From positions 369,582,001 through 369,646,000 of the forward strand of contig OZ024740.1 of the NCBI GenBank assembly GCA_964016885.1: 64,000 bases of DNA. Reading direction: 5' to 3'. This document shows, one piece after another, positions 1 to 64,000 of the stretch. Positions within the stretch are counted from its first letter, which is position 1. Each line of letters starts with the position of its first letter. The notes beneath the pieces were generated by a model. That model saw only the letters and a program-made list of their open reading frames with translations, did no database searches and had not been told where the DNA came from. The position numbers and the translations under genes are program-made. The DNA is from Eledone cirrhosa (Eukaryota).

Positions 1-1630
1 ATAATGTGTATACTGAAAACACATTTCTATAACGTCCAATCTTTCCTCTACTTCATCACATTTTATAACTGTCTTTATTGTCTCTTTACTACTTTATTTC
101 TAGCAAGATTGAAATGTAAAGATAAAACGACATAGAAAAACATACAGAAAGTAAGAAACATAACGGTGATTATATCACACGTTTATTGCTTCATATTTTA
201 ATTAGCTAATCAGATTGATGACAATTGACTAGTTGATTAGGAGTGGGTCTGATTCTATTTACAAAGATAGAACTGATTAATTTTAAATACGATCCTTTTC
301 CTCTCGTCAAATGTCACCTGCCTGTTATATAATAGTTCTCCAATATCGATTTTACACGTTGAAGCATTACTCTTATTATTCTGCTTCTTAAATTAACTAA
401 AAAACACATTCAGTTTTCCCAGTCGACGTTTCATTAGATCATTGAAAGTATGAAAGAAAGTATGCTGAATTAATTGCCCGTCATTAATTTTGTTTATCAA
501 TCTAATGGTTCATTAACATACTGTTTCACTGCTATTCTATTAAGCAAGTTTCTCATTTTCTAACTATCCATTTCTCTCTTCCATTCGTATTCTTTATTGT
601 AGTGTCATAACCCCTTTCTCTCACTCTTTTCCTGGCTCTCATGTATCTTCAGTCTGATGAAAGAGAAATGCAAGAAGAACACAATCTTAGGAACAAATAA
701 CGACAAATCATAAATCTGCAATCATGATTCTGAATTGATTTAAAGAAATAATTTCAGATAGAAGAACAGCAGATGTACTCTAAATGTGTGAGATCTATAC
801 AGTTAGATACATAAAACTATATGTATATAATTACGTGAGGGTGATTTCGTATGATGAACGAATGGGTCCTCGATATATAAACACAGATATAATTTAACAC
901 AACACGCAGATTTAGATAGATATATAGGAACAAATACTTCCATATTTTTTGCCTATAAATCTTTAGATCCTCAATTAACAGAAGCTGAAAGAACTGCTGT
1001 AAAACCTCTAGATATAACACAAGGCCTAACGAACAACAAATAAATGTTTCTTAAAATGCATAATGAAGGACTATTCTATAACTATGTTGGATTTTGTCAC
1101 CTTTAATAGTGTTTAAATGTTTAATCAAAATCATTGTAGAAGGATTCACAGGCTCTACACTATCAGAAGCCACAGCCAGCTAACATCAACCCAACCCTTA
1201 TGCCACCTGATACATTTCCATTAAATCTCATCGTTTCAACCCACTATCCTAAACAACAAGCAACTAGTAGAAAAATGGATTTAACCTAATGTTCAATATT
1301 TGGTATATTTAGTAAATGCAAGCCTGGCCAAATCCAATCCCTCAGATTTTGATTAATAACGTTTTAATATTTCGACAGCTGGAATATTGGAGAATATTTA
1401 TGAAAACAGCTTTAGAAAATCTGGGAAAATAACTCCATATACTTTATAGAAGAGTGTGCATGCTTGGTCCTCTAACTTCTGAATGAGTCGTGGCGCCGCC
1501 ATATTAATATTCAGTGCTTCTTGGGTATTGTAACACCTGGCGGAGCTCGACCCCCGACTTGTCTAAATACTTCATATTCATTCCAGAGAAGGATAAAGAG
1601 AAAGGATGTGAGAAAGATATATTGAGTAAG

Positions 1631-1786
1631 AATCGACCCCAGTACTAAAGTGGTACATTTTTATCGACCTCAAAACGACGAAAACAAATTATCATTCATG
1701 GGATTTGAATTCGGAGAGCAATGAGCCAAACTGAATAAAGCAAAGCATTCATACCGAAATTCTAACGATTCTGTCAATTCGCCGCC
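1631..1786 (-). mobile_element. Diverged tRNA-derived SINE copy
   Basis: Degenerate match to the window's SINE (ttttatcgacc...ggatttgaattc...attctgtcaattcgccgcc). Confidence 0.7.
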
Positions 1787-1969
1787 TATATGGAAAGGAA
1801 GAGAGAAAGGGATAAATAGCGTGTGAGACTTTGGCTTGATAGAATAATAGTAAAACAGTATGTTAATAAAGCATTAAATTGATAAGCAAAAGTAATGATG
1901 GACAATGTATTCAGCATAATACACATTAAAACATTATTACACATGCATACGTATATATACATACATACA

Positions 1970-2815
1970 CCCAGGGAAATTGCCCAGCAGTACCGCAATG
2001 GATCCATGGATGAAAAACTACATGGTTATCAGCAAAAGATCATGCATGGATATGTTCCGGGAAGTTCCAGAACGAGAGTAATATAGATAACAAAAAAGTT
2101 GTCTATCTTGGACCACCAGCCACAATATTGGCTCCCACTTCGAAGGATATGCTTTAAACAATCCAGGAACAGTAAATCAACACAAAATACCTGATTCACA
2201 AAAGAGATAGGGAACCAGACAAAACACCTAGATGTGACAACAAGTGCAGACTCTGCAGAATTAACATCGCAGATGACACCCATGTAATAAGCAGCTGTCC
2301 AAAGATGTCATCACAGTACTATCTACCTGTGATGAATGATATATTGGCCAAATCATGGTACAATGCAATCGGTAGAAAGGATAGCGCCGATAACAAACAC
2401 ATTAAAAGCTACAGTAATATGAAAGAGTGCTGGTGGAATGTTCCAGTAAAAACCCCAATAAAATGCAGGCATAACAGACCAGATATGAAGCTATGGGACA
2501 GGAAAAAGAAGGCATGCACAGTAGTGGAAGTTAGCTGCTCAGCAGATGCCAATATATTATTAAAGATTAGCGAAAAGGAGAATGTCTATGCAGAACTAAT
2601 GAGAAATCTACAGAGACTCTTCCCTGGCTATACCATCAGATTTATGGCTTTGATTATTGGAGGACTTAGATATGTTAGCAACTTCCAAGGAACAAATCTT
2701 GAGAAGCTGAGCTTCACAGAAACAGAATGAACACGATTAGTTAGAACATTACAAGTACAATCCATGAATGGAACAGTAAAAATATGTAAAATATTCCAAA
2801 CAATCTGCATCTAAA
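1970..2815 (+). mobile_element. 5'-truncated R4/Dong-like RLE non-LTR retrotransposon fragment (pseudogenised)
   Basis: ORF 2305-2730 WWNVPVKTPIKCRHNRPDMKLWDRKKKACTVVEVSC is a restriction-like endonuclease PD..E motif; homologous to 23.4-24.4 kb and 11.9-12.3 kb. Confidence 0.85.
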
Positions 2816-4213
2816 AACTCTATGTGCACATATACAGATAAAAAGAATATACATGCACACATACAACTCAAAACAAACACCTCCACACCTACAATATCCT
2901 CAATACCTGCACACACATGCATACATACCTACTTAGTTGACGTGTAAATTCCAATGAGAGAGACGTATATCTATGTTAGAAACCGACTCTCTCGCTATTG
3001 GCAACAAATTGTGAAATTATAAATCCAGAGCAGACATACATATATAGCAGTTAAACTGTAAAAAATAGAAGTGTAGTTTATAGCATTAGATTCACAGAAG
3101 GACAATGTAGAAACAGGAAACAAAGCATTTATAAGTAAGACAGCTCGCATTATAGGAGGAAGGAGGAAAGAGCAATAACGAGAACAGGAAGACACGAATC
3201 ATTCATCAGTACTTTTCCAATATACCCGACTAAAGCATGAGGGCTCACTAGAAAGCATTGGCATATAAATTATGTCTACACACCAAACAGATGCAATGCT
3301 TAAGCATATTAAAGAAGCGAAGCATGTAACTTAAAGTAGGGCTAGGCACAATACAAAGCTTGACTGGAATAATAACAACCGACTAAGCAAAACATACGGG
3401 CACAGACGCGCAAATTCAAAAGGATCTTCATACAGATACACACACCCTCACACTCGTAGAATACAGACAGAGAATAACTACCTGGTGTTAGACAAAAGAA
3501 AAGAAGGAAGATATGCTCCAAAACCTATTTTACGCAGATATCAATATAAATACAGACACGAACATACGCACATATTCGGTATTCATTCGTATGATTCCAT
3601 GAATTAACTGTTCTAACAACAAATATTCATTTATAAACTACAATGAATATAGGAGAAGGTGTTTGAGAAGTAATAGAAGTAAACAATGGATTAATAGAAT
3701 TTCTGAAGGGAAAGTATACATGTTTCTTAGAGCAGAGCGAATCTTCTTAGATGGTAATTCAAGAAGCTCTTTGCAAAGTCCTGATTCTTTGAATGCTTTT
3801 GTTTTTTTTCATCATGCTTATATCAATATGTATATGTCAACAGATTGACAACAGGCTATTGTAATCTTTCTACATAAACGCTGTTAGAAAATTACAAACC
3901 AATATTTTATGAACATATATGACGTTCCGATCTTGTCATATGTTTACCGCTCTACAATTGTATAGATGTGAATCAAAAACGTTGAAACTACAGTTTTGAC
4001 GAGCCAGGTCATACAGGGAATGTCATAATATCCTCAAATTCGTATGTGATCGATTATACACAGGTTTCATGCAAATGATAGAGAATTAATAAACATATTA
4101 AATATTCCTAATCATGAGCAAATACAAAAAAATATGAAATATTTACATATCAATGCTACTGTCATAATATACGATATCTATCGTGGTGTTTTGCATATAT
4201 TAATAATAATAAT

Positions 4214-4317
4214 AATTGTTTCTACTCTAGGCACAAGGCCAGCAATTACCCAGTACATTACTGGTACTTTATTTTATCGACCCCGTAAGGATGAAAGGCA
4301 AAGTTAACCTCGGCGGG

Positions 4318-4319
<2 letters not shown>
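4214..4319 (-). mobile_element. tRNA-derived SINE, 3' half only
   Basis: gtttctact...ggcacaaggccagcaattacccagt...atcgaccccgtaaggatgaaaggcaaagttaacctcggcggga; ends against the (ATA)n tail of the Tx1 element. Confidence 0.9.

Positions 4320-4370
<51 letters not shown>
4320..4370. repeat. (ATA)n microsatellite, the 3' tail of the Tx1-like LINE
   Basis: Perfect ATA run adjacent to AATAAA-TGAAACC on the minus strand. Confidence 0.85.
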
Positions 4371-4371
<1 letters not shown>

Positions 4372-7300
4372 GTTTCATTTATTGGCCAAAAGGGCCGACA
4401 TATAGGGGAAAATACAAAAGACTGGAACAGTGGGGTTTTACAGAAAAATCGAGTAAACAATATGAATAGCAATAACAAAGTAACAATAACAAAGTAACAA
4501 TAAAGTAACAAGAAAATTACAACAAGAAAAAATTCCCCAATAGGTGGGGATGACCACCTAGGGTTCGCTCAGGTACCCCACCAGTCCTGAACGACCCGAC
4601 GCTTCGAGAACACCCTGGAAGGGCACCCCTCTCCTCCTCAAATTTACCTACCTACAGCTGCATGACCAGAGTAGGCCCACTCACACGGGCCATTCTCACC
4701 ACATTTACCCACTTTTCAGCAAATGTACTGGGGGGCAGCACTTCTCTCTCCACACTCACCTTCCTTTCCAAGTGAAACTTGAAAAAGTTGATGAGGGATT
4801 GGCCGAAGAGAAAAGAGTCTGTCTTCAGTCCTTTCAACCTCGTCCACCATACAACCTCTTTCGCTACTGCCACCAGGCAGAGGAAAATTGCCTGCCCTTC
4901 CTGGCCAAAAGAAGGCGGCGTTTCGATCTTCACTATGGACTCGGACCATAGCCGGATCCGTTCTACGCGTGACAACAGCTGTTCAACATAACTCATCAAC
5001 TCAGTAATGCACGGACATTGGACGAGTGCGTGCAGAACGGTTTCGTCGCTCTGCGCGCATCTCGGGCAGGTCCGTCTGACAGCACTTCCGTGCCTGTAGA
5101 GTTTATCTCGAACAGGCAGTGCCCCCGGTAGCACTGCCTAGCGAGGGATTTTGGGAAATTATCCACCGTCCACGGCACGAATGTCCTCCGGTACAGACTG
5201 GTTAGTTCGACTTCGTTGACTCCCAGAGCCACTCCGAGTGCGTCGTCGCATTTGCCCACCACTAATCATCTATAGAACTCGAGGGTGGAAGTTCCACTGA
5301 ACGCATTGCCCGGCTGGTAGAGGGCTGTGAGTGCCTGGCAACATTCCAGATGCCAGTCACCCAGTCTCGGTCTCTTATTGACCCAGGACTGCAGCTCAGT
5401 CAAAGAAACGAGCTGCGGAAATGCCCATCTGACAAACGGCGACCACACCTGTTCACCGTTTAGGCAGAATATATGGAGATGCCGCAGCCTCAGCGCGTGC
5501 CTGCGCATCATTAGGCACGCACGGCATGCCCAGCCCTCCACGTAGAGGCTGCTGGCAGCAGATGGACTGCCTCACCAGCGGAACCTGACCCCTCCACAAG
5601 AATTTGAAGAGGTGCCGCTCCAAGATGGCGAGGCGCGAACGAGGGCAAGGGACGATGGTCAGACGGTAGTAGATGACGGACGCGATATACGCGTTCGCCA
5701 CCTCCGCCCGACCTTTCAGTGATAGCTTCATCCCAGCCGATTTCTGGGTGAGACTGGCTACCCTGCCCGTCACCTCGTCCCAATTCTTATCCACCTGGAG
5801 GTCTGGCCCGAACCAAATCCCTAGCAACTTTACCCGCCCGTCCGTCCAGCGCCTAACGACGCTGTTAGACGGCATAGACTTGCCTCTCCAGGTGCCGAGT
5901 TGCAAGCCCACCGACTTTTACGGGTTAAGTTTTGCTTCCGTCAACCTTTCATATTCTTCCAATAATTTGCCGACCACCTCGATTTCTGAGGGGTCCGACA
6001 CCATCACGGTGATGTCGTCCGCATAAGCCGCCACAGCCTTTCCGCGTCCCGGTTCGAGCGGGATGCCCTGCAACAGCTCCAGCTTCCTCAGTAAAGGCTC
6101 GAGAGTCAATACGTAGAGAAGGGAGGAGAGAGGGCACCCTTGACGGACCGATCGGGAGACCTGAAACGGTTCCGAGAGGTGGCTATTCATTTTGACCATC
6201 GAGAAGGTGCCGCTGTGCATTGCAGCGATCCAGCTTCTGAAGACGGGGCCGTAGCCAGCCGCCTTGAAGACAGCCTCCAGGTACCGATGGTCGACCCTAT
6301 CGAATGCTTTCGATTGATCTAAATTGATTAGTGCCTCACCGAAGCCAGGTTTACACCCTACCATCTCTATGATGTATCGCATTAGGTGGAGGTTGTCGTG
6401 TATGGACCTGGTTGGGATTGTGCAAGTTTGCGCCTCCCCAACCAAATCCCCGACGACAAGCGCAAATCACTTCGCTAACACCCTGGGCAAAATCTTAAAC
6501 TCTGTGTTTAGCAGAGTTATGGGCCTGAAATTGTCTAATGTGTCCCTCTCGTTCTCGTCTTTCCTCATCAGCGTCACTACAACCCGGCTCACAGAACTGG
6601 GAATACTCCCGATTTGCTGCCAGTTGCAGTAGAGGGCTTCGAGGAGATTGGAGAACAAGTCTGGCATATTTACGTAAAGCTCTAGGGCAGACCATCCAAA
6701 CCGGGTGACTTGCGCCTCATGCAGACGACAAGGGCATCCTGAATCTCGGCTGAAGTAATTCGCCTTTCGCAGCGCCCAGCGTCAGCCGTCGAGAGTTGCG
6801 ACAAGCCATCGAGGTAGGGACTGAAGTCCGCCGCGATCTCTGACCCGCCACTTCCCCCTAACACCGAGGAAAATGTTGGCGAAAGGTCTCACACATCCTC
6901 TTGGAATTGCTCAGCTCGTGCCCGTCTCGGACCGTCAAAGACCGAATCGTGGTTTTATTACCACGCTGCGCCTCTGCCACGCGGGCCCATCGAACAGCTT
7001 TGGTTCCCTCGTTTCTCAGAGCACGCGCCTTATCTCTGACAATGCAACCTTCGTGTTTCGCATTGAAGAAATAGTCTAATGCCATTCTCACCGCTAGCAC
7101 GTCAGTTGCAATGCCACTACCAATAGCCTCGTCTAACTTATCTACCAAGTCCCCCCTCCTTTCTATTTTTCTCTAACGCTACTTCTTTGCTAAACTCTAT
7201 CGACATTACTCTAATCTCTCTTTTGAGAGCCCTCCCACCATCTATTGTTGACAACTCCCCCTGTCAACTTTTTCTTAACTAAATTGTTGACCTGGTCCCT

Positions 7301-8890
7301 GTAAGCCTTACGTGCCGGAAATGACATGTTTAGCTTCCAGTAACCAGCTACTAACCTACGCGTCTTATCTAGGTCGACCATACAGATCACAAACTTGTGA
7401 TCTGAATAGGTGACCGTTTCTAAACATGGACAGCTTACACTATTTCTGTCTATTTTCCTAATGAATATCCTGTCTATATACGATCTAGATGACCCTATGC
7501 GGTTAGCCCAGGTCCACACTGGCGCATTAGGGAAATCTATTTCGTACCTGTCAGATAGTTGGAACTGGCTGATCAGGTTCTCGACGCTTGTGCACCCCGC
7601 GCTCCAATCCAATACTCCCACACAGTCCCAGCGTGCGTCTAAGATGCCGTTCAAGTTTCCCGCTAACAGTAAAATGCGAGACGTACCCAGAGAGGATTCC
7701 GGTCGTCTAAAGAAGTCCGGCCGTCCTTTTCCGGTAGAGGCGTAGACGGCCACCAGTCTAAAGCACCACCTTCGCTATTGTTCAAGTCAAGGACCACCAA
7801 CTTAAGATCGACCTTACCTCGAGATCCGGGCCTTTTCTAAACTGCACTGCCGCCCCGCCTCCCATTCCCGGCCGGCTAACAGATGCAAAAATCTGATAGT
7901 CGTCGAAAATGGTGGCTAGTGCGCGCGTGTCGGAAATCCTGGTCTCGCTGACGGCAATTACATCCATTTCTATAGACCTGAGGTCGTTGAGCAGGTGACC
8001 CTTCTTCCAGGACGATCCCAGGCCTCGAACATCTAAACATCCTACTCTTAATACGGCCATGTTGGCAGGTTAAAAAGAGAGAGAGGAAGGTTTACTTGCC
8101 ATCCGGGCTCTTGTGAAGGTCGAGTGTTTGACCTCCATAGTTGTTAGGATTTCTTATGAGAACCCCTTTAAAATCTTGAAGTGGGTTTTACGTTCGGGGT
8201 TCCCACGTCCCTAGGAAAGCTGTCTCGTATTTCTTTGAATATATCGAGCGACATTCGCACCAGGACCAAATCTTCCGGCACGCGATATGTGCTTGATTTT
8301 AAAATGTCCCCCTCTTTTTGTATATTTTCACTTCGTGCTACGAGGGCCTTCAGTTCCTTGTTGGCCCTCCTGACGAGCACGAAGTTTTGTATGTTTTGTT
8401 GGTGTGATTTTATTTATTTGCGTGGCTGTGGTGGTGATGGTTTTGGTGGTGTTGTTTCGGTTGTATCTGTGTTTGTTGTGAGTGCGGTGTCTGTGGTTTC
8501 AGATATTTGTGTGTATATTTGTTCTTGCGTCTGTTTAGGTTGTTTGCGTTTGGGGGATTCTGGTGATGGTGATGGTGGTGTTGTTGTTGGTGTTATTGGA
8601 GAGATGTTTGCGTCCGTGGTGTCTGCGTTTTTTATTGTGGGTGATTTTGTGCTTTGTTGAGTTTTTTTTTTCTTTTTGTGTTTCCTTTTTTTGTATTTTG
8701 GGGGATTTTGGTTTTCCCTCATCTTCACTACTGGTAGATGAGAGGGTCTGAGTCTGTAAGTGTTTCTGTATGTATGTTTATAGTTTTATTGGTGTGTGTA
8801 TATTTGAGGGGAAGAGGAATTTGACAGCTTTCCTCGTTTCCCTGCTGGGTGGTCAATGTTGCTGGTTTTGCCGGTGCTGGTGTTGGTTGT
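4370..8890 (-). mobile_element. Tx1/L1-clade LINE, near full-length and frameshifted (partial ORF1; ORF2 APE endonuclease-RT-zf-RVT)
   Basis: APE: LRVGCLDVRGL, VIAVSET, WTW, SYIDRIF, YSDHK, GYWKLN. RT: KSPGLDGLP, NFRPITLLNTEFKI, LDQSKAFDRV, VRQGCPLS, AYADD. C-terminal CPRCAQSDETVLHALVQC. 3' AATAAA plus (ATT)n. Confidence 0.93.
4652..8060 (-). pseudogene. Disrupted ORF2 (APE-RT-zinc finger) of the Tx1-like LINE
   Basis: Consecutive ORF-track fragments from 7782-8060 to 4652-5134 in different frames. Confidence 0.9.
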
Positions 8891-8899
8891 GGTCCTCGC

Positions 8900-11800
8900 C
8901 CCGGTGTAGGGAGCAGTTCGAATAACGGTGAAGAGGAGACTGGAACGTCATGTGACAGACTCTCATCCTTGGCTCAGCAGCAGGAACCTGATTGTCAACC
9001 AAATACTGCTGGTGTCGGAGGAAGAAGAAGAAGGAAAGGGACCAGACCAACTGGATGAAAGAATTGAATAGAACTGTTATGCAATGTTACCTGAAGAGTA
9101 ACCCCAAGGAGAAAGGCTATAATAAACGGATGCATAACATCTGGAACGAGATTGGTCTATTTAAATTAGATGAACAAAAATTGTCCGGGCAGGCTCGGGT
9201 ATTAAGGACTAATGGGTGGATAAGCGAGCTGGAACTGGAGGAACTGAGCAGAGAGACTAGGTTGCAAATGGAGAGTGGAGTATGCCAGGCAAACGAGCCA
9301 GTGGGAAATGAAGGTGAAGAGGTTGAGAACACGGAGGAACCATCCGAAGCAGACAATGATATGAATGCTGAAATAAATAATACCTGGAACAAGGATAAGG
9401 CCATTGAGGAGATGAATACTGTCGGGCTAGGACAAGATGTGGTTGAAATCCGAAACTTAGTGGTAGATGAAATTAACAATGATAGTGGGAAACCTATGTA
9501 CCTAAGATTTGTAGACAGGAAAAAGTTAAAAGAAACAACAGCTAAGGTAAACAAAGTCATCCCATACCTTGAGGCGAGGAGCTTTCACCAGTGCAACAAT
9601 GTCCTCAAAGTAACAGCAAATACGGTGAGCAAATTACTTGGCATAAAAGCGAGTGTAAACAACAAACAAGAAAGATCAGAACCTAGGTGGAAGAAACGAC
9701 TCAATGGTCAAATCAGGGAAATGAGAAATGAGATTGGAAAGCTTGACTCCCTACTATATGGGACATTAAAAACCATAGACACTAAAAATAGACTGGAAAT
9801 AAAGAACAGAACTGGGAGGAAAAAGCTAAATATTATCATAGAGGAACTGAATCAACGCATTGTAGCAAAGAGTGCAAAAGTTAGGCGATACGAGAGCAGA
9901 GTCAGTCAGTATAGTCACAACCGCATGTTTGACAACAACCAGAAGATGTTGTTTGGATAGTTTGAAGGGAAAGAAAGAGGCAACAACTTGATCCTTGAGG
10001 CGGAACAAACTAAGACATGTTGGAGAGGAATATGGAGCAGGATGTTAAACTTAATGACCAGGCAGTGTGGATTGAAACAGTACAAAGGGAGATTAGTGAA
10101 CAGGCACACCAACAAACTGATTTGGGTATCACAGTTGAAACTCTTAAGGGGCAGGCCAAAACACTAACCAACTGGAAATCATCAAGCCCAGATGGTGTGC
10201 AGGGGTATTGGATTAAAAATATAACATCCCTCCACCCTAAACTGACAGCCATGTTCAATGACTGCTTGATGTCAGGTGAGGTACCAGAGTGGTTTGCAAA
10301 AAGTACCACAGTTCTGATAATGAAAGACCGAATCAAGGGTAATGATGTTACCAACTATAGACCTATCACATGTCTGTCCTTAATGTGGAAACTTTTAACA
10401 AGCATTGTGTCTGAGGAAATCTACCATCACCTCCACACAAACAACTTGTTACCGAACAGAAAAGATGCCGAAAGAAGTTCCGTGGTACAAAGGACAGTTA
10501 CTTATTGATAAGATGGTAATGAGGAATTGCAAGAGAAGTTACACTGGTCTTGCCATGGGATGGATAGACTACAAAAAGGCATTTGACATGGTGCCTCATT
10601 CTTGGATCACCAAAAGCCTAGAGATCTTCAAGGTGTCAGATAACATCAGACAGTTGTTGAGCAAAAGTATAAAGTCCTGGAAAACAGAGTTAACATCAGC
10701 TGGAAAATCCTTGGAAGGCGTGAAGATCAAGAGATGTATCTTCCAGGGAGATAGTCAGTCCCCTCTGTTGTTTGTCCTTGCCCTGATGCCCCTGACCATT
10801 ATACTGCGAAAAGTGAGAGAAGGATCCAAGTTGGGAAAGGGAGAGCTTACCATCAATCACCTCCTCTTAGTGGACGATATTAAGCTCTTCGGGAAGAGAA
10901 AGAAGGAGGTGGATGTGCTTGTTGACACTGTCCGTATTTTCAGCAATGATATATGTATGCAATTTGGTATTAGTAAGTGTGGAGTCCTTGTGGTGAAGAG
11001 GGGTAAATTGATCAGTCAGAAGCAACGGAATCCATGTACCAACAGGTGAGATGATAAAGGAAATTGACACTGAAGAAGGATACACGTATTTGGGTCTTCT
11101 GGAGGCTGATGACATCAAGAACAAAAACATGAAGGAATTGATAAGATATGAATACATTCGGAGAGTAAGGTGCGTATTAAAGTCACATCTGAACAGTAGA
11201 AATGCCATAAGTGCAGAGCTGTGTCTATTATTAGGTACAATGAGGGGATTCTGCGATGAAATGTTGCTGAACAAAAAGAAATGGATAGGAAGACTAGGAA
11301 GCTATTGACTATCTACAACATGATCCACAAGAGGAGTGATGTCGATAGACTCTACTTAAGGAGATCTGAAGGTGGAAGAGGTCTTATCAGCATAGAGGAC
11401 TGTGTTCAGATGGAGAAAAACAACCTACACAAATACGTGACTGATAGTAAGGAGCCAATGCTCAGAATTGTACTGAAGGAGAGTTCTATAAGACCAGGGA
11501 TGTCCAAGGAGCAAATAACAACGAGGAGAACGAGCTGACTTCATGAAAAATCCCTTCATAGTACCTTCTTTGAGAAAACTGAATTCAGAGATCCACAGAC
11601 ATGGAACTGGTTGAAAAGAGGAGACCTTAAAAATGCTATAGAAGGAATGCTAAAGGCTGCGCAAGAGCAGGCCCTCAAAACGAAGTGGCTGAAACACCAT
11701 ATTTACAAGGAGGAGGTTAGCCCACTGTGCAGGGTCTGTGGAGAGAGAGAGAAGATTGTGGCTCACATTGTATCCGAGTGTAAACACCTAGCCCAGACTC

Positions 11801-12385
11801 ACTATAAGGGCTGGAGACATGATGTGATGGGCAGGGTGGTCCACTGGCACCTATGCAAAGTAAACAATTTCCCACATTCTGAGAAGTGGTATTAGCATAA
11901 GCCAGAGTCGGTGATAGAAAACGATCAGGTGAAGGTGCTGTGGGATTTTAGGACACAGACGGACAAGAAACTGGAACACAATAGACCTGACCTGTTGGTT
12001 TTGGAAAAGGAAAAAAGATCGTGCCTGATTGTGGATGTGGATGCCCATTCGACACGAGAGTGCAAGAGAAGGAGAGGGAGAAAATTAACCGATACCAGGA
12101 CTTAAAGTGGGAGGTAAAAGGGATTTGGAACTGCCATGAAGTCAAAGTGGTCCCGATTGTCATAGGCGCACTAGGTACTATCTCAAAAAGTTTCCAGGGA
12201 TGGTTAAAGAAAATTGGCCCCGCCCCGCTTTTTGGAACACTTCGCAAGGCATGCTTGCTGGGAACAGCAAAAACCCTCCGATACGTCCTGAATATCTGAG
12301 GCTGCAGGTAGTGACTTGATATTCATTTCAACAAACTTTCCAGTTAACTAACATCAATGACTGAGACTCAAAAACAATATCAATA
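8900..12385 (+). mobile_element. R4/Dong-clade RLE non-LTR retrotransposon, near full-length and frameshifted
   Basis: R4-type N-terminus (NRTVMQCYLKSNPKEKGYNKRMHNIW...EQKLSGQAR); RT WKSSSPDGVQGYWIK, NYRPITCL, IDYKKAFDMVPH, IFQGDSQSP, HLLLVDD; CRVC..HIVSEC; HNRPDL..D endonuclease; degenerate (AAT)n 3' end. Confidence 0.92.
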
Positions 12386-13825
12386 ATATCTTCATCGATA
12401 TAATACAAAAAAAACAACATTACAATAATGTATGGCTTGTGTTTGGTTTTATCTAAATTGTATTAGTTGAGCCGAATATTCTTCGGTAAATTCATGTCAG
12501 CTTTTCTAGATCGAAATACATTGTCTCCCGTATAATGTTTGCAGATAGCGAATTAAACGACGGTCGCATTTTCCGGAAACTGTATGAAATAAAAGATACG
12601 ATAGAATTTCATTTTGATTTGCAACGTATCGTTTATAGGAATGAGTCTGCTGTACAGGTTTATTTAGAATAACTGTTATACAGGTTTCTGTAGAACGACT
12701 CTGTTATTCAGATAACAGAATACTTATATTGAAAGTTATGAAGCTGGAAACGGATCCAACTTAATAACGCTTGTTCCACTTTCAAATACGTTACTTTCAT
12801 CTATTTTCGGTAAGATACTTTAATTCCTTCACATAAAATCAACGTTAAAGATAGCAATTGTTATTCCAATCATAAAGCTGTCATGAGAGGCCGATATAAG
12901 CAAACCACCGAACAATCAATCTCCATATTTCCCTCTCTTTCTACGTTCGATTATATATATTTCCATCTTTCCCATCTCCTTAAACAAATTCCCCATCCCA
13001 TTTTTTATATATATCTATCTCTTCGTATTTGTCCAACATTTTCTAGCTTTCTCTCTTGTAGTTCTGTCTGATTATTTCCGTCTCGTGTATATATTTCTAT
13101 ATGTAACTCTTTCCCGTTCACCCCTTCTAGAGTGTGGATAACTAAATGTTCTGTTTAAGGAAATAACCACGCGGTTCCCTCATAATTATCTTATATTCAG
13201 CTTACACACATAAACACACGCCGTCTTTATTTGATTGAAAAACAAATTATTGTTACTGATGATTAAATGGTTAGAAGGATATATTTTCCCCAGGGTGGTT
13301 GTGGTTGATCTATGATAATATACACAATATAGATGAATAAAAAAAATGATAGATGTCTAGGTTTGATTGTGTATGATGTTTAAAAAGGCACCATAATTCG
13401 CATGATAATGTAAGTGTTGATGGCGGTAATTCTAATAATTTTGAATAATGAGAATCAATGAATATTGAAGATTTATGTTGCTATATTTACAATAAACCAC
13501 CATCTTTAATGTATCAATTCTTATAATGATAATATATATTTCACATATTTAATTGAAACCCAGGAACTTTGTTTCCGTTTTCTTCAAAAACCCTTACCTC
13601 GTCCCATTTGCTTTAGTTTTCTATTTGGTTAAGACGTACATTTCGATATGATATCATTACTGCAAGGTTCATTGAATTGTGTAATATGAGGATCAGATGG
13701 GCAGGCTTATGATCATAAGTTTTCAGTTCTTGACCATCCTTTTCTAGAGTATTTCCATTGCGATGCTCATTTGCTCTGAAAGCATGTCATTTGAATTTAT
13801 TTGGCTCATATTTCCAGCAGATAAT

Positions 13826-13877
13826 AAACTGGAGGCAATAATGGATACTTTAAAGTATCCATTATTGCCTCCAGTTT
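13826..13877. repeat. Perfect 52-bp palindrome with no spacer
   Basis: aaactggaggcaataatggatacttt|aaagtatccattattgcctccagttt. Confidence 0.95.
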
Positions 13878-14611
13878 CAATGATAGTTGTAACCAAATGA
13901 TACATGAAAGTGTATTAATGCTCTAATGTCCTTGTATACGGTAGTAGGATTATCCCTAGAATGAATTAATGTTTCACGATTTCAATTTGCTTTTTGATCA
14001 ATCTCAATACCCATATATGCACCTCGACAAAAACACTCAATAAATCAACGAACCAATGCGATTCCTATATGTAATCATGATGATCAACCAACATCCTGCT
14101 AGCAGATCTCTGCTCAAATTAATTCAATTTATAATAAATCTGTTTACGTTTCTCTCGAGAGATATTAGTCAATATAGTATGTAAATTAATTACTGAAAAT
14201 AATTCTAGTCAAATCCAATTATATAATTAAAAAGGAAAATTAAATATTTGCAGTTATTTCAAGTCACACCCTCTTGACGAAAATAGACGCTGGGATAGGC
14301 TGGAAGAATTTACTGCTGCGAAGAAAGGTGAACAGTAGGAAGAGGGAGTAATGAGAAAGCAAAAGTTAAGGAGAGGAAGAGAAGAAGAGGGTTAGAGAGA
14401 TACAGGGAAGAAAACAGGTTGCGATAAACTGTGAAAATCACAGTGAGGGAATAGGCATAAATAATTTTATCTTAGGAAAATGTTGTGTAATATTTCATCC
14501 AATAGTATCCAAAATCTAGTACAATATGCATATAAACAAAACAAGAAAACTGGCAACACAAACAAACAAGACATTCACATATAATCGTTCTCCAACTACC
14601 TTCATATTATT

Positions 14612-14788
14612 AGGGTTAGAGGGTCGGACGCTATGCTTTGAAGCAAAGAGTTACCTCCCTTTATGATCTGAGTTCAAATCCCGCCGAGGTTAACTTTGCC
14701 TTTCATCCTTACGGGGTCGATAAAATAAAGTACCAATAATGCACTGGGAAAATTGCTGGCCTAGTGCCAAAAGTAGAAACAATTATTA
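14612..14788 (+). mobile_element. tRNA-derived SINE
   Basis: B box gagttcaaatc, core gcctttcatccttacggggtcgataaaataaagtacc, tail gtagaaacaattatt. Confidence 0.9.
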
Positions 14789-15445
14789 GGGTTTCGTAAC
14801 GTAAGATAGGGCTGATAACTGATGGTGTACCAGCACTTGAGAATCATTTTAAGTAAAGCGTTGCCCACCGAAATCATATTAGCCTATAATAGGTAGTTGA
14901 GGAAGAGATATTTGGTCTATGATATTTATTTGTAGCTACATTTCTAAAATTTTATCTGTAGTGAACGCATACATTTTCTTTACGATGAAAGAAAAAATGT
15001 TTCATCGAATTAAATGTGTCAAATATGTTAAAAATGAGTAATATTCTTTCTTCAACATATATTAATTTGGAAAAAAGAGTTAGAATTATTTCATCGTATA
15101 TTCCGTATTGACAAAAGTCTAATATTACAATTTAAGAACCACCACGACGGCAAAATTGGGCTTTAGGACGAGTTTCATGCACATTTCATTCTGTTATGGC
15201 GGCTCATATACACTAATATTAAACTATTTCCTGCACACAATATACGGTGAAAGCTTCTAATTCTTTATTCAACATTTTCAATCAACTCTGTATTCTAATT
15301 GATATATTAAACCCCGCACTTATAAATTATATTTATTGCTGTAATTCTAGTTGGAGGTGCGGTCTTTTATAACCATAATTTAGTGTTGGTTTTACTTACC
15401 CATTAAATAAGATATTTCTCTGTTTGTATCTCTTTACGTAATGAA

Positions 15446-15636
15446 TAATTGTTTTTACATTTGGCACAAGGCTAGGAAATTACCCCCAGTGTATTACTGG
15501 TCATTTATTTTATCGACTCCGTAAGGATGAAAGGCAAAGTTAACCTCGGTGAGATTTGAACTCAGACTGCAAAGAGGCATAACTCTATGCTACAAAGTAT
15601 GGTGTCCGACCCTCTACTGATTCTTCCAATCCACTT
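15446..15636 (-). mobile_element. tRNA-derived SINE with target-site duplication
   Basis: Full SINE flanked by ctttacgtaatgaataat on both sides. Confidence 0.9.
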
Positions 15637-16089
15637 TACTTTACGTAATGAATAATATGCTAATTTCCTGTTTGATATTTATTAATAACGTTGACATATC
15701 ATCAGAAATTGTATATATATATATATATATATATCAATGTACTGGAAGACGTTATAAAGTTATGTAAAAAAAAGCGATTTAATATAGTTCATGAGAAAGA
15801 GTGTATATGTAAACTATAGGTACGAAAAAAGGCCAAACACTAAATAGCTGTTTTATACTAAACACTAATGATGCTGTAGAAATTTAACCTTGTGAGAGGG
15901 ATTGAAAGTTAATTCAAGGCTTAAATACAACTGCTATGGATCAACAACATATTTAATATTGATACTTAATTCTACAATAAGTCACAATTTATCTTTGATT
16001 CGACACTGCGATTGAATGTAGATTCAATGTTTCATCAACATTAAAATCCTAGCTATCGACAATATTTATTGTTGCGTTATAATCTTCGT

Positions 16090-16240
16090 AAAGGTGGCGA
16101 ACTAGCAGAGACATTAAAACGTCGGTGAGAGTGCTTTGATGTATTTGTTATTGCTCTCTAAGTTCAAATACCACCGAGGTCAACTTTCCCTTTCATTCAT
16201 TCCAGGTTCATGGAAATATTACCAGTCAAGCCCTGGGGTC
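16090..16240 (+). mobile_element. Diverged tRNA-derived SINE
   Basis: aaggtggcgaactagcag...agttcaaataccaccgaggtcaactttccctttcatt. Confidence 0.75.
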
Positions 16241-17714
16241 ATTTCTTTCTTTGTGTTTCTTTCTCATTTCCATTTTATCACTCTCTATCTCCTCTAGCAG
16301 AAATCTGCAGTATTCAGAACAGGCGATGGATGGGGTCCACTAGGTTTGAAAATGCCCTAGTAAATCCACATGTCAATACGGGGTCCCTACGTATCCCCCA
16401 GGTGTTACGGGACCATACCATTCCCATAAGATAGTGAAGGCATGTGGTATAATAGAGAAATAGATTGGAAATTGTTAATTTGCAGGATTTCTCCTAGACT
16501 TAGATAGAATCCTGCAACTAAAATACTAAGCCTGAAACCAATGTTTTGCTTCAGGAAACAGATACTTGGAAGTAAGTACTAAGTTTTTGTAACAATTCTT
16601 AACTATGTAATTATCTGTAGGTACCTACAATTAATTGCAGAGCCACATCAACAGATCTTTTCTTTAGTGATATCAATTATTTCCGTTAAGAGTTAGGATG
16701 GTTTCTTCACAGAAGAGAAATACAGCCAACAGTATAGTCAAGGCCAAACTTCAGATTCAATGTCTGTGGCGTAAAGATAGACAGAAAGGGTTATCGAGAA
16801 GTTACTTCTTTAACTGGAATTGCGCGATGAAAATAAAAAGGATGCTAGGAAAGAAAACGTGTTTAGGTAGAAACAGAATAGAAATAAATTAACAGTTGCT
16901 AACATAGTAACTCTGGTTCGATGACGACTAAATATTTTTCAACCTGATTTGGCTTGCAAAATCAGATTTTGCTTGCAAACGTAGACTTATTTATGTTTAC
17001 AAGAATCTCTCTATATATGCATATAGGAAAGGCAGACGTTACCAAGCTGCAATATAAACTAGCACATCTGACTAGATGTTGAAGACAAGTTGGGCCCCAT
17101 TAATTTGAGTGTACCTTAAGCTGATCGGTATCGAAACAATTGTAATATATCAATAAAGTGTGTACATATGCTGCAACACTGATTTCGATTTTACTTACTC
17201 TATTTACACTCTTCATACTACATCCAGCTTAACGTTCGAATACACCCCAGAAAGAGACGGACTTCGTAACTGCATTGAATGTCTCGAACGGCGCGCCGCC
17301 AGTGGCTGTAGTTACACACCTAACACAGAGACCCATACACATAGACACAGATGCACACACACACGCGCACACCTCATATATATGGTGGCCTCCAGCTCGT
17401 TTTCGAGTACGGCCACTATATTATATCCATGTAGGAGAACCCCTACCGATGCGCTGAACGAGTGTTACTTTTTAGTCCAGCCAGCGACTTGAAAACTCTG
17501 GTACAAACACTGCACTTGTGACAATTATTGACACATAGTGCTGGGCCCATGGTACCATGTGACGACAAGTGCAGAGAGATCTCCAGATATAAAGCAATGC
17601 CTTTGCCGTGAAGCATTTATAGTGATCAAAAGCACTGGACAAAACCAGTCCCACTCTCTTTACCAAGATGATATTTACCAAAAAGAAGAACAAGTCAACA
17701 TCATTGGATAGCAT

Positions 17715-17990
17715 CAGGGTTGCAGGTGTTGTTGTATCAGAGTTTTCCTTCTCCTAGAATTCTGCCTTGACAAAGGCTAAGGGGTCATCTCTCCCGATGA
17801 TTTTGGATGGCCATTGACTCTTAAGAGCTCCTTTGCCCTTTGACAGGTTTTGTTTTTAGTCCTGCAGGATGTCCAAAGTCACCCTCCTCACCAGGAAACC
17901 TCGGTCGGGTTGCAAGTTTAGTCGCCAACGACCCGACCATGAGACAGGTTGTACTGGGATGCATGTTACCAGTAGCACCAACTGGTGACC
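17715..17990 (-). mobile_element. RTE-like LINE 5' UTR fragment
   Basis: Minus strand ...ggtgaggagggtgac...ctaggagaaggaaaactctga resembles RTE 5' regions (recalled, not searched); related copy at 61.5-61.7 kb; abuts (CATA)n. Confidence 0.55.
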
Positions 17991-18030
17991 ATACATACAT
18001 ATATATATACATACATACATATATATATAC

Positions 18031-18073
<43 letters not shown>

Positions 18074-18218
18074 CATACATATATATATATATATACATAC
18101 ATACATACATATATATATATACCTACATATATAATTATGGTACGAAGGTTATCGAACAGAATGGACACGGTGTAGATATATATATAATTATGAGACGAAG
18201 CTTATCAAATGGGCATAG

Positions 18219-18267
<49 letters not shown>

Positions 18268-18300
18268 TGTGTGGGTGTGTGTGCGTATATATATATATGC
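17990..18300. repeat. (CATA)n/(TA)n microsatellites
   Basis: Direct reading. Confidence 0.9.
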
Positions 18301-20759
18301 ACGCGTTTGTGCATACACGCATTAAAAACATTACCTCAGTATTTATCAAAGAAATTACATTTTATGAAAAATGTGAATGCAATATTCATTGAAACTTCAT
18401 CTAATTTTCAATTCTTGCTGTTTATTAGAATATCTAACAAGCTATCAAATATAATATATTTCTTTTATTTTCTATCTCATCGAACATTTCAATCATTCTA
18501 GCCTACATTTATTTACTTCGAAATACTAACATAATTAGTTTCCCAAAATAAATATTCTCAATTGTTTGCCTTCTTATTAAATGAGGCATTGAACGGAAAT
18601 TTCTAAATCACAAAATTATAATGCAGTATTAAATGAAAATAAAATAATAGTGGGAAACAAATTTACGTAACTCCTGCAATGATCCAGATATATTAGTAAT
18701 TTTTACGGTATTTGAATATGATAGAAATGAAAGAAAATTAAACCATATTTTCAAGCCTAATTGAACATTTAATTAAAATGCAACATATTTTGCTCACCTG
18801 TGCAAATATGATTCCTAGATATACATTCATAGCAAATATTTATTGCTACATTAAATATAAATTTAATTCGAAAGCGAAAAATAACGGTAAATTGCTACGT
18901 TGAGAAACATTTCGAATTGCATTTCATATTTTACACTGTTTTAATTTTAAATATTCTATTTTTTAATCATATATATATTTTAGAGGCAAAGCAATATATA
19001 TATCACGTTAGAAATAAATACGTTTGTCCCAACAAATTCTAGAGAGAAATATGCCCATCTGGGAATATTAAGGAAATTATTTTTTTAAATTATCGGCATA
19101 TAGCAGAAGCACGACATCTTCACCCCATGCGAAATTTTAAAAGAAAGAATTAGATATTCAAGAGTGGAATTCTGCTTCACCATGTCTATGGGATAACATT
19201 AGACATGTAGGTGTATCTAGAGGAACATCCTTTGTTTGAATCGCATATCAAATCTTAATTTTACAAGTGTTTTTAAAAGTGTATAATTTATGAGATGTCA
19301 TAGAATTTTCAATAGAGAGCAATAAAATAGTGCACCACTATAACGGCAATGCAATGACTGTAACCGTTAAAAAATGTGTATGTATATCGGTTGTTCTGGT
19401 ACTAGATGTGGCTAAGCTAGGTCAATTCACATGGTTTATTTTATAAAGGTTACATTCGTGAGTATTCAAATTTATGTGCCGCAGAGTCTAAGATATATCA
19501 GGAAGGGGAACTTGGGATTTAAGATGTTTGTTCTGGTAAAACATTGCTGTACCTTTTCTGTTTTGTATGTTAAAAATAAGATTATATATTGTTATCTTGC
19601 TCATTTGTTAATAATATTGCTATAATTCGTAAATGTTCTAGAATGTGTGGAGGATATAAATGTAAATTTCGAAAAACTTTCCCTGCGCTGAGGTAGGAAT
19701 TTTTTTTGGGGGGTTGGGTGGAATTTGTATATAATGTGCTGTATGGTATCTCTATTTTGAAATTGTATAAGAGCTACCAGTATAGCTGATGATAGTATTT
19801 CAATATTGCTTTTATATCAATGACGGTTTAAATTGTCTAGTGATTCGGTTAAGAAGGTTTTGTTTCGAGTATTCATATTTTGTATGATACTGTGAAAGGT
19901 GTTGCAATACAATTCCTCCCATAGCAGAGAGTACAAATGCATTAAAATAGTTCGAAGAGAATGCACTCTGTATTTGATGATATAAAATAAAACAAAGCCC
20001 CGTGCTCCCCCCAAAAAAGCACAATATATTTTGAAGATTCGTCAACTTATTTCTTTAATCAGTAATGTTACTAACCATAAAACACATTGGATTTCGTCGT
20101 GTTTGATCTGACGTAATTGACTAAATGCTTGAAAGAATATCGTTGGTATAGGTATAATATATCAATCTCAACACATTCATATACACAAGAGTTAGTGATA
20201 CTTTGACAGGAGTATATTGCCAATAAAACCACCAGTACTAGTTGAGTTAGATTTCTGTTTTTACAGGTCGACAGGTAACAAATCTAAGCTCATGGTCTCA
20301 AAGGTATTTTCAGATGAGTATGAAAATCAATATTTTATGTGCGAACTTAAAAAGGCTCATTAAGAATTTATCCCGCATGCTTAATCGGATAGATCCAGAG
20401 AGAATCACGCATCATTTCGTCCACAATATGCATTCCCTAAGATACAAGAGAGTACATAGTACATAGTACGACTCGTATCGTTGAAAACTATGCGAATCTA
20501 TTAGGACCCACCTATAGAAAGAGACCATACAATATAAGAATATAATGAAGAATGTGAATGGGATCAAATCCTTTATAATAATACAAATCCCAAGTATGTG
20601 GTACACACACGAACTATTTCGTAGCAGAAATACATAGATATATACATGTCTTAATTTAATGCTATCTTGTCTTGGTAGACAAAACATTTTATCACACACC
20701 ATCCCCATTTAAGGCTGACATTAGCTGTCTTGGCTGGAGGAAGCTTACATGGATATTGA

Positions 20760-21370
20760 ATTATAAAGTGTCCACTTGAAGATGATCAGATCTTACTCAC
20801 AAGCATAATACCACACTCTATTACACTCTATTACAATGAGGCTATTCGGAATGGAACATGTTAACACACTGGCCACAATATTAAACGCTGAGTTTAGCAA
20901 AATTATGGGCTCTTTTCTCAGTAGCAGCAGAGCCCCAAGTGTAACAGTACTGAAAACTCCGCTGCTCTGCTGCCAGGTGGCATCAACGGCGGCAGGAATG
21001 TTTCTGAACAAATTAGGCGGGTTTGTGTAAAGTCGTGAAGCAGACCATCCACAGCAGGGGATTTGCCTCTTGTGAAGCTAGTCATCACGTCCCATATTTT
21101 ATCTGATGTTCTCGACATCTCGTAATATTCCGCCTCCCTCGAGGTAGACACTGAAAATCCATCTCTTGATGCGACCTGCCAGTTCCAGAATATTTGAGTG
21201 AAGTATCGCTGGAAAACCGCACACACCTTCTTGGGATCGAGTACAGTGCCTCCTGGTAGTTTACCAAAACGAAAATGTAGGTTTGTTTATATGTTACGCC
21301 TCTGGCACACAGGTAAATCGAACTGCTCTGACAACGCAGCTTTCCTTTTCTGCGCTCGTGTGTCAAACAG
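20760..21370 (-). mobile_element. Tx1/L1-clade LINE RT-region fragment
   Basis: RGKSPAVDGL, VTLGALLLLRKE, PIILLNSAFNIVASVL are homologous to 6.4-7.0 kb. Confidence 0.8.
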
Positions 21371-21396
21371 GCAAGTTATTATAATTATTATCATTA

Positions 21397-21620
21397 AAGG
21401 CGGTGGATTGGCAGTATCGGTAGAGCATCAGGCACCATGATTTAAACATAGAGTTATGACCCTTTACTTCTGAGTTCAAATACCACCGATGTTAACTTTG
21501 CCTTTCGTCCTTACGGGGCCGACAAAATAAAGTACCAGTCACGCACTGAAGGTCGATTTAATCGACTTTGTCGTCCCCAAAAATTGCTGACCTTGTGCCT
21601 ATATACTAAACCATTATTAT
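21397..21620 (+). mobile_element. tRNA-derived SINE (longer variant)
   Basis: A box tggcagtatcgg, B box gagttcaaat, core, tail ...aaaccattatt. Confidence 0.9.
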
Positions 21621-21668
21621 TTAATTTTTTAGATAATACATATTTTTGCAGCATTATAAGTGTCATCC

Positions 21669-21835
21669 AAGGGCGGTGAATTGGCAGTATCGGTAGAGGG
21701 TCGGACGCCTTTTCGGTCTGAGTTCAAATCTCGTCGAAGTTAACTTTTCCTTTCACCCTTACGGGGTCGATAAAATAAAGTACCAGTGATCTACTGGTTA
21801 ATTGCTGGCCTTGTTCCAAATATAGAAACAATTAT
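21669..21835 (+). mobile_element. tRNA-derived SINE with internal deletion
   Basis: Flanked by tgtcatccaa direct repeats. Confidence 0.9.
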
Positions 21836-22163
21836 AATTGTCATCCAAACTTATACTAATTTTCAGCCCTACATAATATTATCTTCGATATTTAAAGCTC
21901 CTATGCATTTGCAGTTATAAAAACATGTTGAAATATGTATATATATCTATTGTTCAAGTTTACAATGGTTCCGAATGTGTATGATGTTGTTTGGTGATCA
22001 TGTTAAGAACCGCTAGTGGAGACATGAAGTGAATTCGGATTGTGCAGATGGAAAGAATAACAGATTACAAAGATTACATTTAGAAATGTGACAATCATTC
22101 ACTCTTCAATGTTAATTTAGAAGAATTTAACTCTTTCATTTATATGGTGGTTGACCAGTACGA

Positions 22164-22200
<37 letters not shown>

Positions 22201-22646
22201 TGCAATATACCATGATTGACATCATGATATATCGTTAAGGCTTGTGGTTTCAAGTATCTGACTTAAGCACTTCATATGAAATCGCATTTCTAATCAATAA
22301 TCCTAATCAATGTGTTTCTAGAAATGGTCGTTTGACAATTAAAGTATGTAACATTCAGATGCAGAAGCATTACAGGAAACCTGATGAAATGTTGAATACT
22401 TTTCTGATAAATGATTGTCATTTAGTCTCAAATAAGCATTGATGGAAACGGCGTATATACAAATACCTCTTTTATTTTACATATTTATTTACACAGTATG
22501 ATGGAATATTCCCTACGAACCAAATAACTTGGGATATAGTTGAGTGGGGGTGGGCCTGTAGCTGCATCTTGGACAGAGTACAAGTTGGATTGCATTTGGA
22601 TACGTATTTGGCATAGGTTGATTTGTTATGTATATTAGATAGATAA

Positions 22647-22828
22647 TAATTGTTTCTACATTTGGCACAAGGCCAGCAGTTAGTTCAGTGCATTACTGGT
22701 GCTTCATTTTATCGACCCCATAAGGATGAAAGACAAAGTTAACCTCCGCGGGATTTGAACTCAGGTCATAAATGGGCGTAACTCTGTGCTGCAAACCATA
22801 GCGCCCGACGCTCTATCGATACTGCCAA
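22647..22828 (-). mobile_element. tRNA-derived SINE
   Basis: Match to the window consensus. Confidence 0.9.
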
Positions 22829-23339
22829 GATAATAATATCAGATATATATGTATATTAGATAGATAATAATATTAGCTAGATAATAATATGAATCATTTA
22901 TATTTAATGAGGTTATATTTCTATATTCATGGGAATTATAGTTGAGGGGCATCTTTAATCGTATGTCATAGAGTTTCTGCTTCTAAAATGTAAACGGTAT
23001 TTTCAAAAACAATTTCTTTTCGTCCGCAAATAGAAATATAAGCTCTGAAGTAATTATTTTAGAACTGACCATAGCATCGATTCTAATATAATCATAAAAA
23101 ATTTAAGAGATCAACGAAAATGAAGTTTTCATAAAATATAAGTAATTTGAATTGAAAATCTAGCAGCTATAAGATAATGTATATTTACATATACATTTAA
23201 ACTAGACGGGGAATTTTATATTTGTATATATTATTAGAAATGAGAATATAATTCATATCTATTTCAACGCAGAGGACTAACGGAAACAGTGCTAAAATAA
23301 CACATACTTTCCGTTATGCATGCATGTATTTATGTATGT

Positions 23340-24428
23340 ATGTTATTTCTTTCTCTTAATTTCGAATATATATTTTTGACCGGCCAGCTTCCTGGTGGCA
23401 AGGTTGTAAAAGAAAAGAAATTGTCATCCCTTGAATCGCAAGAATGTTTTGCAAATTTTGAAGGTGCCAGCTATCGCAGCCATTTGTAGACTATGAGCTG
23501 CACTCTTTGTCCGCAAATCCAAGTTCAGTAATATTTTGGTCCAAGCGGGTTGGTATATAACCCGTAACTCCAATAATGATGGGTATGAAGCTAAAGGTGT
23601 ATCTTGGATACTGGATTTGTAAACTCCTCATCAATGGTCCGTAGATGTCCTCCTTCTGTATTTTTCTGACAACGTTTACACAAGTGGGCAGCTGATCTCC
23701 ACAACAGAACACGTTTTCAATGTGTGGTCTCAAACAACAACATCAGGCCGGTTGTGCTTTAATTTGGTGGGAGTTTTTATTTTCAGGTTCCACCAGTATT
23801 CCTTAGTGCCTTCTGTCTCAATATATTCTTCCTCGTTTCTTGTTAATTTTGTTTTACGAAGTGTGTCCCAGATGGTTCTAGCTATCCCATCGTGTCTCAT
23901 GGGGAGGTAGTAGCGAGATGACATTCTTTCGCAGCTGGCAACAATGTGCTTACATCCTCGATCTTTGTTTTACATAGCCTACATTTATTGTCAGCTGATG
24001 GACCTCCCCTTTTGTGCAGCAGATATTTGGTAGGGAGTTCTTGTTCCTGTATTGCATAGAGATATCCCTCAAGGTGTGATGTCATAAACCTGTCGGAACT
24101 CCATGCCAGGCTTTTTGAGTGGTTTATCCCCTATATGGTCTGTGTTTTACATCTCAAGTATCCATGCACAACATTTTCTGTAAATTGGTCAATTTTTTCA
24201 TCTTGTTTGAACATTGAATAGGATCTTCCGATTTCTCTGGGTGAGAGATTTATATCAGGCTTTATTCCATATCTCTCCTCCAGATCAGTGGCTATTCTAA
24301 TGATATTTTTTTTTCATGCTCATAGACCTGGGCAAGATGGTTGCCAACCCTTTTCGAAAATGTTGCTTCGGTGTTACTATCCGGGTCTCACATGATGTTA
24401 ATATGGATGTTAAACACCGGCCACCCAT
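23340..24428 (-). mobile_element. 5'-truncated R4/Dong-like RLE LINE flanked by (CATA)n
   Basis: EGYLYAIQEQEL, CRLC..H...C, RHD, WWNLKIKTPTKLKHNRPDVVV, FIPIIIGVTG. Confidence 0.87.
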
Positions 24429-24538
24429 ATGTATGTATGTATGTATGTATGTATGTGTGTATGTATGTATGTATGTATCTATGTATGTATGTATGTATGT
24501 ATGTATGTATGTATGTATGTATGTATGTATGTATGTAT
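24429..24538. repeat. (TATG)n microsatellite
   Basis: Direct reading. Confidence 0.95.
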
Positions 24539-24639
24539 AACTGTATGTGCAATGAGTGTGGCAGGATGTGTCGCAGTCATAGCAATCATCATAGAAACTA
24601 AGCAAAAAATTATTGTCGATTAAGGACTCTTTGCATTTC

Positions 24640-26738
24640 TTCCTGGCGGAAAACTATTAAAAGGTGTGCCTCGGCACTGATCAAGCGATTGAGAGTTTTG
24701 CCCTACCCGCTCATATCAGCTTCTGCCACAAAATTTCAGCGTGCGTCTAAGATGCCGTCCCAGTCCCCCACTCTGAGTAAAGTGCGATACATTCTCAGAA
24801 AGGCTTTCTGGCGCCTAAAGAAATACAGTTCTCGGTACCGGTCGGTGCGTAGACAGCCAATAGTCTAACGGCACCACCTTTACTATTGCTCACGTCCAGG
24901 ATCACCAACTTAACGTCCCGGTTCAGGACGTATCGTATTCATCTTACCTCGAAAGGCAGGCCTTTTCTAAACAAAACTGCCTCACCACCTCGCATTGCCG
25001 GCCGACAAAGAGAGGATCTGATAGGCGTCGAAAAGTGGGGCTAGTGCGCTCGTTTTGAGAATTTTGGACTCGCTGAAAGCCGTAACATCCATATATAATG
25101 ACCTGAGATCATTCAGCAAGCGACGGTGCTTCCAGGACGACCCCAGACCACGAATATTTAAACATTCTACTCAAAATATGGCCATGTCGGCTGGTTGATC
25201 GAGTGAGAACATGTCTACATACGTCTTGTGGCATTTGGTTAGTTCCACCTCCAAGTTTGGTGAGTTTTTTGTGTGAATCCATTTAGCAATCTACTTGTTG
25301 ACCTAATATTAGGGATACCCACCTCCCTGTACGCACCTAGCGATATACGTACCATCATAAGATCTTCCCCTATGCAACATGTGCTGGTGTCAAACATCTC
25401 CTGCCCCTATTCGTTTTTCTTTTGCTTCGTGCTATGAGGGCCATCAATTTGATTTGCCCGTCTTATTAGCTCGAATTTTGGTGATTTATTGTTGCGTTTG
25501 CGCTGTGTGCGTGTAGTTGATTGTGCTGGTGCTGATGTAGTTGGTCTTGTTGTGGATCTGCTTATGTTTGTTGTGAGAGTGGTGTATCTGACTTCAGTTG
25601 CTTTTGATTGTGCGACGTTTGTAGTTTTTCTTTTTTGTGTGTTTCTGTTTTTTTTTGGCCTTCTTTGTTTGTCCTTCGAGTTTCTGATTCATTGTTTAAG
25701 TGTAGATTTGTTGGGGAGAATGAGTGGGACGGCTTTGCTCTTTTCTACCCTTTGTGTTGGCTCTGACAGGCTTGGTGATAGATTGTAGTTTTGCTGCTGC
25801 TCTTCAATAACAGGCCAGAAGTCTCGCAGATGTGTAGTTTTGACGCAAACGAAGCAGTACTGCTCTTGCCATCAGTGAACATCTGCATCGCAGTCCAGTC
25901 CTAGGGGCGCACGTGATAGGGATGTTTCTTGGCTGTTCCAGTTTGATTTGGAGAAAGATCTCCATATCCACCTCAGAACAGTGCTCTCATGGTGTTTTAG
26001 AAATGTCAATGAGAGTACCATCAGTATACTCATCGATTACACACCCCAGAAGCGACCACACTCCATCCCTGAAGGGCTCCTGGGAATGCGGATTCTCACT
26101 GTGCTCCTGCCCATGTGAGTACACCCTAACGTGGTACGTCCTACAGGGGATCATTGAGTGATTTGTAGCAAGAGCTTCGGATATAAACTGCCCCGAGCTG
26201 GTGCCGAATTGTTAACCATTTGCTCTATAGACTATGTCTTCTCGGATACATTTCAGTTCAGCCTGCACCACTCCCTCTCTTTGGCAGCGACGGTCTTGTT
26301 GGCTCAGACTTCTTCGCTTTTGCCACTTATCCGTTATATCCATTTGGAAACCTAGCCCTTTTTCGATTTACTGTTTGATTCGTTGTCGTTCATGCTGTAG
26401 TTGTTGTTGGTATAATGTTCGGCTTGTCGCCGTCTTTTTTCCTCTCATTGTTGTTGGTGTTGCTGATGGTATTGTTAATGTTGTTGCGGTTGTTTTCTTG
26501 ACTTGTTTAGTCGTTGCTGTCGGTGCTGCCTGCGTTCACGTTGTTAGTGGTGGTGTTGTTAATGTCATTGTTGTTGTTGTTGTTGTTGCTGATATTTTAC
26601 TTTAGTCTGTTTTGTTGTAGTTGTTCTTATTGCCTACATTTCTGCTAGGTTTCATCATTATGTTTATGGGGGTGGTGTCACTTAACTCAACGCTTAAGCC
26701 GTCGTCAGATGACAGCTGGGGGTGTGCCCAGTTCATTC
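24640..26738 (-). mobile_element. Tx1/L1-clade LINE, 5' portion (5' UTR, ORF1 with degenerate Zn knuckle, start of APE domain)
   Basis: 24735-25185 aligns by eye with 7630-8060 (cagcgtgcgtctaagatgccgt; ttccaggacgaccccag); minus-strand QYCFVC..H motif near 25.85 kb. Confidence 0.8.
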
Positions 26739-28354
26739 TTTTTTAAAATAATTATTTGAAACAAAATGAAGCTCCAATATTTAGCCATGGTCCAAATATT
26801 ATAGGTTCTCCTTTGCATAAGGCAAATATGGTTGTCTTATAACTTCTTTTGAACTAAACCATTACAGAAAAATATATAATACATAATTTAAATCCACAGA
26901 CAGTACGGATCTCCGATTTGCACGTCTTAATAGATTAAAGAACAAGCATAATGATAATATTAAAAATAATAATGAGGATAGTGTTTAGTATTATCCAATA
27001 AGTTTGAAAATACCATGTAATCTCACTGTATGCTTTAACTCTCATGTGAACTTACCGTTATCATTCATTGATAAATTGAAAAAGCCTGTTGAAAGAGAAG
27101 TATCTTTTGTTCAAGAGTGCAGCTGTGTTTTCGATGATGAAGATTGTTGGTTGATGACAATTGATATTACAAAGCGAGAACGGAAGATATGAATTCAGGG
27201 TAGAAATTTCTCATAGTAAAATGATTTCGTTTAGAAATCTGACTATCAAATATTCTATATTAATTGATAAGATCATAAATCTTTATCCTTATACATATAC
27301 ATGGTTTTAGTATACACCTCAATATAGCCAACATAACTAAAGTACATTGAGGAAAGTGGTTATATCATGTTGCACATAGTATAAACAGATTGTCTATAGA
27401 AGGAGTTTAAAAATAATTATGATGTGTAGCATTCGATCTCTAATTAATTATACGCAAGCTGAAAACAGGATTACTCGTCTGATATTATTTGCTGATCCAT
27501 GTAGATGCAAGCGTAGGAGCACAGACGTTTTACATATAGCCCCAACATGTTGCATTCAAACATTTTGTATAAGTGATTATTATTCGAAATGCTATATATT
27601 TGTGATGTGTGAGGGATTTTGATATAATTCTCCGGAGATTAACTACGGAGTGGCCAAATTTTAGCTGGCCTTCGGAAATATGTTGATATTTCAAATAAAA
27701 AATTAATAGCATTATAAGACATTGTATGTATGTAACTTTCAAACGTCTCTAATGATATTATACTTTTATACCACGTGAGTGCTTTACATTTCTAAATGAA
27801 GCTAACATTGTGGAAGTCTTTATAGCATTACAAAGTTTCAGACATCATACTTCGTATTGATTTCTGTAGGGATATATCTATGAATAAAACTATTTAATTA
27901 AAAATACACCCTGGCATGATATCATGGCACTAAAACACGAAGGAAAATGAAGAAATTGTACATAATGTTCTATATATTTATTTTAGTTGTTGGAAATATC
28001 TTTAGGTACAGACGTGCCTATCAACTATTCAAATGATCCCATACTTATCCCACATTGTATATTTAAAGAAGCGGTCAAGTTAGCAAAACAACGCCCCTAA
28101 TGTATATCACCATAAATATTGTTACAGGTTGCAGTATAGATTATGTGACAACATATGTTCATGTGTATGTAAAAAGCTATACGTTGACGGATGAATTTAT
28201 ATGACAAATGTAATCTGTAGAGATACGCATAAAAAATGTTTGACTTACCGGATATGGATTTTGTATTAAACTGTTGTTATTTTTGTTCGCTTAATCTGAT
28301 ATATTAAAATTTAGAAATGAACCCCAATAACGAATGTGGTATAATTATATGTAT

Positions 28355-28585
<231 letters not shown>

Positions 28586-28883
28586 AGTTATCTCGGGGAT
28601 CGAGTTTAAAGTTCAAGTGTCTTAGAATTCAAAGAAAAATGAGAAGATCTCAACGCAAGGCAGTCTGTCTAAGAGATAATAATGTAAATAGATATTTGTG
28701 TGATCTTCACTCGTCCATTTTCTTACTTTTCCCCTTTCTTCATGTCAATTCTGGAGACTAACTTACTCCTACGCAACCGATTCCTGTCCTTTGAGGTAAA
28801 TATTACCCGAACATGTCATTGAAGGCATTTTGCTGTCTTAACAGCTTGCTTGCCGTGATTTATTCTCATTTTTCTACGAATTT

Positions 28884-28955
<72 letters not shown>

Positions 28956-28965
28956 TGACACACAC

Positions 28966-29026
<61 letters not shown>

Positions 29027-29068
29027 TATGTATATATATATATATATTTACATACATATATATATATA

Positions 29069-29144
<76 letters not shown>

Positions 29145-29169
29145 TATACATATATATAAATATATATAT

Positions 29170-29745
29170 ATATGTAACCTATGTGCAACCACTCAGTATT
29201 CTTCTTTCTTATGTTTGTTTATATATATTAACCTCGGCTGCGTTTGTCTGTTTCTCTCTTACTGCTTCCCCGTTCTCTCTGTTTCTCTCACCTTCTTTCG
29301 CCCCCTCTTTCAGTTACACTTTCTCTCGACTGACCGCTTCCTCGCACTTTCACTCACTCTCTGTTTCTCCCCTTCTCACTTCCTCCCGTTTGGCTAACAG
29401 TGGGTCTCTTCTTGCTTACATCCCACTCACGCTGGACGTATCTGTACATTTCGCTCATGAAATCCACCCAGCTTATGCTGACCAGCACTACCATGTTGCT
29501 TGTTTATTTCCTTTCTTTGGTTTGCTTTTATCCTTCTATGTTGTTCACTTGTCCCCCTCGCTTTACGCGATTTGCTGGTCCCAATAACATTTTTTAGTTA
29601 CTGCTCGCACCAACCTGAGGTATCTGATTTTAATGCGATGAAATACCAATGATGGTTGGAAAATCACTGACGAAGGACTATTTTTATCATATGTAACCTA
29701 CGTGCAACCACGCAGTATTCTTCTTTCTTACGTTTTTTTTTATAT
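29170..29745 (+). mobile_element. Non-coding ~520-bp unit with ~55-bp terminal direct repeat and degenerate HHR, inside (TA)n (PLE pLTR-like)
   Basis: atatgtaacct(a/c)...gtattcttctttctta at 29170 and 29690; ccaac-CTGAGGT-atc..gat-GAAA...gttgg at 29610-29659. Confidence 0.55.
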
Positions 29746-29783
29746 AAATATATATATACATACATACATACACCGACACACAC

Positions 29784-29939
<156 letters not shown>

Positions 29940-29961
29940 TTATATGCATATATATATACAG

Positions 29962-30500
<539 letters not shown>

Positions 30501-30545
30501 ATATATATATATATATATTTATATATTTATATTTGTATATATATA

Positions 30546-30842
<297 letters not shown>

Positions 30843-30850
30843 ATATATAT

Positions 30851-30902
<52 letters not shown>

Positions 30903-31377
30903 TTGTGTTTGTGCGTGTGGATGCGCGTGTGTGCATTGTTTTTCTTTTTTCTCCCTCACTCTTTCTCTGAATTGTAAATGTATATAGTTTAGTTCCACAT
31001 CTCAAATAGACAATAATTATAAATACCAAAGCAATATACATCTCCAAACCTCTTACGCATAAACAGAATACAACAAAATCCTTCTAAACCACAAATGTAT
31101 TGGGTCACACAACCCCTGGTGATAACGTGTAGTGAATGTAACATACTTAAAATTTCCAAAACCATACATAAACCGTTAATAAATGTCTGCGACTGACCCA
31201 GGTTCTGCTTCACGTCGGGCTGCGGGGGCAAAACTCCTCAAATACCGGTCGCTCTCCGACATGTTTGCGGTCGTACCCCTGGCAGTGGAGACTTATACTC
31301 TACAATAACTATTAGAAATAAACATAAAGTTACCACATTTTAATATAACTACTATAGATTACTTATATTATATACGA

Positions 31378-31896
31378 TAATTGTTTCTACTATTAGCACA
31401 AGGCCAGAAATTACCCAGTACATTACTGGTACATTATTTGATCGACCCCGTAAGGATGAAAGGCAAAGTTAACCTCGGCGGGATTTGAACTCAGAATGGC
31501 AAAGGCCGTAACTCTATGCGTCAAAGCATGGCGTCCGACCCTCTACCGATACTGCCAATATACGATAATTGTTTCTACGTTTGGCACAAGGCCAGCAATT
31601 ACCCAGTGGTACTTTATTTTATCGACCACGTAAGGATGAAAGTCAAAGTTAACCTCGGCGGGATTTGAACGATAATGGATATATAATATGTAGAGATATT
31701 TAATGTATTATGTGATAACAAATTATATATACGTTTATAATTAAATATATAACTTAATAGCATTGTATATAAGGGATTAACTTTTAACATAATATAATTG
31801 TTTCTACATTTGGCACAAGGCCAGCAATTATCCAGTGCATTACTAGTACTTTATTTTATCGACCCCGTAAGGATGAAAGGCAAAGTTAACCTCGGC
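31378..31896 (-). mobile_element. Cluster of three SINE copies (31378-31558, 31566-31670, 31796-31896)
   Basis: Repeated gtttctac..ggcacaaggccag..atcgacc..aggatgaaag. Confidence 0.9.
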
Positions 31897-32149
31897 AATT
31901 TATATTAATAGCACAAGAGTTTTAACTAATTGGACCTGTAAACAGCTATACATTTTTCCATAACTTATATCTTGTCCAGTAATGGGTAGATAACAATGTA
32001 ATTAGACCTTTAATGTATTATAGGAAAATAGACTGTATTTAAAATTAATTATAAATAAATAACATTATATAGAAGGGATTCACTTGTAACACAATATAAT
32101 GTATATTAGAGCAAAGAATTTAAATAATTGATACCTTCCTATATAATTT

Positions 32150-32949
32150 AATTTAATTTAATCAGCTAGTTACCTCCCCTTCCGCATTAGCTCCTCTTAA
32201 TTTTCCATCTGATACCTACTTCCGGAAATTAAACTGTTAGAAAATCTCGCTGTAGAACAACTCTAATCCATTGATAAGAATACAATAAGACCAATTCACA
32301 ATCCATTGCTATAACTAACTAAAAACATTCAATATAAATATTAACTAAAATATAATTTAACATATGTAATGGAAAAGATAACAATGACTTTAGATACTGT
32401 CAACACATACACATTTGAAGACTACAGAAACAATCATCACATTACATCCACCATAATTTTAATACACTAACGCCTTTCCTTGATATGCTTGTATACCTGT
32501 GTTATTTTATGTGATACCTTTGCAATACAGTATTTATTTATGCCTAATACCTTTGCTTGTTTCCTTAATATATATGACTAACGCATGTGTACTCTCTACA
32601 CGCTTGCATATGTACTGATAGTGTCCTCATTCTTCCTCAATGCTTCTTTAATTATTAGACTATTCCCTTGTATTATCTGTTGCATGTATTCCACTCTGTG
32701 CTTTCAATTTTAATTTGAATTATTGTACAATTCTCCTATAATATATTTCGCATCCATTCCACCCTGTAAATACGAAACTGTTGTTCACAACATCAATATA
32801 TATGTATCTATATAATTCTTCAGTTGAATAGGAGTTAAATTATATGTACAAACATTGCTAATGCTCTGATGACATCAAACGAATGTTTGGAAGAAATGAT
32901 TGTCAGCAATAAAATGACTTGAACATAACTTTGATAATTGTGTAATTTA

Positions 32950-32950
<1 letters not shown>
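32150..32950 (+). mobile_element. Probable PLE 3' end/pLTR remnant
   Basis: Ends in an HHR and then (TA)n; no clear ORF. Confidence 0.45.
32862..32908 (+). ncRNA. Type I hammerhead ribozyme (family D)
   Basis: tgct-CTGATGA-catcaaac gaat gtttggaa-GAAA-tgattG-TC-agca; base of stem II imperfect. Confidence 0.7.
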
Positions 32951-33028
<78 letters not shown>

Positions 33029-33029
33029 T

Positions 33030-33398
<369 letters not shown>

Positions 33399-33553
33399 TG
33401 AGGTTATATTTAATTTGTTGGGATTCAACAAGCTTAAACATTTTTGTAACTGTTATAAAGCACTCAACAAGTTAGTTGACTATCCAGGAAGCTCCAACCG
33501 TTAAGGTTATCTTTTTTCCGGGTATGTCAATATTTATTTATAAAACAAATCTG

Positions 33554-33619
33554 TATTTTATTTGATGAAAGCGCACCATAATTTGCCTTGGTCGCTCTTG
33601 AAATATATATAATAAAATA
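33554..33619 (+). ncRNA. Type I hammerhead (family F, C3U copy) in a solo pLTR-like segment at 33395-33660
   Basis: tattttat-TTGATGA-aag..ctt-GAAA-tatata-TA-ataaaata. Confidence 0.65.
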
Positions 33620-35373
33620 AATATGTTTTTTTAAATATAGTTTCCATTTATTAATATATTGTATATATATATATATATATATATACATATATGTACATAA
33701 AAGATGTAAAATATGTAATATGTAATACATTTGAAGAAAGATTCGTTGAGTAGATTTTATTTGCAAAGACAGCCGGTATGAGCCCAGTGTAGAGAGCAGG
33801 AAGATGGTTGGATAACATAAATGAGCTCAGTTGTTTGCAGGCGGTTGGTTCTGATAAGACACTCTGTGATATATGTCGAAGAACCTTGCCTTCACGATGC
33901 TTACAAATATAGATGTGTGAATAATAATGAAAAGAAATAGAGAAATATTTCTTGAGTAGAATAATATTCCGAGCTTCATTAAAATTTCTTTCCCAAAGAT
34001 ATCCTAGAAACAGTACTGCTAGTCAAGTTCTATCCGGAAGTTTTATATCCCAAATCAATTCAATTTGAAACCATTCTATCACCTTCTCTGAAATTAAAAG
34101 TTATAACATTTATCGTGGTAACTGCACCTCCAGCAGCAGCAACAAAAAGAACGACATATGTAATAAAAATAACTCCTTCGACTTATCAGTTAACAACCGT
34201 TCCAACAGAGGAAACAATTCGTCCAATACTACAAAATAATAGAACCCTAAACAGATAATAAAAAATGAGTTTAATGGAAAATATCTGTAATAAAACTTAG
34301 TATGAATATGTAAAAATGTACATCCTTCGACATAAACGAATTTTTATACATTCTAGCTGTAAGTGGCCTTAATGCATCTTTAACCTCTTTCAAAATATCT
34401 ATGCTTATTTCATATTCTGAAGAAATAAGTAATATGATAAATACACGATATATTCCCATAGATTATAAATATAGCATCCGCTATTGAATTAACAAGCTGT
34501 AAAATACACGAGAGGAAGTAAAACCAGGAAAAGTTATTCGTTGCGAATTTATTTATCTTCATTTTCTGTCCAGACACTAGGACTGTACACTTTATACATC
34601 CAAACAATAAAATACAGAAATATAGCTAACTCAATGCAGCTGATATTTCATGTCTTTTTATGCATTATGAAAACATAACACATACATCTAACTAGATATA
34701 TATCAATTGTTTACGCTACAATATGGACAGGTAATAAATTAGTTTGGGGACTTTACTTTAATTCAATGAATGGAGAGACACGCCGGTATATTCATAAGTG
34801 GCTGAAAACATATTTCTCGATGACAACAAACTAAGGTGTCACATTCAGGTGGCACATATCTGTGTATACCAAGAGAAATCATGACACGTCTTTCCGTTGA
34901 TCGAAGATTATGGCAATGCATCCAATTTTACGCAATAATTTGATCTTAAGAACTATATCCCGATTTTATTCGATTAATGAGTGCAAGTTTTAAAAATTGT
35001 TATAAATAATGACAGGCGCAGCCTGGTTGAACTGTAGGCGGATGGTCTTAGTTGTATTGCAAAAGAAGGACAGACAAAGATCAAAAGGGAAAGTAGGAGA
35101 GCTGTTGGACGCAGAACATGTGTGGTCGGGTATGTATGTATTTATGTATGTACTGCATCTCAAAAAGGGAGACTTTTTTTTTTATTTTATACAATTACAA
35201 TTTTCACCGAAACGAACTGTGTTGCATCAAATAATATTTGTTATATTAAAGAAAAAGTATTTAGAATATGTGAACGGATTAACTATTATGTATAATCGGC
35301 TCTTTCAGTAAAAAAAGAATTCATATGCAAACATAGAAATAGAGAATTTCAGCATTATATTCGTACCCCGCCA

Positions 35374-35427
<54 letters not shown>

Positions 35428-35660
35428 GTATATATATATAGATATATATATATATAAGTATGTACACGTACATACATATATGTATACAGACGTACAGTAG
35501 TATGTATATATATATACATACATGCACACATATATATATGTACGTATGGATTCACCGAATATTTATTATAATGCTCGGTGTGTTTGTAAACAAACATCAG
35601 GTATTGAGCCGTAGTGGCTAGCAACCATCATTGCTCGTTTGTTCAACACTGACAAAAGAA

Positions 35661-35701
35661 CGCTGTACTAATTTCAAGCTTATTAGCTATCGTCAGCAAG
35701 G
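35661..35701 (-). ncRNA. Minimal type I hammerhead ribozyme (family G, copy 1)
   Basis: ttg-CTGACGA-t-agct aata agct-t-GAAA-ttag-TA-cag. Confidence 0.75.
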
Positions 35702-36065
35702 TATACCTTCCTGCCAGATTGTTGAACGTATATACTTACCTTATGCATATTAACGGCTGAGTAGCCCAATTTGCATATCGAGTGGGTTAATCGGCCGGGT
35801 GCACCGAATGCGATAAACGGAAAAAATGAAACGAAATATCATTTCCCACACTTAGTACGGCTGTTACTTAAATATAAGTATGTACACGTATATACATATA
35901 TGTATATAGACGTGCAGTAGTATGTATATATATATACACATACATGCACACGCATATATATATATATGTACTATAATGCTCGGTGTGTTTGTAAACAAAC
36001 ATCCCGTATTAAGCCGTAGTGTCTAGCAACCATCGTTGCTTGTTTGTTCAACACTGACAAAGGAA

Positions 36066-36106
36066 CGCTGTACTAGTTTCAAGCTTATTAGCTATCGTCA
36101 GCAACG
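36066..36106 (-). ncRNA. Minimal type I hammerhead ribozyme (family G, copy 2)
   Basis: cgttg-CTGACGA-t-agct aata agct-t-GAAA-ctag (palindromic loop)-TA-cagcg. Confidence 0.82.
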
Positions 36107-36242
36107 TATACCTTCCTGCCAGAATGTTGATCGTTTTCGGTGCACCCGGCCGATTAACCCACTCGATATGCAAATTGGGCTACTCAGCCGTTAATATGCA
36201 TATGGTAAGTATATACGTTCAACAATCTGGCAGGAAGGTACA

Positions 36243-36283
36243 TGTTGCTGACGATAGGTAATAAGCTTGAAACTAATACAGCG
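36243..36283 (+). ncRNA. Minimal type I hammerhead ribozyme (family G, inverted copy 3)
   Basis: tgttg-CTGACGA-t-aggt aata agct-t-GAAA-ctaa-TA-cagcg. Confidence 0.7.
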
Positions 36284-36400
36284 TTCCTTTGTCAGTGTTG
36301 AACAAACGAGCAACGATGGTTGCTAGATACTACGGCTTCATACGGGAAGTTTGTTTACAAACACCCCGAGCATTATAATAAATGTTCGGTGAATCCATAC

Positions 36401-36443
<43 letters not shown>

Positions 36444-36569
36444 CATGTATGTATATATATATACATACTACTGTAAGTCTGTATATATATATGTATGTAC
36501 GTGTACATACTTATATTTAAGTAACAGCCGTACTGAGAGTGGGAAGTGAAATTTCGTTTCATTTTTTCC

Positions 36570-36616
<47 letters not shown>

Positions 36617-39368
36617 ACAAAGGAATTGTGTTAAGGAACCAGATGGACTATAAAGCACCAGATTACTCAATACTTAGGGTAGTAGAGTGAGAAATAGGAA
36701 GAAGTATGAACCCGATGGCAATCTCAAGCCGTTTCGACGGCTATTTCTGGACTAAATTAGAATGTTTAGCCTGGTGAATAAACAGCCGAACTTGTCAAGG
36801 AGGTACCTCCTAATATGGGAAGATTGTAGTTGACAAGAGGATTGGTTAACATGTGTTGTAAACACAAAAATGTCTATCATGGCATTTGATAGGAGGTAGA
36901 GGCGGCTGAACTTGCCTGTAGAACAATAGGAGTGTGAGTGGAGCGTTCAAGCGTTGAAAGTAATATGTATACACCATAACCTAAGGATAGTGTATGAAGT
37001 GGAGGAGGGAGGTTATAGAATAGGTAAATCGAATGAGAGTAGGAGACAATAAAAGCTACTAGAAAGAAATAGAAAAAATATATAAAATTAGATAGTGAGA
37101 CATGAATAAAAAAAATCACAATGCTATCTTACAATTACAGGTTAATAAGTTGAGAATAGAAAACACTTGTAGAAATTACAAAACTGATACAAAATTAAAG
37201 GGGGTTAACACATCTGCTATAATTAGAGGAAAAGAAAATGTGTTTCGGAAAAGTCCAAGGCCGTAAGGAGCGGTAAGGTAATAATAGAATCATAGTAACT
37301 CTATATGTCAAACTGGATAAATTTAGTGTCTCGTTTGTCCTCCATATTCCTGAAACATGAGATTACTTCCTGGGCGCTGACCCATAGGCTAAGTCTCACG
37401 TTTTGCTTAACTTTTGGTATAAATCGGTCTAGGATATTTTTACTGATTCTCCCTATATCCGACCTCATTGGGTTTATATGCCTAATGGATGGTTTGCGGT
37501 CGAAGTCGGATTTGTGGTCCTTCAGTGTGAAGTAGGAGTCCGTGGGTCTAGGGGTTCAGTGCTGTCGGCGACCCCGAGGCTGGAGGTAATTTGTTGTCCA
37601 TCTCGCTTTATGTCCTCGATAATTGAATGGTTAGCCTTCTTATAGGTGGGCTTAGGCTGCTCCTGATCAGTGTGTGGTATCTGTCAGGGTTGACGAAGTA
37701 GAGGTTTCCAGTTTTGTCCGAGTGCACCATAATGTCGTTGTTGTTTACATACTCTGTTATTATTTTATGGAGTTGTTGTAGGAATCTGTTGTGTCTGGGT
37801 TTGAATTTAATGCCCTTGACCAGGTAGGAAAGGACGTTCTCGAAGGGTTAGAGCATAGGGTTCGAAGGGGTAGATTTGTATGTATTGAATCCGAATCTCT
37901 CCTTGGTGTCGAAGTCCTGATTGTCGCGGTATCTATTGTAGATTAAAGTTCTTTATCTTAGTCTTTTAGCAAAAAGGTCGATTTGTTGCGTGAGCATCCG
38001 AAGGTAAAGTTTTCTCGGTGGAACTGGGATGTTCTTTGGTGGAGAAGTCGATGTTGTGTTTTCGCATCGTGCGGGTGAAAAAACTTGAGCTGGGGGGAAA
38101 AGTCGGGATATAGCGTGGTAGAGTCTGAAAGTGCTCTACTACAGAGATAGGAGCGAAATAACAAAGGCATTTTGGTAAGAAAACAGATGTACCATAATGC
38201 ACCAGAGTACTAAATACTTAGGGTAGTAGAGTGAGAAATAGGTAAAGGTATGACCCCGACGGCAGAGCTCAAGCCGTTTCGACGGCTATTTCGGGAGTAA
38301 ATTAGAATTTTTAGCCTGGTGAATAAATAGCCGAACTTGTCAAGGGGGTACTTCCTTATATAGGAAGATTGTAGTTGTCAAGAGGATTGGTTAAAATGTG
38401 TTGTAAGCACAAATAAGTCTACAATGGCATTTGGTGGGAGGTGGGGTGTCTGAAATTGCCTGTAGAAAAATAGGGGAGTGAGTGGAGCGGTCAAGCGTTG
38501 AAAGTAATATGTAAAAAGCATAATCTAAGGATAGTGTATTAATTTGAGGAGGGAGGTAATGGAAAAGGTAAATCGAAAGATACTAGAAAGAAATAAAAAA
38601 AATATATAGAATTAGATAGTGAGAAATGAATAAAAAAATCATTATGCTATCTTACAATTACAGGTTAATAAGTTGAGAATAGAAAAAACTTGTAGAAATT
38701 ACAAAACTGATACAAAATTAAAGGGGTTTAACACATCTGCTATAAGTAGTTAGTGAAACGTATTCGGCCAATTCTATCTTAAAATTACAGGGATGGGGGA
38801 ACTGATGCTACAGAGGCCCGATGGGCTGCATCAGGCTGGGCGAAATGGGAAACGCAGACGAGGAAGAAAATAGGGGGTGGAAGGAAGTGATAGGATGAGA
38901 CTGGGGGAAGAAGAAGACAAAGAGGAAAAGAAAAGAGATGCAACTACCTATGTAAGATGGGATTTCCACTAACTTATTCGGCAATTGGGGGGAGGGGTGG
39001 GGTGGTATCAGCCCTTGTCTACCCACCCGGGGCGATATGGGATTTGAGGGCGGATAAGTTCTACGCGATCTGTGTTTGCATGCGGTTACCAGTTCGTCTT
39101 TCTTGTTTAGGAGTTGGTCCTTCAAAAACAGCATTTGTAATGTTTCTTCCGAGCATAAGTTACACGGACAGCGTCCTCCCGTGTAGGAGTTAGCTCTGGA
39201 CAGTAAGCTCCAAGACTCCCACCAAATGCCATGATTGACTTATTTGAGTTTACAACACATTTAAAAAAATCCCCTTGACATGTTCGGCTATTTATTCACC
39301 TGGGTAATTTAGTCCAGAAATAGCCGCCGAAACGGCTTGAGCTCTGCCGTCAGGGTCATACTTTTCCC

Positions 39369-39370
<2 letters not shown>
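36617..39370 (-). mobile_element. Penelope-like element (tentatively Naiad-type), internally deleted: pLTR 36617-37225, ORF N-terminus 37260-38070, pLTR 38160-38745, GIY-YIG C-terminus ~39050-39190, inverted partial pLTR 39213-39370
   Basis: ~600-bp direct repeats plus an inverted copy; IDFSTK.IP.., FGFNT, LINPMRSDIGRISK, LLNKKDELVTACKHR motifs. Confidence 0.85.
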
Positions 39371-39422
<52 letters not shown>

Positions 39423-39453
39423 GAGGATCGGCTGAAAGTTTTATGTGTATATA

Positions 39454-40353
39454 CTAGTAGAGGTACCCGGCGTTGCTCCGGTATTGAATAGCAGTTATGT
39501 ATACCATTTATGTCAATACTTCAGTGCTGCTTCGAAAACTATACTTTTACAAAATCACCGGTTTTTTCCAAAAGGGGGTTACTGCCCCCAGGGCGTCTCC
39601 TACTCGATATGTGCCAATTCTGAGCGTGCACATTCATCTGTATGTAGAACAAACGTAACCCATGTGTCATGTCTTGTGAAAATCGGTTGCGAACTCCAGA
39701 AGTTATGACGTTTTGTTGCATTGCACTGCAATGCTTCAGTCGACTCCAATCAAGCGGTTAAAGGGGGTTGTTTGCCGGGAGGCCCTAGAATCATATATCT
39801 GGAAAAATAAAAGTTCCCATGACCATCGGGAGTACATAAATAACCTATGTCTTAAGTTTGGTGAAAATACTGTAGAAATGCATGATGTTTACAGACACAC
39901 GCGCGCTCGCGGGCGCGTATGTGTGTGTTTGTGTGTGTGTATGTATTTGTGTGTGCGTATGTATATGTATGTGTATGTTCGTCGGCGCATACGTATGTAT
40001 TGACCTAAATCTTCACTATTTACTTTTACTATTTTAATAACATCAGTCATTTTCGTTTACAATTTATTTTTACATCATTCTTAAACTTTGGGGCTGGAAA
40101 TCATTCGCTTATTTTAAATAGAACATTAGTCTAACGACTCAATTTATACCATAAACATGGTCTTGTCTTTGCATGAAATTGTTCTTCTCGGTCCACATAA
40201 CGACGTAATATCCTGGCTAATACCCCTTTAACAACAGAAAATTGAAAAATAAAAGCTGCAGTTAGTATCTTTAGACCGCCAGGAATATATAAATGCAAGT
40301 TTGAAGTCAATCGGAGTAGGAATGTGGATTTGTATAGACTTTGCAAACATGAA

Positions 40354-40391
<38 letters not shown>

Positions 40392-40411
40392 ACAAGAGTT
40401 TTATATATAGA
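39454..40411 (-). mobile_element. Non-autonomous Helitron
   Basis: Minus strand: 5' TCTATATATAAAA; 3' hairpin ccggagcaacgccgg followed by CTAG then T. Confidence 0.7.
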
Positions 40412-41648
40412 CATATGTATAAGAAATTTGCGAAAATAGATGACTTTGTTAGAATTTGAACATACTGGAATACTCTCGAGTGCTTTGAACGTACATTTTA
40501 ACTTGCTTCACTAAAATGTTGCTCCTTAGTGTATGCGAGTTTATCAAATTGTTTAATTTCTCAGTAAAATAAAAATTACTAATCCAAAATCGTACTTGCT
40601 CACGAAGAATCATTTACGAACACACATGTTAGATAAGATCGCATTCCATATACTTGGAACGATACAGAATATATACATTAAAAAATATATTTTACAAAGC
40701 TTCAATTACAAATATGCTTGAGAGTTGATAATATTTTCAACAATATACCCTCCTTTTCACTTTGTTTCTTTGGTCGTAATCTCCAATAATTGAAAACTTG
40801 GTCATTACTTATTTCTTTAGTTGTCTTTTTTATTTAAGATTATTAAACCCTAACCTAATATGATTGTGTATTCTGGTAAACAGCTACGAATACATGCATA
40901 GTTGTTTAAATATTTCTTTTCATATGAGAGATTTTGTGTGCGATAACGTATTATATTTGCGTCTTGTGTATTATCTGAAATGTTTCTCCTTGAAGACTTG
41001 AATCTTTAAATTTCTTTTCATTCCTAAAGCATCTATATTATCATTTTACACATGTTTCATGATGTCTAATTCTACCTAACAAGTGGAAATTGTGACAATA
41101 ACATAACTAAAAAATTCTCATTATGCTAAAGGAAATAAAGGACATTCGATTCTGTGTTCGATACGTCTTGTTCTCTATAGTATTTGTCTTTAATTGAATG
41201 ATGTAAAACACTTAACATTAAATGTAATTTAAAATGTCATGTAATTAAATCTTTCCAAAATTATACGTAGGTCTAAATGGATCAACATTGCCCCAAGGAA
41301 TGTACATATATCATTAACTGCATTTTAAATGATGACTTCTTAAGTCAGTCATTGAAGAGTTGAATAAATAGCAACAAGAAAAAAATGAACATTTCATTAC
41401 GAAGTTATATTGGAAAGTTAGTGTTTTCGTAGATAGTACATAGAGCGTTAGTCAATGTATTATTACATTTAATTTCTCTATCGCCGTTCATATCCTATCG
41501 GTATCAAAATTACGATTCGCACCTTCAACATTTAGCTAAATATCTCTAATATACTCGAAGGAAAGCAATTTTGTATATTTGATAAAATATACACTCTTGA
41601 AATGATAGTCAAACTATAATTTAATTCAGTCGTCATTATTGTAAAAAT

Positions 41649-41841
41649 AAGGGCGGTGGATTGGCACTATCGGTAGAGGGTTGGACGCCATGCTTTGGCG
41701 CATATAGTTACGGCTCTTGCCATTCTGAGTTCAAATCCCGCCGAGGTTAACTTTGCCTTTCATCTTTATGGGGTCGATAAAATAAAGTACCAGTAATACA
41801 CTGATATTGCTGGCGTTGTGCCAAACGTAGAAAGAATTATT
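41649..41841 (+). mobile_element. tRNA-derived SINE with TSD
   Basis: Flanked by attattgtaaaaataag. Confidence 0.9.
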
Positions 41842-41999
41842 GTAAAAATAAGTAAGTTTCGATCGAATAAAAAAATATAATCACAATTGTACATCAGTTA
41901 TATCATTTATGTATATGCTTTGCGGGAAAGTCATATTCACATTTAATAAATTATTAGATTATTAAATTATGGTTTCTCTCTCTCCCCTCCCCCATATCG

Positions 42000-42079
<80 letters not shown>

Positions 42080-42256
42080 ATAAGGTGATTAATATTTTAG
42101 AACAATAAAACTATGCATATATCAAATAAGTATCACTCAACAGTTGTTAGAACTGGAATATATATTATATAAGAAATTAAAAGATAGTTAAAAGTGTTAC
42201 ATAATTTTATTATGCGCATTTCGGAAACAACATTATCCTGAGACAGAAAATGTTCT

Positions 42257-42337
<81 letters not shown>

Positions 42338-42497
42338 CATATATATAGATAGATATATATTATTTTTTTATTTTTTATATTTATTTGTATTTGTACCCCT
42401 TCCACCGTTTTTCCTCCCTTTCCTTCCCCACCTTTTTCTAAATTTCTCTCTTCCACTCCGCTACACACCCTCGGAACTCTCTTCCCACACACATTTC

Positions 42498-42529
42498 GCC
42501 TGAAGAAGGGCTTATGCGCGAAACGTCGT
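42498..42529 (+). ncRNA. Ultra-minimal hammerhead motif (family I) in a solo pLTR-like segment at ~42360-42615
   Basis: gc-CTGAAGA-a-gggc ttat gcgc-GAAA-CG-TC-gt; one stem II mismatch and weak stem I. Confidence 0.55.
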
Positions 42530-42756
42530 TTCCCAACCCCCGCTCTCAAGAGCATGAAACTAATAAACCTTTGTTCGTAGTGGCTCTCTGTTTTGTTCCC
42601 GTTCCATTTTTCACTATATATATATAAAAATAAAAATTAAAATATCCAATACTAATATAAGTAAACAACTCCACTATCCTGGGGCTTCCAACAGTAATGG
42701 TTGCATTTTTTAAGGGTATGTCAATATTTATTTATTTATAAAACTGATCTATATTG

Positions 42757-42821
42757 TATTTTGTCTGATGAAAGCATACCATAATTTAACGTGGTGTCCT
42801 TGAAATGTGTATAATAAAATA
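42757..42821 (+). ncRNA. Type I hammerhead ribozyme (family F)
   Basis: tattttgt-CTGATGA-aag c ataccat..gtggtgt c ctt-GAAA-tgtgta-TA-ataaaata (8-bp stem I). Confidence 0.78.
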
Positions 42822-42860
42822 AATGTGGTTTTATAAATATAGTTTCCATTTGTTAATATC

Positions 42861-42914
<54 letters not shown>

Positions 42915-42915
42915 T

Positions 42916-43201
<286 letters not shown>

Positions 43202-43214
43202 ATATATATATATA

Positions 43215-43401
43215 ACTGTTTCTACTTTAGGCACAAGGCCACCAATTACCCAGTGCATTACTGGTACTTTATTTTATCGACCACGTAAGGATGACAGGCA
43301 AAGTCAACCTCGGCGGGATTTGAACTCAGATCGTAAAGGGACGTAACTATGCTGGAAATCATGGCGTCCGACCCTCTACCAATACTGCCAATCCACCGCC
43401 C
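43215..43401 (-). mobile_element. tRNA-derived SINE
   Basis: Match to the window consensus. Confidence 0.9.
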
Positions 43402-43705
43402 ACATATATATATATATATAATTATTGAGTAAAATGACAGGAGGCCGGATAGATGAAATTTATTCAAAGTTATATTTAGCAATCAATATGCGCATGTATG
43501 TGACCAGGTTACGTAAGATCGTGTTGGCATCACCCGTTGTATATTGCATAATAGTTATATAATAAAGACATAATGGTAAACACATTCCAAGTGACTATAA
43601 GGAGAGGAAGCAGAGAAAAAGTATTTTTGAAAGGAACTACCGACCAAATAATGTTTCGTACCAATGTGTTAAAGACATGAGTCAAATCAATTAGTGGTGA
43701 AGGTG

Positions 43706-43874
<169 letters not shown>

Positions 43875-43967
43875 CACATACATATATATATATATATGTA
43901 TATATGTATATATGTATGTGTGTGTGAGTGTATATATATATATATATATATACACTCACACACACAC

Positions 43968-44025
<58 letters not shown>

Positions 44026-44271
44026 GAAAATAGAGAAATTAATGTGAGCAAGAAGCCAACAGTAATTCATACATATAAGTGACTATTACGTCAAGATAGA
44101 AAATATTTAACGTAAGATATGGGAAAATAATTCAATCCCAATTCAAAAAAAGTCAAGACCATGATTTTATCCACAGATTTTGTGTAATCCAGGGAAAAAA
44201 ACCAATAGAATCTTAACTCAGAATAAAATTAAGAGTAAATACTTATCCTTTAATTTGGAAAAACCTACAAA

Positions 44272-44354
44272 TGCTCTATATAGTCTTAAAAAGACTATTT
44301 CACGAAACTTTTCAGTGACGTTAGTCACGGTTGGAGTCGTTCATCAGTAGAGCA
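44272..44354 (-). ncRNA. Full-size type I hammerhead ribozyme (family J)
   Basis: tgctcta-CTGATGA-acga[ctccaacc gtgac taac gtcac tgaaaagtt]tcgt-GAAA-tagtctt ttt aagacta-TA-tagagca; 7-bp stem I, 8-bp stem III. Confidence 0.88.
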
Positions 44355-44401
44355 CAAACACGATAACCAAATTTCACTGCTAAAATATGCCAGAAAGGGA
44401 A

Positions 44402-44485
<84 letters not shown>

Positions 44486-44722
44486 ATATTTAATATATTT
44501 AATATATTTAATATATATATATATTTAATATATGTAATATATATATATATATACAATATCAATTATAATACTAGGGCTTTTTGTACACATTGAAAATAAG
44601 CTGTGTTTATAAATCTACAAATACACATGTACGTGCACACATATACTTACACACTCTCTCTCTCTTTCTCTCTTTCTCTCTTTCTCTCTTTCTCTCTCTC
44701 TTTCTCTCTCTCATTCTCTCTC

Positions 44723-44754
<32 letters not shown>

Positions 44755-44997
44755 TTGAGTGAGTGTGATAGACCACTAGTCATTATTGAAAGTCTCTGGA
44801 TTTCGCCAAATACATAATATTTTTTTTATTGGGGGAAGTAAGATACTTTTGCGCAAACATTTGATTGCAATGTTTTGTTTCCACGTATGTAATTTTGGAA
44901 AATGTTATTTATTCATTGTAAAATTATAGGATAGCATTCAAAATGTACCTGGTCCCGCTTCATCTCCTGGCAACCAATATTTGTAGACCCGGCCCGC

Positions 44998-45034
<37 letters not shown>

Positions 45035-45039
<5 letters not shown>

Positions 45040-45404
45040 TAGTCTACGACCTCTTTTATACCATAAACGTGGTTCTGTCTTTGCGCGTAATTGTTTTTCA
45101 CCGCTCCTATTAATGACGTATTATATTCGTTTTTTCCCGTTCTTTGCCAGCGAACGTTTCCACGAACCAAAGTATCGTCTTCATGTCTTCCTCCGGTTGC
45201 AACGTTTTTTGAAATATCCAGTTCTACGTTTACAGATTGACTTTGTTAGTTTCAAAAGATCCCATTAAGGGTGAAAGCAGCGATTCTTTGCTTAAACTTT
45301 AATCTGTTATTTTAATAAATATTTGCTCTACGGTTCTTATATATTTGATATATATTTATCCTTATCGAGCCCTCTTTGGATTTTAGTCATCAATTTATTA
45401 TTAT

Positions 45405-45410
<6 letters not shown>
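45035..45410 (+). mobile_element. Solo pLTR of family E PLE with HHR-like motif at 45248-45298
   Basis: agttt-CAAAAGA-t-ccc attaa ggg-t-GAAA-gca..tgc-TT-aaact; homologous to 57.4-57.6 kb and 58.05-58.2 kb. Confidence 0.75.
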
Positions 45411-45451
<41 letters not shown>

Positions 45452-45458
<7 letters not shown>

Positions 45459-46702
45459 TATATTATATTTTGAGATTAAACTCTCAGTCGTTTACAATTA
45501 ATCAGCTCCAAGAAAGAGGCATTTCCGAGCAGTTAAATACATTAATATATATGATGAACACAAAACGTGTTTGCATTGTAACATACAAAGTTAGCTATCA
45601 ATGAAATAAACTAATTAAAGTGAATATAATTTGTCTGCCTCGATATAAGTCAATAAAGACAAGCTTATATTGGCAAAAGCCGTGATTCCTGGACAAATCT
45701 AAATTTCAAAATCCAAACCCGCTCCGTAGATGAATTTGAACCTCAAAACCTAAATAAGTTTCGCAACGATGGTACATGAATTGAAAAATAAAGAGAATCG
45801 AAATGGAATTGAAATAAAAAGTGAAATTCCCAAATCTTCTGTGCTTATCAACAGGAATCCAGTAAAATTAGTACATTCCACCATCAAAAATGTTGCAGGT
45901 CTGACTACACGTGTGTGTAGCCAGGCCAAAGTAGCCGTCCCGCATTCCCGGTGCTAGAAATAACAGCCGTTTATGCGGGATTAAAGATCAGCTCTACAGT
46001 TAAGGAGCAATATACTATATTATATTTTGAGATTAAACTCTCAGTCGTTTACAATTAATCAGCTCCAAGAAAGAGGCATTTCCGAGCAGTTAAATACATT
46101 AATATATATGATAAACACAAAACATGTTTGCATTGTAACAGACAAAGTTAGCTATCAATGAAATAAACTAATTAAAGGGAATACAATTTGTCTGTCTCGA
46201 TATAAGTCAATACAGACAAGCTTATATTGGCAAAAGCCGTGATTCCTGGACAAATCTAAATTTCAAAATCCAAACCCGCTCCGTAGATGAATTTGAACTT
46301 CGAAACCTAAATATGTTTCGCAACGATGGTACATGAATTGAAAAATAAAGAGAATTGAAATGGAATTGAACTAAAAAGTGAAATATCCAAATCTTCTGTG
46401 CTTATCAACAGGAATCCAGTAAAATTAGTACATTCCACCATCAAAAATTTTGCAGGTCTGACTACACGTGTGTGTAGCCAGGCCAAACTAGCCGTCCCGC
46501 ATTCCCGGTGTTAGAAAAAACAGCCGTTTATGCGGGATTAAAGATCAGCTCTACAGTTAAGGAGCAATATACTATATTATATTTTGAGATTAAACTCTCA
46601 GTCGTTTACAATTAATCAGCTCCAAGAAAGAGGCATTTTCGAGCAGTTAAATACAATGTTACAATGCAAACACGTTTTGTGTTTATCATATATATATTAA
46701 TG

Positions 46703-46705
<3 letters not shown>
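45452..46705. repeat. 557-bp tandem repeat (2 full copies plus a partial) ending in an inverted ~50-bp fold-back, flanked by (TA)n
   Basis: tgagattaaactctc at 45471, 46028 and 46585; 46657-46705 is the reverse complement of unit sequence atacattaatatatatgat..cattgtaaca. Confidence 0.92.
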
Positions 46706-46729
<24 letters not shown>

Positions 46730-46733
<4 letters not shown>

Positions 46734-47541
46734 GTGAGTTTTTTTTTTACAAAATACCAGATTTTTCGAGAAGTAATTTGATTGGTTTGTCAATAATTAT
46801 AATAAATTTTGCGCCAGTTCGCGTTACAATAGTTCTTCAAATAAGAGGGGGGAGTTGTCACAGGTTGTTTTTTTCATATATGAGTGTTTGAATTTCTTTT
46901 TACTTGAAAAAATGAGGCTCACGAAGGCTTTTTTTTGGTTGGTTATAAATGAAATTATGGCTGTCACGTGAACAAATTTTGATTAAATTTGTGTGCCCTT
47001 ATTTGGAAATCCATTCTGTAGCCTTTTAGAGAATTTTTTGATAAGTGAAAGATAATGGTCAAGAGAAAGGGATGGGAGAATTGTTCTGGTTCAGTGAATA
47101 TGGTTAGTTCGCTGGGGTGTCAGAATTCAGATTTTCTATTGAATAAAGAAAGTAAATATATGTGTGTTTATTTGTGTGCTTGTGTGTGTGTGTGCGTGTG
47201 TGTGTGTGTGTGTGTTTGAATTTCTTTACTTTAAAAAAAGGTGGCTCACGAAGGCTTTTTTTTAATAAACGTGATTTTATTGGTTATAAATGAAATTTGG
47301 CTGTCAGGTGAACAAGTTTTCATAACATTTTTGCGCCCTTATTTGGAAAACTATTCTATAGTCTTTATAGCGAATGTTATGACAATGGAAAGATAGTGGT
47401 CAAGAGAAATGGGATTGGGAGAATTGTTCCGGTTCAGTGAATATGATTAGTTCGCTGGGGTGTCAGAGTTCAGATATTCTATTGAAGTGAAGATATGTAT
47501 GTTTATTTTGTGCTTGTGTGTGTGTATGTGTGTGTGTGTGC

Positions 47542-47581
<40 letters not shown>

Positions 47582-50510
47582 GTGTGTATGTGTGTATTGG
47601 AAGATGATTCTATTAGTAGAAATGCGGGAGGGAGTTGTGTGTGTGTGTATATGGGTGTTATGTGTGTGTGTGCGAGTATGTTAAGATGGAGAGAATATAT
47701 ATTTTGTGTGTGTGTATATATATGTGTGTAGGAAAGTGGTTCTATTAGTAGAAATGGGGAGGGAGTTGTGGGTGTGGGGGTTGTTATGTGTGTGTATGGG
47801 TGTTATGTGTGTGGGAGTATGGTTAGCATGTTAAGATGAAGAGAATATATAGATATATATATTGTGTGTGTGTGTATGTGTGTGTGTGTAGGAAAGTGAT
47901 TCCTTTAGTAGGAATATTTTTGAATGAACATATTTTTCTTACTTATTCGTGTTTGCTGTTGTATTGTCAGTGCAAACGTATGTTAAGGTTTATTTAGTTC
48001 GGGTTTTTATTTTCTAAAGTAGAAGGTGTTATGTGTGTGTGTGTATGTCATATTATGGTTTTGACATAATGTATATTAAACCATATTTAATGTTGGTCTA
48101 TATTTTTGAATAAACATATTTTCCTTATTTATTCGCATTTGTTCTGTTGTATTGTTAGCGCAAAGGTAAAATGGGAAGACTTGGAATGTGGGTGTCTTAT
48201 TACTTGCGCAAATGTCTAGATGTGCACTTAGTGGCATCTGTCTCGTGGTTGGATCTCGTAATTGTTGGCGATGAACTGTCATTCTGTTTCTGAGTGTGAG
48301 TTTAGTTTGTCCTATATAATCTTATTGCATCCTTTACATTTAATGGCATAAAGTAGATTTTTTGATGAGCAAGTGAAGTGATTTTTTACAGTAAAATTTT
48401 GTCCTGATTTAAATATATACGTGTTGCTTTCAATGAGGTGAGTGCAGGTTCCACAATTAGAGCGACCACATTTTTTGATACTTGGTTGTGGGTTTGTGGT
48501 AGGTAATTTGGCATTGGTGAGTAATGTTTTCAGTGATTTTGGTTGTCTTTTGCTTTTGATTATTTTGTGTTTCAAGGGCTTTTTTCATTCTTGGGTTTTG
48601 TTTTAGTAGTGGGATGTTATTGTGAATAGTGTTGTAAGCTTCCGCATTTCTTGGGTTGTGTGTTGAGATATATGATAGAATATTGGACGTACCTTAAATT
48701 TGTTTCTGTTTCCGTAATTCATCAATGCCTATTGCTTTAGCCCTTTCTATTCCATTATTTATTAGTAATAGTGGGTACTCTCTCTCGAGTAGAATTTCCT
48801 TTAATTCTTGAAGTCTTTTATTTCGCGTTTCATAATTGGAGACAATTGTGCAAATTCTTCTTGCTAGGTTAAAAGGAATGTTCGTCTTCGTGTGCTTTGG
48901 ATGGTTGGAGGTGAATAGCAGATATTGTTTGGAATCTATTGGTTTCTAGTGTATGTCAGTTTCGATATTTGTGTCTTTTTTTAAGATTAAGATGTCCAGA
49001 AGTGGGAGTTGATCTTGGCTGTATTCCATTGTGGATTGGATGTGGTTATTGATGCCGTTTATTAAGTTTTTGAAATCCTTCAGTTGGTCGAGTGTGTGGG
49101 ACCAAAGAATGAGGCAATCATCCACGTAGCGTTTCCAATTCTCTGATAAATATTTGTGGAAGTTCAATCCGTATTTTGATTTGGACTGTTCATATATCTG
49201 GACTTCTAAGTATGCCATGACTAAGTTGGCATAAGTTGGAGCGGCTTTTGTACCCATCGCAGTCCCCGATATTTGCTTGTAATTATTGCCATCGAAATCA
49301 AAAAAGTTGTTCTGTGGGATGAATTTTAATCCCTCGGTGATGAAGCTTTTTTCTATTCTGTCAGGTATCTCATTGGGATATTTCTCTAGCCAGAATCCTA
49401 TTGCTTCTAGTCCGTATTGGTGTGGGATTCACTACATCGAAAGACACAATAATAGTGTCGTTGTTGACATGTTTGGGGAGGTGGTTTAAGAGGTCCAGAT
49501 CGTCTCTTACAAGACTTGGTATGTGTTTAAGTATTGGTTTCAGTAGTATGTTTATAAAGTTGCTCAATCTGTGTGTTTCACATTGTGGGCTCGCTACAAT
49601 TGGTCTTAATTTAAGGTCTGTAGGGTATTGTGTGTTCACGCAGGGTATTGTGTGTTCTCTTGACCACTATCTTTCCATTGTCATATCATTCCCTATAAAG
49701 ACTACAGAATAGTTTTCCAAGTAAGGGCGCAAAAATGTAATGAAAACTTGATCACGTGACAGCCAAATTTCATTTATAACCAATAAAATCACGTTTATTA
49801 AAAAAAAGCCTTCGTGAGCCACCTTTTTTTAAAGTAAAGAAATTCAAACACACACACACGCACACACACGCACACACAAGCACACAAATAAACACACATA
49901 TCTTTACTTTCTTTATTCAATAGAAAATCTGAATTCTGACACCCCAGCGAACTAACCATATTCACTGAACCAGAACAATTCTCCCATCCCTTTCTCTTGA
50001 CCATTATCTTTCACTTATCAAAAATTCTCTAAAAAGATTCACTTATCAAAAATTCTCTAAAAAGGCTACAGAATGGATTTCCAAATAATGGCACAAAAGT
50101 TTAATCAAAATTTGTTCACGTGACAGCCATAATTTCATTTATAACCAACCAAAAAAAAGCCTTCGTGAACCTCCTTTTTTCAAGTAAAAAGAAATTCAAA
50201 CACTCATATATGAAAAACAACCTGTGACAACCCCCCTCCCCTTCCTCTTATTTGAAGAACTATTGTAACGCGAACTGGCGCAAAATTTATTATAATTATT
50301 GACAAACCAATCAAATTACTTCTCGAAAAACCTGGCATTTTCGAGCCACTTTTTCCATATAAAACAAGTAACATTCAGAGACCAACCAGTTGTGAGAAAA
50401 ACCACAGACCCTCCATATCAACTCACCTGTTGAAAAGCAGAAGAACTGCGAAACCGGTAAAGGAACCAAATAAATATATATATATTTTTTTTAAATAAGA
50501 CTCCAGTTGC
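46730..50510 (-). mobile_element. Penelope-like element (tentatively Neptune-type), 5'-truncated, RT plus GIY-YIG, with inverted pLTRs
   Basis: LRPIVAS, SFDV, MGTKAAPTYANLVM, RYVDD, CGRSNCGTC, NLLYAIKCKGC..YIGQT; 46740-47410 inverted at 49650-50345; degenerate HHR ctgttga..gcag..ctgc-gaaa-ccgg-ta at ~50425-50462. Confidence 0.92.
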
Positions 50511-50530
50511 ATTTTCTATTTCATCTCTTT

Positions 50531-50561
<31 letters not shown>

Positions 50562-50799
50562 ATGTTAATCATTGTAAGTTTGAATCTAACTGACATGCAA
50601 AAACATATATATATGAATAAGGTAAGCCCAAATCATAGGAGATTCAAATATCACAGAGAAATAGAGAGAAGGGGCGGGGAGAAATTGGGTGCAACAGAAA
50701 TGAAACATTGATTACAGGTTGAAATATATTCTAGAATCTAGAGAATATTTATATGAGAAACAAAATGAGGATGTAGTTTATAGAATACTCAAATAATTT

Positions 50800-51255
50800 A
50801 GAATTCGACCTTAAGTAGGAACAATAACATTAAAAAAGGCATAAATGACGCCACATCATTTTGTATTGAACATTTTTTAAAGTAGGTTTATAAGTATGAA
50901 TCCTCAGTAGATTTTCGTAGCTGTGTCAGTGGCCTAGCAGTAGGTACTAGAGACGGTGGAGCTCCTGGTCTTGGATTCAATCCTGGTCGAGAGGTACATG
51001 TTATCTTTTTCAGTTTTTATTTTACAACCCATAGAAAAAATTGAAAAGGTTTACCGGGAACCCTACTCCCTACCAGGATCGAACTTCATACCAGGATCAC
51101 CGCCGTCTACGATTCCTCCAACTAGGCCGTCGAGACACCTACAAAAGTATAATGAAAATTAATGATTATAAACCTACTTGAAAAATCAAAATTAAAAAGA
51201 TGTGGTGTCGTTCATGGGCTTTCCTAGAGCTATTAATCATATTTAGGATCGACCT
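50800..51255. mobile_element. Diverged palindromic (MITE-like) element with a tRNA-like A/B-box head in each arm
   Basis: gacgccacatc..aagtaggtttataa versus ttataaacctactt..gatgtggtgtc; tggcctagcagtagg..ggattcaatcc versus the minus-strand cggcctagttggagg..agttcgatcc. Confidence 0.6.
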
Positions 51256-51853
51256 GTCAATCTTCTGGCTCTTTGGTAATAACCTATTATTCCTATGTGT
51301 ATGTTTAACTGTTGAATTAATTTAATTTGATTATTTTAACACACACACACACATAGTGACGAACTGACCAAGTTACCAGATTGCCCAATGGCAATTGGTC
51401 CCCAGGGGGCCCACGGTAACATTGCAGGGACCACTGTAGTATTTTAGGGGCCAATGCTTAGCTTTCAACAAATACCTGAAGTCTAAGAGAAAGAATAAAA
51501 TTAAAAAACAAATAAATAAAACAATTAAGCAAAGCAGCCAATTTCTCAGGGAATTAATAGAAACCAAAATATATCATTGTGCAAATAGCTGGAATCAGTG
51601 GTTGTACATTCAACTAAATCTAAATCTTAGTGTATTCATTCATGCATGCAAACATACATATGTAGACACACATAAACAAGACTATATATATACTTACACA
51701 TACACATGAACTACTGACTAAATAAAGTTTGGAACCAATGGTTTAAAGACATCTGTCAAATCAATTAGTGGTGATGGTGGTGTGTATATATATACATATA
51801 CATAGACATATACATATACATATATATATGATATGCGTATACACACACACATG

Positions 51854-51884
<31 letters not shown>

Positions 51885-51892
51885 TTATATAC

Positions 51893-52000
<108 letters not shown>

Positions 52001-52145
52001 ATACTTTGGGAGGGTCATGTTGCCAATAAAAAACACACGCACCAGTGGTTTCACTTCAATTTATTATAATACATTTATAAATTTAGGAATTTCCAAATTT
52101 CCGGTTGGTTGGTTGGTTCCACAACCAGATGATTGATTATATATT

Positions 52146-52188
52146 GTCAGAGTTCTTTCGTCACACATTCTGTGACCTCTTCAGTAAC
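52146..52188 (-). ncRNA. Minimal type I hammerhead ribozyme (family B)
   Basis: gtta-CTGAAGA-g-gtcaca gaatg tgtgac-GAAA-gaac-TC-tgac. Confidence 0.8.
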
Positions 52189-52320
52189 TGAGGATTCTTT
52201 TCTTTGTTTTTGTGCCTCTCCTTTTTTCTGTCCTACACCATCTTGTTTTTTCAAGATGGCGTACGACAGAACAAAGGAGAGGCACAGAAACAAAAAAAGA
52301 AACAAAGAAAAGAATCCCCA

Positions 52321-52363
52321 GTCACTGAAGAGGTCACATGATGTGTGACGAAAGTACTTTGAT
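52321..52363 (+). ncRNA. Minimal type I hammerhead ribozyme (family B)
   Basis: gtca-CTGAAGA-g-gtcaca tgatg tgtgac-GAAA-gtac (palindromic)-TT-tgat. Confidence 0.8.
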
Positions 52364-52801
52364 AATATATAAACAATCATCTGGTTATGGAAATTTGTAA
52401 ATTCCTAAATTTATAAATTGATTATAATAAATTGAAGTGAAATCAACTGGTCCGTGTGTTACTTATTGGCAACATGGCCCTCCCAAAGTATAACAATATC
52501 GGTTTCAACACACGTTTTCAGATAAAGAATCTTGCTAAACAAATTCAGAAACGATATATATATATATAAATGTAATCTGAGTTTTTCGAATTTTATAGTA
52601 ATGTCAGTAGAATGAACACTTCATTCTTGATTTTATGTTGGCATGCGAACAGAAATGCAGACACTAATGTTTCTGGGTACCAGACTCTCAGAGCTAGTGA
52701 AAATATATGCTATTTTCAAAAATACAGTGACTGATCGGCCTGATTTGCATATTAGCAGACTGGCTGATCGGTCATATCTGCATATTATATATATATATAT
52801 A

Positions 52802-53985
52802 CTAGCCGAATTATCCGCGCCTTGCTGAGTTTCAGACATTTTTGTATGAAAATTATGATTATTTTAAACCAGTGATATAATTTATGGAGAAAAACTCTAC
52901 ATTTCAATATTACTCAATATAAAATCTAATACTTGAAAAATTGATAAACATTATTTTTTGTAATATATGGTCTGAGTTAAAATTCCGCCGAGGTTAACTT
53001 TGCTTTCATCCTTACAGGGTCGATAAAATAAAGTACCAGTAATACACTGGGTATTTGCTGGCCTTGTGCCAAAAGTAGAAACACTTATTTTTGTAATATC
53101 TCAAATCAAAATTACATTATTAAATCTTATTCCTATTTTGTTTCTTGTAAATAATTGTTTTAAAAATATCAACTCAAAACTTGATAATTTCATTTTTGTG
53201 TAAAGCATTATTTTCAAATTAGGAATTCAAAATTTAATTATATATTTTTTAATATAATAAATACATGAAAATATATTACATAATGTGTCCTAATGAAGAA
53301 CTTCAGGGTAAACACCATTTCTTGTATTTATTTGATTGGCTAAACTGTAGAGATTTTCTGAAGTTCCAGTCCTTGAAACAGCCACATAAAACATGCAATG
53401 GCTGAAACATGGGTATGTAAGATCTATACCAATAGTTTTGAAAGATTGACCTTGACCCTTATTGATGTTCATGGTAAAGCATGTCCTAACTGGGAACTGT
53501 AGCCTCTTAAATTTAAAAGGCAACTCGCTATCACTTGGTATACATGGGATCCTCGGAATGAGAAGAGCTTAACCTTTGTAACCCCCGAATATAATGGTTG
53601 CTTCAATCAAATTCACATGCAATTTTATTACAACACATCTTGTTCCATTTATTGGCCAACATTTTCACTATAGGGGGTTTAACCCCCATTAGGTTGTCTT
53701 AATATTGAAATTTGCTTAAATTTTGTGAATAGCATCATCACTTGTCATTTACCTATGGTTTAAATTTCATATAAATCGAAGAGAAAACATATTCAGCGGG
53801 GTCTGTGCCCCCAGGGAACCATTTTGATCAAAATGAAATATACTTATCCAAGTACCCTGGGCAATTTAGTTTCCGAATATATATGGTTATGGGCGTCGAT
53901 CTCCAAAATCATAGGAAGCGTGAGGGGTTCGTGAACAAATAAACAAACGAACAAACAGACAGGATCTACAACTTTATTCATATAT
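52802..53985 (-). mobile_element. Deleted Helitron retaining the PIF1-helicase C-terminus, with a nested SINE at 52972-53090
   Basis: LIPRIPCIP..LPFKFKRLQFPVRTCFTMNINKGQGQSFKTIGIDL..CFSHCMFYVAVSR; CTAG 3' end at 52802. Confidence 0.85.
53290..53650 (-). pseudogene. Helitron RepHel PIF1 helicase fragment
   Basis: QFPV..F.MxINKxQGQS and YVAVSR helicase motifs. Confidence 0.85.
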
Positions 53986-53997
53986 ATGTATATATAT

Positions 53998-55856
53998 TGA
54001 AGGAATACAGACCCCCTAAAACAATGACTAGGTAAGAAAAATGATCGTGCATGCTTTAGGGGCTAGTATTAAAACTACTCTAAAGGGCCACATATTCAAA
54101 TTCAACGAGAAGATCTACACCCAAAATGAGGGAGCAGCCATTGGCGTCAGCATAGCTGGTGACGTTGCCAACCTTGTTATGGTATGGTGGGAAAGGAGAC
54201 TCAAAGAACTCCTTGATGAGAGCTCCGTAGACCTCATCATGTACTCTCGTTACGTAGACGACATTAATATAGTAATAAGGACACCTCCACAAGCGAGTAG
54301 TAAGAAGTATGATTTAGAATGTAGCAAAATGGAAAACATCCAGCAGATAGCTAATTCCATACACCAGAGTATAACTGTAACTATCGACTACCCTTCAAAA
54401 CACCCTAACATTAGACTACATGTATTAGACACGGAACTCTGGATTAACGCTATAGACGAGGGGCCCAAATTCTCCACTCACACTACGCTAAACCCATGGC
54501 CTCCAAATACCTGATACTAAAAACCTCAGCAATGTCCAGTAGTGCTAAGTTTAATATCTGATGGCAGACTTGGTACGAGTGATGAAGAACTTGTCCCGCA
54601 TGTGCGATCCAACAGAAATGGAAAGACACATCCAACACTTCATCAACCGCATGCAGTTCTCTGGCTACAACCAAAGAGACAGAATTAGAGTATACGAAGG
54701 AGCCACGGAGAAGTATAGGACCCTCATAGAACTGGACATGAAAGGAATTTGCCCATTATGCAGGAGCAAATCATCGAATAGCTTAGATAGGACTAAACAT
54801 AAGATAGGGAAAGCTACTTCATGGTAGGACAACCAGAGATACCAGAGTTTCATGTTCGTGGACGGCACCCCTGGAGGCATATTAGCTACCCAGTGTAGAA
54901 AGGCCCTGAGAAAGATCCACTTAAAGATTAAGGTGGTAGAAAAGCCAGGAACTATCATCCCTGATCAGCAAAATATACCCCTTTAAGAAAACCCACTGTT
55001 CTAACAGGAAATGTATTATATGTAATGTAAACCCTCGGATAAACTGTAAAAGTAGAAACATAGCCTATAGCATAAGATGTACAGAGGGTACATGCAGAAA
55101 CATGACAACAACATACATAGGCAAGACAGCTCGTAGCATACATAGGTGAAAGGATACACCAACACCGGGGGGGGGGGGTAAAAGTACGAAAAAACGGTTC
55201 AGTACTATACAAACACGCCAGACAACAACATAGAAATTAAAATATTATCTAAACATAGAAATGACCCAGCAGCTAGGCAAATCAGAGAGTCAAGTGAAAT
55301 AGAACTTAATGCTAAACAGAAAAAAATGATGGAATAACAACAACACGCAAACAAACAATACTGACTTAAGAGAAATATAAACAAATAAATAAATAAATAG
55401 ATGTATATACAAAAGCACAATCACAACAAACACATATAAGCACACACTAGTAAACTAAGATAGAATACAATAACCAAAACACAGTCACCCAAACGCGAAC
55501 ACACACCAACACTATATACACACGCAAACGCATGGACAAAGAAGAAGACAAAAATAAATAAATAAATAAATGAACAGATTAAATAAAGATTGCGTAAATA
55601 TACAATACAACAGGAGGAACATAATAGCACCACTGACGATGTTGCAGATGTGCAACGAAAGAACTTTGTTATGTGTTTATATCTATATCATATCTGTACT
55701 TTTGACGGTTGGTCAGTCAATGGTAAATATTGAGGACCATATGAATTAACTGATATAAAAGATGTAGAAGCCAAAACCAACCAAACAGTGAGTGTGTTCT
55801 GTTATTAATACTGGCAATATTATTATAACAATATGATTCTCCCCAAGTATAACGAT
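53998..55856 (+). mobile_element. Penelope-like element (tentatively Nematis-type), 5'-truncated RT plus degenerate GIY-YIG plus pLTR
   Basis: FKFNEKIYTQNEGAAIGVSIAGDVANL, YSRYVDD, VLDTELW, FVDGTPGG, YIGKTAR; HHR in the 3' region. Confidence 0.88.
55630..55670 (+). ncRNA. Minimal hammerhead ribozyme in a PLE pLTR
   Basis: ca-CTGACGA-t-gttgca gatg tgcaac-GAAA-gaac-TT-tg. Confidence 0.72.
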
Positions 55857-55912
55857 ATATATATATATATTTATTATTATTATATAAGAAACCATTATTA
55901 CTATATATATAT

Positions 55913-56100
55913 AAGGTGGATTGGCAGTATCGGTAGAGAGTCGGACGCCATGCTTTCCAGTATAGTTACGTCCCTTTAATGTCTGAGTTCAAATCAAGCC
56001 GAGGTTAACTTTGCCTTTCATCCTTACGGGGTCGATAAAATAAAGTACCAGTAATATACTGGTATTTGCTGGCCTTGTGCCAAAAGTAGAAACAATTATT
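55913..56100 (+). mobile_element. tRNA-derived SINE
   Basis: Match to the window consensus. Confidence 0.9.
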
Positions 56101-56254
56101 ACTACATATATATATATATACAACGTCAATTGGATCCTTTTGGATGCTGTACAAGTTGAAAGCATGTTATGTATACTTATATATAAATCTATATATACAC
56201 CTGTAGATACACACATATAACACGCACTCACACACACATGCACACACACACATG

Positions 56255-56285
<31 letters not shown>

Positions 56286-56638
56286 AGTGAATGATTTTCG
56301 GAAAAATACATTTTATTTGAGAAGGTAAGATATTTTTGCACAACAATGTAATTGCACTCTTTTGTTTCCACTCATGTATTTTTTGAAAATGTTATTTATT
56401 CACTATAAAAAGGTTTAGTGACTGCTCTGCTCGGAAGTTTCTTGTGCAGCTGTTAAACGCTGCGGGTGAAAGTGGCTTGAAGTGGCGCCAGGTGAGAGTA
56501 GGATCACCTGACTCAACCAAGATATCAAGGAGAAAAAACGAGTAAAAATCAGGCTTACAAACTCTGGTGTTCCAGTCCTTTATCTCTCTCACCGAATCAC
56601 CCGAGGTGGGACTTATTTATATCGGAATCGTAAAACCC

Positions 56639-56766
56639 TCCTGCTGATTTCTAAAGAATGAAACAGTTCTAGTCCTGTAGAATCTCATCTATATTAAAAC
56701 GTTTATACTCTGCTATGTATTGAGTACCTTACTTACTGTGGTTACCTCTATTCAACCCGGAATAAC

Positions 56767-56768
<2 letters not shown>
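56639..56768 (+). mobile_element. pLTR fragment of family L with a mutated HHR (CTGCTGA core)
   Basis: Reverse complement of 61916-62047. Confidence 0.8.
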
Positions 56769-56863
<95 letters not shown>

Positions 56864-57070
56864 AAATATTAATAAAGTTTTGAAGATCCACCTAATGCGT
56901 CACGTTTGCATGTAAATATACATGCACTATTGACGTATACGGAAAACAATATTATTTTATACAAAATACATTATACTTTTCTTTTACGTATATGTTTTCA
57001 CCAATAGTCATGATTATCTAATTTGTTTTTGCACTAACCGATTTAGCTCATAGTCCTTATTCAAAAGATT

Positions 57071-57263
57071 AATTGTTTCTACTTTTTGACACAATGCCAG
57101 CAATTACCCAGTGTATTACTAGTACTTTATTTCATCGACCCCATAAGGATGAAAGGCAAAGTTAACCTCGGTGGGATTTGAACTCAGAATGGCAAGGGCC
57201 GAAACTCTATGCGTCAAAGCATGGCGTCCGACCCTCTACCGATACTGCCAATCCACCGCCCTT
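57071..57263 (-). mobile_element. tRNA-derived SINE with TSD
   Basis: Flanked by ttattcaaaagattaat. Confidence 0.9.
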
Positions 57264-57394
57264 ATTCAAAAGATTAATGATAGGTATTGGTAGCAATATA
57301 TATACCTTTTATTCCCACAGATTTCTATAGGCCGAGTTGAGTTATTTTATTTCCCCAATGGACTCGTCTCTATATATATATGTGTGTGTGTATG

Positions 57395-58195
57395 TATTTA
57401 TTAAAATTACAAATTAAAGTTTAAGCAAAAATCGCTGCTTTAACCCTTAATAGGATCTTCTAAAACTAAAAAAATCATCTGTGAACGCAGAAGTAAATAT
57501 TTCGAAAAACGGAAGACGATACTTAGATTCGTGGAAACGTTCCCTGACAAAGAACGGAGAAAAAACGAAGATAATACGTCATTACAGTAAACCTTAGTTA
57601 CAGCATTATGTAGCAGTTGATGGTAAGTACTGCGCTCCACTTGATATAGAATGTCAGTTTTATTGGAATGGACGTGCACGGCATTAGAATCCTTAATAGA
57701 ACGAACTCTATTCTTCAAGTCCTGCTGGAAGGAATTGCTCCTATTCCGAAATTTGATACTCCGTATGATTTCTAAGACATCATTTTCGAAGGGTAGAAAT
57801 GTTGGGTTACTCGGAGCGTTATTATAGGTTTTAAACCCAAATTTATCCTGGTTGTTGTCAGCTTTTGCCTGATTATCGAAATAAAAGGCACGCCAACGCA
57901 ACCTTTTAATGAACGCCTCTATTTTCTGTATCAGGAGTTTTAGGTAAGTTGTTCCTGCTTGGTACGGGTATGTTCTTTGTAGAAATATTCAGATGTTGTT
58001 TCTCCATGATGAATATAAGTCAATAGAGTGCTCAACTGGTGGAGCCAAATAGTAATAATAATAAATTTGAAGACTAAAATCCAAAGAGGGCTCGATAAGG
58101 ATAAATATATATCAAATAAATAAGAACCGTAGAGCAAATATTTGTTAAAATAACAGATTAAATTTTAAGCAAATACTCGCTGCTTTCACCCCCAA
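57395..58195 (-). mobile_element. Family E PLE remnant: pLTR, ORF N-terminus, pLTR
   Basis: NISTKNIPVP, LRWRAFYF, FGFKT, HSNKT..YQV; HHR-like motif at 57418-57467. Confidence 0.82.
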
Positions 58196-59647
58196 TGGGT
58201 ATGCAAATACGGGCACATACGCAAAAACACGCGCACACATACAAAAACCCACGCAACGCTTGTACCCGCACACATACGAACGTATACACCAAATACACAT
58301 AAAACATATAACAAATATATATAGATGTGTGTGCGCGCGTGTGTGTGTGTGCGCGCGTATACATATAATTATATAAACGTATATAAATACACATATAAAT
58401 GCGTATATAACGCGCGCACACACACACCTACATGTAAATACACATATGTTCGCTAAACGTACGTCAACAAAAACATAAAGTACACATATACACACACCCT
58501 ACATACGTACAAACCCGTATACACACACAAACGCGAAACTCACGTATTCACATAACCATATACACATGTACCAGTATATATCATATAACATATACGCCAA
58601 TAACAAATACAAGCAAATATACGTACGAGAAAGTATACGTAACTTCACAAAACATACAGGTAATATATACTTACCTCTACCAATAAGTAATGGTATAAAC
58701 ATAAAATATACTTAGCTACTATATCAAGACGTACATTATCCACGTATTGTTCGTACTAACCGTTAGGGTATAAAGTGGGGCTGTAGTACAGGTAAGTGTT
58801 GTGCAAATTATGTTTACAAGCCGAAATTGCCTCAGATCTTTTGTTTAAGATGTGGTCATTGGCGTAGAGTATTTCCAGGTCTTCAGCGGTGCAGAAGTCA
58901 CATGGTCTTTTATTTCCGTTATACGATCTAGCTCTAGCTAGGATCTCCCAGTGTAACCTACATTGGGTGTGGTTGTCATTTAGACACCAGATATAAGCTC
59001 AAAGTGACGTAATATACCCTCTTAAAGGGTTAAAAAAGAATGAGTATGCGTGTAAAGACGCTGCTTCAATCTATTGGCGGTTAACACTATGTGGGCCCTA
59101 CGAGACGTGGGTGTCTTAACCTTACATTTGTAGACAATGTTACTAGAGAGGCATTTCGCGAATAGGGGGTACTCAACCCGATTCTGTCAATTACAGATAG
59201 TACTAGCTACAGGGTTCTACGTGTTCCTACGACTAGGTAATTTAGCTAAATTTGAAGCAGTAATGTTATGTGCAAGGTTAGGAGTCGTAGAGTAAGACAT
59301 GTTAATGGTATTTCTATTAAAAATGTTATTATATTTATGTGCTGGGGGGAAATGCTTCATAATGAGGGAGAAAAAGATCTTAGCTAATCGTGTGGCCACC
59401 TCCATATATTATGGTGGGTTATACCATATAATGCGTCGAGATCTATTTTTCCTAGGCCTATGCTAATACGCGGTATATGCTACCTTGTCGACAAATCCAC
59501 TCCGAGCAAGAGCTTCATTGTAATATGTGGAATAGTCGGTGAAAATATGCTCGTTTGTAGATAGACGGGAAAGTCTCAAAAGAAACGTTTCTTACCAGGT
59601 TCTTGGTTATGCTGGCAGGGTGGTTAGAATGCTTGCTTATGTAATTA

Positions 59648-59833
59648 ATTGTTTCTACGTTAGGCACAAGGCCAGCAATTACCCAGTGCATTACTGGTAC
59701 TTTATTTTATCGACCCCGTAAGGATGAAAGGCAAAGTTAACCTCGGCGGGATTTGAACTCAGAATGGCAAGGGCCGTAACTCTATACGTCAAAGCATGGC
59801 GTCCGACCCTCTATCAATAGTGCCAATCCACCG
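59648..59833 (-). mobile_element. SINE inserted in the PLE, with TSD gcttgcttatgtaatta
   Basis: Direct repeat on both flanks. Confidence 0.92.
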
Positions 59834-60662
59834 CTTGCTTATGTAATTAAGCGTATCACTTGGCTTTCTATACGGGTAATACAAGCCATTCGACAAATTG
59901 AGGGTAACGTCGAGGTAATTAACGACCGAGAGGCTGGCCTCAACCTGTATGGAGAGATTGAAGCCTTTAAAGAAGGCTGTGAGTTCTTTTCTGTACCTGT
60001 CGCAAGCACGTGGGCCGCACTTTGTCATTGTCAAAAGACCGTCATGACGGTACAAACCACCGCCCACGTTGGGGAATTCTTCCTTGATAAGGAAAAGAAG
60101 GAATAAGCCGATAAGATCAGTAACCTCCGCAGAATCGCTGTCACCCATACTCCGCAGAATCGCTGTCACCCATACATCGAATGGGGTACTATTAAATTTT
60201 TTAATCCAAATAGATTCGTCTAAATTAATCACCAACTTACGGGCATTGAGGATGATATCAACTTCTAAATCCTTAACCACTGTGAGCGTTTTAGCGAAAT
60301 TGATAGCTCTAAGAAGTGGTAAAGTGATATAGGAGTAGTAACTATTGATGTCAAATTGGATAAAACGGCAATGTTCCTTGTTGCACATGCCGCTGAACCA
60401 ATCAATCACCGCGAAAGAATTGTTCCAGAGTGCAAGAGGGGCCAAGCTTCTAATTTCAGGTATAATTCTATCTAAAATCCTTTTACTAAGTCTATCTATA
60501 TCGGACTTCGTAGGGTTGATAAGCCGAATAGAGGGGTTGTTCGGGAAATTAGATGTGTGATCCTTCAGGGTTAAGTGGGGAGAAATAGGTTCGAGATGTT
60601 TACTCCGGTCCATGATTTTGAGATCTGAGGTGATTTTAAACCCAGCATCGTTGATGTCATTA

Positions 60663-60853
60663 ATTGTTTCTACTTTGTGGCAGAAGGCCAGTAATTATCC
60701 CAGTCTATTACTCGTACTTTATTTTATCGACACCGTAAGGATGAAAGGCAAAGTTAACCTCGGCGGGATTTGAACTCAGTCCGTAAATGGTCGTAACTGT
60801 GCTGCAAAGCATGGCGTCCGACCCTATACCGATACTGCCAATCCAGCACCCTT
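60663..60853 (-). mobile_element. SINE (variant A) with TSD cgttgatgtcattaa
   Basis: Direct reading. Confidence 0.9.
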
Positions 60854-60901
60854 CGTTGATGTCATTAATGACACTCCGATAGGTTTTAAGGTTATTATTA
60901 C

Positions 60902-60953
<52 letters not shown>

Positions 60954-60977
60954 TATAAGCCCTTCGTTGATGTCATT

Positions 60978-61169
60978 AATTGTTTCTACATTTAGCACAA
61001 GGCCAGGAATTACCCAGTGCATCACTGGTACTTTATTTTATCGACCCCGTAAGGATGAAAGGCAAAGTTAACCATGGCGGGATTTGAAATCAGAATGGCA
61101 AGAGCCGTAACTCTATGCGTCAAAGCATGGCGTCCGACCCTCTACTGGTACTGCCAATCCACCGCCCTT
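60978..61169 (-). mobile_element. SINE (variant B) with TSD tgatgtcattaa
   Basis: Direct reading. Confidence 0.9.
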
Positions 61170-61539
61170 TGATGTCATTAATGACACTCCGATAGGTTTT
61201 ACGGTTATTATTATTTTTTTATGGCTGCAAACTCTTCTAAGAGTATTGCAATCACTTGTCAGATTACAGAAAATGGTGCACTTTTAGGCTACGGCCAGCC
61301 ACACGAACTTGTAACAGATCCTGAATAAGCAGTACATGTGCTTTGACGGCTTTTTAAGTGGGACAGACCTTGCACTCGGCCAATCCCACACTTTGAGCAT
61401 CGAAAACACTACCCGAAAAGAACTGGTCACCATCAAGAGAATCCCCCTGTCTTAGAAGATGTTGTGACTACAACTGGGTGTATTTCCATACCTGGTGAAA
61501 AAAGAAAAGAACTATTGTGATGACCGTTAGCTCTGCTGT

Positions 61540-61710
61540 CTTCCTCCGCCCTTTGCAGGGTGTTCTATTTCATCCCACGCGGTGTCCAAATATCACCCTC
61601 CTCGCGAAGCAAACTTCGTTGGGTTGCCGGTTTAGTCAGCGACGATCCGACTATGAGACAGATTGTACTGGGTTGCATGTTACCAGTAGCACCCGAGAGC
61701 AACCTGACAT
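61540..61710 (-). mobile_element. RTE-like 5' fragment related to 17715-17990
   Basis: Shared atgagacag.ttgtactggg.tgcatgttaccagtagcacc. Confidence 0.6.
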
Positions 61711-61771
61711 AATACGTATACATACATACATACACACACACAACCACACACATATATATATAAATATATAA

Positions 61772-61838
<67 letters not shown>

Positions 61839-61852
61839 AATATATATGTATG

Positions 61853-61914
<62 letters not shown>

Positions 61915-62000
61915 GTACGTTATTCCGGGTTGAATCGGAGGTAACCACAGCAAGTAAGGTACTCAATACATAGCAGAGTATAAAAGTTTTAAAATAGATG

Positions 62001-62051
62001 AGATTCTACAGGACTAGAACTGTTTCATTCTTTAGAAATCATCAGGAATCT
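62001..62051 (-). ncRNA. Type I hammerhead ribozyme (family L), intact core
   Basis: agattc-CTGATGA-t-ttc taaa gaa-t-GAAA-cag ttctagtc ctG-TA-gaatct; 6-bp stem I, 4-bp stem III. Confidence 0.85.
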
Positions 62052-62322
62052 GGGTATCCAAAAATAAAAGTGGTATATATAGGTCTTTTCAGGTGGTAGG
62101 AGAGGGTGGGGAGTGGGATTAGTAGGGGTCATTGTTTGATAGAAAAGGGAATTCATTAAAAGCTAATTCTTTAAAGCTATAATTTATATTTAGAGTGACA
62201 AAGGCAGAAAGAATTCTATAAACAAGTTCAGATTGGGGTGACATTCTTTATTTTTAAGTTTCTCTTAAGCTAAAAATGCCTATATTTCAGGTGTCTATAG
62301 GATCGTTGGGGGTCGGTCAGGG

Positions 62323-63324
62323 TTGAAGGATTTCGCCCTGCACAAGTTTAACCCCAGAACCACCGATGGGTTTCGGAGAAACTTACGCTCGTTCTTCTCT
62401 AATCTAGGATTTAGTATAACTATAGAATCTAATATGACTAGGGCTAACTTCTTAGATGTCACTCTCGACCTAGATACCTCCCTCTATTACCTGTACCACA
62501 AACCTAACGAGTCCCTCAAATATAGTAATATTAATTCTAACCACCCCAAAAACATCACTGATAACTTAGTAAAAAGCGTCTGTATTAGAATCCCTGGCCT
62601 CTCTGCCTATGAAGATATTTTTAACGCCTCTGCCTCCTACTACAATGAAGCCCTCGCCCGCAGCGCATTTAAAGAAAAGATAACCTACCTAGAAACCACC
62701 GTAAGACTGCAGAGGGGTAATAGGCATAGGCAGATTAGCTGGTACAACCCTCCCTTCAACAGAGAGGTCTCTACACCTAGAGCTAGGATTTTATTCACTT
62801 TGCTGAAATCACACTTTCCCATACAACATAGGTACTACACCATCTTTAATAAGAACACAATAAGACTCTCCTACTCCACCACACCTAACCTAGCTAGGAA
62901 TATAACCAATCACAATTCTAAAAAATTAAATAAGCCAACCATCTCCGAACCCAATCTCCGGACTGGGGTCTTGTGTAATTGCCTAAATAAGGAAGCCTGC
63001 CCACTTGAAAACAAATGCCTGACAAATGATATCGTATACAAATGCGATGTCATCTCAGGCACCGATGATTGCAACAACAAAAATACTTACATCGGCATGA
63101 CTTCCAAAAACTGTAAGACCTGTTGGTATGCCCATACCAACTCCTTCAGAAGACCGGACAAATCAAACAAGACAGCACTCGCCTCCTATGTTTGGGACCT
63201 CAAAAGGAACTCCACCCCTTCACGCTTAAATGGAAAATACTCCAGAGAGCCCGCTCTTACAAGGGCAGCTAACTTTGTATCTCAGAGAGCTACGAAATGT
63301 TATTCGCCAAGGGTCCGCTACTGA
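62323..63324 (+). pseudogene. PLE RT thumb plus GIY-YIG endonuclease fragment
   Basis: ORF track; frameshifted near the C-terminus. Confidence 0.85.
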
Positions 63325-63731
63325 ACAAACGCTCTGAACACTGCCCGAACTGCATGCACAAGAACTTTGCAACTTTCAAATACCTTAGATCAGTGTTAAT
63401 TCCCGATGTCTAAAAACGACTTCCACCTTTTAGCCCAACTACCTCCTTCCCACCACACCCCACCCTCCTCAAACTGAAATACGGCCACTATGGTTATGTG
63501 AGTACCTCTTACCTATCTGCATATTCTGGTTGTAGGGCTGTTTTTATAATGCCTGTGTATATGCGTATATTTATAAATACTTTCTGTATGTATTTGTATG
63601 AGTGTCCGTTTGTTTGTATGCATGTCGCTGTGTGTAGGTGCGATGACTTATCCTCTGTGTGTATATATTTATATTTATTTGTATGTATATATGGTTTTGT
63701 GTATGTGTGTGTGTATATATGTCTGTGTGTG

Positions 63732-63812
<81 letters not shown>

Positions 63813-63894
63813 GTATATGTATATGTATGTATGTGTATATATATATATATGTGTATATATATATATATATGTATCCACATATATATATACACAC

Positions 63895-63951
<57 letters not shown>

Positions 63952-64000
63952 CATATATACACACATATACATACACATACATACACACATATACATACAT

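What the first reader, a model, noticed from the sequence alone, without database searches (positions are those of the whole stretch)
35452..36575. Retrozyme-like array: two same-strand HHRs 405 nt apart plus an inverted, circularly permuted full monomer
Seen: a ~420-nt non-coding unit repeats head-to-tail, with minus-strand HHRs at 35661-35701 and 36066-36106. At ~36135 the array flips. The inverted part starts at the complement of ...gggtgcaccgaa and ends at the complement of taaacggaaaaaa, sites only 5 nt apart (tgcga) in the unit, so it is almost exactly one permuted monomer. No RT lies between the repeats. Known: metazoan non-LTR retrozymes are tandem HHR units of a few hundred nt that yield circular RNAs and are thought to borrow PLE machinery. 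Inference: a cephalopod retrozyme family copied from a circular or multimeric RNA.
Basis: partly seen in the sequence, partly recalled or inferred. Interest (0 to 1): 0.75.

Follow-up and report, generated by a model that had tools for sequence, protein, structure and literature searches.

The report
Hammerhead retrozyme with Penelope-type insertion ends
This is one ageing copy of a 422-base, protein-less repeat found over 11,000 times in this animal genome; it carries a predicted self-cutting RNA motif, and its back-to-back arms end at two fixed sites inside TA repeats, so it was likely pasted in by a Penelope-type jumping-gene enzyme copying a probably circular RNA, while the exact one-unit length of its inverted arm is most likely chance.

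Summary
The locus is one insertion of a 422-nt ORF-less type I hammerhead repeat (11,409 exact core matches genome-wide), laid down as two head-to-head arms between (TA)n tracts. Across the family, arm 3' ends fall at two fixed sites 57 nt apart (3,797 and 4,033 exact junctions with TA). Of 97 head-to-head pairs, 66 are long+short, none long+long or short+short, and 31 have one end unassigned. This is the Penelope 'tail' signature. 5' ends are scattered and show no pile-up at the ribozyme cut site or at one full turn, so the 'exact permuted monomer' is chance. A circular template is likely but not shown: arrays are internally identical or repeat with 2- or 3-unit periods, the unit folds with compensatory changes, and changes shared within an insertion show an A-to-G excess. 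No copy examined was the pLTR of an ORF; the driving element was not identified, though TA-targeting Hydra-type PLEs with open frames abound. Only one of the three hammerheads here is intact. It is a new member of the known animal non-LTR retrozymes, and this scan has already reported the same family on other DNA.

The parts
35376..35451 (.). (TA)n target tract at the 3' end of arm 1
35452..36134 (-). Arm 1: about 1.6 tandem units, 5' end at unit position ~359-363, 3' end at the short site (unit 216-219)
35660..35702 (-). Hammerhead A, predicted cut between 35666 and 35665; impaired (stem I mismatch, U-G in stem III)
35666..36070 (-). Cut-to-cut unit of this copy, 405 nt (family unit 422 nt, 17-nt net deletion)
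36065..36107 (-). Hammerhead B, intact type I motif with palindromic stem III, predicted cut between 36071 and 36070
36126..36134 (.). Head-to-head (5'-5') junction of the two arms with imperfect microhomology
36130..36573 (+). Arm 2: exactly one unit (274 to 273), 3' end at the long site
36242..36284 (+). Hammerhead C, predicted cut after 36278; damaged in stems II and III
36405..36516 (+). TA-rich hairpin segment of the unit (unit ~119-216), with an expanded TA run in this arm
36517..36573 (+). 57-nt Penelope-type 'tail' between the short and long 3' sites, present at this end only
36574..36616 (.). (TA)n target tract at the 3' end of arm 2, shared with the 3' end of a separate Hydra-type PLE

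Best explanation
The locus is a single insertion of a 422-nt, protein-less hammerhead repeat whose two back-to-back arms end at two fixed sites inside TA repeats, likely written by a Penelope-like (probably Hydra-clade) reverse transcriptase-endonuclease that primed on both strands of the TA target and copied a probably circular RNA. Shown: family size, unit, ribozyme fold with covariation, the two fixed 3' ends, scattered 5' ends, the long+short pairing rule, read-through of the cut site. Inferred steps: (1) tandem arrays are transcribed on the hammerhead strand and cut at GUA, probably by paired ribozymes since stem III is a 2-bp palindrome; (2) a long stem holds the unit's ends together and a host ligase closes monomer and sometimes dimer or trimer circles; (3) the PLE enzyme nicks both strands of (TA)n, and one 3'-OH starts cDNA at unit 273-275, the other at 216-219; (4) each cDNA runs round the template, stops at random and the two are joined by microhomology. 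My odds by step: non-autonomous PLE-mobilised element 0.93, ribozyme active in the family 0.85, circular rather than linear multimeric template 0.65. This copy is probably dead as a circle source: only hammerhead B is intact.
For: 11,409 core matches. Two fixed ends followed by TA: 3,797 and 4,033 exact junctions genome-wide; in hammerhead-picked loci 91 of 122 arms end at these sites. Pairs: 66 long+short, 0 long+long, 0 short+short, 31 with an unassigned end, of 97; in the subset not picked on ends 19, 0, 0, 17 of 36. Of 80 long-end arms, 48 cross the cut site, 35 exceed one unit, 43 have an inverted partner, 38 of them short and none long. Stem I position covaries U-G 210, G-U 70, A-U 37, C-G 5 of 336. 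Circular fold z -7.1, -9.6, -5.7, sense strand more stable than antisense; 11 of 120 pairs with changes on both sides. Arrays identical within (L215: both arms, 7 units, one private haplotype) or periodic ABAB (L214, L223, L062) and ABC (L226, L227). A>G 12 versus T>C 1 among changes shared within an insertion, 42 versus 36 among single changes. Hydra-type PLEs with 713-759-aa open frames and TA-anchored ends are abundant.
Against: Cleavage, ligation and circles were not shown. No driving PLE was identified: the unit has no significant likeness to the ends of three PLE families (p 0.36-0.86 in 5 of 6 tests, 0.043 in one). Some arrays are heterogeneous (L220, L065, L106, and the 38+ unit L216/L217), and periodic arrays can also arise by DNA-level duplication; the long arrays were hand-picked. 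No stall is seen at one full turn. The two arms of this window share no derived change (rank 0.39), so this locus itself says nothing on a single template. In vitro, a Poseidon PLE inserts uncleaved RNA and needs no ribozyme activity (PMC11167929). The A>G test rests on 13 events.
Confidence: 0.68

Rival explanations
1. Same PLE-driven insertion, but the template is a linear, uncleaved multimeric transcript from existing arrays; homogeneous and periodic arrays come from later DNA-level duplication and circles play no part.
For: 5' ends are not enriched at the cut site, which fits uncleaved RNA as well as circles. [quoted passage not shown] A long, old, heterogeneous array with an internal 4-unit repeat exists (L216/L217). 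Eight of nine Xenopus retrozyme dimers did not cleave in vitro (bioRxiv 10.64898/2026.07.22.740005).
Against: Young arrays at different loci are each internally uniform for their own haplotype, including across both arms (L215, L213), which needs a one-unit bottleneck at insertion. 108 of 134 array units have their nearest neighbour in their own array, ties included. Ribozyme stems and the end-joining stem covary.
Confidence: 0.22
2. The unit is only the pseudo-LTR of an autonomous PLE that I did not find; the copies are its 5'-truncated ends.
For: Tail, TA targeting, inversion and hammerhead are all pLTR features (PMC8557442). Only about 180 of several thousand insertions were examined.
Against: Arms longer than one unit wrap into the same unit (35 of 80; 4,943 read-through junctions). 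In the 82 hammerhead-picked loci only L103 has a same-sense PLE ORF just upstream, and it ends in its own 3' end and a TA run. Of 316 arms, 3 abut a PLE reference at the 5' side, each at a PLE end.
Confidence: 0.05
3. The inversion is a fold-back: one cDNA self-primes and copies itself, as proposed for rotifer Penelope elements.
For: Proposed from palindromic junctions in PMC3846280. Arms of a pair are more alike than arms of other insertions (65 of 65 below the median), and a few junctions map to the same unit position on both arms (L213, L038).
Against: In most pairs the two 5' ends map to unrelated unit positions (here ~360 and 274), either arm can be the longer, and each arm has its own fixed TA-anchored 3' end.
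Confidence: 0.04
4. Satellite DNA or an assembly artefact with no RNA stage.
For: TA-rich, palindromic surroundings are error-prone.
Against: Thousands of dispersed copies with identical polarity of fixed and ragged ends; arms differ by about 5%; strand-asymmetric fold and A>G excess.
Confidence: 0.01

Closest known systems
Animal non-LTR retrozymes (Cervera and de la Pena 2020, PMC7229834, parts 2-4 of 6 and keyword passages read, supplement not seen; Li, Clavereau and Pollet 2026, bioRxiv 10.64898/2026.07.22.740005, parts 1-3 of 5 read, supplements not seen)
   Same: Short ORF-less tandem units with one type I hammerhead each, GC under 50% (35-39%), thousands of copies, self-paired fold with the ribozyme free to form, PLEs in the same genome. 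The U-U at the base of helix II with a 2-bp helix III resembles axolotl HHR_Amex2.
   Different: Unit 422-474 nt, at the top of the 150-450 bp range. The parts read do not describe two fixed 3' ends, head-to-head arms, (TA)n targeting or 2- and 3-unit periods for retrozymes, nor any cephalopod case. No pLTR homology to a PLE was found here, unlike 21 Xenopus matches. Circles were shown by northern blot there and not here.
Insertion units of endonuclease-bearing Penelope-like elements (Craig et al. 2021, PMC8557442, passages and section 11 read; Arkhipova et al. 2013, PMC3846280, passages read)
   Same: 5' truncation, partial tandems, inverted 5'-truncated copy at the 5' end, one-sided tail, (TA)n targets as in Hydra and Naiad clades, hammerhead in the terminal repeat.
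   Different: No ORF; the unit closes on itself; tail 57 nt rather than 30-40; the tail is tied to one arm in every classifiable pair (66 of 66).
Poseidon element PAc of Anolis (Frangieh et al. 2024, PMC11167929, parts 1-2 of 4 read)
   Same: Two internal reverse-transcription start sites that bound the tail; both DNA strands cut and extended; AT-rich targets.
   Different: PAc is autonomous and starts at a site unlike the target; here both start sites end in TTAT, which could pair with a (TA)n primer. The assignment of one start site to each strand is not reported there (no strand difference was seen).
Non-autonomous Chlamys elements such as MRC1 (PMC8557442, passage read)
   Same: ORF-less PLE passengers forming multicopy head-to-tail insertions.
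   Different: Those resemble their autonomous partner at the 3' end and mostly lack canonical hammerheads.

Membership tests
Animal non-LTR retrozymes | Short tandem units of a few hundred nt, no ORF | tested here: met
   422-nt unit from 35 distinct monomers; 466-474-nt subfamily; no ORF
Animal non-LTR retrozymes | One type I hammerhead per unit | tested here: met
   Core, 6-bp stem I with covariation, 4-bp stem II, palindromic stem III in 336 motifs (the motifs were picked by a core pattern, so core conservation is biased). No Rfam hit at gathering score
Animal non-LTR retrozymes | Low GC; no LTR, PBS or PPT | tested here: met
   GC 0.35-0.39; ends are TPRT-type, not LTR-type. PBS and PPT were not searched by a dedicated scan
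Animal non-LTR retrozymes | Highly self-paired monomer with ribozyme free to fold | tested here: met
   Circular MFE z -5.7 to -9.6, 68-69% paired; compensatory pairs
Animal non-LTR retrozymes | Self-cleavage of the transcript | not testable with these tools
   Needs in vitro assay; no genomic footprint of run-off at the cut site
Animal non-LTR retrozymes | Expression as linear and circular RNA | not testable with these tools
   Only indirect signs
Animal non-LTR retrozymes | Co-occurrence with, and likeness to, PLE pLTRs | tested here: inconclusive
   PLEs abundant; no significant likeness to three families tested; other families untested
PLE-type insertion unit | Fixed 3' ends with an optional tail, ragged 5' ends | tested here: met
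PLE-type insertion unit | Inverted 5'-truncated copy at the 5' end | tested here: met
   33 of 72 hammerhead-picked loci; 43 of 80 long-end arms
PLE-type insertion unit | Target-site duplication | tested here: inconclusive
   Hidden by (TA)n at both ends
Autonomous PLE (pLTR of an ORF-bearing element) | RT plus GIY-YIG ORF joined in sense to the repeat | tested here: not met
   None in the loci examined; a sample, not the whole genome

The most novel reading that the evidence does not exclude
The family records a full mechanism not shown in the papers read: a Hydra-type PLE enzyme acts on both nicked strands of one TA site, assigns one of two start sites to each strand, and rolls round ADAR-edited hammerhead circles of one, two or three units, so that genomic arrays are direct cDNA copies of monomer, dimer and trimer circular RNAs. 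This would explain the head-to-head, one-sided-tail structure of all endonuclease-bearing PLEs and give the first evidence for rolling-circle retrotransposition of animal retrozymes.
Probability: 0.4. Interest if true: 0.72.

Novelty: new member of a known kind. Interest (0 to 1): 0.48.

Why it matters
The class is known, but how animal retrozymes get into genomes is only hypothesised in the papers read, and how PLEs make inverted ends with a one-sided tail is called open there. This family gives thousands of young insertions with a strict long+short rule, mapped start sites, periodic arrays and candidate enzymes in the same genome, so both questions become directly testable. The locus itself is an ordinary, decaying copy.

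Tried and rejected
Exact-monomer length as a sign of a circle: rejected (2 of 85 long arms, 2.4 expected; 0 of 70 short arms at their own start, which left out the best-hit loci L002-L030, the hand-picked L213-L232, and 37 long and 12 short arms whose 5' ends fall in the unmappable hairpin zone). Run-off at the cut site: a hint in small samples was not borne out; genome-wide 23 truncation-type matches at the site, 32 one base earlier, of which 10 share one upstream triplet, 15 six bases earlier; my downstream control was mis-specified, and only 12 of its first 100 rows are valid, about 33 of 272. One arm blocked by the other's primer (tail-only arms): not enriched. Neighbouring PLE (36614-39239) or the two other window families as the parent: no pLTR likeness. 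A shared start-site hairpin with these PLEs: none evident by eye. Neptune as the PLE clade: dropped for Hydra after checking DKT and CxCX5C motifs. Sequencing runs: no RNA holder listed; contigs of four runs laid add nothing on expression. Pfam on eight PLE fragments gave only sub-threshold RVT_1 hits. A first alignment script timed out. Literature searches returned no paper on cephalopod retrozymes or on retrozyme insertion ends; supplements of the papers were not seen and could list such families.

Full report
Observation. The region holds a tandem non-coding unit and an inverted arm as described. Hammerhead cores start at 35696 and 36101 on the minus strand and at 36248 on the plus strand. 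Read on the ribozyme strand, arm 1 runs from 36134 down to 35452 and arm 2 from 36130 up to 36573, so the arms are joined head to head and both 3' ends lie in (TA)n. The family unit, cut site to cut site, is 422 nt (35 distinct monomers); 405 nt here reflects a deletion. Arm 2 is exactly one unit. Rfam has no match at gathering score.

The family. The window lies in a 3.0-Gb genome. A 26-nt core pattern matches 11,409 times, with 0 for the control. I mapped arms in consecutive hammerhead-picked loci, consecutive loci picked on one 3' end, best hits and hand-picked long arrays. A second subfamily of 466-474 nt behaves the same way.

The ribozyme. It is a type I hammerhead with a 6-bp stem I, a 4-bp stem II over a U-U pair and a 2-bp palindromic stem III, the build that PMC4209133 (passages) says works as a dimer. 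One stem I pair varies U-G 210, G-U 70, A-U 37, C-G 5 of 336 motifs. Natural units fold as circles far below shuffles (z -7.1, -9.6, and -5.7 for the window unit; 60 shuffles), with the two ends held by a long stem and the sense strand more stable than the antisense. An alignment of 24 units chosen for diversity gives 120 pairs, 11 with changes on both sides, 97.7% of cells paired against 22-49% for slid controls; these cells reflect few independent events and the structure was derived from the same alignment. In this window only hammerhead B is intact; A has a stem I mismatch and C has breaks in stems II and III.

Insertion footprint. In hammerhead-picked loci, 46 of 122 arms end at unit 213-223, 45 at 272-276 and 31 elsewhere; 71 of the 91 fixed ends are followed by TA repeats against 5 of 31 others. 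Genome-wide the two junctions occur 4,033 and 3,797 times. After merging overlapping loci (216 to 182), 97 head-to-head pairs remain: 66 long+short, none long+long, none short+short, 31 with an unassigned end, some of them mapping artefacts of the internal hairpin; in the subset not picked on ends the counts are 19, 0, 0, 17 of 36. Junctions mostly overlap by a few bases or carry short fillers. This is the one-sided tail and inverted head described for PLEs (PMC8557442, PMC3846280), and the tail equals the span between two reverse-transcription starts in the PAc enzyme, which cuts and extends both strands (PMC11167929).

Template. Of 80 long-end arms, 48 cross the cut site, 35 exceed one unit and 6 exceed two. 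5' ends do not gather at the cut site or at one full turn, so cut linear monomers are not the main template and the exact length of arm 2 is chance. Among 26 arrays, 108 of 134 units have their nearest neighbour in their own array (ties included; L216 and L217 are one array counted twice). L215 has one private haplotype in all 7 full units of both arms; L214, L223 and L062 alternate two units (neighbours differ at 10-14 sites, next-but-one at 1-2); L226 and L227 show a 3-unit period; L220, L065, L106 and L216/L217 are heterogeneous. Arms of a pair are closer than arms of other insertions in 65 of 65 testable pairs (of 102 before merging), 26 in the lowest 5%, though same-age subfamilies could give part of this, and the window's own pair is uninformative. 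Following a lead from earlier notes, rare changes shared within an insertion show A>G 12 versus T>C 1 (p 0.003), single changes 42 versus 36 (p 0.65), as expected if the hammerhead-strand RNA was A-to-I edited before copying; RT error bias is not excluded. Circles explain these patterns most simply; linear multimers plus DNA duplication remain possible.

The driver. No arm examined continues in sense into an ORF. Two very abundant PLE families with open frames of 713-759 aa carry the DKT and CxCX5C motifs that define the Hydra clade, which targets (TA)n, and a third lies beside the finding. They show the same paired ends at TA, and one has a hammerhead with U-U under stem II and a CTAG loop, but none shares significant sequence with the unit. 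L059 and L163 join the repeat head to head with PLE pieces; these may be mixed-template events or insertions into older PLEs.

Comparison and verdict. It meets every sequence-level feature of animal non-LTR retrozymes (PMC7229834; bioRxiv 10.64898/2026.07.22.740005) and works like a PLE insertion unit without being an autonomous PLE. Searches and keyword look-ups in PMC7229834 and PMC13282606 found no cephalopod retrozyme or account of retrozyme ends; supplements and repeat databases were not seen. Earlier notes of this scan describe the same family and mechanism on other DNA; my end mapping preceded them, and they are not independent support. New member of a known kind, interest 0.48.

Noticed in passing
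window 36614-39239 (-): Broken Hydra-type PLE (DKT motif) in partial tandem, period about 1544, sharing the TA tract. Its hammerhead has core TTGACAA, a U-A in place of the C3-G8 pair (variant recalled from the literature, no call), with long stems II and III.
   Followed up: partly
window 61915-63324: Hydra-type PLE family A, inverted pLTR with hammerhead core at 62045 (-) and ORF piece on +; family has copies with 758-aa open frames.
   Followed up: partly
window 57440-60694 (-) and about 33020-33240: Hydra-type PLE family B pieces; 713-aa open frames elsewhere; its hammerhead-like motif departs from the core consensus; tail about 86 nt by eye.
   Followed up: partly
window 30250 (+), 52184 (-), 52325 (+), 55633 (+), 32866 (+), 30763 (-), 43069 (+), 42500 (+): Further hammerhead-like motifs of other families, one pair head to head at 52184/52325.
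   Followed up: no
L224:1-7501, L225: Very young 466-474-nt subfamily; L224 holds at least 16 near-identical units running off both ends of the stretch.
   Followed up: partly
L216 and L217: Array of at least 38 diverged units with an internal 4-unit repeat, a satellite-like offshoot.
   Followed up: partly
L059:150-2470 and L163:1500-1900: Repeat joined head to head with a PLE endonuclease fragment (L059) or with the tail of PLE family B (L163); possible mixed-template insertions that would name the driver.
   Followed up: partly
L103:1900-3100 laid on runs X4 and X6: Contigs of runs coded as organisms B and C carry related units (2 and 15 contigs at 85% or more); run type and origin not on record.
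   Followed up: no
window 4652-7774 (-) and 8992-11049 (+): Decayed LINE-like ORF fragments with RT-like motifs, named by eye only.
   Followed up: no
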